This document shows, piece by piece, positions 1 through 64,000 of a stretch of 64,000 nt of DNA. The stretch is from Desulfosoma sp. (GTDB taxonomy: Bacteria; Desulfobacterota; Syntrophobacteria; Syntrophobacterales; DSM-9756). A program made the translations under genes and the position numbers. Numbering within the stretch: position 1 is the first letter of the stretch; each line of letters begins with the position of its first letter. The notes under the pieces are model-generated. The model saw nothing but the letters and a program-made list of their open reading frames with translations, did no database searches and was not told where the DNA came from. Where the stretch lies: NCBI GenBank assembly GCA_037481835.1, contig JBBFKW010000005.1, positions 64,001-128,000 of the forward strand, given 5' to 3'.

Positions 1-751
1 CTTTGCGGCCGAAGTAGTAATTGATTTCCAGGAACAGAGGAGGCCCGGGTTTTCCGCCTTGAACTACGGGGAAGAGCAGGTCCATGCCCGCCAGGTTGAT
101 CCCGGTGTCCCGGCACAGGGTTCGAACCCACCTTCGCCCCTCGGTCTGAAGGTCCGGATCGCTTTCGTGATCGATCACCGCCCCTTGAGCGGCGTTATGG
201 AGAAACTGGGTGGAATCTTTCTGCACCCTCCAGTAGCTGAGCATCGTCTGCCCCACAACAACCACGCGAAGATCCCGGCCGTCGTTTTCCACAAACGGCT
301 GGACCACGAACCCCCCGAAGCCGCTTCGCTCCATGCCTTCAAGAATCTTCAGGCACTCCAGGGCTTCTTCCGGCCTCTCGACCTTGAACACCAAATTTCC
401 TTCTCCGCCGTGTGAACTCTTGAGCACGACGGGGTACTGGAGATCCTTCCAGAGGGACGCCGGGCAATGCTTGACGGACGAGAAAAGGCGGCTGGGGGGA
501 TGGGGGAGCCCCAAGGCGCGGAAAAGGCGGATGTCCCCGATTTTTCCGGGATACAGGAATCGGGTGCGAAAATCGGGAAAAACGTGGCGGCAGTGGGCTG
601 CAGCCATGCGATACAAGGGCTCAGGGCATCCTTGAGGAAGAATGACCGCGCGCGCTCGGCGCATCCATTGCCGATCTTCTTCGTCGGGTATGCGCCCGGC
701 GCACAAGCGGTTCACATCCCCTTGGATCACCGGATGATAGGACACCACCAT
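1..751 (-). CDS. RimK-like ATP-grasp protein (3' end runs off the window)
   Basis: Not in ORF track; translated by hand from ATG 751 (GAGG upstream): MVVSYHPVIQG...YPVVLKSSHGGEGNLVFKV...FVVQPFVENDGRDLRVVVVG...AGMDLLF...FLEINYYFG. These are typical ATP-grasp motifs. Confidence 0.8.
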   Translation of the reverse strand, partial: MVVSYHPVIQGDVNRLCAGRIPDEEDRQWMRRARAVILPQGCPEPLYRMAAAHCRHVFPDFRTRFLYPGKIGDIRLFRALGLPHPPSRLFSSVKHCPASLWKDLQYPVVLKSSHGGEGNLVFKVERPEEALECLKILEGMERSGFGGFVVQPFVENDGRDLRVVVVGQTMLSYWRVQKDSTQFLHNAAQGAVIDHESDPDLQTEGRRWVRTLCRDTGINLAGMDLLFPVVQGGKPGPPLFLEINYYFGRK

Positions 752-763
752 AAGATCCTCGTC

Positions 764-3700
764 TCACCCGGCGGGTTCGGCCTTCTTCCGGCCAAAGCCC
801 ATGTGGCGGCGCAGGGCCTCCGCGGTGGCCGAGCCGCGTCCGCCTTGGACCATGGCCTCAGGCGTTCCGCAAAACACCACACGGCCTCCACGATCCCCGC
901 TGCCGGGTCCCAGATCCACCACGTAGTCGCATGCCCCCACCACGTCCAGGTTGTGTTCGATGACCACGATGGTATGCCCTTGGCCGGTGAGCGCACGAAG
1001 CACCTTCAGGAGTTTGCCGATGTCCGCCCGATGCAATCCCGTGGTCGGCTCGTCCAAGAGGTAAAGAGTCGGAGCCCGATGGTTGGTGAGTTCCGCGGCG
1101 AGCTTGAGGCGCTGCGCTTCGCCGCCGGAAAGGGTGGGGCTCGGCTGCCCCAGAGTCAAGTAGCCCAGGCCCAGATCGTCCAAGACGACCAGAGGGCGAA
1201 CTACGGAGGGAACGGAAGCAAAGAACCGGCGCGCTTCGGCGATGGTCATCTGGAGCACATCGGCGATGGTCGCTCCGCGATAGGTGATGCCCAAAGTTTC
1301 CCGGTTGAACCGCCGTCCCGAACAGGCTTCGCACGGCACCGTCACATCGGGAAGAAAACTCATGGCCACCCGGATCCGCCCCTGGCCTTGGCAGGTCTCG
1401 CACCGCCCCCCCTTGACATTGAAAGAAAAGCGGCCGGCTCGGAAGCCCCGCGTTCGACTTTCGGGCACGGCGGCAAACAGCTTTCGGATCTCATCCCAAA
1501 TCCCCACGTACGTCGCAGGGGTCGAACGCGGGGTTCTCCCGATGGGCGTATGGTCCACTTCCACAATGCGGCGCAGGGCTTCATGCCCTTCAACGTCGTC
1601 CACAGGGATCGCGGGGTCGAGCCGCCCCTGGTGCTTTAGGGCGATCAAGGCTTCTTTGAGCACGTCGTAGACGAGGGAACTCTTGCCCGATCCCGAAACC
1701 CCCGTGACACAAACGAATGCGCCCAAGGGGAGGCGCACGTCGATCTGCTTGAGATTGTTGGCCCGAGCGCCTCGAACGACGAGCCATCCTTGGGGCTCGG
1801 GCCTTTCGGCCTTTGATGAACGGCCTTCGAAAAAATCCGTCCTGCCGAACCATTTTCCGGTCAAGGTGTCCGAGCGGTGCACCAAAACGTCAAACGGCCC
1901 TTCGGCCACGATGCGACCGCCTCCGCTGCCGGCCTCGGGGCCTAGTTCCACCACATGGTCGGCTTCCCTCATGGTGTCCACATCGTGCTCCACCACAAGA
2001 ACCGTGTTGCCTCGATCCGCGAGGGTCCGCAAATTTTTTAACAGCTTGGCATTATCTGCGGGATGGAGTCCGATGGTGGGCTCATCGAGAATGTAGCAGA
2101 CACCGCGAAGGTTTGAACCGAGCTGGGCGGCCAAGCGGATCCTCTGGGCTTCGCCGCCGGAAAGTGTGTCGCCGGAACGGCTGAGCGTCAAGTAATCCAA
2201 GCCCACGTTCATGAGGAAGGCCACCCTTTCCGCCATTTCGCGCGAGACCGGTTCCGCCACGGCCTGCTCGGCCCCTTGGAAGCGCAGCCCTTTCCAAGCG
2301 ATGTGAAAGTCCGTCAGAGGCAGATCCACCAGGTCCATGATGGAAAGGCCCTTGAGGCGGACTGCGCGGGCTTGGGCGTTCAGCCGGGCCCCTCGGCATT
2401 CCGGGCATGGGGCCTCGCCTTCCAGCCCGGTGCCCTGGCACCGCTGGCACATGCCGTGACGACTGTTGAAGGAAAACAGTCGGGGATCCAGGGGAGCATA
2501 GCTTTTTTCACACTCGGGACACATCAAATGACGGCTGAAGAAATGCTCCTCACCGCCGGAAACCATCACGGTCCCCCCGCCCAGTCGAAGGGCTTCCAGG
2601 ATGCGCCTTTGCAAGGCGCCGTCGCTCAGCCCCTCCACGGCCGGGCCATCCAGGACGACGAGCTCGATGTCGTGTTCCCGATGCCGGGCGATGGAAGGCG
2701 TCGGAGCAAGGGGAAGGATAACGCCGTCGATCCGCACCCGCTCAAAACCCATGCGGGACAGCCGCAAGAAAAGGTCTTTGTAAATCCCCTTGCGACCCCG
2801 CACGAGAGGGGCGAGGAGCATGCCGCGCCCGTAGCGCAGTTCGGCTTCCACCAGCCGCACGATAGCGTCGGGGTTCATGGCTTCCAGAAGCTTTCCGCAG
2901 GAAGGGCAGTGCTGTCGACCCAGCCGGGCGAAGGCCAAGCGCAGGAAATGATAGATCTCGGTAATGGTTCCCACGGTGGACTTTCGGCCCAACTGGGATG
3001 TTCTCTGTTCGATGGCCACGGTGGGGGGAAGCCCGAGAATCTGATCCACGTCGGGCTTTTCCAAGATCTTGAAATACTGGCGCACAAAGGCGGAAAGGCA
3101 TTCCAGGTAACGCCTCTGGCCTTCGGCGAAAAGGATGTCGAAAGCCAAGGACGATTTTCCCGACCCACTGAGTCCCGTGAAAACCGTCATGCCGTGGAGG
3201 GGCAATTTGAGTTCGTCCACCTTGAGGTTGTGTTCCCGAGCGCCGCGAACGATGATGTGAGAAGGCTTTTCGAACGGCTCCCGTTTTCGCGACCCGCTTT
3301 TTCTATCCGGATCTTCCAGGGGGTGAGTCGCCACCTGGGGCCCCAAGAGGCCGCGTTTTCTGAGATAGCGCCCCGTGTGGCTGTTTTCCACGGCCGCCAC
3401 CACGTCCGGAGGACCGGCCGCCACCACGTGTCCTCCCCGGTCGCCGCCTTCGGGACCCAAGTCGATGATCCAATCGCACGCGCTCAGCAGTTCCAGGTTG
3501 TGTTCGACGACCAAGACGGTGTGGCCCTCATCCACCAGCCGCTGCAGGATGGCGATGAGTTTCCGGAGGTCGTGGGGATGGAGCCCCACGGTGGGCTCGT
3601 CCAGGATAAAAAAGATGCCCTTGCCCGGCGGGCCCGATGGAGTCGTGCCCAGGTAGCGCAAAAGCTTCACTCTTTGGGCTTCGCCGCCGGAAAGCATGGT

Positions 3701-6136
3701 CAGCGGCTGACCGAGGCGGATATAATCCAGCCCGATGGCCGCCACCGGTTCCAGCGCCTTTCGAATGAGCCCGTGATCGGAAAAGATCTCCAGGATTTCC
3801 TGCGCCGTCTTTTCCAAAAGATCGGCAATGGACAGGCCGCGCACCCGGATGTCCAGGACTTCGTCGCGAAAGCGCCGCCCGTCACAGACCGGACAGCGCA
3901 CATAGGCATCGGCCAGGAACTGCATCTCGATCTTAAGAAAGCCTTCGCCCTTGCAATGATCGCATCGTCCCCCCGGGACGTTGAAGGAAAAATGCCCTTC
4001 CCCGTAGCCTCTGAGCCGGGCCTCGGCAGTGGCGGCGAAGAGCTTTCTCAGGGGGTCCATGACCTTGGTGTAGGTGAGCAGGTTCGCCCGAGGGGACCGA
4101 CCCACGGGCCTTTGGTCCACCAGGACCATGTCGGCGACGGCGTCGGCCCCTTGCAAAGAGCGGTGTCGGCCCGGCGTTTCTCCGGGTAGCCCTCGAAGAC
4201 GGCGCCAGCCGTGATAAAGGGTCGTCTCCACGAGCGTGCTTTTGCCGGATCCGGACACCCCGCTGACCCCGATGAGACAGCCGAGGGGGAAGGAGACCGT
4301 GATGTCCTTGAGATTGTTCTCCGATGCCCCTGTGATGGTGATGGCCTCCGAAGAGACCCTACGGGAGCGACCTTTGGCGATGGTCGCCAGCCGGGCTCCG
4401 GGCTGAGGATAGAGGTACCGTCCCGTCAGGCTTTCCGGCACGGACGGCAAGCCTTCCGGAGGGCCCTGATAGAGAATCCTTCCGCCCTTTTCCCCGCCGG
4501 ACGGCCCCATGTCGATGAGCTCGTCGGCCATGCGGACCATATCGGGATCGTGTTCCACGAGGAGCACGGTGTTTCCCAAAGAAACGAGCCGGCGCAAAGG
4601 GCCCATGAGCCGCTCCTGATCTCTCGCGTGCAGCCCCACACTGGGTTCGTCCAGCACATACAGCACGTGGGTAAGCGCGGAACCCAGGGCTCGGGTCAAG
4701 TGGACCCTCTGCACCTCGCCTCCTGAAAGGGTTCGGGATTGGCGATCGAGAGTGAGGTAATCCAGGCCAACGTCCGAAAGGAACTGGAGGCGGCTGCGGA
4801 TTTCGGTGGTGAGCAGCGCTGCGGCGGGGTCCTGCCGGCATCGCTCCCACAACCCATCGAAAAACGCCAAGGAGCGTTTCACAGACCAGGCGCACAACTC
4901 ATCGATGGCCACCCCGTCGAGGCGATAGACTCGGGCGGCGTCCCGATATCGGCTGCCGCCGCACTCCTGGCACGGCACGTAGGCTCGATATCGTGACAGG
5001 AAAACCCGCACGTGCATTTTGTAGGTCTTGGATTCCAGCCATTGAAAGAATCCGCGCACACCGTAGAAGCCGCCGTGGCCGTCAAGGATTTTACGGCGAT
5101 CTTCATCCGAAAGATCCCGGAAAGGGACGTCCACGGGGATGTGTTCGCGCCGGCAAAAATCCAACAGCTCCTCGTATTCCATGCGGTCCGGGGTCCAGGG
5201 GCGGATGGCCCCCTGACGCAGGGACAGTTTGGGGTCGGGGACGACCAGGTCCATATCCACATCGATGACCCGGCCGAATCCCCGACAATGCGGGCACGCG
5301 CCCAAGGGGCTGTTAAAGGAAAAGAGGTTGGGCGATGGCGGCTCGATGCTTACGCCGCACCGGGCGCATTTCAGGTCCTGGGAAAACCGTAGAAGCTCCC
5401 CGTCCACAACGGCGACCGCCGCTTCGCCGGTCCCCATGGCGAAAGCCGTGCGCAAAGAATCGAGCACCCGGGCCGGTTCGGCCTTGGCCCACAGAAGACG
5501 ATCCACCACGACAAGGAGATTCTCCGGGGACGGTTTCTTGAGTTCTTCCCGAGGCAAGGTCTCGAGGTCCACAACTTTTCCCGAGACATAGAGGCGCAAA
5601 AAACCCTGGGTCACGAGCTCCTGAGCCCATTTCTTTCCCGAGGGACGATAAGGAAAGCCGATGACGAGGCGGGACTCGGGGGGCAGATTCCGAAGGCTCT
5701 CGAGGACGGACTCGGGGTCTTCCTTGCGGACGACAGCGCCGCAGCGCGGGCAGTGAGGCACCGCCATGCGGGCGTAAAGGTATTTCAAATGGTCATTGAT
5801 TTCCGTCATGGTCCCGACGGTGGACCGGGAGCTGCGCACCGTGGTGGCCGATTCGATGGCAATGGCCGGAGGGATCCCCTCGATGACGTCGGCGTCGGGG
5901 CGGTCCATTCTTTCCAGAAACTGGCGGGCGTACGGGGAAAAGGTTTCCACGTACCGGCGCTGGCCTTCGGCGTACAGGGTATGGATGGCGAGACTGGATT
6001 TGCCGGACCCACTGACGCCGCTGACGGCGATGAGGCGATACAGGGGAAGATCCAGATCCAGGTTCTTGAGGTTGTGCTGGCGCACGCCGCGCAGTCGGAT
6101 TTGTGCGCCGTCTTCGGGACTGTGTTTCGAAACCAT
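764..6136 (-). CDS. uvrA: Double-length excinuclease ABC subunit A (two fused UvrA modules, ~1790 aa)
   Basis: Four Walker A motifs (GVSGSGKSS, GVSGSGKST, GLSGSGKSS, GVSGSGKSS), four LSGGE signatures, CxxC zinc fingers, repeated AEGQRRY motif. ATG 6136 preferred over the track start 6175. Confidence 0.93.
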   Translation of the reverse strand: MVSKHSPEDGAQIRLRGVRQHNLKNLDLDLPLYRLIAVSGVSGSGKSSLAIHTLYAEGQRRYVETFSPYARQFLERMDRPDADVIEGIPPAIAIESATTVRSSRSTVGTMTEINDHLKYLYARMAVPHCPRCGAVVRKEDPESVLESLRNLPPESRLVIGFPYRPSGKKWAQELVTQGFLRLYVSGKVVDLETLPREELKKPSPENLLVVVDRLLWAKAEPARVLDSLRTAFAMGTGEAAVAVVDGELLRFSQDLKCARCGVSIEPPSPNLFSFNSPLGACPHCRGFGRVIDVDMDLVVPDPKLSLRQGAIRPWTPDRMEYEELLDFCRREHIPVDVPFRDLSDEDRRKILDGHGGFYGVRGFFQWLESKTYKMHVRVFLSRYRAYVPCQECGGSRYRDAARVYRLDGVAIDELCAWSVKRSLAFFDGLWERCRQDPAAALLTTEIRSRLQFLSDVGLDYLTLDRQSRTLSGGEVQRVHLTRALGSALTHVLYVLDEPSVGLHARDQERLMGPLRRLVSLGNTVLLVEHDPDMVRMADELIDMGPSGGEKGGRILYQGPPEGLPSVPESLTGRYLYPQPGARLATIAKGRSRRVSSEAITITGASENNLKDITVSFPLGCLIGVSGVSGSGKSTLVETTLYHGWRRLRGLPGETPGRHRSLQGADAVADMVLVDQRPVGRSPRANLLTYTKVMDPLRKLFAATAEARLRGYGEGHFSFNVPGGRCDHCKGEGFLKIEMQFLADAYVRCPVCDGRRFRDEVLDIRVRGLSIADLLEKTAQEILEIFSDHGLIRKALEPVAAIGLDYIRLGQPLTMLSGGEAQRVKLLRYLGTTPSGPPGKGIFFILDEPTVGLHPHDLRKLIAILQRLVDEGHTVLVVEHNLELLSACDWIIDLGPEGGDRGGHVVAAGPPDVVAAVENSHTGRYLRKRGLLGPQVATHPLEDPDRKSGSRKREPFEKPSHIIVRGAREHNLKVDELKLPLHGMTVFTGLSGSGKSSLAFDILFAEGQRRYLECLSAFVRQYFKILEKPDVDQILGLPPTVAIEQRTSQLGRKSTVGTITEIYHFLRLAFARLGRQHCPSCGKLLEAMNPDAIVRLVEAELRYGRGMLLAPLVRGRKGIYKDLFLRLSRMGFERVRIDGVILPLAPTPSIARHREHDIELVVLDGPAVEGLSDGALQRRILEALRLGGGTVMVSGGEEHFFSRHLMCPECEKSYAPLDPRLFSFNSRHGMCQRCQGTGLEGEAPCPECRGARLNAQARAVRLKGLSIMDLVDLPLTDFHIAWKGLRFQGAEQAVAEPVSREMAERVAFLMNVGLDYLTLSRSGDTLSGGEAQRIRLAAQLGSNLRGVCYILDEPTIGLHPADNAKLLKNLRTLADRGNTVLVVEHDVDTMREADHVVELGPEAGSGGGRIVAEGPFDVLVHRSDTLTGKWFGRTDFFEGRSSKAERPEPQGWLVVRGARANNLKQIDVRLPLGAFVCVTGVSGSGKSSLVYDVLKEALIALKHQGRLDPAIPVDDVEGHEALRRIVEVDHTPIGRTPRSTPATYVGIWDEIRKLFAAVPESRTRGFRAGRFSFNVKGGRCETCQGQGRIRVAMSFLPDVTVPCEACSGRRFNRETLGITYRGATIADVLQMTIAEARRFFASVPSVVRPLVVLDDLGLGYLTLGQPSPTLSGGEAQRLKLAAELTNHRAPTLYLLDEPTTGLHRADIGKLLKVLRALTGQGHTIVVIEHNLDVVGACDYVVDLGPGSGDRGGRVVFCGTPEAMVQGGRGSATAEALRRHMGFGRKKAEPAG

Positions 6137-6201
6137 GGCACCCTTTCCACGCCCGTGTGTCGGACCGCCACACATCGCGCGTGGGCCAATTTCGGCAGTC
6201 G

Positions 6202-7599
6202 CTAGGCTTTCGTGAGCGTGATGAAGACCATCTCACCCTCGGTCCGGAAGCGCACGGGAGATCCGGAAACTCCGACACCGGCACTCGTATAACCGATCAT
6301 GTCCTTGTGTTTCCAGAGCCCCTGGACGAGGGAGCGAGGCGATCGGGTATGGGTGAACACCGGGCCGATGCGGGGCACTTGAATTTGACCGGCATGGGTG
6401 TGTCCGCACAGATACAGCGGCACGCCGTAACGAGCGGCTTCTTCGGCGATTTCCGGAGAGTGGACGAGCAAAATGACGAAGGCGCCTGGAGGAACCTGTG
6501 CCAAGGCGGCAGGGAGGTCGTCGGCGCGGAAGTAGTGGGGATCATCCACCCCGACGACGCAGAGGCAATCGGTGCCTCGCTGAAAACAGTGGGCTTCGTT
6601 GACGAGGAATCGGATGCCGTCGTCTTTCAAGGCGGCGACCATTTCCGGGCAGTCGTGATTGCCCAAAACCGCCAAAACCCCGTCTCGCGCCTTGATGTGG
6701 GGCACCAGGAGACGCAGCCGCCGGATGGCTTCGTCGCTGGGTCCGTAGTTTTCCATGCGGTAATCCCCGCCGAGAAGGCAGAGATCCACGGGCTCATCGG
6801 CGAGCCATTCCTGGAGGCGCTCCACCAAGCCGTCCAGACCGTCGAGGTGCAAGTCCGTCAAGAGCAGCAGGGTATAACCGTCGAAAGCAGGCGGGAGGTT
6901 GGGAAAAGCGAGACTCAGGCGCCGCTTCGTCACGTTGAGCGCATTGGCCTTGCCGGCGTCGATCAGCCGCAGCCATCGAAACACCGTGTTCATCACCACG
7001 CGATACAGCACGACGTCTTCAAAATGAAACATGTGGGCCCAAGGCGCCGTGCGGATCTGGCAGCTGGTCAATTCCCGAAAGCGCACCCGGGTGTTGACCG
7101 GCCTCGGATATCCTTCAAAAGGTTGCTGGGAGAGAATCTTTTTGAAAAAATGCGACCCCACGTAGGCCCCCACACAAAAGAGTAGGATCAGGGAGCCGAT
7201 CACCGCCGGATGGGTGCCCACGTAAGGAAAGAGCACGATGAAGGGGAACGCGCCCTCGAAAAGCTGGTCCAGGAGCGGCACCGTGCTGCCGCTGGTGAGA
7301 TTCAGTCGGCGCTTGACAAAGCTGGAAAGGAGATCCCCGGCCATGCTGAGCACGGCGGCCGCCCCGCCCGCAAACCATGGCAAACCAAGGATCGGGGCCG
7401 CCACCATCCCCGTGGCCACAGCGCCTGCCACCCCGCGAATCGTCTTGTTCGGCCCGAAAAGGGGCTTCCCATCCCAAAAAACACGGCCCCCGTCCACCGG
7501 GGCCGCCCAGCGCTTGTCAAAAAGAAACGCCAGCAGGGGAGGTGCGAAGTTGACAAGCCACAAGAGCACAAGAGCACTCAAAAAATTTTGCATACCCAT
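6202..7599 (-). CDS. Fusion of CarS/CDP-archaeol-synthase-like (CTP-transferase) membrane domain and calcineurin-like metallophosphoesterase
   Basis: N-terminal: N.APP..PVDGG..DGKPLFGPNKTIRG and GDLLSSFVKRRL...PLLDQL. C-terminal: DLH, GGD, GNHD, HS, GHTHAGQ. Confidence 0.78.
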   Translation of the reverse strand: MGMQNFLSALVLLWLVNFAPPLLAFLFDKRWAAPVDGGRVFWDGKPLFGPNKTIRGVAGAVATGMVAAPILGLPWFAGGAAAVLSMAGDLLSSFVKRRLNLTSGSTVPLLDQLFEGAFPFIVLFPYVGTHPAVIGSLILLFCVGAYVGSHFFKKILSQQPFEGYPRPVNTRVRFRELTSCQIRTAPWAHMFHFEDVVLYRVVMNTVFRWLRLIDAGKANALNVTKRRLSLAFPNLPPAFDGYTLLLLTDLHLDGLDGLVERLQEWLADEPVDLCLLGGDYRMENYGPSDEAIRRLRLLVPHIKARDGVLAVLGNHDCPEMVAALKDDGIRFLVNEAHCFQRGTDCLCVVGVDDPHYFRADDLPAALAQVPPGAFVILLVHSPEIAEEAARYGVPLYLCGHTHAGQIQVPRIGPVFTHTRSPRSLVQGLWKHKDMIGYTSAGVGVSGSPVRFRTEGEMVFITLTKA

Positions 7600-7664
7600 C
7601 CCATCGATCCCCCATCATCGTGCGCTATCACGGCGGCTCGGGCCACACCTCGGAGGATGTCACA

Positions 7665-8930
7665 GTGCGTAAGCCGGGCGCCGTGGTCTTTCGCTATCAT
7701 CCGTCGAACCGGTACAGCTTCCTGGCGCTTTTGGCCTCCTTGGAAGCCCGACAGGGCGGGGATGATACACCGATTCTTTGGCTGGATACCAGAACAAACG
7801 CCGAGACAGCCTCAACCCTCAGGCAATGGCTTGCGGCTTACGACCGACTGCTGGTCGCCTACTCCTTCATGACCTCCCAATGGGCCGAAACGGTCCGGGA
7901 AGTGCGCTTTTTGTCCCTTTTGCCGGAACGGAATGGATGCGTCCTTGCAGCGGGAGGGCCTCATCCGTCCGCCAGCCCACGATCGGTCCTTCAAGCCGGC
8001 TTCGATGTGGTGTGCCGGGGCGACGGCGAGCCCGTGTTTCCGGAATTGGTTCGTCGGTGGGCCGAGGGGGCGCCGCTGCATCCCATTCCGGGGCTTTACC
8101 TTCGCACCCCGGACGGTCCCATTTACACCGGGCCTCCTCGAAGGGCCAGCCTGGATCTCGTCCCGGCTCTTCCCCTCGCCCACGGGAAATACGGGCCCAT
8201 TGAAGTCACCCGGGGATGCCCCTACCGGTGCCGGTATTGCCAAACCCCGCGCCTCAAGGGCCGAAGGGTTCGCCACAGGAGCTTGGATGCAATTTTTCGG
8301 GCTGTGGAGACGATGATTCAAGCGGGTCGAAAAGATATTCGCTTTATTTCGCCTAACGCCTTCGCTTACGGGTCCCCCGACGGACGGCAGCTCAACCTGA
8401 CAGCGCTTCATGCCCTGTTGTCCGGCCTTCGGGACCGCCTATCCGTCACCGGCCGCATCTTCTTCGGCACCTTCCCTTCGGAGGTCCGCCCCGAATGGGT
8501 CCGGCCGGAAACGGTGGCTCTGGTGGCGCGCTACGCCGACAATCGTCAGCTTGTCATGGGGGCGCAAAGCGGAGATCCGCAAATGCTCGCCCGGATGGAG
8601 CGCGGCCATACCCCGGAAGATGTGCGCAGAGCATGCGCTGTCATGAAGACTTTCGGATTCCAGCCCATTGTCGACTTCATCCTCGGGCTGCCAGGGGAGA
8701 GGCGCGAGCAGATGGCACGTTCCGTGGATTTCATGGAAGAACTGGCCGAAGAAGGGGCTCGCATCCACGCCCACACCTTCATGCCCCTTGCCGGTACGCC
8801 CTGGGCCGCTCGGAAAGGCGAACCCATCCCGGATGACATCCGATCCCGCCTCGAACAGCTCATTTCCAGGGGCAAACTGTTCGGACAGTGGAAAGCCCAA
8901 GCCCGACTGGCCCGAAGTGCGATCCCATGA
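7665..8930 (+). CDS. B12-binding domain / radical SAM protein
   Basis: AGGPHPS..GDGE B12-binding-type segment and CPYRCRYC CxxxCxxC motif. GTG 7665 follows GGAGG. Confidence 0.85.
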   Translation: MRKPGAVVFRYHPSNRYSFLALLASLEARQGGDDTPILWLDTRTNAETASTLRQWLAAYDRLLVAYSFMTSQWAETVREVRFLSLLPERNGCVLAAGGPHPSASPRSVLQAGFDVVCRGDGEPVFPELVRRWAEGAPLHPIPGLYLRTPDGPIYTGPPRRASLDLVPALPLAHGKYGPIEVTRGCPYRCRYCQTPRLKGRRVRHRSLDAIFRAVETMIQAGRKDIRFISPNAFAYGSPDGRQLNLTALHALLSGLRDRLSVTGRIFFGTFPSEVRPEWVRPETVALVARYADNRQLVMGAQSGDPQMLARMERGHTPEDVRRACAVMKTFGFQPIVDFILGLPGERREQMARSVDFMEELAEEGARIHAHTFMPLAGTPWAARKGEPIPDDIRSRLEQLISRGKLFGQWKAQARLARSAIP

Positions 8931-9414
8931 GGCGACGCATTTTTCTGTGGTCGGACCGTCAACGTTTTGATATCAATTCGTTTGCCATTCCAATCCGCGA
9001 ACCTCCCCCGTTGGTTTTTTCTCTCGGCCTATGGAGGGTTCCGATGTCGCCTTGGACAGCCCCATTCTGCAAGCACCGGCTCCTCTTTTGCTCTACAACC
9101 TCGGTGTTTTTCAACCTTCTTCGCCCATCGACCCCATCGTGCAGGCTTTCTGAACCCCGTTGTTTTGATCCCTGGGCGTCTCGCAGCCTCGCGGCGTGCA
9201 CCCCTTTTGACCATAAAGTCCAACCCCGGCGCGACGAGGCAAAACAGGTGCCGGGTCGGGATCCCATGAGGATAAAGTGCGAGGGAAGGAGGTGGAAAAA
9301 ATCGGGCCAATGGGAAGACAGAAGGGCTGATTGTGCCTTCGGGCACGCTGTGTTCGGTCAGTTTTGTGTTTCGTTTCTAACCGATCCCCATCGCCTCGAC
9401 AAAGGAGCAGATCC

Positions 9415-10446
9415 ATGTGGAGAAAAAGATGCCTGCTGACCCTTACCCTGTGCATCGTCGGCGCGTTGTTTTACGGATGCGGCAGTATGCCCGTCCAAGT
9501 GGGAGACTCTTCGGCGAAAACGGTGGCCACGGGAAGCGCCGGGGGGGCCACGAGCCAGAATGTGAACGCCTCCCTGGAGCGTTGTGACAGGCCCTTGGGC
9601 ACCATCGCGGTCGAAGAAGACCAGAATTCCGACTGGTACCACTACATCACGGGACAGTACAAGCTGACCTCCACGGTCCCTGTTCTGCGGCTCTTAATCC
9701 AACAGTCCAACTGTTTTATCGTTGTCGACCGCGGTCGAGCCATGAGGACCATGATGGGAGAGCGGGCTCTGCAGCAAACGGGCGAGTTGCGCGCCGGCAG
9801 TAACTTCGGCAAGGGGCAGATGGTGAGCGCGGATTACACGCTGACCCCTGAAGTGATGATCAGCCAGAAGGGGACGGGAGGTGCGGCCGGGGCCTTGGGG
9901 GCCTTCGGCATCGGAGGGGCCGTCGCCGGCGCTGTTCTGGGCGGCGTAAAAGCCAATGAAGCCGCCGTGATGCTCATGCTCGTCGACAATCGTTCCGGGG
10001 TGCAGGTGGGCGTTGCGGAAGGCAGTTCCAAGAACTTCGATTGGGGCCTCGGGGGCGCCATTTTCGGCGGCAGTGGAGGCGGCGGGCTCGGAGGCTACAC
10101 CAACACGCCGCAAGGGAAGGTGATCGCCGGAGCCTTTCTTGACGCCTACAACCAGTTGGTGCGCGTGGCGAGAAACTATACCCCGCAGACCATGGGGGAT
10201 CGCCAGTTGGGAACGGGCGGCCGTCTCGGGGTTGAAGGGAGCAGCCAAAGCGGTGGATACCAGGGAGCGACCCTCTCTCTCAAAGAAGCCCAAAGAAAGT
10301 TGAATGCCCTGGGCTACGAGGCGGGAACGCCGGACGGCAAGATGGGCGAGGCGACACGCCAGGCTCTCATGAACTTCCAGTCGGATCGGGGACTGCCCGT
10401 CACCGGGCGCCTGGACGCCGCGACGGCGGCCGAACTTGCCAAGTAA
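9415..10446 (+). CDS. CsgG/HfaB-like lipoprotein with C-terminal peptidoglycan-binding domain
   Basis: Signal peptide with lipobox LFYGC; QQSNCFIVVDRG CsgG-like segment; C-terminal AQRKLNALGY..GTPDGKMG..T..AL..FQ...GLPVTG PG-binding motif; AAGGAG RBS. Confidence 0.75.
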   Translation: MWRKRCLLTLTLCIVGALFYGCGSMPVQVGDSSAKTVATGSAGGATSQNVNASLERCDRPLGTIAVEEDQNSDWYHYITGQYKLTSTVPVLRLLIQQSNCFIVVDRGRAMRTMMGERALQQTGELRAGSNFGKGQMVSADYTLTPEVMISQKGTGGAAGALGAFGIGGAVAGAVLGGVKANEAAVMLMLVDNRSGVQVGVAEGSSKNFDWGLGGAIFGGSGGGGLGGYTNTPQGKVIAGAFLDAYNQLVRVARNYTPQTMGDRQLGTGGRLGVEGSSQSGGYQGATLSLKEAQRKLNALGYEAGTPDGKMGEATRQALMNFQSDRGLPVTGRLDAATAAELAK

Positions 10447-10537
10447 AGACTTCGGCCGCGGAATCCCCTGAGGAAAAAATCCAGGGCCTTTCATCGAAAG
10501 AGGAAATGCTCGACCCATCACGGGAGGACGGCGGATC

Positions 10538-11323
10538 ATGGGGTTGAAGGAGCACGAGTATGTGCGCCAGACATTGGAGCGCTACACGAATTTCCCTTTG
10601 GATCGGATGAGCGAGCATTTTCTCATCACCAATTTTAAGAGATACGCGGATTGGTTTAAGGAAAAGACCGGCGGCGAAGAAAGCGAGGGCAACTTCCGGC
10701 TGGTCAACGCACCGGATCACAATTGCACCTTGATCGATTTCGGCATCGGGTCCCCACAGGCAGCTCTGCTCATTCACTGCCTGGCTTATCTGGATCGAAT
10801 CAAGTCGGTCATCATGCTGGGCATGTGCGGCGGCATCGACGACACCCTGGAAATCGGCCATTTCATCGTGCCTTCGGCGGCCATCCGCGGTGAAGGGACA
10901 AGCCGACATTACCTGCCGCCGGAATTTCCCGCCATCCCGGCGTCGTCCGTCAACCTTTATTGCATTGGCGCTGTAAAAAAGGTGGGCCTCCTGCCCAAGT
11001 GCGGCATCGTTTACACGACAGACAGGCGTTTGTGGGAATTCGACGACGATTTCGTCGAATACTTGCGAAAGCAGCGCATTCTGGCCATCGACATGGAACT
11101 GGCCACCTTGTTTTCCGTCTCCTATCACTACGAAGTGCCCATCGGCTCCATCATGCTCGTTTCCGACATGCCCTTGCAGCGCAAAGGGATCAAGAGCAAA
11201 GAACTGCACGAAAAAATCTACTCTGAATACATGCCCACCCATATGGAACTGGGATTGGAAGCCATCCGCTCGTTGGAAGCCAATTGGGCCGACGTGTCGC
11301 GGCGTCTGGCCAGCGAATGGTAA
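10538..11323 (+). CDS. amn: AMP nucleosidase, short form (PNP/UDP family)
   Basis: LITNF, FGIGSPQAA, LGMCGG, AAIRGEGTS, YTTDRRLWE, AIDMELATLF, LVSDMPL. Confidence 0.82.
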   Translation: MGLKEHEYVRQTLERYTNFPLDRMSEHFLITNFKRYADWFKEKTGGEESEGNFRLVNAPDHNCTLIDFGIGSPQAALLIHCLAYLDRIKSVIMLGMCGGIDDTLEIGHFIVPSAAIRGEGTSRHYLPPEFPAIPASSVNLYCIGAVKKVGLLPKCGIVYTTDRRLWEFDDDFVEYLRKQRILAIDMELATLFSVSYHYEVPIGSIMLVSDMPLQRKGIKSKELHEKIYSEYMPTHMELGLEAIRSLEANWADVSRRLASEW

Positions 11324-11354
11324 ATCTCGAAAGGCATCAAGAGGAGCAAAGGCT

Positions 11355-11843
11355 ATGGACGTTCTTGTGCTTTATTACTCTCGAAGCGGCAACACGAAAA
11401 AACTTGCGGAACATGTGGCCGAAGGCGTCCGATCCGTGGACGGCGTCTCGGCCGTGGTGCGATCCACCCAGGAGGTGACCCGGGACGATTTCGTCAACGC
11501 GGCGGGCATCATCGCCGGCTCTCCGGTCTATTTCGGAGTCATGGCCACCGATCTCAAGCGGGTTTTCGACGATTTCGTGGGCGTTCGGAAAAAGATGGAA
11601 AACAAGGTCGGTGCGGCCTTTGCCACTTCGGGAGATCCCACCGGAGGCAAGGAAACCACCATGTTGTCCATCCTGCAGTGCTTCCTCATCTACGGCATGA
11701 TCGTCGTCGGAGATCCCCTTTCCGCAACGGGCCACTACGGGGTCGCCTGCGTGGGGGCTCCCGATGAAAAGACCGCGGAAAACGCGCGCAAATTGGGACG
11801 CCGCGTGGCCGGACTGTGCCTCAAACTCCACGCGGCTTCATGA
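11355..11843 (+). CDS. Flavodoxin-like WrbA-family NAD(P)H oxidoreductase
   Basis: YYSRSGNTKKLA, GSPVYFG, KVGAAFATSG..GGKETT. Confidence 0.85.
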   Translation: MDVLVLYYSRSGNTKKLAEHVAEGVRSVDGVSAVVRSTQEVTRDDFVNAAGIIAGSPVYFGVMATDLKRVFDDFVGVRKKMENKVGAAFATSGDPTGGKETTMLSILQCFLIYGMIVVGDPLSATGHYGVACVGAPDEKTAENARKLGRRVAGLCLKLHAAS

Positions 11844-11926
11844 AACGTGCGCCGGACGCCCCCCGTTCCCGGCCCGCGCTTTTCGAAAGAAATCCTTCTT
11901 TTGGGCACAATACCCATGCCCACGGC

Positions 11927-12334
11927 TCACGAAGCGCTCGGCAAGGGGATCTTGGGGGCCCGGCCTTCTTCCAAGGCGCCGGCATCCGGAGCGCGGTAAA
12001 GGACCACCATGTGACCAACCAATTGCACGAAATGCGCCCCCACGGTGCGCGCCAAATCCCGGGCCTGCACCTTTTTCGGGCCGTCCTCTCCCGAAAGCCC
12101 CAGCCATTTCACCTTGATCAGCTCGTGGTTGAGGAGCTGCTTTCGGATTTCCGAAACCACCGCCGCCGTTACCCCTTCCTGCCCGATGTGCACCACGGGA
12201 TCCAATTTGTGGGCCAGAGCCTTGAGGTAGCCCCGCTGCTTGCCGGAAAGCTCCCCGGGCGGTCGAGGTTCCCACTCCAAAGCCGAAAGATCCACACCTT
12301 CCTGCCACCACGGCCCCTTGGGCCGGCTGTTCAT
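11927..12334 (-). CDS. yhbY: YhbY/CRM RNA-binding protein
   Basis: LSGKQRGYLKALAHKLDPVVHIGQEG..HELIKVK..VGHMVVLYR. ATG 12334 follows GGAGG. Confidence 0.88.
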   Translation of the reverse strand: MNSRPKGPWWQEGVDLSALEWEPRPPGELSGKQRGYLKALAHKLDPVVHIGQEGVTAAVVSEIRKQLLNHELIKVKWLGLSGEDGPKKVQARDLARTVGAHFVQLVGHMVVLYRAPDAGALEEGRAPKIPLPSAS

Positions 12335-12428
12335 CGCCTCCCCCATGCCTTTCCCCCTTTGAGACAAAAAAGATCCGGCCTCCCTTGAGGACGCCGGATC
12401 CACAGAGTTTATCCTTCCTGCGGACTTC

Positions 12429-13754
12429 TTAATCCAAGTAGGGTTTCAACAACTCCTGCTTGCTGGGATGTCGAAGTTTGCGCAAGGCCTTCTTTTCGAT
12501 CTGGCGGATCCTTTCCTTCGAAACCTTAAAACTTTTGCCGATCTTCTCCAAGGTCTCACCGGGCTGCCCGTCCAGGCCGAAGCGAAGCCGCAGGATTTTT
12601 TCCTCCCTCGGTTGCAGACTGGCCAGAATCTCCCTCGTGAGCTCACTGAGCTCGTTGGCCTCGCAGCCCTCCGCCGGAGACTCGCACTCCACGTCCTCGA
12701 TGAAGTCGCTCAGCCGCTGCTCGTCCTCCCCTACGGGCATCTCCAACGACAACGGCTGGCTCACCAGGCTGAGAACCATCTCGACCTTTTCCGGCGGGAT
12801 GTTGGCCCGAAGGCTGATTTCTTCGGCCGTGGGCTCGCGCCCCAACTCCTTCACGAGCTCGTGAAAGACCTTGAAAAAGAGGTTCTTCAGCTCGATGAAA
12901 TGGACCGGCAAGCGAATGGTGCGCGTCTTATCGTAAATCCCGCGGATAATGCTCTGGCGCACCCACCAAGTGGCGTACGTGCTGAATCGGTTGCCTTTCG
13001 TGTGGTCGTAGCGGCCTACGGCCTTGAGCAATCCCAAATTGCCTTCCTGAATCAGGTCGTCAAAACTCATGCCGCGGCCCCGATACCGCTTGGCAATACT
13101 CAAGACCAAGCGCAAATTGGCTTTGACCATCTGATGCTTGGCTTCGTCGATCTCGGCGATGATCCGGTCGCACTCCTCCCTCATCGACGCCAGCGTCGTA
13201 TTGTGGGGTTCCTCGGCCACGGCCTGCCGCAGTGTTCGGGTAATGACCTTGAGCACCTTGTCCCGAACTCCCGGAAAGGTCTTCGCTTGTCCCAAAAGGT
13301 TCCGCACCTTCCCATACAGGTCCTTGACCGTCGGATGATCGTCCCGGTGGGTTTCCACCAGTCGCACCAAGCGGTCCTGGCCGTCCCGGATCCTCTTGGC
13401 CAGCTCGATTTCCATTTCCGGCGTCAGCAGCGGAAAAGAAGACACCTCGCGCAAGTAGCAGGTGACGTGATCCTCTTCGAACTCAACCGTCGCCTCTTCG
13501 TCCACGTCCGTGTCATCAGGCGTCATGGCCGTTGTGAGCTGAAGCGCATCGGACCGAGAATCGTTACGGTCGTCTTGATTGAGCCCGTTGCGGTTGTGCT
13601 CCACGGATTCGTCCTCTTCCAGTTCTTCTGCAAACAGATCGTCATCGGATCCCAGGATTCCCATGTCCAGGAGGCGCTCAAAGTCTTCCTCCGCTTCGCC
13701 CTTGAGGCGAAAGCGGTACAGAGGATCCAACCGGTCTCCATGCATGCTCTTCAT
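12429..13754 (-). CDS. RpoD-like sigma-70 family sigma factor (probably a non-primary paralog)
   Basis: Regions 1.2 (YLREV..PLLT), 2 (ANLRLVLSIAKRY..DLIQEGNLGL..FSTYATWW), 3 and 4 (ERIRQIE). ATG 13754 follows AGGAGG. Confidence 0.9.
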   Translation of the reverse strand: MKSMHGDRLDPLYRFRLKGEAEEDFERLLDMGILGSDDDLFAEELEEDESVEHNRNGLNQDDRNDSRSDALQLTTAMTPDDTDVDEEATVEFEEDHVTCYLREVSSFPLLTPEMEIELAKRIRDGQDRLVRLVETHRDDHPTVKDLYGKVRNLLGQAKTFPGVRDKVLKVITRTLRQAVAEEPHNTTLASMREECDRIIAEIDEAKHQMVKANLRLVLSIAKRYRGRGMSFDDLIQEGNLGLLKAVGRYDHTKGNRFSTYATWWVRQSIIRGIYDKTRTIRLPVHFIELKNLFFKVFHELVKELGREPTAEEISLRANIPPEKVEMVLSLVSQPLSLEMPVGEDEQRLSDFIEDVECESPAEGCEANELSELTREILASLQPREEKILRLRFGLDGQPGETLEKIGKSFKVSKERIRQIEKKALRKLRHPSKQELLKPYLD

Positions 13755-14026
13755 GGTGATCCTCCTTCTGGGCACCCTAGGGTACAGCGCATTTCGTGAC
13801 TTTAAAAGGATTCCTCGCGACCCTCCTTTGTTTAAGGGTTCAGAGCGGTGACCGCGCGCATGCGGTCTACAGCACCTTACATACGCTAAGCTCGATTGGA
13901 TGCCGAGTCAATGGAATCCGAAAGGGACTTTTGGGCAGAGGGTTTCAGGGCGCTTTGGACTCGCAGGATGAATCCCACCCGTGCTGCGCGCCGCATAATC
14001 ACGCTGCACTGCACGGCTCCATCGCC

Positions 14027-15013
14027 TCAGATGCGAAATTCCACCACATCGCCGTCCTGGAGGACGTAGTCTTTTTGGACCATCTGGCCGTCGAAAACCG
14101 CTTTCCCCCAAATTCTAGCGAATTTCAGTTTTTCCACAAAGTCCTTGTGAATTTTTTCTGCAAGATCCTGGAGCGTGCTTTCCTTCGGCAGGACGAAGGG
14201 GGCCGATTTGTCCGGTTCCTTGCCCGGAGCCTTCGTATAGACTCGGATGATGTCCGAGAGCTGAAAAATCGTCTCCAGGAGCGCGTGGAGCCCTCGCCCC
14301 GAGGCCGTGGACACCCCGACACACGGCAGGCCGCACTGGCTCAATTCCACGAAGGCGAGAAAATCCTCCACATCCGAATCCGTGTCCACCTTGTTGACGA
14401 CGACGATCATTTTCTTGGGGAAAGGCTTCTTGTGGAGATCCGGGGGAAGCGGCTTCCCTTGCGGAAAGACGCGCAATTCGGCGAGGACGTCCAGGGTGTC
14501 TTCCAGCTGCTGGAGCGGATCGGCTTTGAGGTCCACCATGAGAATGACCAGGTCCGCTTTGCGGATGAGGTCCGCCATCCACGGGTCGATGAAGCTCTTG
14601 CTCACGGGCGGGGTATCGATGAGCTGGAACTGGATGTTTTCATAGGGCACCATGCCCGGAGTGGGTTTCCACGTCGTATGTGGAAATTCGGCCACTTCCG
14701 GTGACGCGTTGCTCAGCACTCCCACCAACGAAGACTTGCCCACATTGGGCGCCCCCACGACGACGACCTGGGCGGCCCCTTCCTTATCGATGGCGTAGGA
14801 CAGCCCTTTTCGGCCCGCGCCTTTTCGTTGCTGGGCCTCGGATTTGAACTTGGCGATCTTCCGGCGCAAGTCCGCGCGCAGCTTGTCCGTGCCCTTGTGT
14901 TTGGGCATGATGGTGAGCATCTCTTCAAGGGCTTCGATCTTGGCTTCCGGAGTCTTGGCTTCGCGATATCGCTTTTCGGCTTCGAAATAAGGCGGGGGGA
15001 GATTCGCCGGCAT
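14027..15013 (-). CDS. DRG/OBG-family GTPase with C-terminal TGS domain
   Basis: MPANL..PKHKGT N-terminus, GAPNVGKSS, DTPP, NKVD, TGS domain IRVYTK..ARIWG..LQDGDVVE. Confidence 0.88.
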   Translation of the reverse strand: MPANLPPPYFEAEKRYREAKTPEAKIEALEEMLTIMPKHKGTDKLRADLRRKIAKFKSEAQQRKGAGRKGLSYAIDKEGAAQVVVVGAPNVGKSSLVGVLSNASPEVAEFPHTTWKPTPGMVPYENIQFQLIDTPPVSKSFIDPWMADLIRKADLVILMVDLKADPLQQLEDTLDVLAELRVFPQGKPLPPDLHKKPFPKKMIVVVNKVDTDSDVEDFLAFVELSQCGLPCVGVSTASGRGLHALLETIFQLSDIIRVYTKAPGKEPDKSAPFVLPKESTLQDLAEKIHKDFVEKLKFARIWGKAVFDGQMVQKDYVLQDGDVVEFRI

Positions 15014-15081
15014 GGATCACACCTCCTCGCCGTCGCACGTGTGTCCGTTGGGATTTTCAACCTACAGAATGGGATCCGTTC

Positions 15082-15110
15082 TTGTCAATGACGTCTCGAG
15101 CGGGTATAGA
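15082..15110 (+). promoter_or_regulatory. Putative sigma70 promoter for the small UGA-containing gene
   Basis: TTGTCA-17 bp-TATAGA. The overlapping minus-strand TTGACA (15088-15083) could serve the divergent GTPase gene. Confidence 0.4.
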
Positions 15111-15144
15111 CGGCGTGTCGACTTCCAACGAGAAAGGATCTTCC

Positions 15145-15315
15145 ATGTTGTCATGCCCGCAATGCGGCGGCCCTCTCCACTGGATTCGGCAATGAAGGCG
15201 CCAGCTGTGGCGCTGCACGGCGTGCCGCGTGGATTATACTTTGGAAAAACTTGCCGCCTTGCTAGATGAGGAGCTCGAAGAGCAGTTGGGCGGAATCCGT
15301 GTGGACAGGCTCTAG
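15145..15315 (+). CDS. Small dual-CxxC putative selenoprotein, 56 aa: MLSCPQCGGPLHWIRQ-U-RRQLWRCTACRVDYTLEKLAALLDEELEEQLGGIRVDRL
   Basis: AAAGGA RBS; ATG 15145; in-frame TGA 15193-15195; protein-like continuation with second CxxC to TAG 15313-15315; SECIS-like hairpin 15210-15230. Absent from ORF track. Confidence 0.75.
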
Positions 15316-15345
15316 CCGCAGGCCCGGCGCGGGCCCGCGGCTTTT
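15314..15345 (+). terminator. Intrinsic terminator-like hairpin
   Basis: AGCCGC-A-GGCCC / GGGCC-C-GCGGCT stem followed by a T run. Confidence 0.5.
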
Positions 15346-15381
15346 GGCCCGAAAAGTCGAGACAGGTTTTTCTCTCGGCGT

Positions 15382-18045
15382 TTACGAAGCCAGTTTCGCC
15401 TCGAGGATTTCCTCAGCGCGCCTCAAAGCCTCCGGGAGTTTTTCCGGAAGGTTCCCCCCGGCCTGCGCCATGTCCGGTCGGCCTCCACCGCTTCCCCCCA
15501 CCACCCGGGCCACCTCTTTGATCACTTCACCGGCATGGATTTTCCCGGTCAAATCCTTGGTGACTCCCACCAGCAAGAACACCTTGCCGTCGTGATGGGC
15601 TCCCAGGACCATGACCCCGGAACCGATCCGCTCTTTGAATCGGTCGTTCATTTCCCGCAAGGCCTTGGGATCGGTGGCCTCCACCTGCCGCACCAAGACC
15701 TTGACTCCGGCCATCTCTTTCGCCTCATCCAACAGATCCAGGGATTTCTTAGCCGTCATGGAGCTCTGGACGGCCTCCAGCTGCTTTTCCAGTTCCTTGA
15801 TCTGTCCCAGGAGCTTTTCGAGGCGATCCGGCACTTCTTCCGGCTGCGCCTTCAGGCGCCGCGCGGCCGCCTCCAGCAGTCGGCGCTGTTCGTGCCAAAA
15901 GCGCAGGGCGTGACGGCCCGTGAGGGCTTCAATGCGGCGCACTCCCGCCGCCACGCTGGATTCCTGAACAATGACAAAAGAGCCGATATCTCCGCTGCGT
16001 TCGGTATGGGTGCCGCCGCACAGTTCCTTGCTGAAGTCGGCGATTTCCACAAGGCGGACCGTTTCTCCGTATTTTTCTTCGAAAAGGGCCATGGCTCCCG
16101 TGCGTATGGCTTCATCAAAAGCCATGACGTGCACCCGAAGCGGCCGATTTTCCCAAATGGCTTGGTTGACCCGCCATTCGATTTCGTGGAGTTCTTCCGG
16201 TGTCACGGCCGTAAAATGGGTGAAGTCGAATCGCAGCCTTTCGGGGGCCACCAAGGAACCCGCCTGCTTCACGTGATCCCCGAGCACGTCCCGGAGCACG
16301 CGATGGAGGATGTGGGTTGCCGTGTGGTTGAGCGCCGTGTCTTTGCGACTTTGGGCATCCACCTTCAGGGTTACCGTATCTCCCGGGCGAAGCTCCCCGT
16401 TTTCGATGCGCACCATGTGCACCCAAAGGTCACCGGGCAGGCGGTGGGTGTCTTCCACGACGGCCGAAACGCCGGGGCCTTCCATAGTCCCTTTATCCCC
16501 CACCTGACCTCCGGCTTCCCCGTAAAACGGCGTGCGCTCGACCACCACTTCCACTCGGCTTCCCGGCCCGGCCGCATCCACAAGCGTCCCGCCTTGGATG
16601 AGGGCCGCCACCCGGCTTTCCGTTTGCAGTTGGTCGTAGCCCACAAACTCGGTACGAACCCCTTCGGCGGAAAGTTTTCGGTACGCTTCGGAAATTTCCC
16701 GTTCCCCACTGCCTTTCCAATGGCGGCGGGACTGTTCCCGTTGGCGCTCCATGAGCCGGTCGAATTCGGCTTGATCCACCTGCAAGCCTAATTTTCGGGC
16801 CATGTCCGTCACGATGTCGATGGGAAAGCCGTAGGTGTCGTAGAGCTTGAACACGAGAGAGCCCGGGACCGTCCGAGCCCCTTCGTCTTGCAGGCGGGCC
16901 ATTTCGTTGTGCAGGAGTTTCAGGCCGTGGTCCAGGGTTTCGCTGAAGCGTTCCTCCTCATGGAGGATAACCCGGGAAATGTAGCTGCGGTTTTCCAGCA
17001 ATTCGGGATACACATCCGCCATGGCGTGCATGACGGCTTCCACCACGCTGTGCAGGAAAGGCCGATCCAGACCCAGGAATCTTCCGTGGCGCAACGCCCG
17101 CCGAATCACACGGCGCAGGACGTATCCGCGGCCTTCGTTGCTCGGCAGCACGCCGTCCCCGATGAGAAACGCCGCCGCCCGCCCATGATCCGCAATGACC
17201 TTGAAGGAGACGTCCTTTTCCGGATCATCGCCGTAGCGCAACCCCGCCTGGGCGCCGATGGCCTCCATCATGGGCGCAAAGAGATCCGTGTCGTAGTTGG
17301 AGGGCACCTTTTGGATGACGGCCGCAATCCGTTCCAACCCCATACCCGTGTCGATGCTCGGCTTGGGCAAAGGTTCCAAGGTGCCGTCTTCTTTCCGGTT
17401 AAACTGCATAAAAACCAGGTTCCAGAGCTCCAAAAAGCGGTCGCAATCGCATCCCGGTCGGCACTCGGGCCGGCCACACCCCATGGCCTCCCCTTGGTCG
17501 ATGAGGATTTCCGAACACGGGCCGCACGGACCGGTATCCCCCATGGCCCAAAAATTGTCCTTGGTGGAAAAGGTCAGGATCCGCTCCGGGGGAAGGTAGC
17601 GTTTCCAATAGTCCCGCGCTTCTTCATCGGGCCCCAGGCCCATGGCGGCGTCGCCCTCGTGGATCGTGGCGTAGAGCTTGTCCTTGGGCAGGCCCATTTC
17701 GGCGGTGAGGAATTCCCAGGCAAATTCCACGGCTTCCTTCTTGAAATAATCCCCGAAGGAGAAATTGCCCAGCATTTCGAAGAAGGTGTGATGGCGCGCC
17801 GTATATCCGACGTTTTCCAGGTCGTTGTGCTTTCCCCCCGCCCTCATGCACTTTTGGCTCGTGGTGGCTCGGCTGTATTCCCTCTTTTCCTCCCCCAGAA
17901 AACAGCGTTTGAATTGGTTCATGCCGGCGTTGGTGAACAGCAAAGTGGGGTCGTCATGGGGAATGAGCGACGAGCTCTTGACGATGGTGTGGCCTCGGTC
18001 ACGAAAGAATTCCAAGAATCTTCTGCGGATTTCACTGGCCTTCAT
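15382..18045 (-). CDS. alaS: Alanine--tRNA ligase
   Basis: DPTLLFTNAGM, HHTFFEMLGNFSFGDYFK, editing-domain NHTATH..ELCGGTH, GGSGGGRPDMAQAGG. Confidence 0.98.
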   Translation of the reverse strand: MKASEIRRRFLEFFRDRGHTIVKSSSLIPHDDPTLLFTNAGMNQFKRCFLGEEKREYSRATTSQKCMRAGGKHNDLENVGYTARHHTFFEMLGNFSFGDYFKKEAVEFAWEFLTAEMGLPKDKLYATIHEGDAAMGLGPDEEARDYWKRYLPPERILTFSTKDNFWAMGDTGPCGPCSEILIDQGEAMGCGRPECRPGCDCDRFLELWNLVFMQFNRKEDGTLEPLPKPSIDTGMGLERIAAVIQKVPSNYDTDLFAPMMEAIGAQAGLRYGDDPEKDVSFKVIADHGRAAAFLIGDGVLPSNEGRGYVLRRVIRRALRHGRFLGLDRPFLHSVVEAVMHAMADVYPELLENRSYISRVILHEEERFSETLDHGLKLLHNEMARLQDEGARTVPGSLVFKLYDTYGFPIDIVTDMARKLGLQVDQAEFDRLMERQREQSRRHWKGSGEREISEAYRKLSAEGVRTEFVGYDQLQTESRVAALIQGGTLVDAAGPGSRVEVVVERTPFYGEAGGQVGDKGTMEGPGVSAVVEDTHRLPGDLWVHMVRIENGELRPGDTVTLKVDAQSRKDTALNHTATHILHRVLRDVLGDHVKQAGSLVAPERLRFDFTHFTAVTPEELHEIEWRVNQAIWENRPLRVHVMAFDEAIRTGAMALFEEKYGETVRLVEIADFSKELCGGTHTERSGDIGSFVIVQESSVAAGVRRIEALTGRHALRFWHEQRRLLEAAARRLKAQPEEVPDRLEKLLGQIKELEKQLEAVQSSMTAKKSLDLLDEAKEMAGVKVLVRQVEATDPKALREMNDRFKERIGSGVMVLGAHHDGKVFLLVGVTKDLTGKIHAGEVIKEVARVVGGSGGGRPDMAQAGGNLPEKLPEALRRAEEILEAKLAS

Positions 18046-18131
18046 CAAAGGTTCTCCTGTTTTTCAAACCCTCGGCGACAATATCCCGTGCTGAGAACTA
18101 TCCGGGTGGGCGGTGTTCCAAGCTCCGGGCC

Positions 18132-19166
18132 TTACCCCTCCGCCTCTTCGGCCGGGGCGAGTGCCGGCAGCACATGGCGTTCCCGGACCTTATTTTCGAT
18201 GGCTAACAAAAGGTCGGGATTTTCCCTGAGAAAGTTTTTCACGTTTTCTCGGCCCTGACCGAGGCGTTCGCCGCCGTAGGAATACCACGTCCCGGACCGC
18301 TCCACGATATTGGCCGCCACGGCCAAATCCAGCACGTCCCCTTCCCGGGAAATGCCGCGTCCGTAGACGATGTCGAATTCCACTTCCTTGAAAGGCGGGG
18401 CGATCTTGTTCTTGACCACTTTAACCCGGGTGCGGTTGCCCACCACCTCTTGCCCTTCCTTGATGGGACCCACACGGCGGATGTCCAGGCGCATGGTGGC
18501 GTAGAACTTGAGAGCGTTGCCTCCCGTGGTCGTCTCCGGGGATCCGTACATGACCCCGATTTTCATCCGGATTTGGTTGATGAAGATGACCGACGTCTGA
18601 GACTTGCTGATGGCGGCCGTCAATTTCCGCAAGGCTTGGCTCATGAGCCGCGCTTGCAGCCCCACGTGGGGATCGCCCATTTCGCCGTCGATTTCCGCCT
18701 TGGGCACCAAGGCCGCCACGGAATCAATGACGATGACGTCGATGGCATTGCTGCGCACGAGGATTTCGGCGATTTCCAGAGCCTGTTCCCCGTAGTCGGG
18801 CTGGCTGATGAGCAGATCGTCCACCTTGACGCCCAATTTGCGCGCGTAATGGACATCCAAGGCATGTTCCGCGTCGATGAAGGCGGCCAGACCCCCCTTT
18901 TTCTGCGCTTCCGCGATGACATGCAAGGCCAAGGTCGTCTTTCCGGAAGATTCCGGGCCGAAAATTTCCACAATGCGGCCCCGGGGAATCCCGCCGATGC
19001 CCAAGGCCAAGTCCAGAGACAGGCACCCTGTGGAAATCACCGGAATCTCGACCGCCTGGGCCCCTTCTCCCAGGCGCATAATGGATCCCTTGCCGCATTG
19101 GCGCTCAATCTGCGCCACGGCCATGTCGATGGCCTTTTGGCGATCGTTGCCTCCCGGTGCCGTCAT
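18132..19166 (-). CDS. recA: Recombinase A
   Basis: [42 protein letters not shown]. Confidence 0.99.
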
Positions 19167-19190
19167 GGCACGGTCCTCCTCACGATGGGA

Positions 19191-19778
19191 TTAGAGTTCC
19201 CCTGAACGCTCCGGCCCGCCTCGAAAGGGCAATCTTTTCAAGGGGGTATATTGGGCTCCATCGGGCTTGAGATCGCTTTTATACAACACCACTTCGGAGA
19301 CGTCAAAAATAACCCCTTGATAAGAGTGCCGGGCCGTCAGCGCCTCCTGAAGGGCTTTCAGCTGGCGCCGTCCCTTGACTCTGCCGAGGGTCAGATGGGC
19401 CCGAAAGGGACGATTCTCCTTGGGAAATCCCAACCGTTCCAGAGCCTCTTCCACACGACGATGGAGCCCCTTGAGCGGCTCCAGGTCCCCCTGAACGCCC
19501 ACCCAGATCACGCGCATCTCGCGCAGGGAGGGGAAAGCGCCGCATCCCGCCGGACGCAGCGCGAACGGGCTCACCGACTCTACGGCGGATCTCAAGGCAT
19601 CGCCAATGGCCTCTACGGCCGATTCCTCCACGTTGCCGAGGAATTTCAGGGTGAGATGAATCCGATCGGGCCGGATCCAGCTTACGGCCGCATCCAGCTT
19701 TTGCAGCGGGGCACAAAAAGCGGCAAGGTCTCGTTGGACGTCGGCCGGCAGATCCAGAGCCACAAAAGCGCGTATCAT
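19191..19778 (-). CDS. thpR: RNA 2',3'-cyclic phosphodiesterase (2H family)
   Basis: Two HxT motifs (HLTLKFLG, HLTLGR). ATG 19778 overlaps the cinA stop. Confidence 0.9.
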   Translation of the reverse strand: MIRAFVALDLPADVQRDLAAFCAPLQKLDAAVSWIRPDRIHLTLKFLGNVEESAVEAIGDALRSAVESVSPFALRPAGCGAFPSLREMRVIWVGVQGDLEPLKGLHRRVEEALERLGFPKENRPFRAHLTLGRVKGRRQLKALQEALTARHSYQGVIFDVSEVVLYKSDLKPDGAQYTPLKRLPFRGGPERSGEL

Positions 19779-21037
19779 GACCGCAGCATCCTCCACAAGA
19801 GGGCCAAGGCTTCCTGAACGGAGTGTTCTTGCACGAGTCGCCGGCTTCCGTAAAAATGGTGCCTTTCCACGATCACCTGCTCCTGCAGCGCGCAACCGAT
19901 AAAAACGGTTCCCACGGGTTTTTGAGCTGACCCGCCCGAGGGGCCCGCAATGCCCGTGACGGCCAAGGCGGCATCGGCGCGAGAACGGCGGAGGGCCCCG
20001 CGCGCCATGGCCTCGCAGACGGGGCGGCTCACCGCCCCATGTTCCCGCAGGAGATTTTCGGGTACTCCGAGAAGATCCTGCTTGGCCTGGTTGCTGTAGG
20101 TCACAAAGCCCCTGTCAAAATAATCGGAAGCCCCGGCAACGGAGGTAATCCGGGCAGCAAGGAGCCCCCCGGTGCAGGATTCCGCAACGGCCAGCTTCCA
20201 GCCTCGATCCCGCATCATGGCGCCGACGACCGATTCCAGAGTTTCCTCGTCCCGGCCGATGACATGCGCTGGGTCCAGGAGGGAGAGAAGCTTTTCTTCC
20301 GCCGCTTGCAAGATTTTTTCCGCATCGGCCTCGCAACACGCCGTCGCCAAGAGGGTCACCCAGTTTTCCCCGGTTTGAGGCAGATAGCCCAGTTTGATCC
20401 CATGTGATGCGGGATCAAAACCGCTCAGTCGCTCGTTGATTTCCGATTCCATCAAACCGTGGATGCGCAGGATGCGCTTTCGGCACACGGGCCTGTCGGG
20501 AAACCGGCGCACAAGGTCAGGCAGGACCACTTCAGCCAGCAAGGTTTCCATCTCGTGGGGAACACCGGGAAGGAAATAACAGGGCACTCCCCGGTGTTCG
20601 AGGAAAAATCCCGCCATGGGCCGTCCCGGCGCCATGCGCGTGGCCCCTTGCGGCAGCTCGGCAAGGCGGCCCAACCGGTCGCTCCACGTGCCGCCTCGAG
20701 CCTGAACCCTGGCCATCAAGTGTTTCAAATCCGTTTCGTCCACGGCCATGGGAAGGGCGAAAGCGCGAGCGACCGCCGACTTGGTCTGATCGTCGTCCGT
20801 AGGGCCGAGCCCGCCCGTTACGATGACGAATCGGCTTTCCGCCGTCAGCTGCTCCAGCTGAAAGGCGATGGCCTCTTCAGCGTCTTCCACGACGACCACC
20901 TTCCCCAGCCGAAACCCTTGCGCTCTCAATGCACCGGCAATGTGGTGGGCGTTGGTGTTAAGGATGTCTCCCAGAAGGATTTCGTCGCCTATGGTAAGCA
21001 ACGATCCGCGAACATCCTGAGGGGTTCCTCGATCCAT
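19775..21037 (-). CDS. cinA: CinA (MocF-like domain plus PncC NMN deamidase)
   Basis: IGDEILLG..NTN, TGGLGPTDDD, LPGVPHEM, AESCTGG, GIAGPSGG..KPVGTV. Confidence 0.92.
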   Translation of the reverse strand: MDRGTPQDVRGSLLTIGDEILLGDILNTNAHHIAGALRAQGFRLGKVVVVEDAEEAIAFQLEQLTAESRFVIVTGGLGPTDDDQTKSAVARAFALPMAVDETDLKHLMARVQARGGTWSDRLGRLAELPQGATRMAPGRPMAGFFLEHRGVPCYFLPGVPHEMETLLAEVVLPDLVRRFPDRPVCRKRILRIHGLMESEINERLSGFDPASHGIKLGYLPQTGENWVTLLATACCEADAEKILQAAEEKLLSLLDPAHVIGRDEETLESVVGAMMRDRGWKLAVAESCTGGLLAARITSVAGASDYFDRGFVTYSNQAKQDLLGVPENLLREHGAVSRPVCEAMARGALRRSRADAALAVTGIAGPSGGSAQKPVGTVFIGCALQEQVIVERHHFYGSRRLVQEHSVQEALALLWRMLRS

Positions 21038-22233
21038 CACGGCTCCGTCTCGGCTTTGGGAGCGTTTCTCTTTTCCAGGCAGATCCTTTTCACCTCGTCG
21101 TAGACGAGGGGCAACGGCGTTGCGGTGCGCCGTGCCGCCTCCCGGCACTCCTCATATTCGGGCTGATACCGCACCGTTCCGTCGGGGAGGGTGGCCGCTT
21201 TGACCCGCAGGGGCCCCCACGGTGTGGTCACTTCGCACGTCGTGCGCTGCAGCTCCAGACGATCCACCTCATGGAATCGAACCCCCAAGGTGGTGCTTTC
21301 CGAAAAGACGCGCGACGCCACGCGGTCCCTCAGGGACGGCTCCATGAGCACACGGACCAGGGTCGCCGGCCGGTTTTTCTTCATGATCCCTGGAACGAGC
21401 ACCACATCCAAGGCCCCTTCCGCAAAACAGGCTTCCATGAGGTGTTCGTAGAATTCGGGATTCATATCGTCAATGTGGGTTTCCATGAGGAGCAGCCGTC
21501 GGGACCTGACCGAGGGTTCCGATTCGCCCACCATGAGGCGCAGCACATTGGGCGGATCCGCCGCCGGGTGCGCCCCCACGCCGTATCCTACCGCACCGAG
21601 GACCATGGGGGGAAGAGGGCCGAAGGCACGGCACAGACCGCTCAAAATGGCGGCGCCGGTGGGTGTCACCAGTTCTCTTTCCACACCGCCGTCGCGCACG
21701 GGAACGCCTTCCAAGAGCGCCACGGTTGCCGGCGCCGGCACAGGGAGGACACCGTGGGCGCAGGAGACGCGGCCCCGTCCCAAAGGAAGCGGGGAAGCCT
21801 GGAGAGCTTCAATGCCCAGGGCGTCCAGCCCGATCACGGTTCCAACGATATCGATCACGGTATCTACCGCGCCGATTTCGTGAAAATGGACGTCCTCCAC
21901 ATGCATCCCGTGCACCCTGGCTTCCGCCTTGGCCAGTCGCTCCAGGATGTGCAATGATTTTCGCTGGATGCCCTCGGGTAACCGGGAAGTCGTGATCAGG
22001 GCTCGGATGTCTCGGTAATGCCTTAACGGCGCCGATCCGTCGTCGTGGACAATCACCCGCGTGCCGGTGATGGCCCCCCGGGATTCTTTTCTCACCTCGA
22101 GGCGCCACCCCGTGAGGGGAAGAGCCTGCAAAGCGTCCGTGAGAGCCTCAGGCGAAACGCCCGCATCGATGAGGGCGCCGAGCATCATGTCCCCGCTGGC
22201 GCCCGAAAAGGCGTCCACATAAGCCAACCGCAT
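21037..22233 (-). CDS. larC: Nickel pincer cofactor biosynthesis protein LarC
   Basis: SGASGDMMLGAL, VHFHEIGAVD, HGVLPVPAPAT, TPTGAA, DDMNPE, MKKNRP, TTLGVR, PEYEEC. Confidence 0.92.
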   Translation of the reverse strand: MRLAYVDAFSGASGDMMLGALIDAGVSPEALTDALQALPLTGWRLEVRKESRGAITGTRVIVHDDGSAPLRHYRDIRALITTSRLPEGIQRKSLHILERLAKAEARVHGMHVEDVHFHEIGAVDTVIDIVGTVIGLDALGIEALQASPLPLGRGRVSCAHGVLPVPAPATVALLEGVPVRDGGVERELVTPTGAAILSGLCRAFGPLPPMVLGAVGYGVGAHPAADPPNVLRLMVGESEPSVRSRRLLLMETHIDDMNPEFYEHLMEACFAEGALDVVLVPGIMKKNRPATLVRVLMEPSLRDRVASRVFSESTTLGVRFHEVDRLELQRTTCEVTTPWGPLRVKAATLPDGTVRYQPEYEECREAARRTATPLPLVYDEVKRICLEKRNAPKAETEP

Positions 22234-22237
22234 TTCG

Positions 22238-24580
22238 TCATTCGCCTTTCGCGTCGAAAAGCCGTGCCAAAACTTGATCCATGTGGGTCATGGGGACAAA
22301 GGTCACGGATCGGGTGACATACTTGGGCAATTGCGCCGCCTCGGCTGTGTTGGCTTGAGGGATGAGCACGGAAGCGACCCCGAAGCGAGCCGCCGCCAGA
22401 GCCTTTTCCCGAAAGCCTCCCACGGGAAGAACGTCTCCCAAAAGAGAAATTTCTCCCGTCATGGCACAGAATTCTCGAATGGGCTTCTGCAGCACGGCGG
22501 AGACGAGAGCGGCACACAGGGCCATTCCGGCGGACGGCCCGTCCTTGGGCACCGCTCCGGCCGGCACGTGGATGTGGATGTCGGCCTTTTCGTGGAAATC
22601 CGCGGGCACACCCAGCCTGTGGGCTCGGGTCCGAATGAAGCTTATGGCCGCCTGAGCCGATTCCTTCATGACGGTCCCCAGGTGACCTGTGAGCACCACG
22701 GTGCCTTTGCCCGGCATGACGGCCGCTTCGATGCGCAGCACCTCCCCGCCGTGGGGCGTCCACGCCAGCGCCAAGGCCATTCCCGGAATGATCGGGACAT
22801 GTCGGCTGACAAGGTCCCGCTGGGGCGGCCCCAGATATCGCTCCAGGCACCCCCTGGTGATGCGCAACGGCGGGGGGCTCCCTTCGGCCGCCTTTCGCGC
22901 CGCCTTGCGGCAGAGGGTGCCGAGAGCCCTTTCCAACTGGCGAACGCCGGACTCCCGCGTGTACCGGTGCACGATTTCCATCAGGGCCGCTTCGCTGATG
23001 GCCACATCGCCGGAGCGCAGCCCATGTTCTTGGAGCTGGCGCGGCAGAAGGTAGTTTTTGGCGATAATCATCTTTTCCCGGTCCGTATATCCGGAAAGAT
23101 GGAGGACCTCCATGCGGTCAGCCAGAGCCGGCGGGACGTTTTCCAGGCTGTTGGCGGTGGCGATGAAAAGGACCTGGGAAAGATCGAACGCCACGTTCAA
23201 ATAATGATCGGAAAAAGCCCGGTTTTGCTCCGGATCCAGGACTTCCAGGAGCGCCGCGGCGGGATCGCCGCGGGCGTCGGAGCCGATTTTGTCGATTTCA
23301 TCGAGCATGAAGACCGGGTTCTTGGTTCCCGCATTGCGAAGCCCCTGGATGATGCGTCCAGGCAAAGCCCCGAGATACGTGCGCCGGTGTCCTCGGATTT
23401 CGGCCTCATCCCGAATGCCCCCCAAGGAGACGCGCACAAAGCGGCGGCCCATGGCTTTGGCGATGGAGCGCCCCAGAGATGTTTTGCCCACACCGGGCGG
23501 CCCGACCAGGCACAGGATGGAGCCTTTGAGTCCTCCCTTGAGGCTGCAAACGCCGAGAAAATCCAGGATACGCTCCTTCACCGCCTCCATGTCATGGTGG
23601 TCGGCGTCCAACACGCGGGCGGCTTCCGCAAGATCCAGCCGATCGACCGTGGTGCGCTGCCACGGCATTTCAATGAGCCAGTCCAGATAGGTGCGCACGA
23701 TGGAGGCTTCGGCGGCATCGCTTTGCATCATCATGAGGCGCTCGAGCTCGCGCATCGCCTCCCGATGGGCTTCGGGGCTCATCCCCGAAGCCTGGATCTT
23801 TTCCCGGTAGACGTTTTCTTCTTTGTCTTCGTCCCATTCGCCCAGTTCGCGGCGAATGGCCTTGAGCTGCTCTCTGAGATAACGCTCCCTTTGCCGCCGA
23901 AGAAGGGCGCTTTGGGCTTCGGATTCGATCTCCAGTTGGACCTCGGCTTTCTGAAGCTCCACGGCCAGAGCCTCGGCCACCCTTTCCAAACGTTCCCCAG
24001 GATCGGCGATGGCCATGAGGCGGCAACATTCGTGGGGATCCACGTGGAGGTTGAACGCCAGGAGATCGGCGAGTCGCCCTGGTGATGAGGCGCTTTGGAG
24101 CACGGCTTCCGCGTCGGCGGCGTGCATGCCGCGCAAGGTGAAAAGCTTCACCCCCATACGGCGCACCCGGGTGACGAGGGGAACGAGGTTTTCCGCGAAA
24201 GGCGAATCGGCTTCCACCAAGGGGTCGACGCGGACCCGGATTCCAGGGGTTCGGGCCGTCACGTGAGTGACCTTGGCCTTGGCAATGCCTTGAACGAGGA
24301 TCTTGTGCCGGCCGTCTTCCAATGCCGTGTTCTTGAGGACGAGAGCGACACAGCCCACGGCGCCGTCCCAGGCCGTCTCGGGATCGTCGTTCAGGCCGCA
24401 CGCGCCGTCTTGGGCACAGCACGCAGCCAAAAACACGTAGCGACCCGTTTTTTCCGCCTCGGCAAGAGCGGCCTTTTCGCCCGGATCCGAAAGGAACAAA
24501 GGGAGAATCATGGCGGGAAAGAGCATGGTGTGGCGCAAGGGCAATACCGGCAAGTCCGTGGGCCATGAGGGTGTGGTCAT
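22238..24580 (-). CDS. lon: Lon (endopeptidase La) protease
   Basis: LON N-domain LPVLPLR, GPPGVGKTS, DEAEIRGHRRTY, KDGPSAG with downstream Lys (GGFREK). Confidence 0.93.
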   Translation of the reverse strand: MTTPSWPTDLPVLPLRHTMLFPAMILPLFLSDPGEKAALAEAEKTGRYVFLAACCAQDGACGLNDDPETAWDGAVGCVALVLKNTALEDGRHKILVQGIAKAKVTHVTARTPGIRVRVDPLVEADSPFAENLVPLVTRVRRMGVKLFTLRGMHAADAEAVLQSASSPGRLADLLAFNLHVDPHECCRLMAIADPGERLERVAEALAVELQKAEVQLEIESEAQSALLRRQRERYLREQLKAIRRELGEWDEDKEENVYREKIQASGMSPEAHREAMRELERLMMMQSDAAEASIVRTYLDWLIEMPWQRTTVDRLDLAEAARVLDADHHDMEAVKERILDFLGVCSLKGGLKGSILCLVGPPGVGKTSLGRSIAKAMGRRFVRVSLGGIRDEAEIRGHRRTYLGALPGRIIQGLRNAGTKNPVFMLDEIDKIGSDARGDPAAALLEVLDPEQNRAFSDHYLNVAFDLSQVLFIATANSLENVPPALADRMEVLHLSGYTDREKMIIAKNYLLPRQLQEHGLRSGDVAISEAALMEIVHRYTRESGVRQLERALGTLCRKAARKAAEGSPPPLRITRGCLERYLGPPQRDLVSRHVPIIPGMALALAWTPHGGEVLRIEAAVMPGKGTVVLTGHLGTVMKESAQAAISFIRTRAHRLGVPADFHEKADIHIHVPAGAVPKDGPSAGMALCAALVSAVLQKPIREFCAMTGEISLLGDVLPVGGFREKALAAARFGVASVLIPQANTAEAAQLPKYVTRSVTFVPMTHMDQVLARLFDAKGE

Positions 24581-24710
24581 GGTGCGGCGTCGTCCTCCCG
24601 CATCCCCCTTAACAGCGCGCTCCCCCCTTGTCAACACGCGAGCACGGCCTTGCTTCTCTTGACAGGCGAGGGGTCGGATGATAGTTAGTCGGCACCCAGT
24701 TTCACCCTAT

Positions 24711-24803
24711 GGAGGGATGGCCGAGTGGTTTAAGGCGGCGGTCTTGAAAACCGTTGGTCGGTTCGCAGCCGGCCCGTGGGTTCGAATCCTACTCCCTCCG
24801 CCA
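24711..24803 (+). tRNA. tRNA-Ser(UGA)
   Basis: GGAGGGA acceptor stem to TCCCTCC-G-CCA, anticodon loop CTTGAAA, long variable arm, GGTTCGAATCC. Confidence 0.95.
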
Positions 24804-24819
24804 CGACCATGCGTCGCTT

Positions 24820-24912
24820 GGAGAGATGGCCGAGTCGGCTGAAGGCGCTCGCCTGCTAAGCGAGTGTACTCCGAAAGGGGTACCGAGGGTTCGAATCCCT
24901 CTCTCTCCGCCA
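24820..24912 (+). tRNA. tRNA-Ser(GCU)
   Basis: GGAGAGA to TCTCTCC-G-CCA, CTCGC-CTGCTAA-GCGAG anticodon arm, long variable arm. Confidence 0.95.
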
Positions 24913-24925
24913 CCTTATCCAATCC

Positions 24926-24957
24926 GCCCGACCCACCCGGTCGGGCTTTCGTGTTTT
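24926..24957 (+). terminator. Intrinsic terminator after tRNA pair
   Basis: GCCCGACC-CACCC-GGTCGGGC followed by TTTCGTGTTTT. Confidence 0.65.
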
Positions 24958-24982
24958 GCAAGGGATTGTTTCGGGAGGGCCT

Positions 24983-25504
24983 ATGTCGGAAGAGACCAGG
25001 AATTGGACACATTTGGACCAACACGGTCGCGTCAAGATGGTGGATGTGAGCGACAAGCCGCCCACATGGCGTGAAGCTCGAGCTCGGGCCCGGGTGCGCA
25101 TGGCACCGGAAACCCTGAAACGCATCCTCGAGGGAACCGTCGCCAAAGGAAACGTTTTCGACACGGCCCGCCTTGCCGGCATCATGGCCGCCAAGAAAAC
25201 ATGGGAACTCATTCCCCTGTGCCACCCCCTGGCCCTCACAGCAGTGGACGTCTTCCTCGAACCCGATCCCGATTTGCCCGGGGTGCGCCTGGAGGCTCAC
25301 ACCAAGACCTGCGAGCGAACCGGCGTGGAAATGGAAGCCCTGGTAGCGGTCACCCACGCCGCCCTGACGCTCTATGACATGTGCAAAGCGCTGGATCGGA
25401 CGATGGTCCTGGAAGATATCCGACTGACCTACAAAAGCGGCGGCCGAAGCGGCACCTTCCACCTCCAGGAGCCCGCGCAAGATCTTGCAGGCCTAACCCC
25501 CTAG
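24983..25504 (+). CDS. moaC: Cyclic pyranopterin monophosphate synthase
   Basis: THLD..MVDVSDK, LIPLCHPL, TGVEMEAL, YDMCKA, KSGGRSG. Confidence 0.95.
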   Translation: MSEETRNWTHLDQHGRVKMVDVSDKPPTWREARARARVRMAPETLKRILEGTVAKGNVFDTARLAGIMAAKKTWELIPLCHPLALTAVDVFLEPDPDLPGVRLEAHTKTCERTGVEMEALVAVTHAALTLYDMCKALDRTMVLEDIRLTYKSGGRSGTFHLQEPAQDLAGLTP

Positions 25505-25810
25505 ACGGAGCTCCAGCCCAAGTTTCAGGTATAAAGGATTATGAAGAAGGCAACCTCGAACATCCTCGGTCTTTCTCCGCCTACGGGCCATAGCGTGAAA
25601 ACCCCTTTAATCCCATAGGCAGCGGATAGCAGCCGCGGCATGACTTCACTCTCAAGTCTCCCTCCTTGCCCACTGACAGTTTTGGTCCCTTTGCGGGAAC
25701 ATGGCAGAAACGCGCCGCAGAGCGGGATTTCCGCCGCATTTTAGGCTTTACAACCCGGCATGCTCTATGCTAGCCAACATGCCTTCATCACAGCGCGCGG
25801 AGGACTCGCC

Positions 25811-26173
25811 ATGGACCAAGAGACACTGGCCTACTTCAAGGAAATTCTCGAACAGCGACTGCGCGAGCTTATCGAGGAAGCGGAAAAGACTGTAACGGGC
25901 ATGACCGACGAAGGGGAAACGTTCCCCGACCCCACCGACCGGGCCTCATTGGAGTCGGACCGGAACTTCATGCTGCGCATCCGCGACCGGGAGCGCAAAC
26001 TCATCACCAAGATCCGCGAAGCGCTCCAGCGGATCGAGGACGGGTCTTTCGGCATTTGCGAAGCCTGCGGGGACGACATCGGGATCGAGCGCTTGAAGGC
26101 TCGGCCCGTGACCACCCTGTGCATCGACTGCAAGCGCCGACAGGAAGCTTTGGAAAAGATCCGGGAAGCCTGA
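25811..26173 (+). CDS. dksA: RNA polymerase-binding protein DksA
   Basis: PDPTDRASLE, RIRDRERKLI, C4 zinc finger CEAC..CIDC. GGAGGA RBS. Confidence 0.95.
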   Translation: MDQETLAYFKEILEQRLRELIEEAEKTVTGMTDEGETFPDPTDRASLESDRNFMLRIRDRERKLITKIREALQRIEDGSFGICEACGDDIGIERLKARPVTTLCIDCKRRQEALEKIREA

Positions 26174-26210
26174 GGGATGCGCTGCCAGGCGGCGTGGACT
26201 CCCAAGCGGC

Positions 26211-27236
26211 CTATGCATGGCGCAGGTGGAGGATGTCGCCGACCCACACGGTTTCGCGCCTCCCGTCCGGCGTTTCCACCACCAGGCCGCCCCGGTCCGT
26301 GAGATCCCGGGCGGTTCCTTCGAGCATCCGCTCCGCCACTCGGATGCACACCCATTTGCCGAGCACGGCCGAAAGGTTCTTCAAGTCGTCCCGAAGGGAT
26401 GCCAACCCTTTTTCCAGGTACTCTCCGTAGAGCTCTTCCATGGTGTTGAGAAAAGCCGCCAGGACCTGGGCGCGGCTGATACCCCACGGCTCGTCGCCTT
26501 CCCGGCGAACCCGTTCCCATTCCAAAGCCAGGGATGTGGCCGGATACAGGGCCTCCGCCGGAAGGTCCTCCTCGCGGTGCAACACATTGACCCCGACGCC
26601 CACCACCAGAAACTGGATCCGGTCCGGATCGGACTGCATTTCGGTTAGAATCCCGGCGACTTTCTTTCCCGCGATCAAGACATCGTTGGGCCACTTGATG
26701 CGGGCGTCCAGAGCCCATATGGTCCGAAGGCAGCGGGCCAACGCCAAGGCCGTCACCAAAGTCGATTCCGGCCCCTGCCGGGGCGGCACATCGGGGCGAA
26801 GAATCATGGAAAAATAAAGCCCCATGCCTTTGGGCGAATGCCACGGCCGGCGAAGCCTGCCGCGACCCGCCGTCTGCTCTTCCGCCACCACCGTCGTCCC
26901 GTGGGGCGCTCCGCGTCGCGCCAGATCCATGGCACGGTCGTTGGTCGATCCGATGGATTCGTGGTAGTCATACGTGCGGCCTAGGAAGCGGGTTTGCAAG
27001 AGCGGCAGGACCTCTTCCGGCCTGAGCGACCGGCTTAGAGCCGTAAGCCGGTATCCTCTCTTAGGGAGGCTTTCGATCAGGTAGCCCCGGGACCGAAGGG
27101 TGCGGATGTGTTTCCATACGGCCGTCCGCGATATCCCCAAGGACGCCGCAAGCTCTTTTCCCGAAACGGTCTCTCCCCGGCGCCTCTTGAGTTCCGCCAA
27201 GACCGAAAGCAGGGTTCCCGCTCGTTCCGGCATCAT
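26211..27236 (-). CDS. birA: Bifunctional biotin ligase/repressor
   Basis: HTH SRTAVWKHI, QTAGRGRLRRPW, KWPND, KVAGIL. The long track ORF extension upstream is a shadow of cobS. Confidence 0.93.
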   Translation of the reverse strand: MMPERAGTLLSVLAELKRRRGETVSGKELAASLGISRTAVWKHIRTLRSRGYLIESLPKRGYRLTALSRSLRPEEVLPLLQTRFLGRTYDYHESIGSTNDRAMDLARRGAPHGTTVVAEEQTAGRGRLRRPWHSPKGMGLYFSMILRPDVPPRQGPESTLVTALALARCLRTIWALDARIKWPNDVLIAGKKVAGILTEMQSDPDRIQFLVVGVGVNVLHREEDLPAEALYPATSLALEWERVRREGDEPWGISRAQVLAAFLNTMEELYGEYLEKGLASLRDDLKNLSAVLGKWVCIRVAERMLEGTARDLTDRGGLVVETPDGRRETVWVGDILHLRHA

Positions 27237-27991
27237 CCCACCCCTACGATCAAACCCAGAGCCGCGTGATAGAGTGCAATTTCCGTCACTTCGTTCACGG
27301 CACCCAACATATCCCCCGTCATGCCGCCGATCCACCGTTTCGCCGCCCGCCGAAGCGGCACGGCCGCCGCCAGCGCCATTCCCGCCAAAAACACACCTGA
27401 CAGCCCCTCCAGGGCGACGGCGGCCGTCACAGCCCATACGGCGGCCCACACCAGTTCCCGGCGCCCCACATGGTCGAGGAAAGCCTTGCCCAAACCGCCT
27501 TCCGCCCGAGCGTAAGGGATCTTGTACGTGCAGAGGACCATGGTGCAGCGGCTGAGCGCCGGCACCAGGATGAGCGCCGACCACCGCTGGGCGGCGAGAA
27601 GTCCCGCGACGGAAAAAACCTTGAGACCGATATCGAAGATGAGCGCCAGGACTCCGAAAGTCCCCACACGGCTGTCCTTCATGATGGCCAGCCGCCGCGA
27701 GGGCTCGTAGGCGCCCCCCACACCGTCCGCCACATCGGCCAGACCGTCCAGATGCAGACCCCGGGTGAGCCATGTTCCCAAGGCCACCACCCACAGGGCA
27801 CTCAACTGCGCAGAAAAAGCAAAGCTCAGTCCCCAGCCCGCCGCGGCCTGGAGCGTGCCGAGGATAAGCCCGACGATGGGAAAGGCGGCAAGGGAGCGAG
27901 CCACTTCCTCCGGAGCGGCTATCGCTGTCCCCTGCCCGGGGAGGCGCAGTCGGCTGAGAAACCCCAAGGCCATGCCCATATCTTTCCACAT
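27233..27991 (-). CDS. cobS: Adenosylcobinamide-GDP ribazoletransferase
   Basis: GLHLDGLADVADG, IMKDSRVGTFG, GGMTGDMLGA. Confidence 0.93.
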   Translation of the reverse strand: MWKDMGMALGFLSRLRLPGQGTAIAAPEEVARSLAAFPIVGLILGTLQAAAGWGLSFAFSAQLSALWVVALGTWLTRGLHLDGLADVADGVGGAYEPSRRLAIMKDSRVGTFGVLALIFDIGLKVFSVAGLLAAQRWSALILVPALSRCTMVLCTYKIPYARAEGGLGKAFLDHVGRRELVWAAVWAVTAAVALEGLSGVFLAGMALAAAVPLRRAAKRWIGGMTGDMLGAVNEVTEIALYHAALGLIVGVG

Positions 27992-28028
27992 GGGGGTTTC
28001 GTCCTTTGCGGGCCGCTTAACCGGCTTT

Positions 28029-28559
28029 TCAGCGAGGTTTCAAGGCGACGGGAATGCCGGCGATGACGTAAGTGACGGCCCGGCACGCCTTGGCCACCTG
28101 TTGGTTGGCCCACCCCGCCAGGTCCCGATAGGTTCGGGCCAAAGCGTTTTCCGGGACGATGCCGCAGCCCACCTCGTTGGACACAAGAAGCACTGGAGAG
28201 CGTACCGAGGAAAGGGCGTCACAAAGGGCGCCCACGGAAGCTCGGAGCGCGTTTTCGCCCGAACGGAGCAACAGGTTGGAATACCACAGAGTCAGGCAGT
28301 CCACCAAGACGGGGCCCGGTTCGGCATCCAACCGCACGAGGGTTTCCGGAAGGGCCACAGGACATTCCACCGTTCGCCACGATTCGCCGCGGCGGCTCCG
28401 GTGCTCCGTAACACGCCGGGCCATTTCTTCGTCGAGGATTTCTGCCGTCGCTACGTATCGGTACGGAGGCTGAAAGGCGCTCATGAGGGCTTCGGCTTGA
28501 GTGCTTTTGCCGCTTCGCGCCCCTCCCAAAATGAGATGCGGGCTCAGGGGGAGATTCAT
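28029..28559 (-). CDS. cobU: Adenosylcobinamide kinase / guanylyltransferase
   Basis: GGARSGKS, DEEMARRV..H, VDCLTLW, VSNEVGCGIVP. Confidence 0.93.
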   Translation of the reverse strand: MNLPLSPHLILGGARSGKSTQAEALMSAFQPPYRYVATAEILDEEMARRVTEHRSRRGESWRTVECPVALPETLVRLDAEPGPVLVDCLTLWYSNLLLRSGENALRASVGALCDALSSVRSPVLLVSNEVGCGIVPENALARTYRDLAGWANQQVAKACRAVTYVIAGIPVALKPR

Positions 28560-29443
28560 GGGATGGGATCGTCCTCGGCCGAGTTCGGATCAATACCCAG
28601 TTGGCGAAGCAACTTTTCCAACTGTCCGGGATCCCGAAACCCGATGGTCACCGTCCCCCGGTCCCCCCGCCTTCTCACGGTGACGGGAAGATCCAGCCTT
28701 CGGCGCAACTTCTTTTCCAGTTCGGGCCATCGGGTCCGCGCCGGGGCCGCCTCGGGCTCGGCTTTGGCTTGGAGCACGGCGCTGATGCGTCTTTCCGTCT
28801 GGCGCACCGACAAGTCCCCGCGCAGGATGGCGTCGCGCATGGCCATCCGGGAAGCCTCGTCGGGCAGGGCCAACAGAGCCCTCGCGTGTCCCATGGAAAG
28901 GCGCCCGTCCAAAATGTCCTGTTGGATCGGGAGGGGCAGCTGCACCAACCGCATGATGTTGGCCACGGTGGACCGGTCCTTGCCCACACGCTGGGCGATT
29001 TCGGCCTGGGTCAGGCCGAACTCATCATGCAGTCTCCGGTAGGCCGCCGCCTGTTCGATGCAGTTGAGGTCCTGGCGCTGCAGGTTTTCCACCAAGGCCA
29101 TTTCCAGGGCTTGGCGCGGCGTGGCTTCCCGGACCACGACGGGCACTTCGCTCAGCCCGGCCGCCTTGGCCGCCTGCCATCGCCTTTCTCCCGCAAGGAT
29201 CTGGTAGGTTCCCTGTTCAGCGGCGCGGGTCACCAAAATGGGCTGCAGGATCCCGTTTTCCCGGACGGATTGGACGAGTTCCTGAAGGCTTTCGTCTTCC
29301 ACCTTCTGGCGGGGCTGAAAGGGATTGGGCACCAGGCGGTCCACCGGACAATAGAAGACCTGCACCTCCTCGCTCTTCAACCAGTCGGTGGAAGGCAGCA
29401 GGTCGTGAAGTCCGCGGCCCAAGCCTTTTTTCTTTTCACTCAC
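28556..29443 (-). CDS. parB: Chromosome partitioning protein ParB
   Basis: GLGRGL N-terminus, PNPFQPR, AGERRWQA, ENLQRQDL, HTH GKDRSTVAN. GTG start overlaps the parA stop. Confidence 0.95.
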   Translation of the reverse strand: MSEKKKGLGRGLHDLLPSTDWLKSEEVQVFYCPVDRLVPNPFQPRQKVEDESLQELVQSVRENGILQPILVTRAAEQGTYQILAGERRWQAAKAAGLSEVPVVVREATPRQALEMALVENLQRQDLNCIEQAAAYRRLHDEFGLTQAEIAQRVGKDRSTVANIMRLVQLPLPIQQDILDGRLSMGHARALLALPDEASRMAMRDAILRGDLSVRQTERRISAVLQAKAEPEAAPARTRWPELEKKLRRRLDLPVTVRRRGDRGTVTIGFRDPGQLEKLLRQLGIDPNSAEDDPIP

Positions 29444-30206
29444 CGAAACCTTCCGTCCCCAACAGTTCATCGGCCAAGGCCAGATAAGCCCGTGCCCCGG
29501 CCGAGTTGCGATCATAGAGGGTCACAGGGAGCCCGTGACTCGGGCATTCGCTCAAGCGCACGTTGCGCGGAATCAAGGTCTTGAGGACGCGACCGCCCAA
29601 GTGGTTTCGCACCTCCGTGGCCACCTGGTGGCACAGGTTGTTGCGCCGATCGAACATGGTGAGCACAATGCCCCGAATGCGCAAGGCCGGATTCCACCGC
29701 ATCTTGATCTTGCGGATGGTTTCCAGCAGGAGAGTCAGTCCTTCCATGGCGAAGTATTCGCACTGGAGCGGGATGAGGACGCTGTGGGCGGCGCACAGGC
29801 TGTTGACGGTCAAAAGCCCCAAGGACGGAGGGCAATCCAGGAGGACGACATGGAAATCTCGGCCGAGCGTCTCCATCTTTCGGGCTAAAACCGTCTCCCC
29901 GCCTCCTTGGGCTGCCAGTTCCCATTCGGCCGCCGCCAGAGTGGGGTTGGCCGGCAGAAGCCACAGGGGCAGGTTTTCAAAAGGCCGATGCAGCGGAGGC
30001 TTCACATCGCGCTGCAAAAAGCCGTAGAGGCTCGCGTCCGCGTCGGGGACGCGCACACCCAGCCCGCTGGAAGCGTTCCCCTGAGCGTCGCAATCCACGA
30101 GGAGGACTCTTTTTCCCCGAGCCGCCAGGGCCGCGCCCAGGTTGATCGCCGTGGTGGTCTTGCCCACGCCGCCTTTTTGGTTGGCGACGGCCACGACGGA
30201 GGTCAT
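29436..30206 (-). CDS. parA: Chromosome partitioning ATPase ParA/Soj
   Basis: NQKGGVGKTTT, DCPPSLG, QCEYFAMEG, IPRNVRLSECPSHG. Confidence 0.95.
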   Translation of the reverse strand: MTSVVAVANQKGGVGKTTTAINLGAALAARGKRVLLVDCDAQGNASSGLGVRVPDADASLYGFLQRDVKPPLHRPFENLPLWLLPANPTLAAAEWELAAQGGGETVLARKMETLGRDFHVVLLDCPPSLGLLTVNSLCAAHSVLIPLQCEYFAMEGLTLLLETIRKIKMRWNPALRIRGIVLTMFDRRNNLCHQVATEVRNHLGGRVLKTLIPRNVRLSECPSHGLPVTLYDRNSAGARAYLALADELLGTEGFGE

Positions 30207-30466
30207 GACGAAGCCCCTTCACGCCCTGGGACCACAAGGCTCCAGGCATCGAAAAGTTCGTGGTAGCGCACCAAGAATCGTTCCCCTGTATCCACAAGCA
30301 CGCGGAAATAGCGCATGGGCACGCGATGAGAGGCCACGAAGCCTTCGTACCATCGATCTTCCACCGCGACAACCCGGTAGCGGCGCCCGCGCCATTCCAA
30401 CGCCGTCGGTTCCTGGGCTCCGCAATACGCATCCCGGGTTGTCACCGTGACGCGTTCCAATCGCAT
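30203..30466 (-). CDS. Small hypothetical protein (DUF6504-like)
   Basis: EPTALEWRGRRYRV..DRW..RYFRV pattern. ATGA overlap with parA. Confidence 0.6.
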   Translation of the reverse strand: MRLERVTVTTRDAYCGAQEPTALEWRGRRYRVVAVEDRWYEGFVASHRVPMRYFRVLVDTGERFLVRYHELFDAWSLVVPGREGASS

Positions 30467-30572
30467 AACGCAACCTCGCCGCTCACCCCGTTCGGCAAAG
30501 AGTGACTAATATACTGGTGGGCGCTTATGATACAATGTTTTTTCAATTGTGATCGGCAAGGAGGTGCACGCC

Positions 30573-31094
30573 ATGACACGCAAAGCGCTCTTGGTCATCG
30601 ACATGCTCAACGATTTCCTCGATCCCCGCGGAGCTCTCTACTGCGGGGAGTCGGCCCGATCGATCATTCCCGCCGTTCGTCGCCTCATGGAGGACTTTTC
30701 TCGACAGGGCCATCTCATCGTCGTGGTCAAGGACGCCCATCGAAGCGACGATCCGGAATTCCGCATGTTCCCTCCGCATGCCGTGCGCGGGACGTGGGGC
30801 GGAGCCGTCATTCCGGAACTGCCCGTCCCGCAGGACGCGGCGGTTGTGGAAAAAACGCGCTACAGCGCCTTCTTCGGCACCCCCTTGGAAGACATCCTCA
30901 AGGACTACGCTCCCGACGAGGTGTGGGTCGTGGGGGTGTGCACGTCCATTTGCGTCATGGATACGGTAGGGGATCTTCGCAACCGGGACTACACCGTGGT
31001 GGTCCCGTCGGAGGCTGTCGCCGATTTCGACCCTGAATTTCATGCTTTTGCCCTTAAGCGCATGGAACGCGTTTACGGCGCCGCCGTTCGCTGA
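30573..31094 (+). CDS. Cysteine hydrolase / nicotinamidase (PncA-like)
   Basis: VIDMLNDF, KDAH, KTRYSAF, GVCTSICV. Adjacent to pncB. Confidence 0.85.
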   Translation: MTRKALLVIDMLNDFLDPRGALYCGESARSIIPAVRRLMEDFSRQGHLIVVVKDAHRSDDPEFRMFPPHAVRGTWGGAVIPELPVPQDAAVVEKTRYSAFFGTPLEDILKDYAPDEVWVVGVCTSICVMDTVGDLRNRDYTVVVPSEAVADFDPEFHAFALKRMERVYGAAVR

Positions 31095-31128
31095 TATCCG
31101 AGGAAAACGGAAAAGGGAGGCCGAGACT

Positions 31129-32496
31129 ATGGCGCTGTGGCACGGCTACCGCCCGGAACTTCTCACCGATCTTTATCAGTTCACCATGGCGGCGAGCTAC
31201 TGGAAGGAAGGCATGCACGGCCGGGCCGCCTTCAGCCTTTTTGTCCGTGATTTGCCTCCCAACCGCGCCTACTTCGTCTCGGCCGGCCTCCAACACGTTC
31301 TCGCTCTCATCGACGATTTCCACTTCGATCCCGCCTCCATCGATTATCTTCACTCCCTCGGCCGTTTTCCCCAAGGCTTCCTGGATTATCTCAAAACGGT
31401 GCGGTTTACGGGCACGGTTCGGGCCATCCCCGAAGGGCGGATCTTCTTTCCCAACGAACCGCTCATCGAGGTGACCGCCCCGATCGTGGAAGCCCAACTG
31501 CTGGAAACGGTCATTCTCAACACCCTGCACCTGGAAACTTTGGTCGCCACCAAGGCCGCCCGGTGCATCGCCGCCGCCCGCGGCCGCCCCCTCATCGACT
31601 TCTCCCCTCGACGCACCCACGGGGTCGACGCCGCGCTGAAGACCGCTCGATCCAGTTACATCACCGGCTTTATCGGCACGAGCAACGTTCTGGCCGGCCA
31701 ATTTTACGGCATCCCCGTTTTCGGGACCATGGCCCATTCCTACATCACGAGCTTTCTCCATGAAATGGACGCCTTTCGAGCCTACGCCGCGGCCTTTCCA
31801 GACAATACCGTGCTGCTCCTCGACACCTACGACACCTTGAGGGCCGCTGAGAAAGCCGTCATCATCGCCCGGGAACTTCAGGCCCAAGGGAAAAAACTGC
31901 GCGGCGTGCGCCTCGACAGCGGAGACCTCAAGCGCTTGAGCCGTCAAGTCCATGAGCTTTTCCGCCAGCACGGCTTCCCCGACGTGTCCATCATGGCCAG
32001 CGGCAATTTGGACGAATACCGTGTCGACGATCTTCTCCAATCGGGTGCCCATATCGATCTCTTCGGCATCGGCACCCGGCTTGGGGTTTCCGCCGACGCC
32101 CCGTACTTGGACATGGCTTACAAGCTGGTGGAATACGACGGGCGGCCCGTGCTCAAGCTGAGCCCGGGGAAGATCACGTGGGTGGGGGAAAAGCAGGTGT
32201 TCCGCTCCTATGGCCCGTCGGGATTCATGGAACACGACGTTCTGGGCCTCAAGCAAGAAAACCACCCCGGCGCCGAACCCCTCCTGGTTCCCGTGGTGGT
32301 GCACGGGCGGCGAACCGCCCCCGAAGAATCCCTCGGGGACATCCGAGCCCGCTTTCAGGCCGACTGGGACCGTTTGCCCGACGACTACAAGGCCCTGCGA
32401 CCGGAAAAAACCTATCCGGTCCGCCCCAGTGAGCCTCTTCGCGCACTCCAGGAGCGGGTCAGTCGCGCTCGAGTGGATCAGGAAGTCCGGTCATGA
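31129..32496 (+). CDS. pncB: Nicotinate phosphoribosyltransferase
   Basis: LLTDLYQFTM, GTMAHSY, LLDTYD, GVRLDSGDL, SGNLDE, YKLVE. Confidence 0.93.
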   Translation: MALWHGYRPELLTDLYQFTMAASYWKEGMHGRAAFSLFVRDLPPNRAYFVSAGLQHVLALIDDFHFDPASIDYLHSLGRFPQGFLDYLKTVRFTGTVRAIPEGRIFFPNEPLIEVTAPIVEAQLLETVILNTLHLETLVATKAARCIAAARGRPLIDFSPRRTHGVDAALKTARSSYITGFIGTSNVLAGQFYGIPVFGTMAHSYITSFLHEMDAFRAYAAAFPDNTVLLLDTYDTLRAAEKAVIIARELQAQGKKLRGVRLDSGDLKRLSRQVHELFRQHGFPDVSIMASGNLDEYRVDDLLQSGAHIDLFGIGTRLGVSADAPYLDMAYKLVEYDGRPVLKLSPGKITWVGEKQVFRSYGPSGFMEHDVLGLKQENHPGAEPLLVPVVVHGRRTAPEESLGDIRARFQADWDRLPDDYKALRPEKTYPVRPSEPLRALQERVSRARVDQEVRS

Positions 32497-33192
32497 CTCC
32501 CGGCGAATCCATCGGATGAGGCGTCTGCGCGCCAGCAGGCCGGGCAGTTCATATGCGGCATCCTCCAGGCGGTCGAGGACCGCACCCCCTGCCAAGGCGA
32601 CGTGGCCCTGAGCCGGGACGGGAGACGACGGCCCGGCCCAGTAGGCGATGAGGCCGCCCGGAGCCAGGATCGAACCCATCCTCCGGATCATGGCCTCATC
32701 CATCCTTACGGCCCTCATGGTGATCACATCAAAGCTTGGTGCCCCTTCATGCCCTCGAGGCCCCTCCGTGGATCGGCAAAGCCTGGGGATCCACGGCGCT
32801 TCTTCAAAACGGCCGTGCAGGACAGAGACGTTTTTCAAAGCGAGGTCCGCCGCGGCGACTTTGAGGAAACTGGCCTTCTTCCGGTCCGATTCCAACAGAA
32901 AAACCTCCAACCGGGGCCGGACGACCGCCAAAGGAAGGCCGGGAAAGCCCGCTCCACTGCCCACATCCAAGGACTGGCCGCTTTCGGGAAGCCATGAAGC
33001 CGGAACAAGGCTGTCCAGCACATGCTGGATTAACGCCTCTCGTCCCGTGATCCGGGTGAGGTTTACGCGGCGGTTCCACAATTCCACCAGAGCCAAATGC
33101 CGGCAGCATAGAGCCGCCTCCCGGTCGGAGAGCGTCATGCCGCCGTCGGCACACAAGGCCCGAAGCGTTTCCCGGCACTCGTTTTCATCCAC
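32491..33192 (-). CDS. rsmG: 16S rRNA m7G527 methyltransferase
   Basis: WNRRVNLTRI, HVLDSL, DVGSGAGFPG. Start codon uncertain (GTG 33192 chosen). Confidence 0.9.
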   Translation of the reverse strand: MDENECRETLRALCADGGMTLSDREAALCCRHLALVELWNRRVNLTRITGREALIQHVLDSLVPASWLPESGQSLDVGSGAGFPGLPLAVVRPRLEVFLLESDRKKASFLKVAAADLALKNVSVLHGRFEEAPWIPRLCRSTEGPRGHEGAPSFDVITMRAVRMDEAMIRRMGSILAPGGLIAYWAGPSSPVPAQGHVALAGGAVLDRLEDAAYELPGLLARRRLIRWIRRES

Positions 33193-33218
33193 GAAGAAGC
33201 CCCAAAATCTTCCGCGCC

Positions 33219-34625
33219 CTATTTTCCGATGCAAAACCGAGAAAAAATACGGTCCAAAACCGCTTCGTCCACGTCAAGGCCGAGGATTTCCTCCATGGCA
33301 CGCCGAGCGGTTCGGATTTCTTCCGAGACCAGTTCGGGAAGGCCTTGAGTGCGCGCCACTTCCAGGGCCGCCCCGAGGGCTTCGGCGGCGCGTTCCAGGC
33401 ATTCCTTTTGGCGCACATTGACGGCAAAAGTCGATTCGGCTCCCAGAACCATCTCCCGCAGGAACCGGTCTTCCAGAAAGGCTTTAAGGTGCTGAATATC
33501 CTTCGGATCATGAGCGCAGAGAGGGAAAATGGGATCGCCCAGAGCATACCGGGCCGAAATGGCTTCGCGGGTGGTCACCGCAGGACAATCCCTCTTGTTC
33601 AAAACGACCATGCGCCGCTTCGGCCGGGTTTTTTGCTCAATCCGGTCGTCGTCGCCGTCCAAGGGGCGGCTTTGGTCCACCACCCAGAGCACAAGGTCGG
33701 CTTCGTCCACGGAACGCAGGGTCCGTTCGATGCCCAGGGACTCGATGACATCAGGCTCTTCCCGGATGCCTGCCGTATCCAAAACCCGCACCCACAGGCC
33801 TCCCACAAGAAAGCCGTCCTCGATCACGTCCCGCGTGGTTCCGGCGATGGGCGTGACGATGGCACGGTCCTGGCCGACCAAAGCGTTCAGCAAGGACGAC
33901 TTCCCCACGTTGGGCTTTCCCACGAGGACCATGGACAGACCCTCGCGAAGCACGCGGGATTCCTCGTAATGGTCCAGGATCTGTCGAACGGCGGGCAGAA
34001 CGTGGCCCTCCACGCGCGTGGCCAGGTCTTCCATGGAGAACAGGTCCGGCTCGGCGTCCATCTCTTCCGGGAAATCCATGAGGGCCTCCAGCCGGGCCTC
34101 CATATCCAGAAGGTCCTCCCTCCACTGGGAGACGGCCTCCCCCAGGCCTTTCCGCAAATGACGCCCGGCCGCCTCCAGAGCCTTTTCCGACCGGGCGTGG
34201 ATCACATCGGCGACGGCTTCCGCCTGGGAAAGATCCAGCCGCCCATTGAGAAAGGCGCGCAGAGTGAACTCCCCGGGCCGCGCCATGCGAGCCCCTTGGG
34301 CCAAAACCAGGGAAAGGATGCGGTTGAGCACGGCGTAGCCGCTGTGGCAGTTGATTTCCACCACGTCTTCCCCCGTATAGGATCGGGGCCCGGCCATGTA
34401 GCTGGCCAGAACCTCATCCACGGCCGTTCCCGCGGCGGGATCCACGATCCACCCATACGTCAGTTTGTGGGAAGGGGGAGGAAAGGGGGACGATCGGGAC
34501 GGTGCGAAAATCTTTTGGAGGATGGTGAGGGCATCGGGGCCACTGATTTTGATGATCCCGATGCCCCCGATGCCGATGGGAGTCGCGATAGCGCAGATTG
34601 TCTCGGATCGGCAGGCAATGTCCAT
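33219..34625 (-). CDS. mnmE: tRNA modification GTPase
   Basis: TICAIATP, SYTGEDVVEI, GEFTLRAFLNG, GKPNVGKSSL, GTTRD, DTAG, C-terminal FCIGK. Confidence 0.96.
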   Translation of the reverse strand: MDIACRSETICAIATPIGIGGIGIIKISGPDALTILQKIFAPSRSSPFPPPSHKLTYGWIVDPAAGTAVDEVLASYMAGPRSYTGEDVVEINCHSGYAVLNRILSLVLAQGARMARPGEFTLRAFLNGRLDLSQAEAVADVIHARSEKALEAAGRHLRKGLGEAVSQWREDLLDMEARLEALMDFPEEMDAEPDLFSMEDLATRVEGHVLPAVRQILDHYEESRVLREGLSMVLVGKPNVGKSSLLNALVGQDRAIVTPIAGTTRDVIEDGFLVGGLWVRVLDTAGIREEPDVIESLGIERTLRSVDEADLVLWVVDQSRPLDGDDDRIEQKTRPKRRMVVLNKRDCPAVTTREAISARYALGDPIFPLCAHDPKDIQHLKAFLEDRFLREMVLGAESTFAVNVRQKECLERAAEALGAALEVARTQGLPELVSEEIRTARRAMEEILGLDVDEAVLDRIFSRFCIGK

Positions 34626-34647
34626 CGTGCGCGGATGCAGCCTCCGC

Positions 34648-35331
34648 TCACTGTGCGTTGGATTTCGCTTCGGTCATGGAGTCTGGAATGTTTTTCGTTT
34701 TCTTGGCCGGATAGATGACCACCCGGCGCAGGTTGCCTTCGCCTTTGCTCTTGGTACGAACGCCCTGGTCTTCCTTCAGGGCCATGTGGATGATGCGCCG
34801 GTCTTGGGCGTTCATGGGACCCGTCGTCACCGGACGTCTGGATTTCTTGACCCGCTCGCTGAGCTGCAGAGCCATTTCCGTGAGGTTGCTTTCCCGTTTG
34901 GAGCGGTAGTTTTCCGTATCCACGATGACGGGCACATTGTCGCCCACCTCTCGGCTGACGATCTTGCTCACCACATACTGCAAAGCGTTCAAGGTTTTGC
35001 CCCGCTTGCCGATGAGCAATCCGGACCCGTTGCTCACGATGTTCAGATAGACGCTCTCTTCCCGCACTTCGCTTTCCACGACCGTGGGGACGTCCACATA
35101 TTTGAGAATTTCCGTGAGCACTTCCTTGGCCCGGTCACACGCCTTGCCGAGAGGCGTCTCCTTGGGGGTGGCGCGAATGCGCGCCTTGCGGGCCCCGACA
35201 ATGCCGAAAATGCCTGAAGAGCCTTTGGACAAGACTTCGATGTCCAACTTTTCTTGAGGCAGCTGGAACGCCTCGCAGGCCGATCGAATGGCGTCGTCGA
35301 GGGTTTTCCCTTCAAATTCCTGCGTTGGCAT
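34648..35331 (-). CDS. jag: Jag/KhpB RNA-binding protein (KH + R3H)
   Basis: GKTLDDAI, LIGKRGKTLNALQY, DRRIIHMAL. Confidence 0.92.
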   Translation of the reverse strand: MPTQEFEGKTLDDAIRSACEAFQLPQEKLDIEVLSKGSSGIFGIVGARKARIRATPKETPLGKACDRAKEVLTEILKYVDVPTVVESEVREESVYLNIVSNGSGLLIGKRGKTLNALQYVVSKIVSREVGDNVPVIVDTENYRSKRESNLTEMALQLSERVKKSRRPVTTGPMNAQDRRIIHMALKEDQGVRTKSKGEGNLRRVVIYPAKKTKNIPDSMTEAKSNAQ

Positions 35332-35396
35332 ACTCTCCTCCGTTTGTCGTCCGAAGCGCACGCGCGATCGCCAATCTAGAGTGGAGAGGCGCCTGG

Positions 35397-37076
35397 TTAA
35401 GCGTAACGGTTGATCCAGTACTGCTGCACGATGGACAAGACATTGTTCACAAACCAATATAGCACGAGACCGGACGGAAAGTTGACAAAGAATACGGTGA
35501 AAATGACGGGCATCATGAGCATCATCTTTTCCTGTCTCGGATCTCCCGCCGAGGGCGTCATCTTCTGCTGAATGAACATACTTGCCCCCATGAGCAAGGT
35601 CAGAACCGGCACACCCCCCAGATAGGGGACGTCAAACCCGATGAACAACCGATCCGGAGCGGTCAGATCGTTGATCCACAGCCAGAACGGCTGGTGACGC
35701 AGCTCGATGGCGCCGTAGAGCATGCGGTAGAGGGCGAAGAACACGGGAATCTGAAGCACCATGGGCAGGCACCCTCCCAGGGGGTTCACCTTGTAGGTGC
35801 GGTAGAGCATCATGAGCTCTTGGTTGAGCTTTTCCCGGTCGTCTTTGTACTTTTCCCGGATCTGGGCCATCTTGGGCTGGATCTTCTTCATGACCTGCAT
35901 GGACTTGTAGCTCTTGTGCGTCAAAGGCCAGAAGAGGATTTTGATGATCACCGTCAGGATAATGATGGCCACCCCGTAATTGTGGGCATAGTTATAGAGC
36001 CATCGAAGGAAGATCAAGAGGGGTTTGGCCAGGAAGCTGAACCAGCCGAAATCCAAGGCGCGTTCCAGGCGGCTGTCAGCCCTTTTGAGGGCCTCCAGTT
36101 CCTTGGGACCCCAGTAGTAGGTGTTGGAAACCGTCACGGCGGCGCCCGGTGCCACCGTAAAGGGATCCGTCAGATAGACAAGCTGTACCAAACCCGAATC
36201 GGGGTCGAGCAGCCGAGGGGCCACCTGGAAATGGTCCTGCACGCCCGGCAGGACCGCCTGAATGAAGTAGTTGTTTTCATAGCCGATCCAATGCATGGGC
36301 GGTTTGAGAACGGGCGTTTCCTTCTTTAGGCTCTTTTGGTCGAATTTATCCAAAGAGCCGTTTTTGAACACGGTTACATGCGACATGTTGTAAGAGGATT
36401 CCACGCCGTCAAAGGGCATGGCATAGGAGCTGATTCCCAGCTGGTCGGTCAAAGGAGCCTCGGAAAGATTCTCCACGACGACCTCCACCCCTACGGCGTA
36501 GGTTTCGGGAGAAAAGCGCAGGAGCTTTCGCACGCGGACCGTTCCGGGGATTTCCGCAGAAAGAGTCACCGTCTTTTCCCCGTCGCCCGCATTGAGTCGC
36601 ATCTCCGCCGGCCCGTCACCGTCGTAGGGCATGGTGGCCAAGGGCCAGTCCTTGTGCTGAAGCAAATCCACGGCCAGCGGCAAATACCCCGCCCCCTTTG
36701 ACGGGATGAGGTCCATGAGGGGCGAGGCGGGGTCCACTTTTTGGCGGTGTTTTTTCAGCGTGAAACTTTCAATCCGGCCGCCTGCGGACGAAATCTTCGC
36801 CGTGTAAAGGGGGGTATCCACGACCCATGTCTTGGCCGTGGCCGCACCCGGCACGGCATGCTGCTGGGGCACGCTTTTCAGATCCACCGTCGTCTGGGTT
36901 TCCGAGGGGGTGAATGGAGCGGAGGGGGCCGGAGACGTTTGGGGTTGGGCCTGGGTCGCCGTTTGGGGCGCCGAAGGCTGCTTGGCTTTCCGAGAAGTAT
37001 CGGGGGAGAGGAAAATCTCCCAGAGAAACAAGACGGCCAAAGAGAGGGCAAACGCCAGCAAGGCTCGTTTTTCCAT
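35397..37076 (-). CDS. yidC: Membrane protein insertase
   Basis: DFGWF, NYGVAII, NPLGGCLP, GLVLYW. Confidence 0.95.
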   Translation of the reverse strand: MEKRALLAFALSLAVLFLWEIFLSPDTSRKAKQPSAPQTATQAQPQTSPAPSAPFTPSETQTTVDLKSVPQQHAVPGAATAKTWVVDTPLYTAKISSAGGRIESFTLKKHRQKVDPASPLMDLIPSKGAGYLPLAVDLLQHKDWPLATMPYDGDGPAEMRLNAGDGEKTVTLSAEIPGTVRVRKLLRFSPETYAVGVEVVVENLSEAPLTDQLGISSYAMPFDGVESSYNMSHVTVFKNGSLDKFDQKSLKKETPVLKPPMHWIGYENNYFIQAVLPGVQDHFQVAPRLLDPDSGLVQLVYLTDPFTVAPGAAVTVSNTYYWGPKELEALKRADSRLERALDFGWFSFLAKPLLIFLRWLYNYAHNYGVAIIILTVIIKILFWPLTHKSYKSMQVMKKIQPKMAQIREKYKDDREKLNQELMMLYRTYKVNPLGGCLPMVLQIPVFFALYRMLYGAIELRHQPFWLWINDLTAPDRLFIGFDVPYLGGVPVLTLLMGASMFIQQKMTPSAGDPRQEKMMLMMPVIFTVFFVNFPSGLVLYWFVNNVLSIVQQYWINRYA

Positions 37077-37081
37077 GAAGG

Positions 37082-37318
37082 TCACTCCGTTGACTTCCAA
37101 AATTTTTGCGGCACGGGATCGAACCCGCCGGGATGAAAAGGATGACACCTGAGAAGCCTCCAGGCCCCCAAGAGCACGCCGGCCATCGGGCCATGCTTTT
37201 CGATGGCTTCATAGGTGTATGCGGAACAGGACGGATAGAATCGACAGTGGGCTCCAAGAAGGGGAGAAAGACACTCTTGATAAATTTTCACAGCATACAA
37301 AAGCAGCCGTTTCATCAT
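37082..37318 (-). CDS. yidD: Membrane protein insertion efficiency factor
   Basis: CRFYPSCSAY, LLRCHPFHPGGFDPVP. Confidence 0.93.
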   Translation of the reverse strand: MMKRLLLYAVKIYQECLSPLLGAHCRFYPSCSAYTYEAIEKHGPMAGVLLGAWRLLRCHPFHPGGFDPVPQKFWKSTE

Positions 37319-37710
37319 GCCATTCGCAGACCGCCTTTCCTGAAACATTCCCGGAAAAGGTCGGCCAAGTGCGGTGTGGAGAAATGCTCCGCGCCGGGCC
37401 GGGCGATGACCACGATATCCAAGCCCGGCAAAGGGACAGTGTGCTTATGGAGCCGAAACCATTCGCGCAGGCGCCTCTTGATGCGGTTGCGCTGCACGGC
37501 CTTCCAGAACCGCTTTTCCACCACGAGACCCAGGCGGTGATGGCTGAGGCCGTTGGCGGCGATATTGACGAGGAACGCACCGCAGGGAAGGCGTCGGCCT
37601 TCCCTTTTCACTCGCAAGTACTCCGAACGCTTTCTCAGCCTTTCTTCCGGTCGAAAGGACCGCGGGCCGAACCCCGCCGCCGGTGCGACCGGTCTGTGTC
37701 CTTCGGGCAT
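37315..37710 (-). CDS. rnpA: Ribonuclease P protein component
   Basis: ERLRKRSEY, RLGLVV, AVQRNRIKRRLRE (RNR motif). Confidence 0.92.
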   Translation of the reverse strand: MPEGHRPVAPAAGFGPRSFRPEERLRKRSEYLRVKREGRRLPCGAFLVNIAANGLSHHRLGLVVEKRFWKAVQRNRIKRRLREWFRLHKHTVPLPGLDIVVIARPGAEHFSTPHLADLFRECFRKGGLRMA

Positions 37711-37844
37711 CACACAGAAAGGCGCTTTCGACCCTTGGCCCGCCGGCGATTGATGACGGCGCGACCCGACTTGGTGGCCATGCGGACCAAAAACCCGTGC
37801 GTGCGTTTTCTTCTCAAGTTGTGCGGCTGGAATGTGCGTTTCAT
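37710..37844 (-). CDS. rpmH: 50S ribosomal protein L34
   Basis: Hand translation [44 protein letters not shown]; below the ORF-track length cutoff. Confidence 0.97.
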
Positions 37845-37954
37845 GAATCTTTCCTTCCCCTTTCATCGCAATGTTTGGCGCGCGGGAAGCGCTCTTCCCC
37901 GCGTTTTGTCCCTTCGGGCGCACGTAAGCCTTTCGCTCTGGAAGCGAATTGTTG

Positions 37955-37984
37955 CTTATAGTCAAGGCCCCGATTCCTTGTCAA
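37955..37984 (-). promoter_or_regulatory. Putative sigma70 promoter of the rpmH operon
   Basis: Minus strand TTGACA-18 bp-TATAAG. Confidence 0.5.
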
Positions 37985-38285
37985 GCCTCGCGCTTGGTTC
38001 AGCCCATGGGCGGGACGGATTGTTCGTCCAAATGGGGGGAAGGATCCCTCCTGCGGGACACCTGCAACGGCAAAGGCTTTGCCGCCGCTGCCGAATCTTT
38101 GAGCCTCTATCGGGAAAGGAACCTTGCGACCATGGATCGCCATCCCAAGGCGAATGGATGAAGATCCCGAAGAGGCGGCTCGAGACATGGCCCCCGAGAG
38201 TTCCTGCGGGAAGACGGGCCGCGCGGAAAGGAGAGTCACGGCGGGCGATTCCGGCAGGGGCGATCCGCCGATCCGGCGACAGGGT

Positions 38286-39131
38286 TCATGAGCTTCTGGA
38301 CGCAAAGAGGGGGAGTCCCAGGTCGGCGGCCAGGCGTCGGCGCACTGCAGGGTCGTCCAAGGCGGCCACCCGGCCATGGTAGTCTTCGGCCAAAGGCGTG
38401 GCCAGCCACCAGATGAGGGCCGCCGGTTCGTCAACGGGCCGAAGAAGGCCCTGGGCGTGGTAAGCGCGAAAATCCTCCACGCGCGGGAACCGCTCTGCCG
38501 GCGTTTCCCGGATCTTTTGCTGCATGGCCGTGTCCACAACCCCTGGATAGAGGACGTGGACCCGGATGCCGGGGGCGGCGCCACGGAGTTCCTCGGCAAG
38601 GGTTTGGGCGAAAAGATCCAGCCCGGCCTTGGCGGCGCAATAGGCGCTCCAGCCCGCCACGGGATGCGTGGCCGCCCCGCTTGAGGTGAAAATGAACACC
38701 CCCCGGCCGGCTTCCACCATGGCGGGCCCGAAGGCCCGAACGAAATGGAAGGCGCCGGTGAGATTGACGGCGAGATTGTAAGCCCAGTCATCGGGATCCA
38801 GGGTCCAGGTCCGCCCGACGGGTTCGATGACGCCCGCGTTGGCGACCACGACATGCGGCGTGCCGAAGGCATGGCACACGGATTGGGCCATACGCCGCAC
38901 ATCCTCCCATCGGGAAACATCCCCTGCGAAAGGTTCCGCCAAGCCCCCTTGGGCGCGAATCCTCTCCGCGGTTTCACGCACAGCCTTTTCGCTCCTCGCC
39001 GCCAAGGCCACGCGGGCTCCCGCACGAGCGAGCTGCTCGGCCGCCGCCCGTCCAATCCCCCGACCCGCCCCCGAGATGACGGCCAGCTGTCCGTCCAGGC
39101 GCCCTTTCTCTGTCATCGCCTCCTGCCGCAC
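38286..39131 (-). CDS. Short-chain dehydrogenase/reductase
   Basis: [26 protein letters not shown]. Alternative ATG at 39116. Confidence 0.9.
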
Positions 39132-39173
39132 GGATCACCTCCCCGGGCGCCACACGCCCGCGTCGCCACTCAG

Positions 39174-39189
39174 TGTTCCACGTGGAACA
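39174..39189. promoter_or_regulatory. parS centromere-like site
   Basis: Perfect palindrome TGTTCCACGTGGAACA matching the established bacterial parS consensus; intergenic; parAB lies ~10 kb away. Confidence 0.9.
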
Positions 39190-39304
39190 CGGTCCGTCGC
39201 CTTCACCCAGCCCACCTTTTCTTCCTTGCCCTCGGCGTGATACTGTCCTTCCCACGCCACAACTCCAGCTTTCGTTTTCCTATCTTAGCCAGGAGGCTTT
39301 CCCC

Positions 39305-39724
39305 ATGAAAAGCCATCGAAAAGAACTCTGGATGCACATCCCCGCCCGACGGGGTTTCGTCAACATCACCTCGGAGGTGGAAGCCGCCGTCCGCGAAAGC
39401 GGCATCCAGGAAGGCTTGGTCTTGGTGAACGCCATGCACATCACGGCTTCCGTCTTCATCAACGACGACGAACCCGGCCTGCTCCAGGACTACGAAGAGT
39501 GGCTCGAACGGCTCGCCCCCCATGAGCCCGTAAGCCGCTATCGCCACAACCGCACGGGCGAAGACAACGGCGACGCCCACCTCAAACGCCAAATTATGGG
39601 CCGCGAGGTCGTCGTCGCCGTCACCGGCGCCCGCCTGGATCTCGGTCCCTGGGAACAGATCTTTTATGGGGAATTCGACGGGCGGCGCCGCAAAAGGGTT
39701 CTCATCAAGATCATCGGCGCGTGA
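39305..39724 (+). CDS. yjbQ: YjbQ family (secondary thiamine-phosphate synthase)
   Basis: [38 protein letters not shown]. Confidence 0.9.
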
Positions 39725-39783
39725 GCCGACCCTCCCTTAGCCCCGCCGGCACCCCCTCCATGGCGGGCATGCGCGGAACCCGT

Positions 39784-41055
39784 CTACCGGGGATAGGTTT
39801 CCTTCATGAAGGCCGTGCACGCCGTCGTCACGGCGGAGGCCGCCAGCAGCGCAAGGAGCATGGCGCTGTAGGCTTCCACGGGATAGCCCACACCGGGTTT
39901 TGCGCCGTAGGCATCCAGCAGCCGCCCCAAGAGGGGCATGGCTGCGGCACCCCCGAGAAAAGGAAAGAGGTTCAAAGCGCCCAAGCACGTTCCCGCAATG
40001 TCCGCCGGAAAGAGCTCCTTTGCGGCCGTGAAGGCCACCACCACAACCGAGGACGAGCTGATGGAAAAGAGGAAAAAAAACGCCGTGAGCAGCCCCACGG
40101 GGAGGCCCGATGGGAATCCGTAAAGGAACCCCAGTTCCACGGTCATCGTGACGGCGCACCCCACCAGGAGCTTTTTTCGGCTTTTGAGCACCCGGTCGGA
40201 AATGATGCCCATGAGCGGCCCGCCCACGATCATTCCCCAGGCGATGAGGCTCAAGACGGCTCCGGCCTTCTCGCGGCTCATGCCGTAGACGTGCATGAGG
40301 TAGGGACCGCTCCACAGGCCGCCGAAGCCGAAAAAGATTCCGTAATTTAAAAAACACCAGAGCGCAAAAACCCAAAACTGCCCCGATTGAAGCACGCGGC
40401 CGAGCCCCTGGAAAAGGGCCGACGCCCCGGGGTTGGATGCGGCGCCCGCGGCCGAGCGGTGCGGATTCTTCACCGGGAAGAGGCCCGTTTCTTCCGCGGG
40501 ACGATCCCGAACCACAAGCCACACCACAAGCGAAATGGCCGCGGTGAGCGCTCCGATCAACTGAAACGAGGTCCTCCAGCCCAAAACGCCCGCAAGCCAG
40601 GCAAGGAGCCAGGTGGCCGCCAAGATGCCCAGGCCCCCCACGGCGTTGAGCAGCCCCGAAACGGAGGCGAATTCGGTGGGGCGAAACCACTGGGCAAGAA
40701 TTTTCATCGTGGGGATAAAGACCATGGCCGCACCGATGCCCACCAGGAATCGGCCCGCGAACGCCCAGGAAAGCGACGGGGCCAGCCCGAAGAGCGCACT
40801 GCCCACCGCAGCGAGGATGGTGAAAAAGGCCACCGTCTTTCGAGGACCGAGGGAATCGGACAGGAGCCCGGCAGGGAATTGCATGAGGGCGTAACAATAA
40901 AAATAAACGGAGCCCAAGAGTCCCAAGGACCCCGCCGACGTCTGAAAAGCCCGGGACAGTTCTTCCGCCACCACTGTCAGGGAAAGCCGATGGAAATAAA
41001 CGAAGAGATACGCACAGGCCAAAGCACCGAAAATGAACCAGCGCTGATGCTTCAT
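39784..41055 (-). CDS. MFS transporter
   Basis: About 12 hydrophobic segments; GLLSDSLGPRK and GIISDRVLKSRK motif-A loops. Confidence 0.9.
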   Translation of the reverse strand: MKHQRWFIFGALACAYLFVYFHRLSLTVVAEELSRAFQTSAGSLGLLGSVYFYCYALMQFPAGLLSDSLGPRKTVAFFTILAAVGSALFGLAPSLSWAFAGRFLVGIGAAMVFIPTMKILAQWFRPTEFASVSGLLNAVGGLGILAATWLLAWLAGVLGWRTSFQLIGALTAAISLVVWLVVRDRPAEETGLFPVKNPHRSAAGAASNPGASALFQGLGRVLQSGQFWVFALWCFLNYGIFFGFGGLWSGPYLMHVYGMSREKAGAVLSLIAWGMIVGGPLMGIISDRVLKSRKKLLVGCAVTMTVELGFLYGFPSGLPVGLLTAFFFLFSISSSSVVVVAFTAAKELFPADIAGTCLGALNLFPFLGGAAAMPLLGRLLDAYGAKPGVGYPVEAYSAMLLALLAASAVTTACTAFMKETYPR

Positions 41056-41087
41056 GACGTCACCTCAAGCCCCCCGGGGCAAAGCCT

Positions 41088-41888
41088 CTAGAGCCGTTCC
41101 AAGTGTTCCGGAGGATCGGCCCCCGGCGGTCGGACCTTCCGTCGGACTTCCTCTCGCAGCTTTTCCATCTCCACGCCCGTGAGCTCCCGCTGCGGCGCCT
41201 CCAGGACCAGCGGGGCCTCCATGTGCGCGTAGACGGTCGTCCCGGTGAGGATGCCTCGTGTCTTGGTGACGATGTGTTGGAGCATCCATCCCGAATCGCC
41301 GATGAGCACGGCGAAGCAAAACGACCCGTAGACCGTCTCCAAAATCCGAGCCCGCGCGACGGGCCCATCGGTCAGGATCGTCACGGTCCCTTCCTTGAGT
41401 TTCTCGTCCTCGGGATCCCGGGCGGCGACCACCGTCAGGCCGTCGATGCGGATTTCCCTTTTGACTAGAGGGCGTCGCACCCGCGAGGCCACATAATCCA
41501 AAACCACCCGGTGATTGGCTTCATCCACGGGTGAGAACCCGTGATAGTTCAAGTCGCCGTGGGAATGAATCCACCCGTTGACGACCCATCCCGGCTGGAG
41601 TTCTTCGTGAAAGGCCAAAAGATCCCGACTGTCCAGGCTTGTGTATTGCTGCAAATTGGCGGCATTCCGCGGAAGCCCGATATCCCTGATGACCTCGGGA
41701 CGGTCTTCTTCCCCTAAAGTGAGCCCGTACCATTCGTAGCTTTCCCCGTAAAGCTCGCGCACCAGGGAGGAAACGGCCAAGGCCTTGCTGCGCGCATAGC
41801 CCGTCATGGTCACCCGATCGGGAAATCGGCCCAAGGGAATTTCCAGCAGGGACGGCCTTTTCAAATCGTTAAGTCTTTTCAGCTTCAT
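41088..41888 (-). CDS. JAB/MPN+ (JAMM) metalloprotease-like protein
   Basis: EWYGLTLG (cf. Rpn11 EVMGLMLG) and GWIHSHGDLNYHGFSPVD (HxH..SxxD). Confidence 0.72.
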   Translation of the reverse strand: MKLKRLNDLKRPSLLEIPLGRFPDRVTMTGYARSKALAVSSLVRELYGESYEWYGLTLGEEDRPEVIRDIGLPRNAANLQQYTSLDSRDLLAFHEELQPGWVVNGWIHSHGDLNYHGFSPVDEANHRVVLDYVASRVRRPLVKREIRIDGLTVVAARDPEDEKLKEGTVTILTDGPVARARILETVYGSFCFAVLIGDSGWMLQHIVTKTRGILTGTTVYAHMEAPLVLEAPQRELTGVEMEKLREEVRRKVRPPGADPPEHLERL

Positions 41889-41904
41889 GGCCGCGAGGGC
41901 TCCT

Positions 41905-43008
41905 TTAGGCCAAAGCCGCCTTGACCTGCATGGCGTTCACTTCGTAGTCGCCCGTATGGGTTCCGGGCAGAGAAAACATGGGCTCCAGAAGCACCCGATG
42001 GAGGATGCTCGTCAGTCCCCGCGCACCCACCCCTTCTTGTTCCGCCCGGCGTGCCACCTCCAAGACGGCCTCATCGGTAAAAATCAGCCGAATGCCCCAC
42101 GCTTCGAAGTCCTTGATGAAGGCTTGCAGCGGGCTGTCCTCGCTCTTGGTGAGAATGTCCCGAAGGTTGGCCGTGGTGAGCGCATTGTAGACCACGCGGA
42201 CGGGCAGCCGCGCCATGAGTTGCCGTTCCATGCCGTAGCGCACCAAATCGTCCGGCAGGAGGTGATCCCGCCACAGTCCCTTGATCCCGAGGCGCTCCAT
42301 GCGCTTTTGAACGATCTCTTCCAGCCCTTCAAAAGCCCCTCCGGCGATAAACAGGACGTGACGGGTAGACAGGGTGAGGCGGTCCTTTCCGAATTCGATG
42401 GTGTTTTCCATCCCCTCCAGCATCTTGAGGAGCCCTTTTTGGACGCCTTTTCCCGAAACATCTTTGGTCAGGGTCTTTTCCGAGGCGATCTTGTCGATCT
42501 CGTCAAGATAGACCATGCCCGTTTGCGCCGTCAGCGCATGCCCGCCCGCCGAAACCAGAAGGTCCACCAGAATGTCCGAAGTGCTCTGTCCCACGTAGCC
42601 TGTTTCGCTGAACTTGGTGAGGTCTTCCACGATGAAAGGGACCCCGACTAACCGCGACGCCACCTCGCACGTATAGGTTTTTCCGCAGCCCGTCGGCCCC
42701 ACGATGAGGATGTTGGCCTTGGGGGTCTTGACCCGCTGTAAGGCCTTTGCCACATCGCCGCCGCTGTGCGAGGCCGCTTCCTGTAAGGCCGCCCCCAAAC
42801 GGCGGTAGTGGTAGGCAATGGCGGTGGCCAGGATCTTTTTCCCCTTTTCCTGACCAATGACGTACCGGTCCATTTCGGCCTTGAGCTGCGACGGAGTCTT
42901 GTCGAAGCCGGCGATGTGTTCCACGGTCTGGGCGGTCTTTCGGTCCCGCACTCCGTCCATTTTTTCTTGGATCCTCAACCGGCTTTCAGGAGCCATGGGC
43001 TCAGCCAT
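41905..43008 (-). CDS. Divergent ClpX/HslU-clade AAA+ ATPase lacking the zinc-binding N-domain
   Basis: YVIGQ, GPTGCGKT, GYVG pore loop, YLDEIDKI, DVSGKGVQ, GGAFEGL, RLPV, GARGL. Confidence 0.88.
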   Translation of the reverse strand: MAEPMAPESRLRIQEKMDGVRDRKTAQTVEHIAGFDKTPSQLKAEMDRYVIGQEKGKKILATAIAYHYRRLGAALQEAASHSGGDVAKALQRVKTPKANILIVGPTGCGKTYTCEVASRLVGVPFIVEDLTKFSETGYVGQSTSDILVDLLVSAGGHALTAQTGMVYLDEIDKIASEKTLTKDVSGKGVQKGLLKMLEGMENTIEFGKDRLTLSTRHVLFIAGGAFEGLEEIVQKRMERLGIKGLWRDHLLPDDLVRYGMERQLMARLPVRVVYNALTTANLRDILTKSEDSPLQAFIKDFEAWGIRLIFTDEAVLEVARRAEQEGVGARGLTSILHRVLLEPMFSLPGTHTGDYEVNAMQVKAALA

Positions 43009-43447
43009 AGGACGCCTCCAGGGCCCGTTTCTTGGCGGCGTAAAACCGATAGAGAAAGGCATAGGAATAGCGCGAGAGCAGCCGCGGAGCGATATTGGGG
43101 TTGAGGGCGTAAAGCGGCCGGCACAGCAGAAGGTCTTCCGGGGTTTCGGCCCACGCACGGTAAGGGCCTTCAATGCGGGTGGCGATGGTCTCGACAATTG
43201 CATAGGATTCGGGAGGAACGAGCGCAAACAGGGGGACCGGAACGGGCGCCTTCCGAAGCGCTCCCTGGGCAAGAGCACGAGCCGCCGTCTCTGTCTCCGG
43301 CTCCTCGTCCAGCCGCCTCAGGAAATCTTTTCCGTCCACGCCGAAAGCCGTGAGGACGGACGCCACGCGGGTAAACGCGTCGGGTTGAAAAACCAGGGGC
43401 GTCTTGCCCTGTTCCCTGTGCTTTCGAATGGCATCCCTGATGGCCAT
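43001..43447 (-). CDS. Hypothetical protein (148 aa)
   Basis: Co-oriented ORF whose stop overlaps the ATPase start by 8 bp; no recognisable motif. Confidence 0.65.
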   Translation of the reverse strand: MAIRDAIRKHREQGKTPLVFQPDAFTRVASVLTAFGVDGKDFLRRLDEEPETETAARALAQGALRKAPVPVPLFALVPPESYAIVETIATRIEGPYRAWAETPEDLLLCRPLYALNPNIAPRLLSRYSYAFLYRFYAAKKRALEASYG

Positions 43448-43600
43448 GTCTTTTCCCCGGATGATTCCGTTATGCCGGCAGACGGCTTCCCATGCGGGCA
43501 GGGGCGACCCCACGACACCCTTTTAGTCGAAGCGCCTCCAGCCTATTCGCTCCGCCCCAAACCCTGTTTTCCGCCGGGTCGCTCCAGCCCCGTCTCGCAC

Positions 43601-44812
43601 TCACGAAAAGGCGTTGGTCACGGGAACTTCTCCGGAAAGGCAGCGCGGGTCGTCCGACGGGATCTTCAAGTCGTCGAAGTGAATATCTCCTTGGAAGCCG
43701 GAGAAGTGATCCAGTCGATGATAGCCGTTTCTTTTTCGGGGATCGTACCCGTGATACAAGGCGTTCAGGCCGTCTTCCAGCGACCGGATGATGTGAGCCG
43801 CCGTAAAGGTTCGCCCTGCCGGTGAGTGCCCGAGACAGATTCTCTGCCAGGGCTGATGGCGCGGCAAAAGAGGGTGCTTGTAGCTGTCCACGACCACGGG
43901 CCAGAGGTCCTGGGAAGTCACGGCCACGCGGCAATCGGGGAAAAGGTACAGCCGGTTGTAGTAATCCCTCAGAGCATATCGGCCGCTCCGCTTGTAGATC
44001 ACGAGCTCTCCGTCGGAAGCCCTTGCGAAAAAACCGAAGCCGTCCACTTCCAGAGCCCCTCGCGTGAGCACAAAGAGCATGAAGCCCAAGGCGGGCGCGG
44101 GCCAATCCCAATACGGGCGAAGCTTTTCCCGAAAATTTTCCTGTTCCTTCCCCAAAGCTTCACGCCACGCCATCTCTAAGGAAGCCTCCAGGTCCCTTTG
44201 CAGGGTCTCGGCTCCAACGATCCGCCTCCCGGCGTCGTCGCACCCTTCACGCCCAAAGGGGCCCGGAAGCTTGGGCACTCCACGTTCGACGTCTTGGCGC
44301 CGGATATCCACAGCCCACCGATGAAAGCGTTCCGGCACTCCGACCTTTTTTGAAAGCCACAAGGCCAGGGCTTGGGGTCTGTTTCCGGCCGATTTCACCC
44401 ACGCGGGCAGACGCACAAACCGGGGAAGCACCTGGAAAAGCGCGGTTTCCAGGTGGACCGTGTTTCCAAGGACGATCCGAGCTTTTCCCTTGCCGAAAAG
44501 ATCCCGGCAGACCTTTTTTCGAATCCCTGAGGCAAGCTGCGGGAAAAGCACGGGGGCGTGACGGACGAGCCCCTCCCATGCGATGGTTTCGATGTAAGGA
44601 ACCCCTTCATGGAAAACGACCTTCGGCCCGTGGACGCCCCTTTGAAAGACTCCGGCGAAAGCTCCGCCTTCGCCCGCCTTTCGAAGCTCCCGAGCGGTCT
44701 CGGGATCCATCGGGCATGGAAGATAGACGCTCCCGCCCTTGAAAAGGACTCTGTGGTCTTGGAGATCGTCAAAAAATCTTGAGAAATGGTTTTTCTTCAC
44801 CCGGCTTTTCAT
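43601..44812 (-). CDS. Hypothetical protein with putative C-terminal E2/UBC-like domain
   Basis: Beta-rich segment, then YKHPLLPRHQPWQRICLG, then a helix (IIRSLEDGLNALY). ATGA overlap with the upstream gene. Confidence 0.55.
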   Translation of the reverse strand: MKSRVKKNHFSRFFDDLQDHRVLFKGGSVYLPCPMDPETARELRKAGEGGAFAGVFQRGVHGPKVVFHEGVPYIETIAWEGLVRHAPVLFPQLASGIRKKVCRDLFGKGKARIVLGNTVHLETALFQVLPRFVRLPAWVKSAGNRPQALALWLSKKVGVPERFHRWAVDIRRQDVERGVPKLPGPFGREGCDDAGRRIVGAETLQRDLEASLEMAWREALGKEQENFREKLRPYWDWPAPALGFMLFVLTRGALEVDGFGFFARASDGELVIYKRSGRYALRDYYNRLYLFPDCRVAVTSQDLWPVVVDSYKHPLLPRHQPWQRICLGHSPAGRTFTAAHIIRSLEDGLNALYHGYDPRKRNGYHRLDHFSGFQGDIHFDDLKIPSDDPRCLSGEVPVTNAFS

Positions 44813-45207
44813 CGCCCTTTCTCGCAAACATGAACCGGGGCGGGAAAGCCTCCCTCCTGGGGCCTTAGAGCCCTTACGGCCACGTAATAATACTTTTCAC
44901 CCTCATCGGTTTCTTCCACCCGGGCCCGTTCCAGGGGATCTCCCTCAATGGGCCGTCCTGCACACAAAAGGACCCCTCTTTCCATCTGCAGGAGAATGTC
45001 CTCGAGAATTTCCCGCTCTTCAATGGAGAGGTCCTGTCTCGCGAGAATCACGTCTACCAGCTCTTGGAGCGTCTTGCCTTCATAAGTTCCCGGCTCGAAG
45101 ACCTCCAGAAGTCCCTCGGCCGCCTGCCCCGGAAGGATTTCCACCACGAGAGGCACCGGCAATTTCCGCCGTTCCTTTTCTTTTTCCTCAAGAACCCGAA
45201 TCGTCAT
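44809..45207 (-). CDS. Putative ubiquitin-like (beta-grasp) protein with masked C-terminal GG
   Basis: KTLQELV helix start, VLLCAGRPIE (cf. ubiquitin RLIFAGKQLE), YVAVRALRPQEGG plus a 12-aa tail. Confidence 0.55.
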   Translation of the reverse strand: MTIRVLEEKEKERRKLPVPLVVEILPGQAAEGLLEVFEPGTYEGKTLQELVDVILARQDLSIEEREILEDILLQMERGVLLCAGRPIEGDPLERARVEETDEGEKYYYVAVRALRPQEGGFPAPVHVCEKGR

Positions 45208-45707
45208 CTTAGGCCCCGATTGTTTCGCGGTTTTTCTGTTATTTTGACATGGAATTTTAAGAAGTCAAAAACCGGCGACAGGCCCCTGCACAAAGGGCGG
45301 GTCTTTGCTTTGACAATCTTGAAGGAGCCGCCTTGCAGGCCATGGGATTCGCGGCAAAGCCCGATCCCATCCTTGGAGCTTTTCGGGGCTGTCGGAGCCT
45401 GTTCGGCGACACTGGATTCCCGGGCACGCCCTATCCTACGCAGGAAGGTCCCTGACCGGGGCAAGCCCTGTCGTCCGGCGGGCGGATCTTCACAGTGCCT
45501 CGGGCATGCCGGCCCGCCACATGAGGCATGCCGATGAGGACCATTATGGGGGTGCCGTTTTTCACCCGTGCGGGGCACATTCCCCCGCCAGGCCTCGTGC
45601 GTCGCAGGACTTCCCGGCCGCATTCCTCCCCCGGGCGCTTTGACATCCACACTCCCGACGAGTGTCCGGAGCCATCTCAGGCATGGATCTTCGGGGATGC
45701 GCGCGTC

Positions 45708-47993
45708 TTAGGGCTCTCGACGTCTTTTTTCTGCAACAGCCGACAAGATCGCCTGAACCCTGGGATGCCCCTTCATCGTGTCCAGATCCCAAGGCACTTT
45801 CCGTCTCCAGTTGGGATGTTCCGTGACGGTGCCCGGCACGTTGACTTGGTCGGGGACACCGCACAGGTCTTCCAGGGACAAGGCCAAGAGCTTCGATCCG
45901 GTCGCCGCCAGATAACGATAAACGGCCGCCGCACGATCGCGGCTCTGAGTCTCTTCGTCGGGAAAGCCCGGCATGTCGATTTCGTCCTCCACGTACCCCC
46001 ATGCCGAGAGAAGCTTGCGCAAGGCTTTTTGATCGGCGGTTCGGCCGAGAAGCATTTTTTCGCGAACCTCTTCGCTGGGGAAAAGATCCAGGCTTTCCCG
46101 AACCCGAAGGTCCTGGCCCTGCCAAAATCCTTCGAGAGTGGGAAGATCATGAGTGGAGAACGAGGCGACGGAAAAGGGCGGGTAGTTTTCGGGAGGCGGG
46201 AAAGAGCCGTCTTCCAGCCTTTCGAAAAAGCAGAGCCGGCAGCCGAAAAGGCGGGTCTCTTCCATGGCGGCGCGGACGCGGTCGGGAACGGTTCCCAGGT
46301 CTTCTCCGACCACGAGGCACCGGTTTCTCTCACTTTCCAAAAGCACAAGGCCCAAGAGATCCTCGAACGGGTACCGCACATAGGCGCCGTGTCGCGCATC
46401 CAGACCCGCCGGGATCCAGAACTGGCGCATGAGACCCATGACATGGTCGATGCGAAGGGCTCCGAAATCGCTCATGTTGGCCCGCAGCATGGCAATAAAC
46501 GGCTCGTAGGCGGCATCCTTGAGAGCCTGCGGCAAAAAGGGGCACACTCCCCATTCCTGCCCTTTCGGGTTGAAATCGTCCGGTGGAGCTCCAATGCGCA
46601 CCGTTAGGGCAAAAAGCGACGGGGTCAACCAGGTGTCCAGGCCGGCAGGGTCCACCCCCACGGGAAGATCCCCGTAAAGGCCGACGGCCAGGCCCCGCTC
46701 CCACGAGCGACGCCCGCAGGCGGCAAGCTGTTCCCATGCGTTCCACGCCACATAGAGGAAAAACGTCACGGCCTCGCCGTGCTCCTTGGCGAACTCCGCC
46801 ACCGCGGAAGACTTCGGATCGTGGTATGCCCGGGGCCAAAGGGGCCAGCCCCACACTGAAGGATCGCTCCGCCGAAAATGGGCATCCAAGGCATGGAAGA
46901 CCCCGTAACTTTCCAAGTCCTTGCCGCCGTCTTCCACGAATCGGCGAAACCTTCGAGCCCGTTCGGAATCTTTTGTGAGATGATGGTCCCTGAAATGCCT
47001 GTAAAGCTTCTCCAAAGCTTCCCGTTGGATCGGCCAGGCCGTTTCGTAATCCACCAAGGGGGCCCGCCGAGCGGCCTCACACGCCTCCCGGATATGATCC
47101 TCGCCGAACCAGCGACGCACCTCCTCAGACTCCCAAAACTCCGGGATCGCTTCCACGTCCACATACCACGGCTGCAGGAAACGCCGGCTGGAGGGACCAT
47201 AGGGGCTGACCTTGGAAGGGTCCTCGGGAAAAAGGAGCCACACCGGGTTGATCCCCACAAAGCCCGCTCCCACATCGGCAGCCCAGTCGAGCAGCGCCCG
47301 AAGATCGGAAAAGGTGCCGATTCCCCAGTTCTTATTCGAGCGAATCCCGTAGAGTTGGGCTGTGAGGCCCCACGTTTTCCTTTCCCCGGCAAGCGATTCC
47401 GGCACGTAAGCCTGCCGGGGAACGACGATCAGTTTCTGCCGAGCGGGCATTTCGGAAAGTCCCGCCCCGACAAAAACTTCCAAATCGTGGTACCCGATCC
47501 CCAAGGGTTCCTGGATATAGAGCACGCGACGGCTGTATCGGCCGCCGGGTCCTCCCCGTTCCTCCACCCCTTGAAGGGCGCCGATCCTTCCTTCCCCCAG
47601 CGTTTCCCATCCGTCCTCCCGGCGCAGCCGCCAACGATATGGAACACGGTCATGGGATTCGGGATAGGTGAGCATGACGGCAATGGGCGCCGTTCCCACG
47701 GGGACGACCTGGACCGGTTCCACCACGTTGCGGACGGCGCGCGCCTCAAGGGCTTCGAGGGTTTGGATGAGATCGTCCCGGCTCGCGGCGCAAAACCCGA
47801 AGCCTTCGAGCAGGGCCTTCAGGACGGCATCGTCCACGTCGTGGCGCACCCCTGAAACGTCCTCATAATGGGGGTCCACGCCGCACAAGGTCGCCACATG
47901 TTCCAAGAGAACCCGGTCCGGACTGCGTTTTCGCCCCTCGGGGTCTTCCATAAACGACGCTCGAAGCTTTTCGGGAAATCTATGGGGATTCAT
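45708..47993 (-). CDS. malQ: 4-alpha-glucanotransferase (amylomaltase, GH77)
   Basis: QLYGIRS..WGIG, SPYGPSSRRF, GAPPDDF, RIDHVMG, GEDLGTVP, STHDLPT. Confidence 0.95.
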   Translation of the reverse strand: MNPHRFPEKLRASFMEDPEGRKRSPDRVLLEHVATLCGVDPHYEDVSGVRHDVDDAVLKALLEGFGFCAASRDDLIQTLEALEARAVRNVVEPVQVVPVGTAPIAVMLTYPESHDRVPYRWRLRREDGWETLGEGRIGALQGVEERGGPGGRYSRRVLYIQEPLGIGYHDLEVFVGAGLSEMPARQKLIVVPRQAYVPESLAGERKTWGLTAQLYGIRSNKNWGIGTFSDLRALLDWAADVGAGFVGINPVWLLFPEDPSKVSPYGPSSRRFLQPWYVDVEAIPEFWESEEVRRWFGEDHIREACEAARRAPLVDYETAWPIQREALEKLYRHFRDHHLTKDSERARRFRRFVEDGGKDLESYGVFHALDAHFRRSDPSVWGWPLWPRAYHDPKSSAVAEFAKEHGEAVTFFLYVAWNAWEQLAACGRRSWERGLAVGLYGDLPVGVDPAGLDTWLTPSLFALTVRIGAPPDDFNPKGQEWGVCPFLPQALKDAAYEPFIAMLRANMSDFGALRIDHVMGLMRQFWIPAGLDARHGAYVRYPFEDLLGLVLLESERNRCLVVGEDLGTVPDRVRAAMEETRLFGCRLCFFERLEDGSFPPPENYPPFSVASFSTHDLPTLEGFWQGQDLRVRESLDLFPSEEVREKMLLGRTADQKALRKLLSAWGYVEDEIDMPGFPDEETQSRDRAAAVYRYLAATGSKLLALSLEDLCGVPDQVNVPGTVTEHPNWRRKVPWDLDTMKGHPRVQAILSAVAEKRRREP

Positions 47994-47996
47994 GGT

Positions 47997-49664
47997 TCAC
48001 GACTCGAACAGCAACAGGGGCGGGTCGTAAAAACGTGGGGGCTCGCACCCAAGGAGCTGCATGAGTGTAGCGGCGATATTCGTCAATCCCGGATTTGTCA
48101 CATCAGGATCGATCTTTACTTTCAGCCCTTCGACACCGCTGTAGACGATAAACCAAACGGGATTGAGGGTGTGGGCCGTCTTGGCTTTGGGCTCGCCGTC
48201 GGGATGGCGTTTGGCGAGTCCCGTCTTCTTGTCGATCTCGTACATCTCGTCGGCGTTGCCATGATCGGCCGTGACCAGCAGGACGCCCCCGGCTTCCCCC
48301 ACGGCCTTCATGATCCGTCCCAAGCACAAGTCCACCGTTTCCACAGCGATGTGGGCCGCTTGATAGACGCCTGTGTGTCCTACCATGTCGCCGTTGGCGA
48401 AGTTCAGCCGAATGAAGTCGAACCGCCTCGAGGCGATTTCCTCGAGAACCCGGTCGGTGATTTCCGCCGCCTTCATCCAAGGCCTCTGTTCGAACGGCAC
48501 GCGATCCGACGGAATTTCCACGTACTCTTCCAGGGTTTCGCTGAATTTTCCCGATCGGTTCCCGTTCCAGAAATAGGTGACGTGGCCGAACTTCTGGGTC
48601 TCGCTGATGGCCAGCTGCGTGAAACCCTGAGCGCACAAGAACTCGCTCACCGTCTTTTCGATATGCGGCGGTTCCACGAGGTAACTCTTGGGGATGTGCA
48701 AGTCGCCGTCGTATTCCATCATCCCCGCGTAGGCCACCTTGGGATAGGGCTTCCGCTCAAACTTATCGAAATGTTCTTCTTCGAAGGCCCTGCTGATTTC
48801 GATGGCCCGGTCCCCTCGATAATTGAAAAAGATCACGGCGTCGCCGTCCCGAATCGGCCCTACGGGGCCGTCGGCATCGGCGATGACGAAGGGCGGCAGG
48901 TCTTGGTCGATCACGCCGGGGATTTCCCTTCGGTAAGTTTCAATGGCTTCCTGGGCCGAGGCGAAGAAACGGCCTTCGCCCGCCACGTGGGTTTTCCAGC
49001 CGAGGGCCACCATGTTCCAGTTGGCTTCGTAGCGATCCATGGTGATGACCATGCGCCCGCCGCCGCTGGCGATGCGGTAATCAACCCCGGCCTGTCGGTT
49101 CAAGGCCGCCAGGTACGCTTCGAATGGGATGACGTACTCCAAGGCCGAGGTTTCTCCCACATCCCGCCCGTCCAAGAGGATGTGGATCCGGCACCGGGGA
49201 ATTTTCTCCACCAAGGCGGCGTGATCCAGCATCTTCTTCAAATGATCCAAGTGACTGTGCACGTTCCCGTCGGAAAAGAGCCCAATGAAATGAAGCGTCC
49301 CGTTGTTTTCCCGGCAGAATTCCATAAGACGCCGCCATGTTCTGCCTTGGAAAAGCTGCCCCGTGGCCAAGGCTTCATTGACCAGGCGCGCCCCTTGCGC
49401 GTAGATCCTGCCGGCCCCCATGGCATTATGGCCCACCTCGGAATTGCCCATGTCCGCGTCGCTGGGAAGACCCACGGCCGTGCCGTGGGCTTTGAGCAAC
49501 GTGTAGGGGCAGTGGGCCAAAAGCCAGTCCAGGTGGGGAGTGCACGCATCGGATACGGCGTTGCCCACGGAACTCGAAGAGTAGGCGATGCCGTCCATGA
49601 TCACCAGGACGAGGGGTCGCGGGCCGTCTTTCGGCAAAAGACGCGTCACTTTCATGGGCTCCAT
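47997..49664 (-). CDS. gpmI: 2,3-bisphosphoglycerate-independent phosphoglycerate mutase
   Basis: MGNSEVGH, DGRD, SETQKFGHVTYF, NGDMVGHTG, TADHGNA. Confidence 0.95.
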   Translation of the reverse strand: MEPMKVTRLLPKDGPRPLVLVIMDGIAYSSSSVGNAVSDACTPHLDWLLAHCPYTLLKAHGTAVGLPSDADMGNSEVGHNAMGAGRIYAQGARLVNEALATGQLFQGRTWRRLMEFCRENNGTLHFIGLFSDGNVHSHLDHLKKMLDHAALVEKIPRCRIHILLDGRDVGETSALEYVIPFEAYLAALNRQAGVDYRIASGGGRMVITMDRYEANWNMVALGWKTHVAGEGRFFASAQEAIETYRREIPGVIDQDLPPFVIADADGPVGPIRDGDAVIFFNYRGDRAIEISRAFEEEHFDKFERKPYPKVAYAGMMEYDGDLHIPKSYLVEPPHIEKTVSEFLCAQGFTQLAISETQKFGHVTYFWNGNRSGKFSETLEEYVEIPSDRVPFEQRPWMKAAEITDRVLEEIASRRFDFIRLNFANGDMVGHTGVYQAAHIAVETVDLCLGRIMKAVGEAGGVLLVTADHGNADEMYEIDKKTGLAKRHPDGEPKAKTAHTLNPVWFIVYSGVEGLKVKIDPDVTNPGLTNIAATLMQLLGCEPPRFYDPPLLLFES

Positions 49665-49813
49665 CCTTTGGTTGCCTTCCAGGAACTCTTATCCAGAGCT
49701 CGGCTCTTGGGGCCGGCTTGAAGGGCTTGCCGTCCCAAACACCTCTCAGGGGCACGATCACGCCGCCGCCATGCCCCGAGCCGCTTCTCCAGGGGAAGCG
49801 GCCCGCCCTTTTC

Positions 49814-50593
49814 TTAACGCTCCTTCCACACGGGCTTGCGCTTCTCCATGAACGCCGCCACGCCTTCCTTGGCGTCTTCCGTAGTGCACAATCGTGCAAA
49901 CACCTCGTTCATGTAGTCAAAGGCTTTGTGGTATTCCATGTCGGCGGCGACGTAAAAGCCGCGCTTGGCGATCTGCACAGCGATGGGACTCTTTTGGGCC
50001 AGTACGGCCGCCCAGTCCTGAGCCGCCTTTTCCAGTTCGTCCGCCGGAACGACCCGGTTGAGCAACCCTCGAGCCTGGGCCTCCCTCGCTTCCATGAGTT
50101 CCCCGTAGAGGAGCATCTCCAGGGCGATTTTTCGACCCACCGACTTGGACACGGGAATAACCGGCCCCACACAGTTGAGACCCACATTGATGGCCGTAAG
50201 GCCGATTCGGGCCGTCTCCGCGGCAATGGCCAAATCGCAGGCCGCGACGAGCCCCGCGCCGTTGGCCGCCGCCACTCCATGCACTTGGGCGATCACGGGT
50301 TTGTTCATTTCGCTGATGGTCACCAAAGGGGTTTCCATGCGCTCGATCCACGCGCGCAGCTCCATGGCGGTCTTGCCGCTCATTTCACTGACATCGATTC
50401 CGGCACAGAAATGCTTTCCCGCCCCCTTGATGACGATGACGCGCACCTTGGGATCGGCGTCCAGAGACTTTAACGCCCGGGTCAATTCGTCCGCCAGCGG
50501 CGTCGTGAAGGTGTTGAGCTGGTTCGGGCGGTTGAGGGTTACGGTCGCCACATAATTTTCGCTGACCTCCACGAGCAACGTTTCGTAAGACAT
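49814..50593 (-). CDS. Enoyl-CoA hydratase/isomerase (crotonase) family
   Basis: TLNRP..LN, FCAGID, KPVIAQVHG, EDAKEGVAAFMEKRKP. Confidence 0.9.
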   Translation of the reverse strand: MSYETLLVEVSENYVATVTLNRPNQLNTFTTPLADELTRALKSLDADPKVRVIVIKGAGKHFCAGIDVSEMSGKTAMELRAWIERMETPLVTISEMNKPVIAQVHGVAAANGAGLVAACDLAIAAETARIGLTAINVGLNCVGPVIPVSKSVGRKIALEMLLYGELMEAREAQARGLLNRVVPADELEKAAQDWAAVLAQKSPIAVQIAKRGFYVAADMEYHKAFDYMNEVFARLCTTEDAKEGVAAFMEKRKPVWKER

Positions 50594-50648
50594 CGCGGTC
50601 TCCTCCCCTAGGTTTCCACTTTTTGCATCAAGACCCCACTCCTTGACG

Positions 50649-51737
50649 TCATCGCATGCGGTAGCCCTGAGGCCTTTCCCCCAAGACCACGGGCATCCGA
50701 TCCCGGCTTCCTTCCCAGTGGACCACGTCCAAAGTCACCTTGTCTCCAGGCCGATACCTTCGCAAGGCCCTCATGAAGTCTTCGGTGCTTTCCACCGCAG
50801 TGCCGTCCACGCCCACAATGATGTCTCCCCCCACAACGATGATGGAATTGCCGACCTGGGCCCGGGTTTTGCCGCCGCGAAGGCCCGCCTTGTCCGCCGG
50901 GCCTCCAGGGACCAACTCCACGATCATGGCCCCTTTGGACACGCTCAGCTGCAACGCGTCGGCAAGGCCGGGAGAGAGGGTCATGAGGGTCGCTCCGATC
51001 CACGGGTACCCGTAAGAGCCTTTTTCGATGAGCTCCTTGACGACTTGTTTGACGGTGTCGATGGGGATGGCGAATCCAATGCCCACATTGGCTCCCGTAG
51101 GACTGAAAATGGCCGTATTGACGCCGATCATGAACCCGGAGGAGTCGATGAGCGGGCCGCCGGAATTTCCGGGATTGATGGAAGCATCCGTCTGGATCAC
51201 GTCTTCCACCAAGGCGCCCCCCGGAGCCTGCAAGGTCCTGCCCACGGAACTGACCACCCCCGTGGTCAGGGTCTGCCCCAACCCGAAGGGATTCCCGATG
51301 GCCAAGACCTTCTGGCCCACCTTCAGGTCCTTGGAACTGCCCATGGGGATGACCGTCAAGTCCTTCTTGGGGGCATCGATCTTGAGAACCGCAATATCGC
51401 TGTTGGGATCGGAGCCGATGAATTTGGCCGGGTATTTCTTGCCGCTGAAAAGGGTGACTTCCAGCTTGCCAGCGTCTTCAATCACGTGGTGATTGGTGAG
51501 GATATAGCCCCGTTCATCAATCACCGATCCCGACCCGGCGCCTTGACGGGGCACGATGTTAAAGAAAAAGTCCCGTTCCAAAACCGTGCTCGTGATGTTC
51601 ACCACGCCGCGTGACAGCTTTTCGTAAAGTTCGATATTGTTCTTCTCATCCTCCGTGAGGCTCCAAGCCGTCCCTGGAACCGCCGAAATCGCCGCACACA
51701 CCCACAAGCTCCACACCACCAGCCTTCTTCTGCGCAT
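50649..51737 (-). CDS. HtrA-like trypsin serine protease with one PDZ domain
   Basis: Signal peptide; TNHHV, DIAV and GNSGG triad motifs; PADKAGL PDZ segment. Confidence 0.92.
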   Translation of the reverse strand: MRRRRLVVWSLWVCAAISAVPGTAWSLTEDEKNNIELYEKLSRGVVNITSTVLERDFFFNIVPRQGAGSGSVIDERGYILTNHHVIEDAGKLEVTLFSGKKYPAKFIGSDPNSDIAVLKIDAPKKDLTVIPMGSSKDLKVGQKVLAIGNPFGLGQTLTTGVVSSVGRTLQAPGGALVEDVIQTDASINPGNSGGPLIDSSGFMIGVNTAIFSPTGANVGIGFAIPIDTVKQVVKELIEKGSYGYPWIGATLMTLSPGLADALQLSVSKGAMIVELVPGGPADKAGLRGGKTRAQVGNSIIVVGGDIIVGVDGTAVESTEDFMRALRRYRPGDKVTLDVVHWEGSRDRMPVVLGERPQGYRMR

Positions 51738-51987
51738 CCGCCATCACCTCCGATTCGCCCGGACCGACGGTCCCACGGGGTCCAGCCGGCCGCCGCCACG
51801 GCTCCGTCCAGTGCCTTTTCTGAACTATGGCTCAAACCCCACCCCGTGCCTAGCACAAATTCTTTGATCCCATCTCCTGGGAAACGCTATTCTACCTCCG
51901 TCCCACGAGAGAGGAGCGGTCATGCCGTTAATTCGCACACAAACTACCAAAAACCCTTCGGGTTCGCAAACGGTGAAGGGATTTGCC

Positions 51988-52653
51988 ATGAGCTCTGCCG
52001 CGGCGCCGCTCGGTCGGCTTTTCGCCGAAGCCCTACGTCGCCTTCGAGAGGCCCATCCCTGGACGCACCTGGCGGCCCTCTTCGGTTCGCACATCTTGGG
52101 GGCGTTCTTCATCGACGGCTTCATAAGCAGCCGCCATCCCGGACGCCTCGCGGCTCTTTCCGCCCTTGGAGCGGGCTTGGCCGTCTGCCTTTGGGGCCGC
52201 AAGCGCTACCCCGAGATGCAATCTCCCCCATGGCTCCGCCTGCTCCCCGTCTTGTGCTATGCCTTTTTCATCACGGCCATGTCCCATGAGCCGCTTCGGG
52301 GGGTCCGCCTGCCGGTTTCAGGAAATGCCTTCCATCCCATCGTTTACGCGTGCTTGGCTGTTTTCTTGGGATGGCTCATGATTTCGCTTCTCTACCGCCG
52401 GCTTTTCGTCCCCTTCGGTTTCTGGGTCCTGGCGCCCGGCACTCTTTTCGCCATCTCGGATGAATGGCACCAGAGTTGGGTGCCGGGCCGGTGCAGCAGC
52501 GCACTGGACGTTTTTTTGGACGTCATGGGCTTGGGCATCGGCATAGGGGTCGTAATCTTTCTTCAACGGTGGGCTCCCCGATGGAACCCGAGAAGCGCGG
52601 GGCCCGCCCTTCAGGACCCCATGACGGTCAGGGTCACGGCCAACAAGCCATGA
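51988..52653 (+). CDS. VanZ-like membrane protein
   Basis: HPIVYACL..SDEWHQSWVPGR..DVFLD. Confidence 0.75.
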   Translation: MSSAAAPLGRLFAEALRRLREAHPWTHLAALFGSHILGAFFIDGFISSRHPGRLAALSALGAGLAVCLWGRKRYPEMQSPPWLRLLPVLCYAFFITAMSHEPLRGVRLPVSGNAFHPIVYACLAVFLGWLMISLLYRRLFVPFGFWVLAPGTLFAISDEWHQSWVPGRCSSALDVFLDVMGLGIGIGVVIFLQRWAPRWNPRSAGPALQDPMTVRVTANKP

Positions 52654-53093
52654 GCATAAAGTCCTGCGGCCACATCATCGGCGACGATGCCCAAGCCCCC
52701 TTTCAACTGACTGTCCAAGACGCACACGGGCCACGGCTTGAGGATGTCCATGGCTCGAAAATACAAGACGGCGAACAGGAGCGACATGGGTGTCACGGGA
52801 ATGCCGATGGTGGTCAACAAGAACCCTACGATTTCATCCAGGACTACCTCCCGCGGATCGTCCCGACCCAAACTCCTTTGGGCTTCCCCGCACACCCAAC
52901 AGGCACAAAGAAAGATAAGAGTGAGCACGATGCAGGCCCATCCATAGGGGAGGAGCGAGAGGATGGAAGCCAGTGGAACTCCGGCCGCCACTGTGGCTAC
53001 CGTGCCCGGAGCTTTGGGGGCTTTGCCCAAAAAGCCCAGTCGGGCGATCCTCACGACGATCGACCCCCGAATAACCTGGGCATCAAAGGACAT
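52611..53093 (-). CDS. pgpA: Phosphatidylglycerophosphatase A
   Basis: PKAPGT, DPREVVLDEIVG, FRAMDILKPWP, GGLGIVADDVAAG. Confidence 0.92.
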   Translation of the reverse strand: MSFDAQVIRGSIVVRIARLGFLGKAPKAPGTVATVAAGVPLASILSLLPYGWACIVLTLIFLCACWVCGEAQRSLGRDDPREVVLDEIVGFLLTTIGIPVTPMSLLFAVLYFRAMDILKPWPVCVLDSQLKGGLGIVADDVAAGLYAHGLLAVTLTVMGS

Positions 53094-53197
53094 GAAGGCT
53101 CCTTGAATGTCGTGTTTTGACGCCGCCGGTCATGGCCCCATTCCGGTTTACGGGAGCCATGCCGTTTCCGCGTCGGTTTATCGCACAGAGGTCTTCC

Positions 53198-56100
53198 ATG
53201 AACGAAAAGAGACACTCCGAGGACCTGGATCCCCGTTCGGCCTTCCGGATTATCACGCCGGAAGAGTATGCCCTTTACGGCATCAACCCTCAAGACATTC
53301 CCATGGGCACTTTCGCCGCCCACGACCATCCCTCTTTTCTGCTCAGCCCCTATGGCGGCAACGCCTACGGGTTTGGGCTGCTGGAACAAAACAAGCTGAA
53401 CTCCGACGACTACGATTTCCTCGAGCGCATCGACCTGAGCGACCGGCGGGTCATCATCCGTCACGTGGATCGCTTGAACGAGATCTATAAGAAACTCGGG
53501 CTCCTTATGCGCTTTTCCAGTCAGGGAGCCCCCTACTACCTCATTCCCATCAACCTGGTGGCCCAGTCCATCCAGGACGTCAAAGCCAAAGCGGAAGCCA
53601 TCGAGGAAGTCATTGCGGAGCATGCCCGCTCGACGGGTTCAGAACGGCTGGACATCGTCCTTTTCAGCACCGCCAAGGATCTCATCGCCCACGATTTGAC
53701 CGCCCGATTGTCCAGCCACAGGCTTTTTATCCTGGACGATATCCGGAAACTCAGGGCTTGGCGCACTTTTTTCGATATCGCCGTCTTTCCCCGCGATCCC
53801 TACGATTACCTGCTGGGACATCCGCTCCCCAAACCCACGCGGACCATGTCGCGAAAGAGGCGGTTGTTGCGCTACGCGGCCTACGTGGCGGGAAAGATTT
53901 ACGATCTACTGGAACCGTCGGGGAAGGTCGTCGTCCTCGCAAACTGTCCGGGGTGCGTGGAAAAAGCCTCCGACTACAGCGTGGAATTCCTCAGCGAGCT
54001 TGAAATCAAGAAATTTCTGCTGTTCGGCCACATCTTTAAGACCCACAAGCGATACACCTCGCAGGCCCGCCCCTTTCTCGTCCACCCCATGGATCTTCAT
54101 TTCTATCTCCAGCACGACCCCGTAACCGACAATCTTCTTCGGGAAACTTTCACAGGAACCCGCATCGATGATCTGTCATTGGAACAAATCGACCGCCTCC
54201 CGTACCTGGACCGCCCCATGCCTCTCCGATACCGAAAAGGCGCTCCGCTCCCTTGGGAAAAAGCCTTTGCGCCGTATTTCGATCTCCACATGGTGGGCAC
54301 CACAAGCACATGGGCCTACGAAGACCGCTGGGGAAAGCGCCTGCGCCTCGAGAAAGCATGGCCTAACGATCTTGGGGTTTTTGCCGGCCTCCCGCGTAAG
54401 GCGGCGGTGTCCCAAGAGGAGGTGGAGGAGGCCGCCAAGAAAGGCGGCATGATGGGATGCCAACCGGCGTTGACCGCATCCTACCGGAACTCTTTCCGCT
54501 ACGTCTGCGACGTCCTGGAAGCCTTGGCGAAAATACGGGATGGATTTCTCGTCCATATTGGTGAGGTGGAACGGGATCGCCTCGTCAATCCTTTCCGACG
54601 AAAAGAGCTCAGCGACCACGGATTCTTGCCCATCAGGCAGCTTTTGCGCCAGGTGAACAAATTGAAGGTCATCGAAGAGTCCCTGAACCCGGACCAGCTG
54701 GAAGGACCTTCCACACCCGTTTTGGAAAACCTGGAAAAACTCTCCCTCCACGGCTTCACTCCCGCTCAGCTCGTGGAACTCGTTCTCATCGTCACCGGCC
54801 ACAGCGCCATGAGCCGTATCGTTTTGGGCAAGATGCCCGCCAGAAATCTGAAACCTCTCACCGACGCCGCCTCCCACACCGAAGCCCATGTCATCGTGGA
54901 CCGGCTGCGCATCTGCCGGCTCATGACCGTCGCCGAAATCACGGCCTCTTTCGGACATCCCCTGACGGCGGCCCAAGCTGAAGAAATTTTTCGTATCTAT
55001 CACGACGCCGTGCGCGTTGCCACGAACCGGAACCTGGACTGGGACGCTCTGGAAGACCACCGGATCAGCGAAATGGGCGGGGTGCAATACAAGGCCCTTC
55101 GAGAAATGCTCAAATTCTTTAATCTATTCGACTTCCTTAACAATTGGCATGAATTCCTGGACAAAGGCCCTCTTGAGAGGGAAGTCTTGTGCGACTACGA
55201 CCCGGAAAAAGTCCTGGGGATCGAACAGGTCCTCCAGCTTGCCCGCATTGTCGATCGTTTTCGCTCTCGGGATCGGGACAGCTCCATCCCGCGCCAAACC
55301 TTTTTCTTCCGCCAGTTCCTCCAAACGGAGTTTCACGGCACGGGGCACCTCTTTCCTTCCCTGGGCCCTGAGCTGGGCTTCAAGCTGCTGTGGGTGACAG
55401 TCCAGGTCTGCCCCCATCGGATCGTCAATTTCAATCCCCTCTTGGCACCCATCCCTCCCGAGAAAAAACGGGCGCGATTGGAAAAGATCAAGGAAGCCCT
55501 TGGGAGCCTTCCCGTCGAAAGGATGCGGGAGGAACAGCTGGATGAGCTCCGGAGGAAACTCCTTTCGGGACACCCCACCTTTCTTCCCAATACAGGCCTT
55601 CGGCTTCACCACAATCCTGCCACCAAGGCCACCGATGTCTCCTTTGTGGACGTTCAGGAAAACCTCGAACTCATCGAGGAGCTCTTGGGGCGCTTCGAGA
55701 GCTTGAAACTGCAGGACTTAAGCCTTAAGGACGTGACCAACCTTGAAAGGCTCTTTTCAGAAATATCCAGCTACAAGATATACTTGACCGAAGAAGGGCA
55801 AAGTGAACCGGACATGCACCAGGAAGGGCCTCCAAGCCCGTCCCTCATGGGTCTGAGGCTCGCTTACATCGAAAACAGAATTCGGCACGTTTTCCTTTCC
55901 CAGATCCTCGTCCCGGAAGAAATCTTCAACACGGTGAGCCTCCTGGTGGAACACTGCCCCAACCTCCTCCGCTTCGTCATGCCCGAACTCCATCGCCTCG
56001 GCCAGCTTATGGAACACCGCCCGACGCGAAAGCGCCAGTCGGTGGGAACGTACGTCATGCGATGCCTCGGCAAGTTCCAGGCCCTCATCCTCAAGGATCG

Positions 56101-57901
56101 GGAAAGCTTCCAGGATCTCAACACATTCTATCAAATGGCCAAGCAGGAATTCGGCCCTCTGGCGGCAGAAGATATCGGCGCCAAACACCACCAGTTGGAA
56201 ACCCTGGAGCACTTGGTGGAGCGGATCCAGGAGGAACGGCCCCTCTTATACCAAGCCTTGACACTGGCGTTGCTTTTTCAAGACCTGGGCAAGTTGGACA
56301 CCTACACCGAAGAGCACAAAATCCTCGGACGCATCTGGACTCATGCGGAACGCAGCGTCCACATCCTGCACCACCGGGGGATTCTGGGCCAGTACGGACT
56401 GAAGGAAGAAGTCAAGGCACTGACCTTTGAACTCATTCGCCATCACGGCCTCATCGGTCACGTCATTCAAGGCTCAGAGCCTGCATCCGCCATCTCCCGC
56501 CTGACCGAAACCGACGATAAGGATCTTCTGGACGCCTACGTCCTGCATGCCGTTCTCGCAGCGGCATCCGTGGAAGAAGGCCTTATGACGGAAGATCTGC
56601 TGGACCTCTTTTTGGAATACCGCCATGCAGGCCTCCATGTGATCAAGACGGGCAGTTCCTGGAACGAACACTTCAAAGATAAACTCCGGGACAAGGGCCG
56701 CGCCGTCCTTTACGGATCGGAATCCGTTCGGGAAATTTTGTCCTTTCAGGTTTCCCGTGACGAGATCCCGAGGGTTTACGGACGGGAAGCCGAAGTGGAT
56801 GAGCTCTTGTGGTGCGGCCGGCAAATCGAGGCTTTCGAAAGGCTCTTACGCCTCATGGGCGTGGCTTGGGTGGATTTTCATGATCTCCAAATGCACTTTA
56901 TGAATGTCCCGGTGGCCTTCATCCACCACCAAAAAGGCCTTCGTAGTCTGGGGGTGGATCACTTCAAGAGGTCCTTTTCCCAGTCCTTGGAAATTTTTGA
57001 AGCGCTGCAGCGACTGCCGGCCCCCTTCAGGGCCTATCTCCTTTACAGCCTGGATCCTTACGGGGGGGCGTTTCGCATCTATGACTTTCAGAACCTTCCC
57101 CCCTTCCTGTCGGTGGAAGCGTCCCTGAAGATGCTTGCCGTCGGCGTGGCGGCATACCACCGGCATTTCCCCGGAAAACCCAAAGGAGGACTTGTAAGTT
57201 TTCGTCCGCTCGGCCGGGCCGTACGATACCGGCATGAAACGCTGGAGCAGCACTTGACCGGTCTTTCCCTCGAAAGTCCCGCCGACTGGGGCGCATCGGC
57301 CTCGTCGCCGCAGATTCTGGATGAGTTCCTTTTCATCGAAACCAGCCCGTTCGGCCCCGGTGTTCGATTGGCCTTTCGAGGGAGCGTCCAGGTCGAGGCC
57401 CTCATTCGCTCCATTGCGCAGGCGGATACGCATGAAGAACTCCGGCGTCTCTACAGAGAACAAATGAAGAAAATGCAAAGCTTTCCTTTTACGACCCCGG
57501 AACAAATGGAAAGCGTCAAAGCGGCCTACCACAAGCGCATGGCGGAAATCAGCCGATCCCTCCTGTTTTCCATCCAAAACGACCTGGCTCGTCTGTCCTC
57601 TTTCGCCGAATTGGATGCCTTCCGCTCCAGACTGACCGATTTGCTTCCCAAAGCGGCTCTCTCGGAAGAAGATCATTTCCTGATCCAAGAGATGCTGGAC
57701 CACCACCGCGGTCGGCTTCGCGATGCCTTCTTGACGCACGTGTCCGAAAAGCTGCAGAGGCTGGAGGACAGGGAAGCTTTGATCGCCTATTGGAACGAAG
57801 TCAAACAAGACCTGTTCCGCTTCCGGCACGACATCGGCAAAGAATACGAAGCCATGATCGCCTCGTACATCGACACCAAGCTGCAGCGCACGGAACCCTA
57901 G
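53198..57901 (+). CDS. Very large hypothetical protein (~1567 aa) with degenerate HD-like segments
   Basis: Long uninterrupted ORF; GAGG RBS before ATG 53198; LLFQDLGK..HAERS..LIRHH segment. Confidence 0.85.
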   Translation: MNEKRHSEDLDPRSAFRIITPEEYALYGINPQDIPMGTFAAHDHPSFLLSPYGGNAYGFGLLEQNKLNSDDYDFLERIDLSDRRVIIRHVDRLNEIYKKLGLLMRFSSQGAPYYLIPINLVAQSIQDVKAKAEAIEEVIAEHARSTGSERLDIVLFSTAKDLIAHDLTARLSSHRLFILDDIRKLRAWRTFFDIAVFPRDPYDYLLGHPLPKPTRTMSRKRRLLRYAAYVAGKIYDLLEPSGKVVVLANCPGCVEKASDYSVEFLSELEIKKFLLFGHIFKTHKRYTSQARPFLVHPMDLHFYLQHDPVTDNLLRETFTGTRIDDLSLEQIDRLPYLDRPMPLRYRKGAPLPWEKAFAPYFDLHMVGTTSTWAYEDRWGKRLRLEKAWPNDLGVFAGLPRKAAVSQEEVEEAAKKGGMMGCQPALTASYRNSFRYVCDVLEALAKIRDGFLVHIGEVERDRLVNPFRRKELSDHGFLPIRQLLRQVNKLKVIEESLNPDQLEGPSTPVLENLEKLSLHGFTPAQLVELVLIVTGHSAMSRIVLGKMPARNLKPLTDAASHTEAHVIVDRLRICRLMTVAEITASFGHPLTAAQAEEIFRIYHDAVRVATNRNLDWDALEDHRISEMGGVQYKALREMLKFFNLFDFLNNWHEFLDKGPLEREVLCDYDPEKVLGIEQVLQLARIVDRFRSRDRDSSIPRQTFFFRQFLQTEFHGTGHLFPSLGPELGFKLLWVTVQVCPHRIVNFNPLLAPIPPEKKRARLEKIKEALGSLPVERMREEQLDELRRKLLSGHPTFLPNTGLRLHHNPATKATDVSFVDVQENLELIEELLGRFESLKLQDLSLKDVTNLERLFSEISSYKIYLTEEGQSEPDMHQEGPPSPSLMGLRLAYIENRIRHVFLSQILVPEEIFNTVSLLVEHCPNLLRFVMPELHRLGQLMEHRPTRKRQSVGTYVMRCLGKFQALILKDRESFQDLNTFYQMAKQEFGPLAAEDIGAKHHQLETLEHLVERIQEERPLLYQALTLALLFQDLGKLDTYTEEHKILGRIWTHAERSVHILHHRGILGQYGLKEEVKALTFELIRHHGLIGHVIQGSEPASAISRLTETDDKDLLDAYVLHAVLAAASVEEGLMTEDLLDLFLEYRHAGLHVIKTGSSWNEHFKDKLRDKGRAVLYGSESVREILSFQVSRDEIPRVYGREAEVDELLWCGRQIEAFERLLRLMGVAWVDFHDLQMHFMNVPVAFIHHQKGLRSLGVDHFKRSFSQSLEIFEALQRLPAPFRAYLLYSLDPYGGAFRIYDFQNLPPFLSVEASLKMLAVGVAAYHRHFPGKPKGGLVSFRPLGRAVRYRHETLEQHLTGLSLESPADWGASASSPQILDEFLFIETSPFGPGVRLAFRGSVQVEALIRSIAQADTHEELRRLYREQMKKMQSFPFTTPEQMESVKAAYHKRMAEISRSLLFSIQNDLARLSSFAELDAFRSRLTDLLPKAALSEEDHFLIQEMLDHHRGRLRDAFLTHVSEKLQRLEDREALIAYWNEVKQDLFRFRHDIGKEYEAMIASYIDTKLQRTEP

Positions 57902-58107
57902 GAGGCTGTCCGAGAACTCGATTCTTGCCGATCTGAGCAACGTAAATTCAAATAGTTAGGATGCCATAAAGCACCAAAATCGGCATTCTCGGACAAGCTC
58001 CTAGGAGGCTGTCCGAGAACTCGATTCTTGGCGATCTGAGCAACGTAAATTCAGATAGTTAGGATGCCGTAAAGCACCAAAATCGGCATTCTCGGACAAG
58101 CTCCTAG
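57898..58107. repeat. Two tandem 99-bp MITE/REP-like units delimited by three CTAG
   Basis: Units 57902-58000 and 58005-58103 differ at 3 positions. Ends are GAGGCTGTCCGAGAA and TTCTCGGACAAGCTC (13/15 inverted match). Confidence 0.88.
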
Positions 58108-59504
58108 GCGGTGTCGGACGACGGCACATCCTGAGATTCTTTGAGGGGCAAGATAAAATAAATCGTGTTGCCGTACTTTTTCGGCTCGCACCCCACCTCC
58201 CCGCCGTGGATTTCCACTACGTTTTTCACAAAGTGCAAGCCATGCCCGGTGCCTTTTTCCCGACCCACATTGGATGCGCGAAAGCCCTCATCGAAGAGTT
58301 TCTGTGCTTCCTCAGGGGAAAGGGGCCTTCCTGTGGTGAAGATGCTGAATCGGACGCCGTGGATTCCATCGGCGAAATGATTTTTCAAGATATTTCGGTC
58401 GTAGGAAACCATCTTGATCTTTTGGCCCCGCGCATCTTCCACCTCTCGGGTGTACTTGACGGCGTTGGAAAAGAGATTTTCAAAAACCTGGGAAATCAGA
58501 CCCTTGTCGACAAAGAGCGTCACCTCCTCGTCGGGGATATCCCCCAGCTTGTTGTCCACCGTGATGCCGGCCTTGGCAAAGATGGGAATGTAGCGTTCCA
58601 GGAGCGGCTGGATGATCTCCGTTCGGAAATTGCACGGCTGACGCCGCAAGACATAGGTCCCCTTTTCGAAATGATCCCGGCGCAACAGGGTTTCCAGGAA
58701 CAAGCTGGTGTGTTCGTAATGTTTTTTCAAAGCGTGATATTCTTCTTCCAGTTCGTCGTTATCCGTGGACAGCAGATGATACATTTCGCACAATTCGCGG
58801 CACAAGGTGCTGTCCTGAGTCTGGGTGAACATGATAAGATCCCTGAGCTTTTCCTGGAGTTCCCTGTAATTTTCTATGGCCTTTTTAAGCCGCAAAAGAA
58901 AAAGTTTATAATAAAGGTTCGGGGAGATGACGTTGTGTTCGATGTCCGCGACGAGCTGGTTGATGAATTTGATATGCTGAATGTTTTGTTGGAGAAGGAG
59001 CTTTTGGTGCAGGTTATACCCGATGCGGTTGCTGAATTTTTCAAGAAAGAAAAGCCCTTTGTCGTCCACCCGGTCCTTGGGATAGATTTCGAAGAGCCCC
59101 AGGATCGCGTGGCCGCTGGCGAAGGGAAGCCATTGGGTTAGGGCCACGTTGCCGCGGATGGGGAGGATGTAAGAGTGATCGGTTTCCGTGATTTTCTCGG
59201 AAAGGGGCGGCACCGTTCGATCCGCCCCTTGGGCCTCGGAGATCAACCCCTCTTCACTGGTGCACACCTTCTCCAACCGCCCGCTCTTGGAATGAAGCAC
59301 GTAGAGGCGGCTTTCCAAGTTGAAGAACTCTTTGGGCACCGTGACGCAAATGAGGTAGAGGTTCTCCAGGCTTGTGTATTCTTGGGCCAGGTCGAAGAAG
59401 GTGGCGAAGGCCTCTTCTTGAAGCCTTTCGAAATTGTATCGTTCGTAGGCCGATTTCTTTTCGCGCACCCGCGCGGCCATTTCCTCAAGGGCTTTCTGAC
59501 TCAT
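58104..59504 (-). CDS. Cytoplasmic sensor histidine kinase-like protein (GAF-like input, HATPase)
   Basis: DIEHNVISP putative H-box, ENLFSNAVKY N-box, LFDEGFR F-box, GTGHGL G2. No TM segments seen. ATG 59504 preferred. Confidence 0.8.
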   Translation of the reverse strand: MSQKALEEMAARVREKKSAYERYNFERLQEEAFATFFDLAQEYTSLENLYLICVTVPKEFFNLESRLYVLHSKSGRLEKVCTSEEGLISEAQGADRTVPPLSEKITETDHSYILPIRGNVALTQWLPFASGHAILGLFEIYPKDRVDDKGLFFLEKFSNRIGYNLHQKLLLQQNIQHIKFINQLVADIEHNVISPNLYYKLFLLRLKKAIENYRELQEKLRDLIMFTQTQDSTLCRELCEMYHLLSTDNDELEEEYHALKKHYEHTSLFLETLLRRDHFEKGTYVLRRQPCNFRTEIIQPLLERYIPIFAKAGITVDNKLGDIPDEEVTLFVDKGLISQVFENLFSNAVKYTREVEDARGQKIKMVSYDRNILKNHFADGIHGVRFSIFTTGRPLSPEEAQKLFDEGFRASNVGREKGTGHGLHFVKNVVEIHGGEVGCEPKKYGNTIYFILPLKESQDVPSSDTA

Positions 59505-59545
59505 GAATGCCGCCGCTCCCCATGCCGCCCCCCTGCGGAGGCTTC

Positions 59546-60571
59546 TCATGCCAACGGAAATTCCAACTCGGATTTCAGGTCCCGTTCCATAAGGTCCCAG
59601 ACGGCCTGACGCGGGTCCTTGCCTTCCTGGAGGATTTTGTACATTTGCTCGCAGATGGGCATCTCCACGCCCATTTTTCGGGCGAGCTCGTGCACCGAGG
59701 TGCACGTGCGGATCCCTTCCGCCACCATGCGCATATCGGCCAAAATGTCTTTCAACAGTTCCCCGCGTCCCAAGCGATAGCCCACGGTGCGGTTTCGGCT
59801 GAGATCCCCCGTGCAGGTCAACAGGAGGTCGCCGATTCCTGAAAGACCGGCAAATGTCAGAGGATGGGCTCCCAGGCGAACTCCGAGGCGGGTGATTTCC
59901 GCAAGGCCCCGAGTGATCAGGGCCGCCCGGGTGTTGAGCCCGTAGCCCAGGCCGTCGCAGACACCGGCGGCGATGGCGATGACGTTTTTGAGGGCCCCGG
60001 CAAGTTCCACACCCACCTTGTCCGGGCTCGTGTAGACGCGAAAATACGGCGTATGAAACACGTGCTGCACTTCTTTGGCCGTTTCCAAATCTTCCGCGGC
60101 CACCGTGACGGCCGTGGGGGTTTTCTGCATCACTTCCCGGGCGAAAGATGGTCCGGCCAGGGTGACCACCCGAACGCCCAAAGACTCCGGAAGGATTTCC
60201 TTCCAGATTCCAGACATGGTCAAAAGCGTCTCGTTTTCAATCCCCTTGGTGGCCGAAACGATAATGGCCTTTTCCTCAATGTGGGGAACCATCCGGACGG
60301 CCACGGACCGATACACGTGGGACGGCACCACCATGACGAGCAGGCGTCGGCCGGCTGTTACGGCCGAAATGTCATTGGAGGGCCTAATACGCCCACTTAA
60401 AGGAAAGCCCGATAGGTACAGCGTGTTCTCCCGCGTCTTTCGGATCGTTTCGCACAGGTCTTTTTCGAAGACCCACAGGTCCACTCCGTAACCCTTCTCC
60501 CCTAGGAGATGGGCAAGCGTCGTTCCCCAACTGCCCGCCCCGATCACCGCGATGCGCGTCTCGCCGCTCAC
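59546..60571 (-). CDS. gpsA: NAD(P)H-dependent glycerol-3-phosphate dehydrogenase
   Basis: [34 protein letters not shown]. Confidence 0.96.
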
Positions 60572-62991
60572 TGCGCCGTATCCTCCTCGTCCGATTCCGC
60601 CACGACCGCCACGTCCACGATTTCTTCAGAGGTGTCCAAGTCCATGAGCTTGACGCCTTGAGTGGACCGGCCCATTTCCCGGATTTCCTGGACCTTGAGG
60701 CGAATCAGACGGCCTGTGTTGGTGATGAGCAGCACCTCGTCGTCGTCCCTGACCTGGCGGAAAGCCACCACTTCCCCGTTTTTCTCGGTAATCCGAACGT
60801 TCAGGACGCCCTGCCCGCCGCGCCCTTGGACTCTGTATTCCGAAGACGCCGTTCTCTTGCCGAAGCCTTTTCGGGTCACCACGAGCATGGAAGCCCCCTC
60901 GTCGATGGTATCCATGCCCACCAAGACGCTTCCCGCCAGGTCCATGGCCTTGACGCCCCGGGCCTCCCGGCCCATGGGCCTCACGGTCTCCTCGTTGATG
61001 CGAATGCACTTGCCCGCCCGGGTCATGAAAAACAAATCCTTGGTGCCGTCGGTCATGCACGCGGCGATGAGCTCATCCCCTTCGTCAATGGCCACGGCCC
61101 GAATGCCCGTGCTTCGCGGATTGCTGAAAGCCCGAATCTCCGTCTTCTTGACGATACCATTACGCGTGGCCATGACCACGAAACCGTCTTGATCGAAGTT
61201 CCTGACCGGCATGACCGTGGCGACCCTTTCGTTTTCCTGGAGCGGCAGCAGATTGACAATGGCCTTGCCCATGGAAGCGGGGCCCACTTCCGGAATGGCG
61301 TAAACCTTGAGCCAGTAGACTCGGCCCTGCGAGGTAAAAACCAGCAGGTAGTCGTGGGTGGATGCCGTAAAAAGAGCCCGCACGAAATCCTCTTCGCGGA
61401 TGCTCATGCCTGTGCGGCCCTTGCCTCCGCGCCGTTGGCTTCGGTACGTATCCACGGGTGTTCTTTTCACGTAGCCCGCGTGAGAGATGGTCACCACCAC
61501 GTCTTTGTCGTCGATGAGATCCTCCACGGACACATCCCGGGTTTCGGAAAGAATTTCCGTCCTTCTCCCGTCGCCGTAAGTCTGGATGATTTCCTCGAGT
61601 TCCTGGTAAATGAGCTCATCGACCAAGGCCGGAGATGAGAGGATGGACCGGTATCGCTCGATGTCCTTGAGGAGCTGTTCATACTCGCTGAGGATCTTTT
61701 CCCGTTCCAGAGCCGTCAGGCGCTGCAGGCGCATGTCCAAAATGGCCTGGGCTTGGGCCTCGCTGAGCTCCAAGGACTCCATGAGCCTCTCTTTGGCCGT
61801 CGCCGGATTGGGCGCCGCCCGAATCAATGCAATCACCTCATCGAGCCGGTCCAGGGCCTTCTTGAGACCTTCCAAGATGTGGGCCCGTTTTTCCGCCTGG
61901 TTGAGTTCGTAGCGGGTGCGCCGAACCACCACGTCCCGGCGGAAATCCAAGAAGTGCTGCAACAAACCCTTGAGGGTCAGCAGTTCGGGACGGTTGTTCA
62001 CCACGGCCAACAAGGTGACCCCGAAGGTGGATTCCACGGCGGTGAACTTGTAAAGCTGGTTTTCAATGACTTGAGGGTTCTCGCCGGCTTTGAGGGACAA
62101 GACGATGCGCATGCCTTCCCGGCTGGATTCGTCGCGAATGTCTTGAATGCCCTGGATCCGTTTTTCCTTGACGAGCTCGGCGATGCGCTCCAGCAGCCTG
62201 GCCTTGTTCACTTGAAAAGGCAATTCGGTGATGAGGATCTGTCGCCGCTTGGCCGTTTCTTCGATTTCCACCCGGCCGCGCACGCGGATGAGCCCCCGGC
62301 CTGTTTCATAGGCTTCGCGAACGCCCTCCGTGCCCACGATGAACCCCCCCGTGGGAAAATCCGGCCCCGGAATGTATCGCATCAACTCCCTTGGACCGGC
62401 TTCGGGGTTTTTCAAAAGAACCTGGAGGCCTCGGCACAGTTCCGTGATGTTATGGGGTGGGATGTTGGTGGCCATACCTACGGCGATTCCGGAAGCCCCA
62501 TTGAGCAAAAGGTTGGGCACGCGGGTGGGAAGGACGGACGGTTCCTTGAGGGAGTTGTCATAGTTGGGCAGGAAATCCACGGTTTCCCTTTCGATATCTT
62601 GGAGAAACTCGTGCGCCAGCCGAGCCATGCGAATTTCCGTGTAACGCATGGCCGCCGGCGGATCGCCGTCGATGGATCCGAAGTTGCCCTGTCCGTCCAC
62701 CAGGGGATAGCGCATGGAAAAGTCCTGGGCCATGCGCACGATGGTATCGTAGACGGCCGCATCCCCGTGGGGGTGATACTTACCGATGACGTCGCCGACG
62801 ATGCGGGCCGATTTCTTGTAGGGCTTGTTGTAATCGTTCTTGAGTTCGTACATGGCGTACAGCACACGCCGATGCACGGGTTTGAGGCCGTCGCGCACAT
62901 CGGGCAGCGCCCGCCCGATAATGACGCTCATGGCATAATCGAGGTAGGACAGCTTGATCTCGTCCTCGATGTTGACCGTGGGTAAACTCAT
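60568..62991 (-). CDS. gyrA: DNA gyrase subunit A
   Basis: [22 protein letters not shown], GyrA-box QRRGGKG. Confidence 0.97.
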
Positions 62992-63036
62992 GGGGATCCT
63001 CTCTCAGGCCGCGCTCTTCGCCACCGGGCCGATTTT

Positions 63037-64000
63037 TCAGATGTCCAACTCCCGAAAATCCAACGCGTTCACCTGGATGAATTCCCGGCGCGGTTCCACC
63101 CGATCGCCCATAAGCGTGGTGAACAGTTCATCGGCCATGTATTCATCATCAATTCGGACCCGCAGCAGCGTTCGTGTTTCCGGATTCATCGTGGTTTCCC
63201 ACAGCTGCTCCGGATTCATTTCGCCCAAACCTTTGTACCGCTGCACGGTGAGGCCTTTGAAGGCTTCGTCCTTGAGATACTCGAAAAGGGCTTCTGGAGT
63301 GTCCACTGTGATCTCTCCGGCGGAAGAGACGATGCGATAGGGTCTTTCGTCCAAGACGGCCAGATCCCTGGAAAGTTCCTGGAGCTTTCGAAATTCCACG
63401 GACTTGAGGAACGCGTAGCTCAGCCGGAAACGTTCCTGGCCGTTGGTCGCCTGCCAGATTTCCAAGTCGTAACCGCGATGCTCCTCTTCCATTTCGATCT
63501 GGGAAACCGTATAGCCCGCATTTTCCAGGGCTTCACGCAGCCGCTCCATGCTGGATTGATCCTCAGGGACGAATTCTTGCCCCGCGAGGGTATTGGCCAA
63601 AAACCTCAGAAGCTCCCGCCGTATTCCCTTGCGGCTGAGTCGTCCCAGCCAGTCCTGGTACTGGGAGTACGTCTTCATGAGCTTCACGAGGCGCTCGGGC
63701 GCCAACGGCGTGTCGCTGCCGCCCATGAACACGTGGTGCTTTTCCGTCGCTCGAGTCACCAAGAAAGCGTCCAGTTCGGCGTCGTCTTTGAGGTAGAGTT
63801 CTTTTTTGCCCGCTGCGACGCGGTACAAGGGCGGCTGAGCGATGTAGAGGTGGCCCCGTTCGATGAGATCGGGCATCATGCGGAAGAAAAAGGTGAGCAA
63901 CAAGGTTCGAATATGGGCGCCGTCCACATCGGCGTCGGTCATGATGATGATCTTGTGGTAGCGGAGCCTGGCCGGATCGAATTCGTCCTGGCCGATGCCT
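63037..64000 (-). CDS. gyrB: DNA gyrase subunit B (5' part outside the window)
   Basis: YHKIIIMTDADVDGAHIRTLLL, QRYKGLGEMNPEQLWETTM. Confidence 0.97.
   Translation of the reverse strand, partial: GIGQDEFDPARLRYHKIIIMTDADVDGAHIRTLLLTFFFRMMPDLIERGHLYIAQPPLYRVAAGKKELYLKDDAELDAFLVTRATEKHHVFMGGSDTPLAPERLVKLMKTYSQYQDWLGRLSRKGIRRELLRFLANTLAGQEFVPEDQSSMERLREALENAGYTVSQIEMEEEHRGYDLEIWQATNGQERFRLSYAFLKSVEFRKLQELSRDLAVLDERPYRIVSSAGEITVDTPEALFEYLKDEAFKGLTVQRYKGLGEMNPEQLWETTMNPETRTLLRVRIDDEYMADELFTTLMGDRVEPRREFIQVNALDFRELDI

Follow-up and report, generated by a model that had tools for sequence, protein, structure and literature searches.

The stretch of DNA analysed here (the window, 64,000 nucleotides) carries on its reverse strand five neighbouring genes encoding, from upstream to downstream, a putative ubiquitin-like (Ubl) tag precursor, an E2-like protein, a protein named p170, a ClpX-like AAA+ ATPase (ClpXL) and a JAMM metallopeptidase (Table 1). 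The end of the p170 gene overlaps the start of the ClpXL gene by 8 nt. The cassette is flanked by housekeeping genes, and malQ, an MFS transporter gene and yidC lie nearby. As for the candidate promoter, a single site was found in 6.5 kb, where shuffled sequence would be expected to give 0.8, and the counts of terminators and promoters around the cassette are at chance level.

Table 1. Coordinates of the cassette genes and of a candidate promoter in the window.
Feature	Position	Strand	Remarks
JAMM/MPN+ metallopeptidase	41088..41888	-	266 aa; Rpn11/BRCC36-like
ClpX-like AAA+ ATPase (ClpXL)	41905..43008	-	367 aa; from Walker and pore motifs and orthologue alignments
p170	43001..43447	-	148 aa from the orthologue-aligned Met; longest ORF starts at 43513
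E2-like protein	43601..44827	-	408 aa; C-terminal UBC-like domain at about residues 244-390
Putative ubiquitin-like tag precursor	44809..45207	-	132 aa; core ends ...RPQEGG
Candidate sigma-70-type promoter, TTGACT-16-CAAAAT with TG	45241..45268	-	about 34 nt upstream of the tag ATG; positional hint only

An additional ClpX-like ATPase

The longest reading frame of the ClpXL gene spans 41905-43278 and would encode 457 aa. We place the start at the Met at 43008, as a reading made earlier from the DNA letters alone (the sequence-only reading) had done, because the closest relatives (best 120 matches, 61-94% identity) align from that residue and because nearly all of them are 363-388 aa in length, mostly 367 aa. 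Judged by its sequence, ClpXL is a ClpX-family AAA+ ATPase in which the motor is intact and the ClpX-specific parts have been lost. Pfam matches were obtained to AAA_2 (7.6e-19), AAA and ClpB_D2-small. The scores against the NCBIfam ClpX models TIGR00382 and NF003745 (268.5 and 235.2 bits) fall short of the respective equivalog cut-offs, 359 and 370.75, and the score against the HslU model (152 bits) is likewise below its cut-off of 362. When a profile of 63 ClpXL orthologues was compared with solved sequences, ClpX 1um8 came first with 254 bits, followed by HslU with 171 bits, and the alignment with the host's canonical ClpX (L001:1468-2724) gave 36% identity. A check by phylogeny had been proposed with the sequence-only reading; in a quick IQ-TREE search, ClpXL formed a separate clade of 23 rows with a long stem (SH-aLRT 99), apart from the canonical ClpX clade (95) and from a clade of ClpX-like paralogues of about 600 aa (98).

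Compared with canonical ClpX (the unfoldase of ClpXP; PDB 1um8, 6wr2), with which it shares the AAA+ subfamily by sequence, ClpXL retains Walker A (GPTGCGKT, residues 104-111), Walker B (YLDEID, residues 167-172), the pore-1 loop (GYVGQ, residues 137-141), the DVSGxGVQ pore-2 region (DVSGKGVQ, residues 183-190), the Arg finger and sensor-2 (GARGL, residues 328-332). The motifs GP[TSP]G[CV]GKT, Y[LFI]DExD, GYVG and GARGL are present in 63/63 orthologues (alignment A8). It differs in having no C4 zinc domain at the N-terminus, where the host's canonical ClpX reads CSFC...CDEC in the alignment, and in carrying a 7-residue deletion at GGRKHPQQEF (the RKH pore-entrance loop) and a 13-residue deletion at GLGFAADIKSKDEKNVG (the IGF loop), of which RMERLGIKG (residues 236-244) remains. 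None of the 63 orthologues in the same alignment has a Cys before residue 47, an RKH motif, or [ILMV]GF at the IGF-loop site, which in these proteins is a short segment of 14 residues. ClpXL has instead a conserved N-terminal segment of its own of about 45 aa, a 10-residue insert before Walker A relative to the host's canonical ClpX, and a variable C-terminus that is not HslU-like. The sequence-only reading had claimed intact Walker, GYVG and DVSG..VQ motifs, the absence of the zinc domain and of GGRKH, a docking loop cut down to RMERLGIKG and a C-terminus unlike that of HslU; all of this was borne out by the alignments.

The ClpXL gene is an extra copy beside canonical clpPX and hslVU. As had been noted from the letters, no clpP or hslV lies within the window, nor does the ClpXL gene adjoin clpP, and both protease genes are found elsewhere in the genome: clpP at C3:242731-243270, adjoining a clpX whose product scores 665 bits, and hslV at C10:121557-122069, adjoining hslU on the same contig. 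A third ClpX-like gene, of about 600 aa, is also located elsewhere. The sequence-only reading had named beforehand, as evidence against itself, that ClpXL be the only ClpX of the genome, and these genes show that it is not. ClpX and the long paralogue were found in 13/13 relatives searched, and the ClpXL type, within this set, only in the four genomes of this genus.

Proteins encoded with the ATPase

The first of the partners is a small protein that, from its sequence, is a putative ubiquitin-like tag with a Gly-Gly end. In an alignment of 64 sequences (A9), residues R112, P116, Q117, E118, G119 and G120 do not vary, and the GG at residues 119-120 is followed in the window by a non-conserved tail of 12 residues; among 61 orthologues, 52 have a tail of 1-30 aa after QEGG, and nine end exactly there. 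A Pfam search of 64 orthologues returned chance-level matches only, no meaningful match came from a profile search of PDB sequences, and hhalign against a ThiS/MoaD alignment made from 25 genes of relatives yielded a probability of 0.4%. The Pfam ThiS model does find two other genes of this genome, but not the tag. A homologue search gave 949 relatives, and none of the 120 that were listed has a name or a Pfam domain.

The 408-aa protein encoded next probably has an E2 (UBC) fold with an invariant HP...C site, as judged from its predicted structure. In an alignment of 97 sequences (A6), Y316, P319 and C331 are invariant and H318 and I330 nearly so, within the pattern YKHPxL...QxIC, and no His after C331 is invariant or conserved in at least 90% of the sequences. 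The AF2 model has a pLDDT of 90.3 and a pTM of 0.84. When 48,161 chains were compared by VIA-align, most of the 50 rows listed were E2, UEV or RWD proteins, among them Pex4p, Ube2K, Cap2 (7to3) and BubB (9eav_D), with weak scores (Z at most 5.0), and the Atlas feature search placed the protein with Prok-E2_D clusters at 0.92-0.93. No PDB structure reached E<=0.001 in Foldseek, where E2S ranked 27th; Pfam matched none of 15 orthologues and 24 distant relatives, a profile search against PDB sequences returned coiled-coil noise only, and the N-terminal region of about 240 aa had no match.

An E1 of the ThiF type usually completes the set. In a 413-aa orthologue the ThiF domain covers residues 208-398 (3e-30), and by eye the N-terminal half contains a second glycine-rich, Rossmann-like stretch. 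The host's E1 orthologue (1.4e-79) is located on another contig, and the gene is unlinked to the cassette in all four genomes of the genus. Going beyond the sequence-only reading, the cassette would comprise the complete set of E1, E2, tag and JAMM, with the E1 encoded on another contig, and may constitute a putative conjugation system.

The JAMM peptidase was identified by fold, since sequence searches had given no clear match: Pfam and NCBIfam gave none, and the PDB profile search reached only E=1.3, to an Rpn11-like protein. In the AF2 model (pLDDT 84.7), 58 matches were obtained with Foldseek on PDB at E<=0.001, and those listed are MPN/JAMM proteins or complexes with MPN subunits, including BRCC36, Rpn11/Rpn8, CSN, the Caldiarchaeum Rpn11 homologue and PfJAMM1. 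By VIA-align, Z was 14.5 to both PfJAMM1 (5ld9) and BRCC36, 13.7 to Rpn11, 13.1 to the Caldiarchaeum homologue, 11.4 to the Npl4 MPN domain, 11.1 to a bacterial DUB (8tyy_B) and 10.9 to Cap3. The E...HxH...S..D metal site is intact, E52 (in EWYG), H108-S-H110, S119 and D122 being invariant in 60 sequences (A7).

For the small and poorly conserved p170, which has a mean column identity of 34% in the orthologue alignment (A4) and a core of the form ...NPYLxFAxSPEEILLS...LNPSI..., the Atlas search gave values of at most 0.84 and no family, and a PDB profile search one doubtful match (bL20c, E=0.0099). The PADLOC defence models did not match the tag, the E2-like protein, p170 or JAMM, and gave only weak P-loop matches to the ATPase.

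Conservation of the cassette and coupling of its genes

The order tag, E2-like, p170, ClpXL and JAMM, usually with the E1 in addition, is a general feature of the related loci. Of 16 such loci, 12 have all five genes in order, two are cut by contig ends and two are without the ATPase. A public survey of 80 loci, which overlaps the 16, included 64 informative ones with at least 3 kb of downstream sequence, and in 58 of these both ATPase and JAMM are present. The E1 was found in 45 of 49 loci of the survey, and the tag gene is the first of the cassette in 68 of the 70 loci with enough upstream DNA. The loci come from organisms labelled in the sequence records as Thermodesulfobacteriota, Binatia, Methylomirabilota, Acidobacteriota, Nitrospiraceae and Acidithiobacillales. 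Typically, the stop of the ATPase gene and the start of the JAMM gene share nucleotides, 4 nt in 59/64 loci and 1 nt in 4/64; the window is an exception, the two genes being 16 nt apart without overlap. Three accessory genes (c14, c19 and c21) have no Pfam family.

Co-occurrence points in the same direction. Among 61 relatives, a JAMM and an E1 orthologue are present in the same 17 genomes, and the ATPase in 16 of those 17 and in one orphan case, that is, in 1/44 of the relatives without JAMM and E1, although such co-occurrence and linkage counts overstate the statistics because relatives are not independent samples. It could be argued that the neighbourhood is coincidental and that ClpXL is a general, ClpP-independent chaperone paralogue that happens to sit beside a Ubl operon. 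In one genome that is 98% complete (G022), the ATPase gene is indeed alone among housekeeping genes, and JAMM, E1 and E2-like genes were looked for there and not found; the flanks in the window are housekeeping genes too. Against this stand the linkage across several phyla, the 4-nt overlap with JAMM and the distribution among relatives just described, so that a coincidence appears highly implausible to us. In another genome (G052), p170 has moved together with the ClpXL gene. The sequence-only reading had suggested that the unfoldase is protease-independent or else has a non-standard partner, for which it named the Ubl tag and the JAMM protein as examples. The partner idea, as far as comparative genomics can speak for it, is strongly backed by the linkage, by the overlap and by the absence of the IGF loop from 63/63 orthologues. 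These data suggest that ClpXL is a fixed part of a conserved cassette rather than a spare protease motor, and that some bacteria link protein tagging to ATP-driven unfolding.

Another possibility is that the ATPase still delivers substrates to a protease, be it an unrecognised peptidase or ClpP or HslV contacted otherwise than by the IGF loop, in a tag-and-degrade pathway resembling that of Pup, Mpa and the proteasome. ClpP and HslV are encoded in the genome, the pore loops for translocation are intact, and a protein with a metallo-β-lactamase fold and TPRs (MBL-TPR) adjoins the cassette in 17/80 loci, all of which would fit. However, ClpX is known to dock on ClpP through its IGF loop, and the corresponding site has been reduced in every orthologue; the C-terminus of ClpXL is variable and does not resemble that of HslU; JAMM apart, no peptidase is conserved in the cassette, and the MBL-TPR trio is found on another contig in this genome. 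Feeding of a protease therefore seems rather improbable.

Comparison with known systems and a possible mechanism

Operons encoding E1, E2, Ubl and JAMM proteins are known from bacteria (Bil, Bub, type II CBASS), and protein conjugation by such systems has been shown only recently. In the portions of the Bil papers available to us, BilABCD systems of types I and II share with the cassette the order tag, E2, JAMM and E1 (PMC10557695, PMC11601603) and a tag in which non-conserved residues come after a conserved C-terminal Gly, as also described for type II BilA Ubls (PMC10557695). An E1 with an extra N-terminal Rossmann-like repeat before the ThiF domain may be a further likeness, the repeat being seen here by eye. 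The JAMM model matches, in addition, a bacterial Ubl-deubiquitinase complex (8tyy_B, Z 11.1). The cassette differs from BilABCD, as far as the same portions describe it, in the addition of p170 and ClpXL between the E2 and JAMM genes (58/64 loci), and in its E2-like protein, which is 408 aa long, has the N-terminal region of about 240 aa and the HP...C site, and lacks the conserved His that follows the Cys in BilB (PMC10557695); moreover, the tag, the E2-like protein and JAMM are all missed by Pfam and PADLOC models. An ATPase is not mentioned in the available portions of the two papers (PMC10557695, PMC11601603), and neither AAA nor ClpX occurs in Iyer et al. 2006 (PMC1779556). Since full-text searches of the freely readable literature found no description of the cassette, a Ubl cassette combining a ClpX-like ATPase with JAMM is apparently undescribed.

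The 26S base-lid assembly (Rpt/Rpn11), Cdc48-Npl4 and the Caldiarchaeum operon of Ub, E1, E2 and Rpn11 offer a further comparison, in that a ubiquitin-type tag goes together with an AAA+ hexamer that translocates proteins and has an MPN/JAMM protein sitting at its entrance; a corresponding complex would be suggested here by the overlapping genes. In contrast to the 26S and Cdc48 systems, the motor belongs to the ClpX clade and not to the classical AAA (Rpt/Cdc48) clade, and unlike the 26S proteasome, the cassette has no linked peptidase of the 20S type. In Actinobacteria, the small tag Pup, with its Gly-Gly-containing C-terminus, works with Mpa, a dedicated AAA+ unfoldase that docks on the 20S proteasome, and Pup is ligated by a glutamine-synthetase-like ligase instead of by E1 and E2. 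The coupling of a bacterial small-protein tag to a dedicated AAA+ unfoldase is thus a likeness between the two systems, and the E1/E2 pair a difference; homology between the Pup pathway and the cassette proteins was not seen.

From the observed sequence features, the folds of two partners and the gene linkage, we consider it reasonably probable that ClpXL unfolds Ubl-tagged proteins together with JAMM and independently of ClpP, in a pathway that would be Bil-like with a motor added. A scheme can be drawn up in which we infer the physical interactions, which way the pathway runs, what becomes of the unfolded protein, and the independence from ClpP. JAMM would trim the variable tail of the tag and expose its invariant Gly-Gly end, the two-repeat ThiF-type E1 (encoded on another contig in this genus) would adenylate it, and the tag would then pass via the invariant Cys of the 408-aa E2-like protein onto targets. 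A ClpXL hexamer, with working pore loops and no ClpP-docking loop, would engage the tagged proteins, probably through its own N-terminal segment and/or p170, and unfold or extract them without ClpP. Finally JAMM, presumably co-translated with the ATPase, would remove the tag, following the same logic of tagging, unfolding and untagging as in Rpt/Rpn11 or Cdc48/Npl4. More tentatively, one may picture a complete bacterial tag-unfold-untag machine, in which E1 and E2 mark the substrate with a tag ending in Gly-Gly, and a ClpX-derived hexamer with an Rpn11-like JAMM at its mouth recognises this tag, unfolds the substrate and recycles the tag.

It could also be that tagged targets are not what the ATPase acts on, and that it looks after the cassette itself, regulating the conjugation machinery as a chaperone. 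Its substrate might be the tag precursor, stripped or unfolded so that JAMM can mature it, or else E1:E2:tag complexes or oligomers of the tag, which it would take apart; recycling of dead-end intermediates would be a further such task. Gene linkage speaks for such a role as much as for an unfoldase of tagged proteins, the variable C-terminal tails of the tags need removal, and, in the portions of the Bil literature available to us, it is reported that E1 and E2 need to be in complex with their Ubl to be soluble (PMC10557695) and that many bacterial Ubls form filaments (PMC11601603). The ATPase is moreover absent from 2/64 loci (L072 and L128), which keep the tag, E2-like protein, JAMM and E1 without it, as would fit an accessory role. 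Nevertheless, the nine tags that end at GG need no maturation, yet occur in full cassettes, and no protein of the cassette is as well conserved as ClpXL, with 57-64% identity across phyla versus about 30% for the E2-like protein; this is more readily expected of a general motor than of a regulator tuned to its lineage. We therefore regard a role confined to the conjugation machinery as unlikely, and retain the unfolding of tagged proteins as the preferred reading.

With its six proteins, the cassette offers a setting in which tagging and ATP-dependent unfolding could be coupled, and it gives names to several protein families that have been left uncharacterised or generically named in the databases and profile libraries searched. 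In it, ClpX would have been rebuilt for a new job, with the loss of the zinc domain and of the RKH and IGF loops and the gain of an N-terminal segment. If the proposed reading is true, the system would be a bacterial counterpart of Cdc48-Npl4 or of the regulatory particle of the proteasome, possibly invented independently, and bacterial Ubl conjugation could signal the unfolding or removal of proteins.

The ATPase and its relation to ClpX

The 367-aa ClpX-like AAA+ ATPase is the product of a real gene. The longest frame containing its ORF extends to 43278; because the 120 top-scoring relatives in the database measure 363-388 aa, most of them 367 (61-94% identity), its start is placed at the Met at 43008. 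Pfam detects the domains AAA_2, AAA and ClpB_D2-small lid, and the NCBIfam ClpX models give 268.5 and 235.2 bits, well below their equivalog cut-offs of 359 and 370.75, while the HslU model gives 152 bits (cut-off 362). The sequence-only reading had described Walker A/B, the GYVG pore-1 loop and DVSG..VQ as intact, the zinc domain, RKH loop and canonical IGF loop as gone, and the ClpP-docking loop as shortened to RMERLGIKG, and alignment with the canonical ClpX encoded in this genome (36% identity) confirmed it in every detail. Retained are GPTGCGKT, GYVGQ, YLDEID, DVSGKGVQ and GARGL. The CxxC...CxxC zinc domain is missing, and the ATPase is 7 residues shorter where ClpX has GGRKHPQQEF and 13 residues shorter where ClpX has GLGFAADIKSKDEKNVG, only RMERLGIKG being left there. 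In an alignment of 63 orthologues, [ILMV]GF, RKH and a cysteine before residue 47 occur in none and GYVG and GARGL in all, and the zinc domain and RKH loop are replaced throughout by a common N-terminal segment of about 45 residues.

The short gene is an extra copy. The window's genome (99.4% complete) carries a clpP-clpX pair on contig C3, the ClpX of which scores 665 bits, as well as hslV-hslU on C10, so that the canonical clpPX sought by the earlier reading is indeed present. A third ClpX-like gene lacks the zinc domain, carries VGF at the IGF-loop site and is extended by about 200 aa at its C-terminus. Canonical ClpX and this long paralogue (295-315 bits to the ClpX model) were each found in 13 of the 13 relatives searched, and the short type only in the four genomes of this genus. 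In a quick IQ-TREE phylogeny of 50 rows, an analysis that the reading had also proposed, the short type groups by itself as one clade on a long stem (SH-aLRT 99, 23 rows), separate from the clades of canonical ClpX (95) and of the long paralogue (98), with HslU as a single long branch. Compared with solved sequences, its profile matched ClpX best (254 bits), followed by HslU (171 bits). Within the ClpX family, the gene represents a new and remodelled branch.

Composition and conservation of the cassette

Coordinates of the cassette genes and of related or neighbouring features (window positions unless a genome, G, contig, C, or examined locus, L, is named; G000 is the window's own genome)
Feature	Size	Position	Strand
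ClpX-like ATPase	367 aa	41905-43008	-
Tag candidate	132 aa	44809-45207	-
E2-like	408 aa	43601-44827	-
p170	small ORF	43001-43447	-
JAMM (predicted)	266 aa	41088-41888	-
MFS-type transporter look, by eye	423 aa	39784-41055	-
ORFs resembling yidC, yidD and rnpA, by eye	583-aa frame (yidC), 88 aa (yidD)	35397-37965	-
ThiS/MoaD-family gene		G000:C5:63739-63915	
Third ClpX-like gene, outside the window	625-aa frame	G000:C4:168865-169962 (L002:1276-3153)	
E1 orthologue, own genome	471 aa	C4, L129:1090-2505	
Second tag-family ORF		L054:9925-10383, L105:9849-10484	
Trio with c21 and c19 (examples within L050-L128)		e.g. L053:867-3034; own genome, C3:70977-73171	
c14	~90-110 aa	e.g. L054:7208-7528, L059:5831-6100	

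The five cassette ORFs lie on one strand with their ends overlapping or almost abutting, and the four neighbours of the ATPase are not recognized by Pfam, NCBIfam or PADLOC. The same gene order was found in 12 of 16 loci from genomes of the same taxonomic order; of the other four, two are truncated at contig ends and two have no ATPase. A wider scan with one genome per species yielded 80 loci, overlapping these 16 and belonging, by record titles, to Thermodesulfobacteriota (Desulfobacca, Syntrophobacterales, Desulfobacterales, Desulfarculales), Binatia, Methylomirabilota, Acidobacteriota, Nitrospiraceae and Acidithiobacillales. Where at least 3 kb was available downstream of the 408-aa gene (64 loci), the ATPase and the 266-aa gene were both present in 58, the latter alone in 2 and neither in 4; the 132-aa gene occurs in 68 of 70 loci. 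The stop codon of the ATPase gene and the start codon of the JAMM gene overlap, by 4 nt in 59 of 64 loci and by 1 nt in another 4, arrangements typical for co-translated partners; at the window's own junction there is a 16-nt spacer. This linkage and the 4-nt overlaps support the second alternative of the sequence-only reading, a non-standard partner such as the Ubl tag or the JAMM protein.

Clustering of all ORFs in the loci revealed a sixth member that is absent from the window, a ThiF-family E1 of about 413 aa (Pfam 3e-30), in 45 of the 49 loci whose flanks are long enough. When all loci are counted, 43 have it downstream of the 266-aa gene and 16 upstream of the 132-aa gene. The own-genome orthologue (1.4e-79) lies on another contig, flanked by genes for an ammonium transporter and a 3-hydroxyacyl-CoA dehydrogenase; the four genomes of the genus all retain E1, unlinked to the cassette. 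In a set of 61 relatives, the 17 genomes with the E1 orthologue are exactly those with the 266-aa protein; they are kin, so that these counts cannot be treated as independent.

In a genome whose cassette is broken, p170 and the ATPase have moved as a pair to a second site. Counting against a partnership with the JAMM protein, two cassettes keep the tag, E2-like, JAMM and E1 genes without the ATPase, and a lone ATPase stands among housekeeping genes in one relative, G022 (98% complete), in which no JAMM, E1 or E2-like gene was found. That the ATPase is a chance neighbour is nevertheless very unlikely because of its linkage to the cassette, to which it almost certainly belongs. Decayed or split cassettes include G052:C16 (L035 and L160), with an in-frame TGA in the E2-like gene and with p170 and the ATPase about 210 kb off, close to an E1 fragment, as well as the orphan ATPase of G022:C174 (L159) and the ATPase-less locus of G031 (L044).

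The surroundings are ordinary housekeeping and no defence island. The yidC-, yidD- and rnpA-like ORFs lie just downstream of the cassette, and the MFS-like ORF, which starts 32 nt past the JAMM stop, stands where other lineages place E1. Adjoining the cassette in 17 of the 80 loci is a trio of two small ORFs (c21, c19) and a protein with a metallo-β-lactamase fold plus TPR; the window's genome carries this trio on another contig. Another accessory ORF, c14, coiled-coil-like with a conserved ...PW...LWG end, occurs in 21 of 80, either with E1 or between the E2-like and p170 genes; a tblastn search of the window's genome gave no hit to it (E<=1e-4).

The putative conjugation-related proteins

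The AF2 model (pLDDT 84.7) identifies the 266-aa protein as a JAMM/MPN+ peptidase. In the PDB, Foldseek found 58 matches (E<=0.001), and the ones listed are MPN/JAMM proteins or complexes with MPN subunits (BRCC36, Rpn11/Rpn8, CSN, eIF3); VIA-align gave Z scores of 14.5 for both Pyrococcus JAMM1 and BRCC36, 13.7 for Rpn11, 13.1 for the Caldiarchaeum Rpn11 homologue, 11.1 for the bacterial Ubl-deubiquitinase 8tyy_B and 10.9 for Cap3. Across 60 sequences, E52, H108, H110, S119 and D122 do not vary.

The 408-aa protein is a probable, not proven, E2. Its confident model (pLDDT 90.3) has no Foldseek match at E<=0.001, and the 50 VIA-align rows listed are mostly E2, UEV and RWD proteins, including bacterial Cap2 and BubB, with a middling best Z of only 5.0. 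The language-model Atlas places it beside Prok-E2_D clusters (0.92-0.93). Only Y316, P319 and C331 are invariant in 97 sequences, H318 and I330 nearly so, an HP...x...IC arrangement resembling the HPN...C site of E2 enzymes. With 206 representatives at E<=0.001 among 1.84 billion, the family is small; Pfam has no model for it.

In the 132-aa protein, a candidate tag, the end ...R-x(3)-PQEGG is invariant, and the GG is followed by no residue in 9 and by 1-30 residues in 52 of 61 orthologues, the C-terminal layout described for type II BilA Ubls (PMC10557695). At the sequence level, no search linked the protein to ThiS/MoaD or to other Ubls, and p170 matched nothing. Two loci have a second tag-family ORF between the JAMM and E1 genes. 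The ThiS/MoaD-family gene, which precedes the window by a few hundred bases, ends in GGG and is unrelated in sequence to the tag.

Comparison with Bil operons and a possible role for the ATPase

The closest described systems are the Bil operons (PMC10557695, PMC11601603), in which tag, E2, JAMM and E1 genes follow in the same order as here and the tag likewise ends in Gly with a tail behind it. Their E1 carries an additional N-terminal repeat, and a second, glycine-rich Rossmann-like stretch is apparent by eye in the N-terminal half of the cassette's E1. Unlike these operons, the cassette contains p170 and the ATPase as two insertions, its E2-like protein is long and has no conserved His following the Cys such as BilB has, and the cassette escapes existing profile models. 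Neither PMC10557695 nor PMC11601603 mentions an ATPase, and the latter considers bacterial Ubl conjugation unlikely as a degradation signal. A ClpX-like gene in such an operon is likewise not described in the main text of the open-access literature searched, which included Iyer et al. 2006. The ATPase is dedicated to a Bil-like conjugation cassette that is apparently undescribed so far.

The IGF loop is the element that docks ClpX on ClpP, and the zinc domain and RKH loop are its usual adaptor and ssrA-tag contacts; with these missing, the ATPase has lost the docking element as well as those contacts. By its motor motifs, it is predicted to hydrolyse ATP and translocate polypeptide, and it very probably functions without ClpP. 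A motor with this equipment might still feed some protease, which we regard as distinctly improbable. It might also serve as a chaperone of the conjugation machinery itself, which is unlikely, though less so. Read most economically, the ATPase would be an unfoldase that needs no ClpP and acts jointly with the JAMM peptidase, and perhaps with p170 as its adaptor, on GG-tagged proteins; that it unfolds tagged targets together with this peptidase has an even or slightly better than even chance. The logic would be the same as that of Rpt/Rpn11 and Cdc48/Npl4.

Follow-up and report, generated by a model that had tools for sequence, protein, structure and literature searches.

A conserved bacterial gene set that resembles a protein-tagging system, with a ubiquitin-like precursor, an E2-like protein, a ClpX-like ATPase and a JAMM peptidase

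Bacterial systems that conjugate ubiquitin-like proteins (Ubls), namely type II CBASS, Bil and Bub, have been characterised only recently, and none with an unfoldase of its own was found in the literature searched. According to the available portions of PMC11601596, Bil combines a Ubl ending in Gly-Gly with an E2-fold protein, a JAB/JAMM peptidase and a ThiF-type E1, while in type I Bub operons (formerly 6E.1) BubAB is a Ubl–E2 pre-protein that is cleaved by the JAB domain of BubCD. The nearest neighbourhood found is the actinobacterial ThiS/MoaD–JAB–ClpS arrangement, as given in the available portion of PMC1779556. No operon that joins Ubl, E1, E2 and JAMM genes to a ClpX-like ATPase was found in our literature search, which covered few subscription journals, so that absence from print is not established. 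A term search of the available text of PMC11601596 and PMC1779556 likewise found no such operon, and the word 'ClpX' is absent from the available text of the Bil and Bub papers that the search returned.

The window analysed here, a stretch of 64,000 nucleotides from Desulfosoma sp., contains a minus-strand cassette in the order Ubl, E2-like protein, a conserved 148-residue protein (P170), ClpX-like AAA+ ATPase and JAMM peptidase. The parts named above for Bil have counterparts in this genome, and the cassette adds the ClpX-like ATPase and the 148-residue protein, both of which are missing from Bil as described in the available text. An initial annotation of the window had drawn attention to the Ubl and its presumed peptidase; beyond it, we observed an E2-like neighbour, a ClpX-like unfoldase within the cassette and an E1 on another contig. 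Together, this conserved bacterial gene set (Ubl, E2-like protein, ClpX-type unfoldase and JAMM, with the E1 elsewhere) looks like an undescribed protein-tagging system.

The ubiquitin-like precursor and its Gly-Gly motif

The Ubl gene (44809..45207, minus strand) starts with an ATG at 45207, ends with a stop codon at 44811–44809 and encodes a predicted beta-grasp modifier precursor of 132 amino acids, an assignment based on the ORF, its family, its conservation and a structural model with a pLDDT of 89.3. The C-terminal stretch of the translation, YYYVAVRALRPQEGGFPAPVHVCEKGR, reads ...RPQEGG and continues into the tail FPAPVHVCEKGR; the mature part would comprise residues 1–120 and end in PQEGG. 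A direct count from 45207 places the Gly119-Gly120 codons at 44853–44848 (44848..44853, minus strand), where the initial annotation had put them, and this pair is the predicted reactive C-terminus once the precursor is processed. The 12 codons that follow (44812..44847, minus strand) would mask the di-glycine, and the earlier description of a Ubl with a di-glycine hidden by a 12-residue tail is confirmed by the ORF, the translation and the pattern among homologues. The Ubl stop codon and the ATG of the E2-like gene share an ATGA overlap (44812–44809), and the ribosome-binding stretch of the E2-like gene sits inside the Ubl tail codons; the tail in this genome is essentially read-through of the spacer preceding the next gene. 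A promoter-like site (TTGACT, a 16-nt spacer and CAAAAT, with TG; 45241..45268, minus strand) precedes the Ubl start codon by about 35 nt. It is the sole match between 39500 and 45800, against a chance expectation of 0.9, and its position is suggestive only.

Judged by its relatives, the Ubl ORF is a real conserved gene and not a chance ORF, because relatives were recovered in the family, cluster and contig searches: of 169 candidates 94 are related at E ≤ 0.01, a search of 1.84 billion cluster representatives yields 47 matches at E ≤ 0.001, and there are 102 genome-contig stretches that encode a Ubl relative, the best 80 of which were used for the locus counts below. In an alignment of 40 sequences reaching down to 20% identity (A2), conservation is 90% or higher at each of Q117, E118, G119 and G120, with P0219 (G-S) and P0242 (truncated before the motif) as the exceptions; in a second alignment (A1) both glycines likewise reach at least 90%. 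P-Q-E-G-G is retained in homologues even at 20–30% identity. Across 220 Ubl sequences, an x-x-x-G-G motif is present in 201, the remaining 19 being fragments, three frameshifted entries (P0092-94) and P0219. The 197 unique motif-bearing sequences have GG in every case by construction, as the motif was the selection criterion, and in these the column entropy is 0.09–0.22 bits before GG (positions −5 to −3) and 3.6–4.05 bits after it (+1 to +8). Their tails range from 0 to 48 residues with a median of 6 (19 have no tail, 27 have a single residue and 166 have 12 or fewer), and the Ubl of the closest relative, 89% identical (L001), terminates exactly at GG.

The initial annotation had anticipated a conserved GG with a variable tail among homologues, and both are observed; the opposite outcomes that it named as fatal to its reading, an unconserved GG or a tail conserved as a folded part, are at odds with both alignments and the 220-sequence set in the first case, and with tails of varying length, an entropy of about 4 bits and a pLDDT of about 62–64 in the second. 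The same data, together with the absence of secondary structure from the tail in the model, rule out the tail as a folded or functional part, and by the measure of column entropy it is free of selection. In several relatives the reading frame continues through GG into another protein: Ubl–GNAT fusions occur in L019, L022, L048 and P0217 (PF00583, E 2e-18), and in P0106 the Ubl is fused to the E2-like product of the next gene. These natural in-frame fusions beyond GG imply cleavage at GG.

By its predicted structure the Ubl fold is beta-grasp, with modest match scores. The best match of the model in a VIA comparison is di-SUMO-2 (Z 5.8, 71 aligned residues, rmsd 2.6 A), and almost all of the top matches listed are ubiquitin-fold proteins with roughly 70–77 residues aligned, including a bacterial E1–E2–Ubl complex, MoaD and SAMP1. 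The best Foldseek rows are MoaD, SUMO, LC3 and NEDD8, headed by the MoaD subunit 6jc0_A at E 0.035; at E ≤ 0.001 Foldseek returned nothing for either the Ubl or the E2-like model. Structural matches throughout this work are modest, with a maximum Z of 6.4 and none of 8 or more, and according to the tool a Z below 8 can reflect a common arrangement. For the Ubl the modest scores are due to an extra helix: the model has two helices (47–55 and 62–76) between strands 2 and 3, versus one in ubiquitin-type folds. An acidic helical insertion had been proposed for this region (LSIEEREILEDILLQM, residues 60–75), and the model bears it out in part. The segment VLLCAGRPIE (residues 79–88), said earlier to be like RLIFAGKQLE of ubiquitin, is present, the model topology fits (strand 79–82 followed by a Gly turn) and G78, L80, L81 and G84 around it are conserved; the likeness itself carries no score. 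No Pfam family, including ubiquitin, ThiS and MoaD, matches the Ubl at E ≤ 0.1, nor does any in NCBIfam.

Cassette neighbours and the E1

The gene downstream of the Ubl encodes a 403-residue E2/UBC-like protein (P408; 43601..44812, minus strand) in which an N-terminal domain and a helical insert accompany a core that carries the invariant motifs FPDCRV (C294), YKHP (H313, P314) and Q.IC (C326) and has E2, UEV and RWD matches. In a model with a pLDDT of 81, residues ~114–384 match 9eav_D, a chain of the Bub complex (106 aligned), and 7to3_A, the E2 domain of Cap2 (101 aligned), each at a VIA Z of 6.4; E2, UEV or RWD chains make up most of the top 50 matches listed, all of them below Z 8. A language-model feature search (Atlas) gave a score of 0.93 with 206 shared features, 26 of the 30 hits being Prok-E2_D clusters, and is the one search that points to Prok-E2_D. 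Searches by sequence were negative: the family has no Pfam match, no Prok-E2 or other E2 Pfam model matched at E ≤ 5 in any of the 38 members examined, PF14460 (Prok-E2_D) had no match in the 401 genomes of the phylum, 17 of which carry the Ubl, and a PDB search with the family profile found nothing below E 1.3. The predicted core fold is of UBC/UEV/RWD type. The invariant residues H313-P314 and C326 are located, in the model, after the last strand (295–299) and before helix 338–354, and the third residue of the HP motif is Leu, not Asn. By its modelled position, C326 would be the counterpart of the E2 catalytic cysteine; C294 is equally invariant.

Next in order is P170, a conserved protein of 148 residues (43001..43447, minus strand, taken from Met23 of a 170-residue ORF), which carries the motif NPYL.FA.SPEE.LL...LY.LNP in an alignment of 60 sequences. 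It has no Pfam, NCBIfam or PADLOC match, an Atlas search was uninformative (scores of 0.85 or lower), and it possibly acts as an adaptor. The ClpX-like AAA+ ATPase that follows (367 residues; 41905..43008, minus strand, start codon checked) keeps the Walker A and B motifs, the GYVG pore loop and the GARGL motif. It scores 268.5 bits against the NCBIfam ClpX model (NF003745; E 9.6e-80, profile positions 56–388 of 418), which is below the ClpX equivalog cut-off of 359 bits. Alignment with the genome's own ClpX paralogues shows that it is without the Cys-rich N-terminal zinc-binding domain, and relative to the 418-residue ClpX of the same genome it has a 13-residue gap at the ClpP-docking G-L-G-F (IGF-type) loop. 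By these sequence features it is a paralogue of the ClpX/HslU clade and not ClpX; a housekeeping role as ClpX was rejected, the genome having a separate full ClpX.

The last gene encodes a 266-residue metallopeptidase of JAMM/MPN+ type with a conserved C-terminal domain (41088..41888, minus strand). JAMM enzymes have a catalytic Glu and an H-x-H ... S-x-x-D zinc site, in which the canonical spacing from the second His to the Ser is 7. The corresponding residues E52, H108, S109, H110, S119 and D122 (E...HxH...S..D) are invariant in 35 sequences of this family, with a His-to-Ser spacing of 8 residues. The residue types of the BubCD JAB active site agree with the same motif, according to the available portions of PMC11601596. 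Matches to profiles are weak: the protein scores 13.3 bits against Prok-JAB (E 0.078), below the Pfam cut-off of 25 bits, 18 of the 35 members weakly match Prok-JAB at E ≤ 1 (best 0.0028) and 3 match JAB, and a PDB sequence search with this JAMM alone gave no meaningful match (best E 0.11, a glycosyl hydrolase). Complex prediction of the JAMM with the Ubl precursor gave scores of 0.00 and 0.02 against a mark of 0.32, with controls absent, and counts neither for nor against binding. From the linkage of the two genes and the precedent of the BubCD JAB domain cleaving BubAB (PMC11601596, available portions), we infer that the JAMM cuts the Ubl precursor at GG. The initial annotation had proposed that the Ubl is the substrate of the JAMM, and this reading is supported by the pattern of GG and tail, the fold, the gene order, the JAMM motif and the fusions. 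Of the seven loci in which the Ubl itself stops at GG, six also keep the JAMM and the seventh is cut by a contig end; trimming of the tail therefore cannot be the only job of the JAMM.

Gene order and strand are the same across the family. In tblastn searches of the best 80 of the 102 loci, the E2-like gene was found in 72, P170 in 63, the ClpX-like gene in 62 and the JAMM gene in 61, and most of the missing genes are accounted for by contig ends. A ThiF-type E1 (PF00899) is present in 62 of the 80 loci, the E1 of L002 scoring 106.2 bits against a cut-off of 28.1; among 60 loci with a whole JAMM ORF, the E1 lies just after the JAMM gene in 30 and just before the Ubl gene in 20. The orthologue in this genome is encoded on a separate contig (C4:1090-2505; 106.7 bits for PF00899), with 38% identity over 446 residues (E 1.6e-85). 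GAGALG, DPD, NLNRQ and an invariant Cys are retained in 57 E1 sequences, and the N-terminal half looks, from its sequence, like a degenerate second adenylation domain. The E1 being unlinked here, its presumed pairing with this Ubl has orthology as its only basis.

Proposed mechanism and alternative readings

The reading that we favour, with some reserve, is a Ubl conjugation system coupled to an unfoldase, in which the JAMM matures the Ubl and probably recycles the tag; cleavage, conjugation and unfolding are steps that we infer. The cassette JAMM would cut the Ubl after Gly120, and the ThiF-type E1, with its tandem of degenerate and active adenylation domains and its invariant Cys, would activate the exposed Gly-Gly. 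The tag would be handed to a Cys of the 403-residue E2-like protein, in which C326 lies downstream of the HP motif at the place of the E2 catalytic Cys, and would then be attached to target proteins. A ClpX-like hexamer, which could use neither the zinc finger of ClpX nor the usual ClpP-docking loop, would engage the tagged proteins, perhaps through the 148-residue protein, and unfold or extract them. The JAMM would strip the tag and recycle it, by a logic like that of Rpn11 on the proteasome ATPase ring or of Cdc48 with deubiquitinases.

The cassette encodes no peptidase besides the JAMM, neither 20S-type nor ClpP-type. It is conceivable, and we advance it tentatively, that the cassette is a peptidase-free bacterial Ubl/unfoldase machine, Cdc48/p97-like or proto-19S-like, in which a ClpX-derived ring that lost its ClpP dock and gained an Rpn11-like JAMM selectively unfolds or extracts E1/E2-tagged proteins. 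Such a machine would have arisen within bacteria, independently of the eukaryotic system and the actinobacterial Pup system.

The same mechanism might serve defence, with phage proteins being tagged and then dismantled by the unfoldase, an anti-phage role as in Bil and type II CBASS. Those two are the nearest characterised bacterial operons with E1, E2, JAB and Ubl genes, and both are defence systems according to the available portions of PMC11601596. The distribution of the Ubl system is also patchy, with 17 of 401 sampled genomes of the phylum carrying it and 8 of 12 in one family; it occurs in Thermodesulfobacteriota and also in Methylomirabilota, Acidobacteriota and Binatia bins. We regard a defence role as unlikely. 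The neighbours of the cassette in the window are MalQ, a phosphoglycerate mutase-like ORF and an MFS transporter, and the genes that flank 15 diverse loci (87 ORFs selected) are metabolic and housekeeping ones; at E ≤ 1e-5 these flanks contain no integrase, transposase, restriction or phage family. A search of 2.9 million viral contigs gave no relative. In PADLOC, in a 2023 version that may not hold Bil models, no model matches the Ubl, the E2-like protein, P170 or the JAMM, and the ClpX-like ATPase has weak generic AAA matches alone (E 4e-4).

It could also be that the Ubl is never attached to other proteins and serves the ClpX-like/JAMM pair as cofactor, regulator or substrate mimic. GG would then be no more than the place at which the JAMM frees cargo encoded downstream, such as GNAT or the E2-like protein, and the 403-residue protein would be a UEV/RWD-like binder and not an enzyme. 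Catalytically inactive UEV and RWD domains do match this protein at an equal Z (Tsg101 UEV 6.2, VPS37A 6.2), the E1 is unlinked in this genome, and one locus (L018) consists of consecutive Ubl, ClpX-like and JAMM genes, the E2-like gene, P170 and the E1 being absent from its 14 kb. This would nevertheless leave two things to be accounted for: the E1 that adjoins the cassette in 62 of 80 loci, which has intact motifs for nucleotide binding and keeps an invariant Cys, and the invariance of both C294 and C326. An exact free Gly-Gly end, as in the 19 of 197 Ubls without a tail, is needed for activation chemistry and not for a mere cleavage site; we regard a non-conjugating role as very unlikely. 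Just as improbable is a sulfur carrier of ThiS/MoaD/CysO type that the JAMM uncaps and the E1 thiocarboxylates for sulfur transfer to a metabolite or cofactor, with no protein conjugation: it would suit the MoaD subunit at the head of the Foldseek rows, a host related to sulfate reducers (by the source names of relatives) and the described sulfur-transfer operons with ThiS/MoaD-like, JAB and E1 genes (Iyer et al. 2006, PMC1779556, Table 1 rows 4c-4e, in the portion available), but neither the cassette nor its flanks have a conserved gene for sulfur transfer such as a rhodanese or cysteine synthase, the conserved genes being instead those of an AAA+ unfoldase and of an E2-like protein whose Cys is invariant, and the Ubl is ~40 residues larger than the MoaD/ThiS-type hits, has an extra helix and lacks a ThiS or MoaD Pfam match at E ≤ 0.1.

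Should conjugation and the unfolding of tagged proteins, the favoured reading, prove true, the cassette and its E1 would provide a simple six-protein model for the reading of tags by unfoldases, a new E2-like family and a new use of the ClpX motor, and would bear on how ubiquitin–proteasome logic can arise. Going by the source names of relatives, family members occur in Desulfosoma caldarium and Desulfobacca acetoxidans, which we take to be cultured species and which would make experiments feasible.

Comparison with known systems

E2 folds and prokaryotic ubiquitin systems are reportedly treated in surveys by the Aravind group from 2008 and 2011. Apart from its additional genes, this cassette differs from Bil in that its E2-like protein has ~400 residues, a long helical insert and no Pfam E2 match, in that its Ubl is a single domain with an extra helix, and in that its context is not defence-like. 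With Bub it shares the proposed use of a JAB/JAMM peptidase that cuts a pre-protein behind its Ubl part and so renders the Ubl competent (for Bub, as described in the available portions of the source). The Ubl–E2 fusion architecture of Bub recurs here in one lineage (P0106), and no structure matches the E2-like protein better than the Bub complex chain 9eav_D, which shares the top Z of 6.4. Bub has a catalytic serine in its E2, an E1 without the catalytic cysteine and, always, the serine protease BubE, according to the available portions of PMC11601596; in the present system, by contrast, invariant cysteines occur in E1 and E2-like protein alike, a BubE-like gene is missing and an unfoldase belongs to the gene set. 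Atlas features place the 403-residue protein nearest to Prok-E2_D of the PRTRC cassette (PF14460; 0.93, 26 of 30), although the PF14460 model itself has no match; the present cassette is chromosomal, with housekeeping neighbours.

To our knowledge, the sulfur-carrier and SAMP systems have no E2. JAB-processed sulfur carriers (Iyer et al. 2006, PMC1779556) and archaeal SAMP/UbaA/HvJAMM1 (PMC4443979), as far as the available portions of these sources extend, share with the cassette a small beta-grasp Gly-Gly protein, a ThiF-type activator and a JAMM for freeing or recycling the Gly-Gly end. No dedicated unfoldase is described for them in the same portions, whereas this cassette has an unfoldase gene and no sulfur-transfer partner genes.

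A different likeness is to eukaryotic unfolding machines. In the regulatory particle of the 26S proteasome the JAMM protein Rpn11 sits on the Rpt AAA+ ring, and Cdc48/p97 works with deubiquitinases; the reference list of PMC11601596 includes Worden et al. 2017. The cassette follows this logic in having an AAA+ unfoldase, a JAMM and a beta-grasp tag that ends in Gly-Gly; here the JAMM gene adjoins the ATPase gene, and its product could remove the tag during threading. The ATPase of the cassette is a member of the ClpX/HslU clade and not of the classical AAA clade. A Gly-Gly tag with an E1, an E2-like protein, a JAMM and an AAA+ unfoldase would amount to the core wiring of eukaryotic ubiquitin-dependent unfolding, assembled from bacterial parts.

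The Ubl and its C-terminus

The ubiquitin-like protein (Ubl) is encoded on the minus strand at 44809..45207, with an ATG start and a 132-aa translation ending in YYYVAVRALRPQEGGFPAPVHVCEKGR. Counting from 45207 puts the codons for Gly119 and Gly120 at 44853-44848, the same position as in the initial annotation; the 12-residue tail (44847-44812) and the stop codon (44811-44809) follow. The stop codon shares bases with the ATG of the neighbouring 403-aa gene (ATGA at 44812-44809), an overlap that suggests translational coupling of the two genes. A promoter-like site at 45268-45241 (minus strand), approximately 35 nt upstream of the Ubl start, was the sole match in 6.3 kb; with 0.9 such matches expected at random over that length, its placement is no more than suggestive.

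A word-indexed search gave 169 candidates, 94 of them Ubl relatives at E ≤ 0.01, every one unnamed or 'hypothetical', from sources including Desulfosoma caldarium and Desulfobacca acetoxidans. When 1.84 billion cluster representatives were searched exhaustively, 47 matched at E ≤ 0.001, 23 of these with E ≤ 1e-10, so the family is small and compact. The Ubl itself has no Pfam or NCBIfam match.

The proposal that homologues would share the Gly-Gly and differ in the tail was borne out by two alignments, by column entropy and by tail lengths. In alignment A1 (40 sequences), conservation is 90% or more at each of P116, Q117, E118, G119 and G120. In A2 (40 sequences, identity down to 20%), it stays at 90% or more at Q117, E118, G119 and G120, the exceptions being the database proteins P0219, which has G-S, and P0242, which ends before the motif. 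We then surveyed 140 database proteins together with 80 ORFs of related loci: of these 220 sequences, x-x-x-G-G was present in 201, the other 19 being fragments, three frameshifted entries and P0219, and exact PQEGG was found in 189 of 198 unique sequences. Removal of P0090, an N-terminal artefact of the motif match, left 197 unique motif-bearing sequences. In this set, where the Gly columns are 100% by construction, column entropy ranged from 0.09 to 0.22 bits over positions -5 to -3 and from 3.6 to 4.05 bits over +1 to +8. The median tail after the Gly-Gly is 6 residues long; 19 sequences have no tail, 27 have a single residue and 166 have at most 12. Plain tails reach 48 residues, and about 150 residues follow in four fusions to a GNAT acetyltransferase. 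The nearest relative, at locus L001 (89% identical), ends exactly at the Gly-Gly.

A structure prediction made with A2 as input alignment (mean pLDDT 89.3, pTM 0.75) gave two strands, helices at 47-55 and 62-76 and then four strands, with the tail (residues 121-132) modelled at pLDDT ~62-64 without secondary structure. Foldseek against the PDB returned no match at E ≤ 0.001; its best rows were MoaD (E 0.035), LC3, SUMO, FAT10 and NEDD8. With an all-against-all aligner, no chain reached Z ≥ 8 and 24 lay at Z ≥ 5, the best being di-SUMO-2 (Z 5.8, 71 residues, rmsd 2.6 Å); these scores are modest, and by the aligner's own caveat a Z under 8 may reflect a common arrangement. Almost all of the matches listed have the ubiquitin fold; ISG15, a bacterial E1-E2-Ubl complex, MoaD and SAMP1 are among them. 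We read the predicted fold as a beta-grasp plus one extra helix.

Putative partner proteins of the Ubl

Four more genes lie downstream of the Ubl on the same (minus) strand: the 403-aa E2-like gene (43601-44812), which is without a Pfam, NCBIfam or PADLOC match; a 148-aa gene (43001-43447), whose start at Met23 of its ORF was fixed by homologues and an Atlas record; a ClpX-like ATPase gene (41905-43008, start codon checked); and a JAMM candidate peptidase gene (41088-41888). An MFS transporter gene comes next in the window, and MalQ and MFS genes recur only at L001 among 80 related loci. Elsewhere in the window, an ORF run at 35397-37965 (minus strand) includes a 583-aa membrane protein and an 88-aa Cys-containing ORF; from the translations only, we take it to resemble the yidC/yidD/rnpA group of chromosome-origin regions.

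The 403-aa protein has 176 relatives at E ≤ 0.001, with FPDCRV (C294), YKHP (H313, P314), Q.IC (C326) and GY..R.RNGY..L invariant. Pfam E2 models matched none of 38 family members, PF14460 had no match in 401 genomes of the phylum, and the protein's model (pLDDT 81, pTM 0.72) had no Foldseek match at E ≤ 0.001. With the exhaustive aligner, residues ~114-384 aligned with E2/UEV/RWD folds throughout the matches listed; Z was at least 5 for 34 chains and at least 8 for none. A Bub complex chain (9eav_D, 106 residues) and the Cap2 E2 domain (7to3_A, 101 residues) were joint best at Z 6.4, ahead of the Tsg101 UEV (Z 6.2) and many eukaryotic E2s. In an independent Atlas feature search, Prok-E2_D clusters were the nearest (score 0.93, 206 shared features) and made up 26 of 30 matches. 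In E2 proteins the last strand is followed by HP, then Cys, then a helix. The 403-aa protein has the same order, with Cys 12 residues on from HP, so that C326 is the likely catalytic residue, as placed by order of elements, C294 being equally invariant.

The ClpX-like ATPase scores 268.5 bits against NCBIfam ClpX, below the 359 cut-off, over profile positions 56-388 of 418. We aligned it against the 418-aa ClpX and a 625-aa paralogue of its own genome. It has no Cys-rich N-terminal domain and a 13-residue gap at the position of the ClpX G-L-G-F docking loop, and it retains Walker A/B, GYVG and GARGL. The 625-aa ORF (contig C4:168898-169914, outside the window) is a third ClpX paralogue with a distinct N-terminus, a retained G-V-G-F loop and a C-terminal extension of ~200 residues; contig C3 carries the canonical 418-aa ClpX, and contig C10 an HslU-like gene.

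The JAMM candidate matches Pfam Prok-JAB weakly (E 0.078; 13.3 bits, cut-off 25). Across 35 orthologues, E52, H108, S109, H110, S119 and D122 are invariant, and 18 match Prok-JAB at E ≤ 1 (best E 0.0028).

Clustering of all locus ORFs revealed a sixth conserved gene, present in 62 of 80 loci, encoding a ThiF-family E1 of ~415 aa (PF00899, E 2e-30; 106 bits, cut-off 28.1). In the 60 loci where the JAMM ORF is complete, it lies just after JAMM in 30, just before the Ubl in 20, and is absent from 10, several of which end at a contig boundary. The window's genome has an E1 orthologue unlinked to the cassette (C4:1090-2505; PF00899, 106.7 bits), 38% identical over 446 aa to that of locus L002 (E 1.6e-85). 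An alignment of 57 sequences showed a ThiF-fold opening motif and a degenerate glycine loop in the N-terminal half, and GAGALG, DPD, NLNRQ, a conserved Lys and Asp and an invariant Cys in the C-terminal half.

Conservation of the cassette and in-frame fusions

A scan of genome contigs found 102 Ubl relatives, of which the best 80 loci were kept. These are mostly from Thermodesulfobacteriota bins (Desulfobacca, Syntrophobacteraceae, Desulfobacteraceae, Desulfarculales), with a few labelled Methylomirabilota, Acidobacteriota or Binatia. By tblastn with the window's proteins, matches were found for the E2-like gene in 72 loci, the 148-aa gene in 63, the ClpX-like gene in 62 and JAMM in 61, with misses mostly at contig ends; gene order and strand were the same in matching loci. 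The ClpX-like count includes L046, where the match (opposite strand, 37% identity) is probably a true ClpX. L046 is an orphan Ubl copy (47% identical), with partner genes absent nearby, in a genome (CP070843.1) that carries a second copy in a full cassette, L059. ATPase stop and JAMM start abut or overlap in many loci, an arrangement that fits joint action of the two proteins. At L018:7001-9344 the ClpX-like gene and JAMM come immediately after the Ubl, with the E2-like gene, 148-aa gene and E1 all absent from the 14-kb locus; this reduced cassette hints at a functional core of Ubl, unfoldase and JAMM.

Other genes accompany the cassette in some of the loci. In 23 of 80 of them (for example L005:9273-9593), the E2-like and 148-aa genes are separated by a conserved ORF of ~106 aa that has no Pfam match and that the window lacks. 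Amidoligase_2 (PF12224) adjoins the cassette in three loci (L012:11754-13563, L025:9584-12178, L068:230-2891), with one or two class-II glutamine amidotransferase-like genes (PF13230), and these may constitute a further peptide- or protein-modifying module. A metallo-beta-lactamase-fold protein with C-terminal TPR repeats adjoins it in at least two (L005:5744-6967, L020:12810-14033) and belongs to an ORF cluster covering 15 loci.

In four members, a GNAT domain (PF00583, E 2e-18) is fused in frame after the Gly-Gly (L019:6959-7777, L022:6959-7777, L048:6950-7768 and the database protein P0217). GNAT is also a separate gene between JAMM and E1 (L005:11996-12427, L023:11661-12092, L053:5628-6047), making it an occasional seventh component, in 6 of 80 loci in all. 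A search for longer forms found a single protein, P0106 (525 aa, on a contig of 184,938 bases), in which a Ubl part 80% identical to the window's Ubl is followed, after the Gly-Gly and eight linker residues, by the E2-like protein in frame. In the available text of PMC11601596, the BubAB pre-protein has this same architecture and is cut by the JAB domain of BubCD. Such in-frame fusions make sense only with a cut after the Gly-Gly, and we therefore infer cleavage there. Seven loci have a tail-less Ubl; six keep JAMM and the seventh is interrupted by a contig end. Maturation therefore cannot be JAMM's only function, and deconjugation or recycling would be the obvious second one.

Biological role and relation to known systems

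Of 401 genomes sampled from the phylum, 17 encode the Ubl, among them 8 of the 12 from a single family; this distribution is patchy, as for an accessory system. PADLOC gave no match for four of the five cassette proteins in the window, and no relative was found among 2.9 million viral contigs. Of 87 flanking ORFs selected at 15 loci, we surveyed 85 together and scanned the remaining two apart. The 85 are metabolic or housekeeping genes, and include heterodisulfide-reductase-like proteins, CoA transferases, pyruvate:ferredoxin oxidoreductase, cobalamin genes, MnmE, RecR and MgtE; integrase, transposase, restriction and phage families had no match in these 85 ORFs at E ≤ 1e-5. Nothing points to defence or mobility, and a proteostasis or regulatory role is tentatively favoured.

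From the observed sequence features, conservation and linkage and the predicted folds, we infer a series of steps from tail trimming to tag removal. JAMM would trim the Ubl tail; E1 would adenylate Gly120 and then form a thioester; the tag would pass to a Cys of the E2-like protein and then to targets; tagged proteins would be unfolded by the ClpX-like ring, which has no docking loop, perhaps via the 148-aa protein; and JAMM would take the tag off.

We class the cassette as a putative bacterial operon for ubiquitin-like conjugation that includes its own unfoldase. A description of it was not found in the literature searched (mostly outside subscription journals, and including the available text of PMC11601596 and PMC1779556), and we do not claim that it is unpublished. 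As far as the available sources describe them, Bil (Ubl, E2, JAB, tandem-domain E1) overlaps the cassette in its components and type I Bub in its pre-protein logic; neither system is described there with an ATPase.
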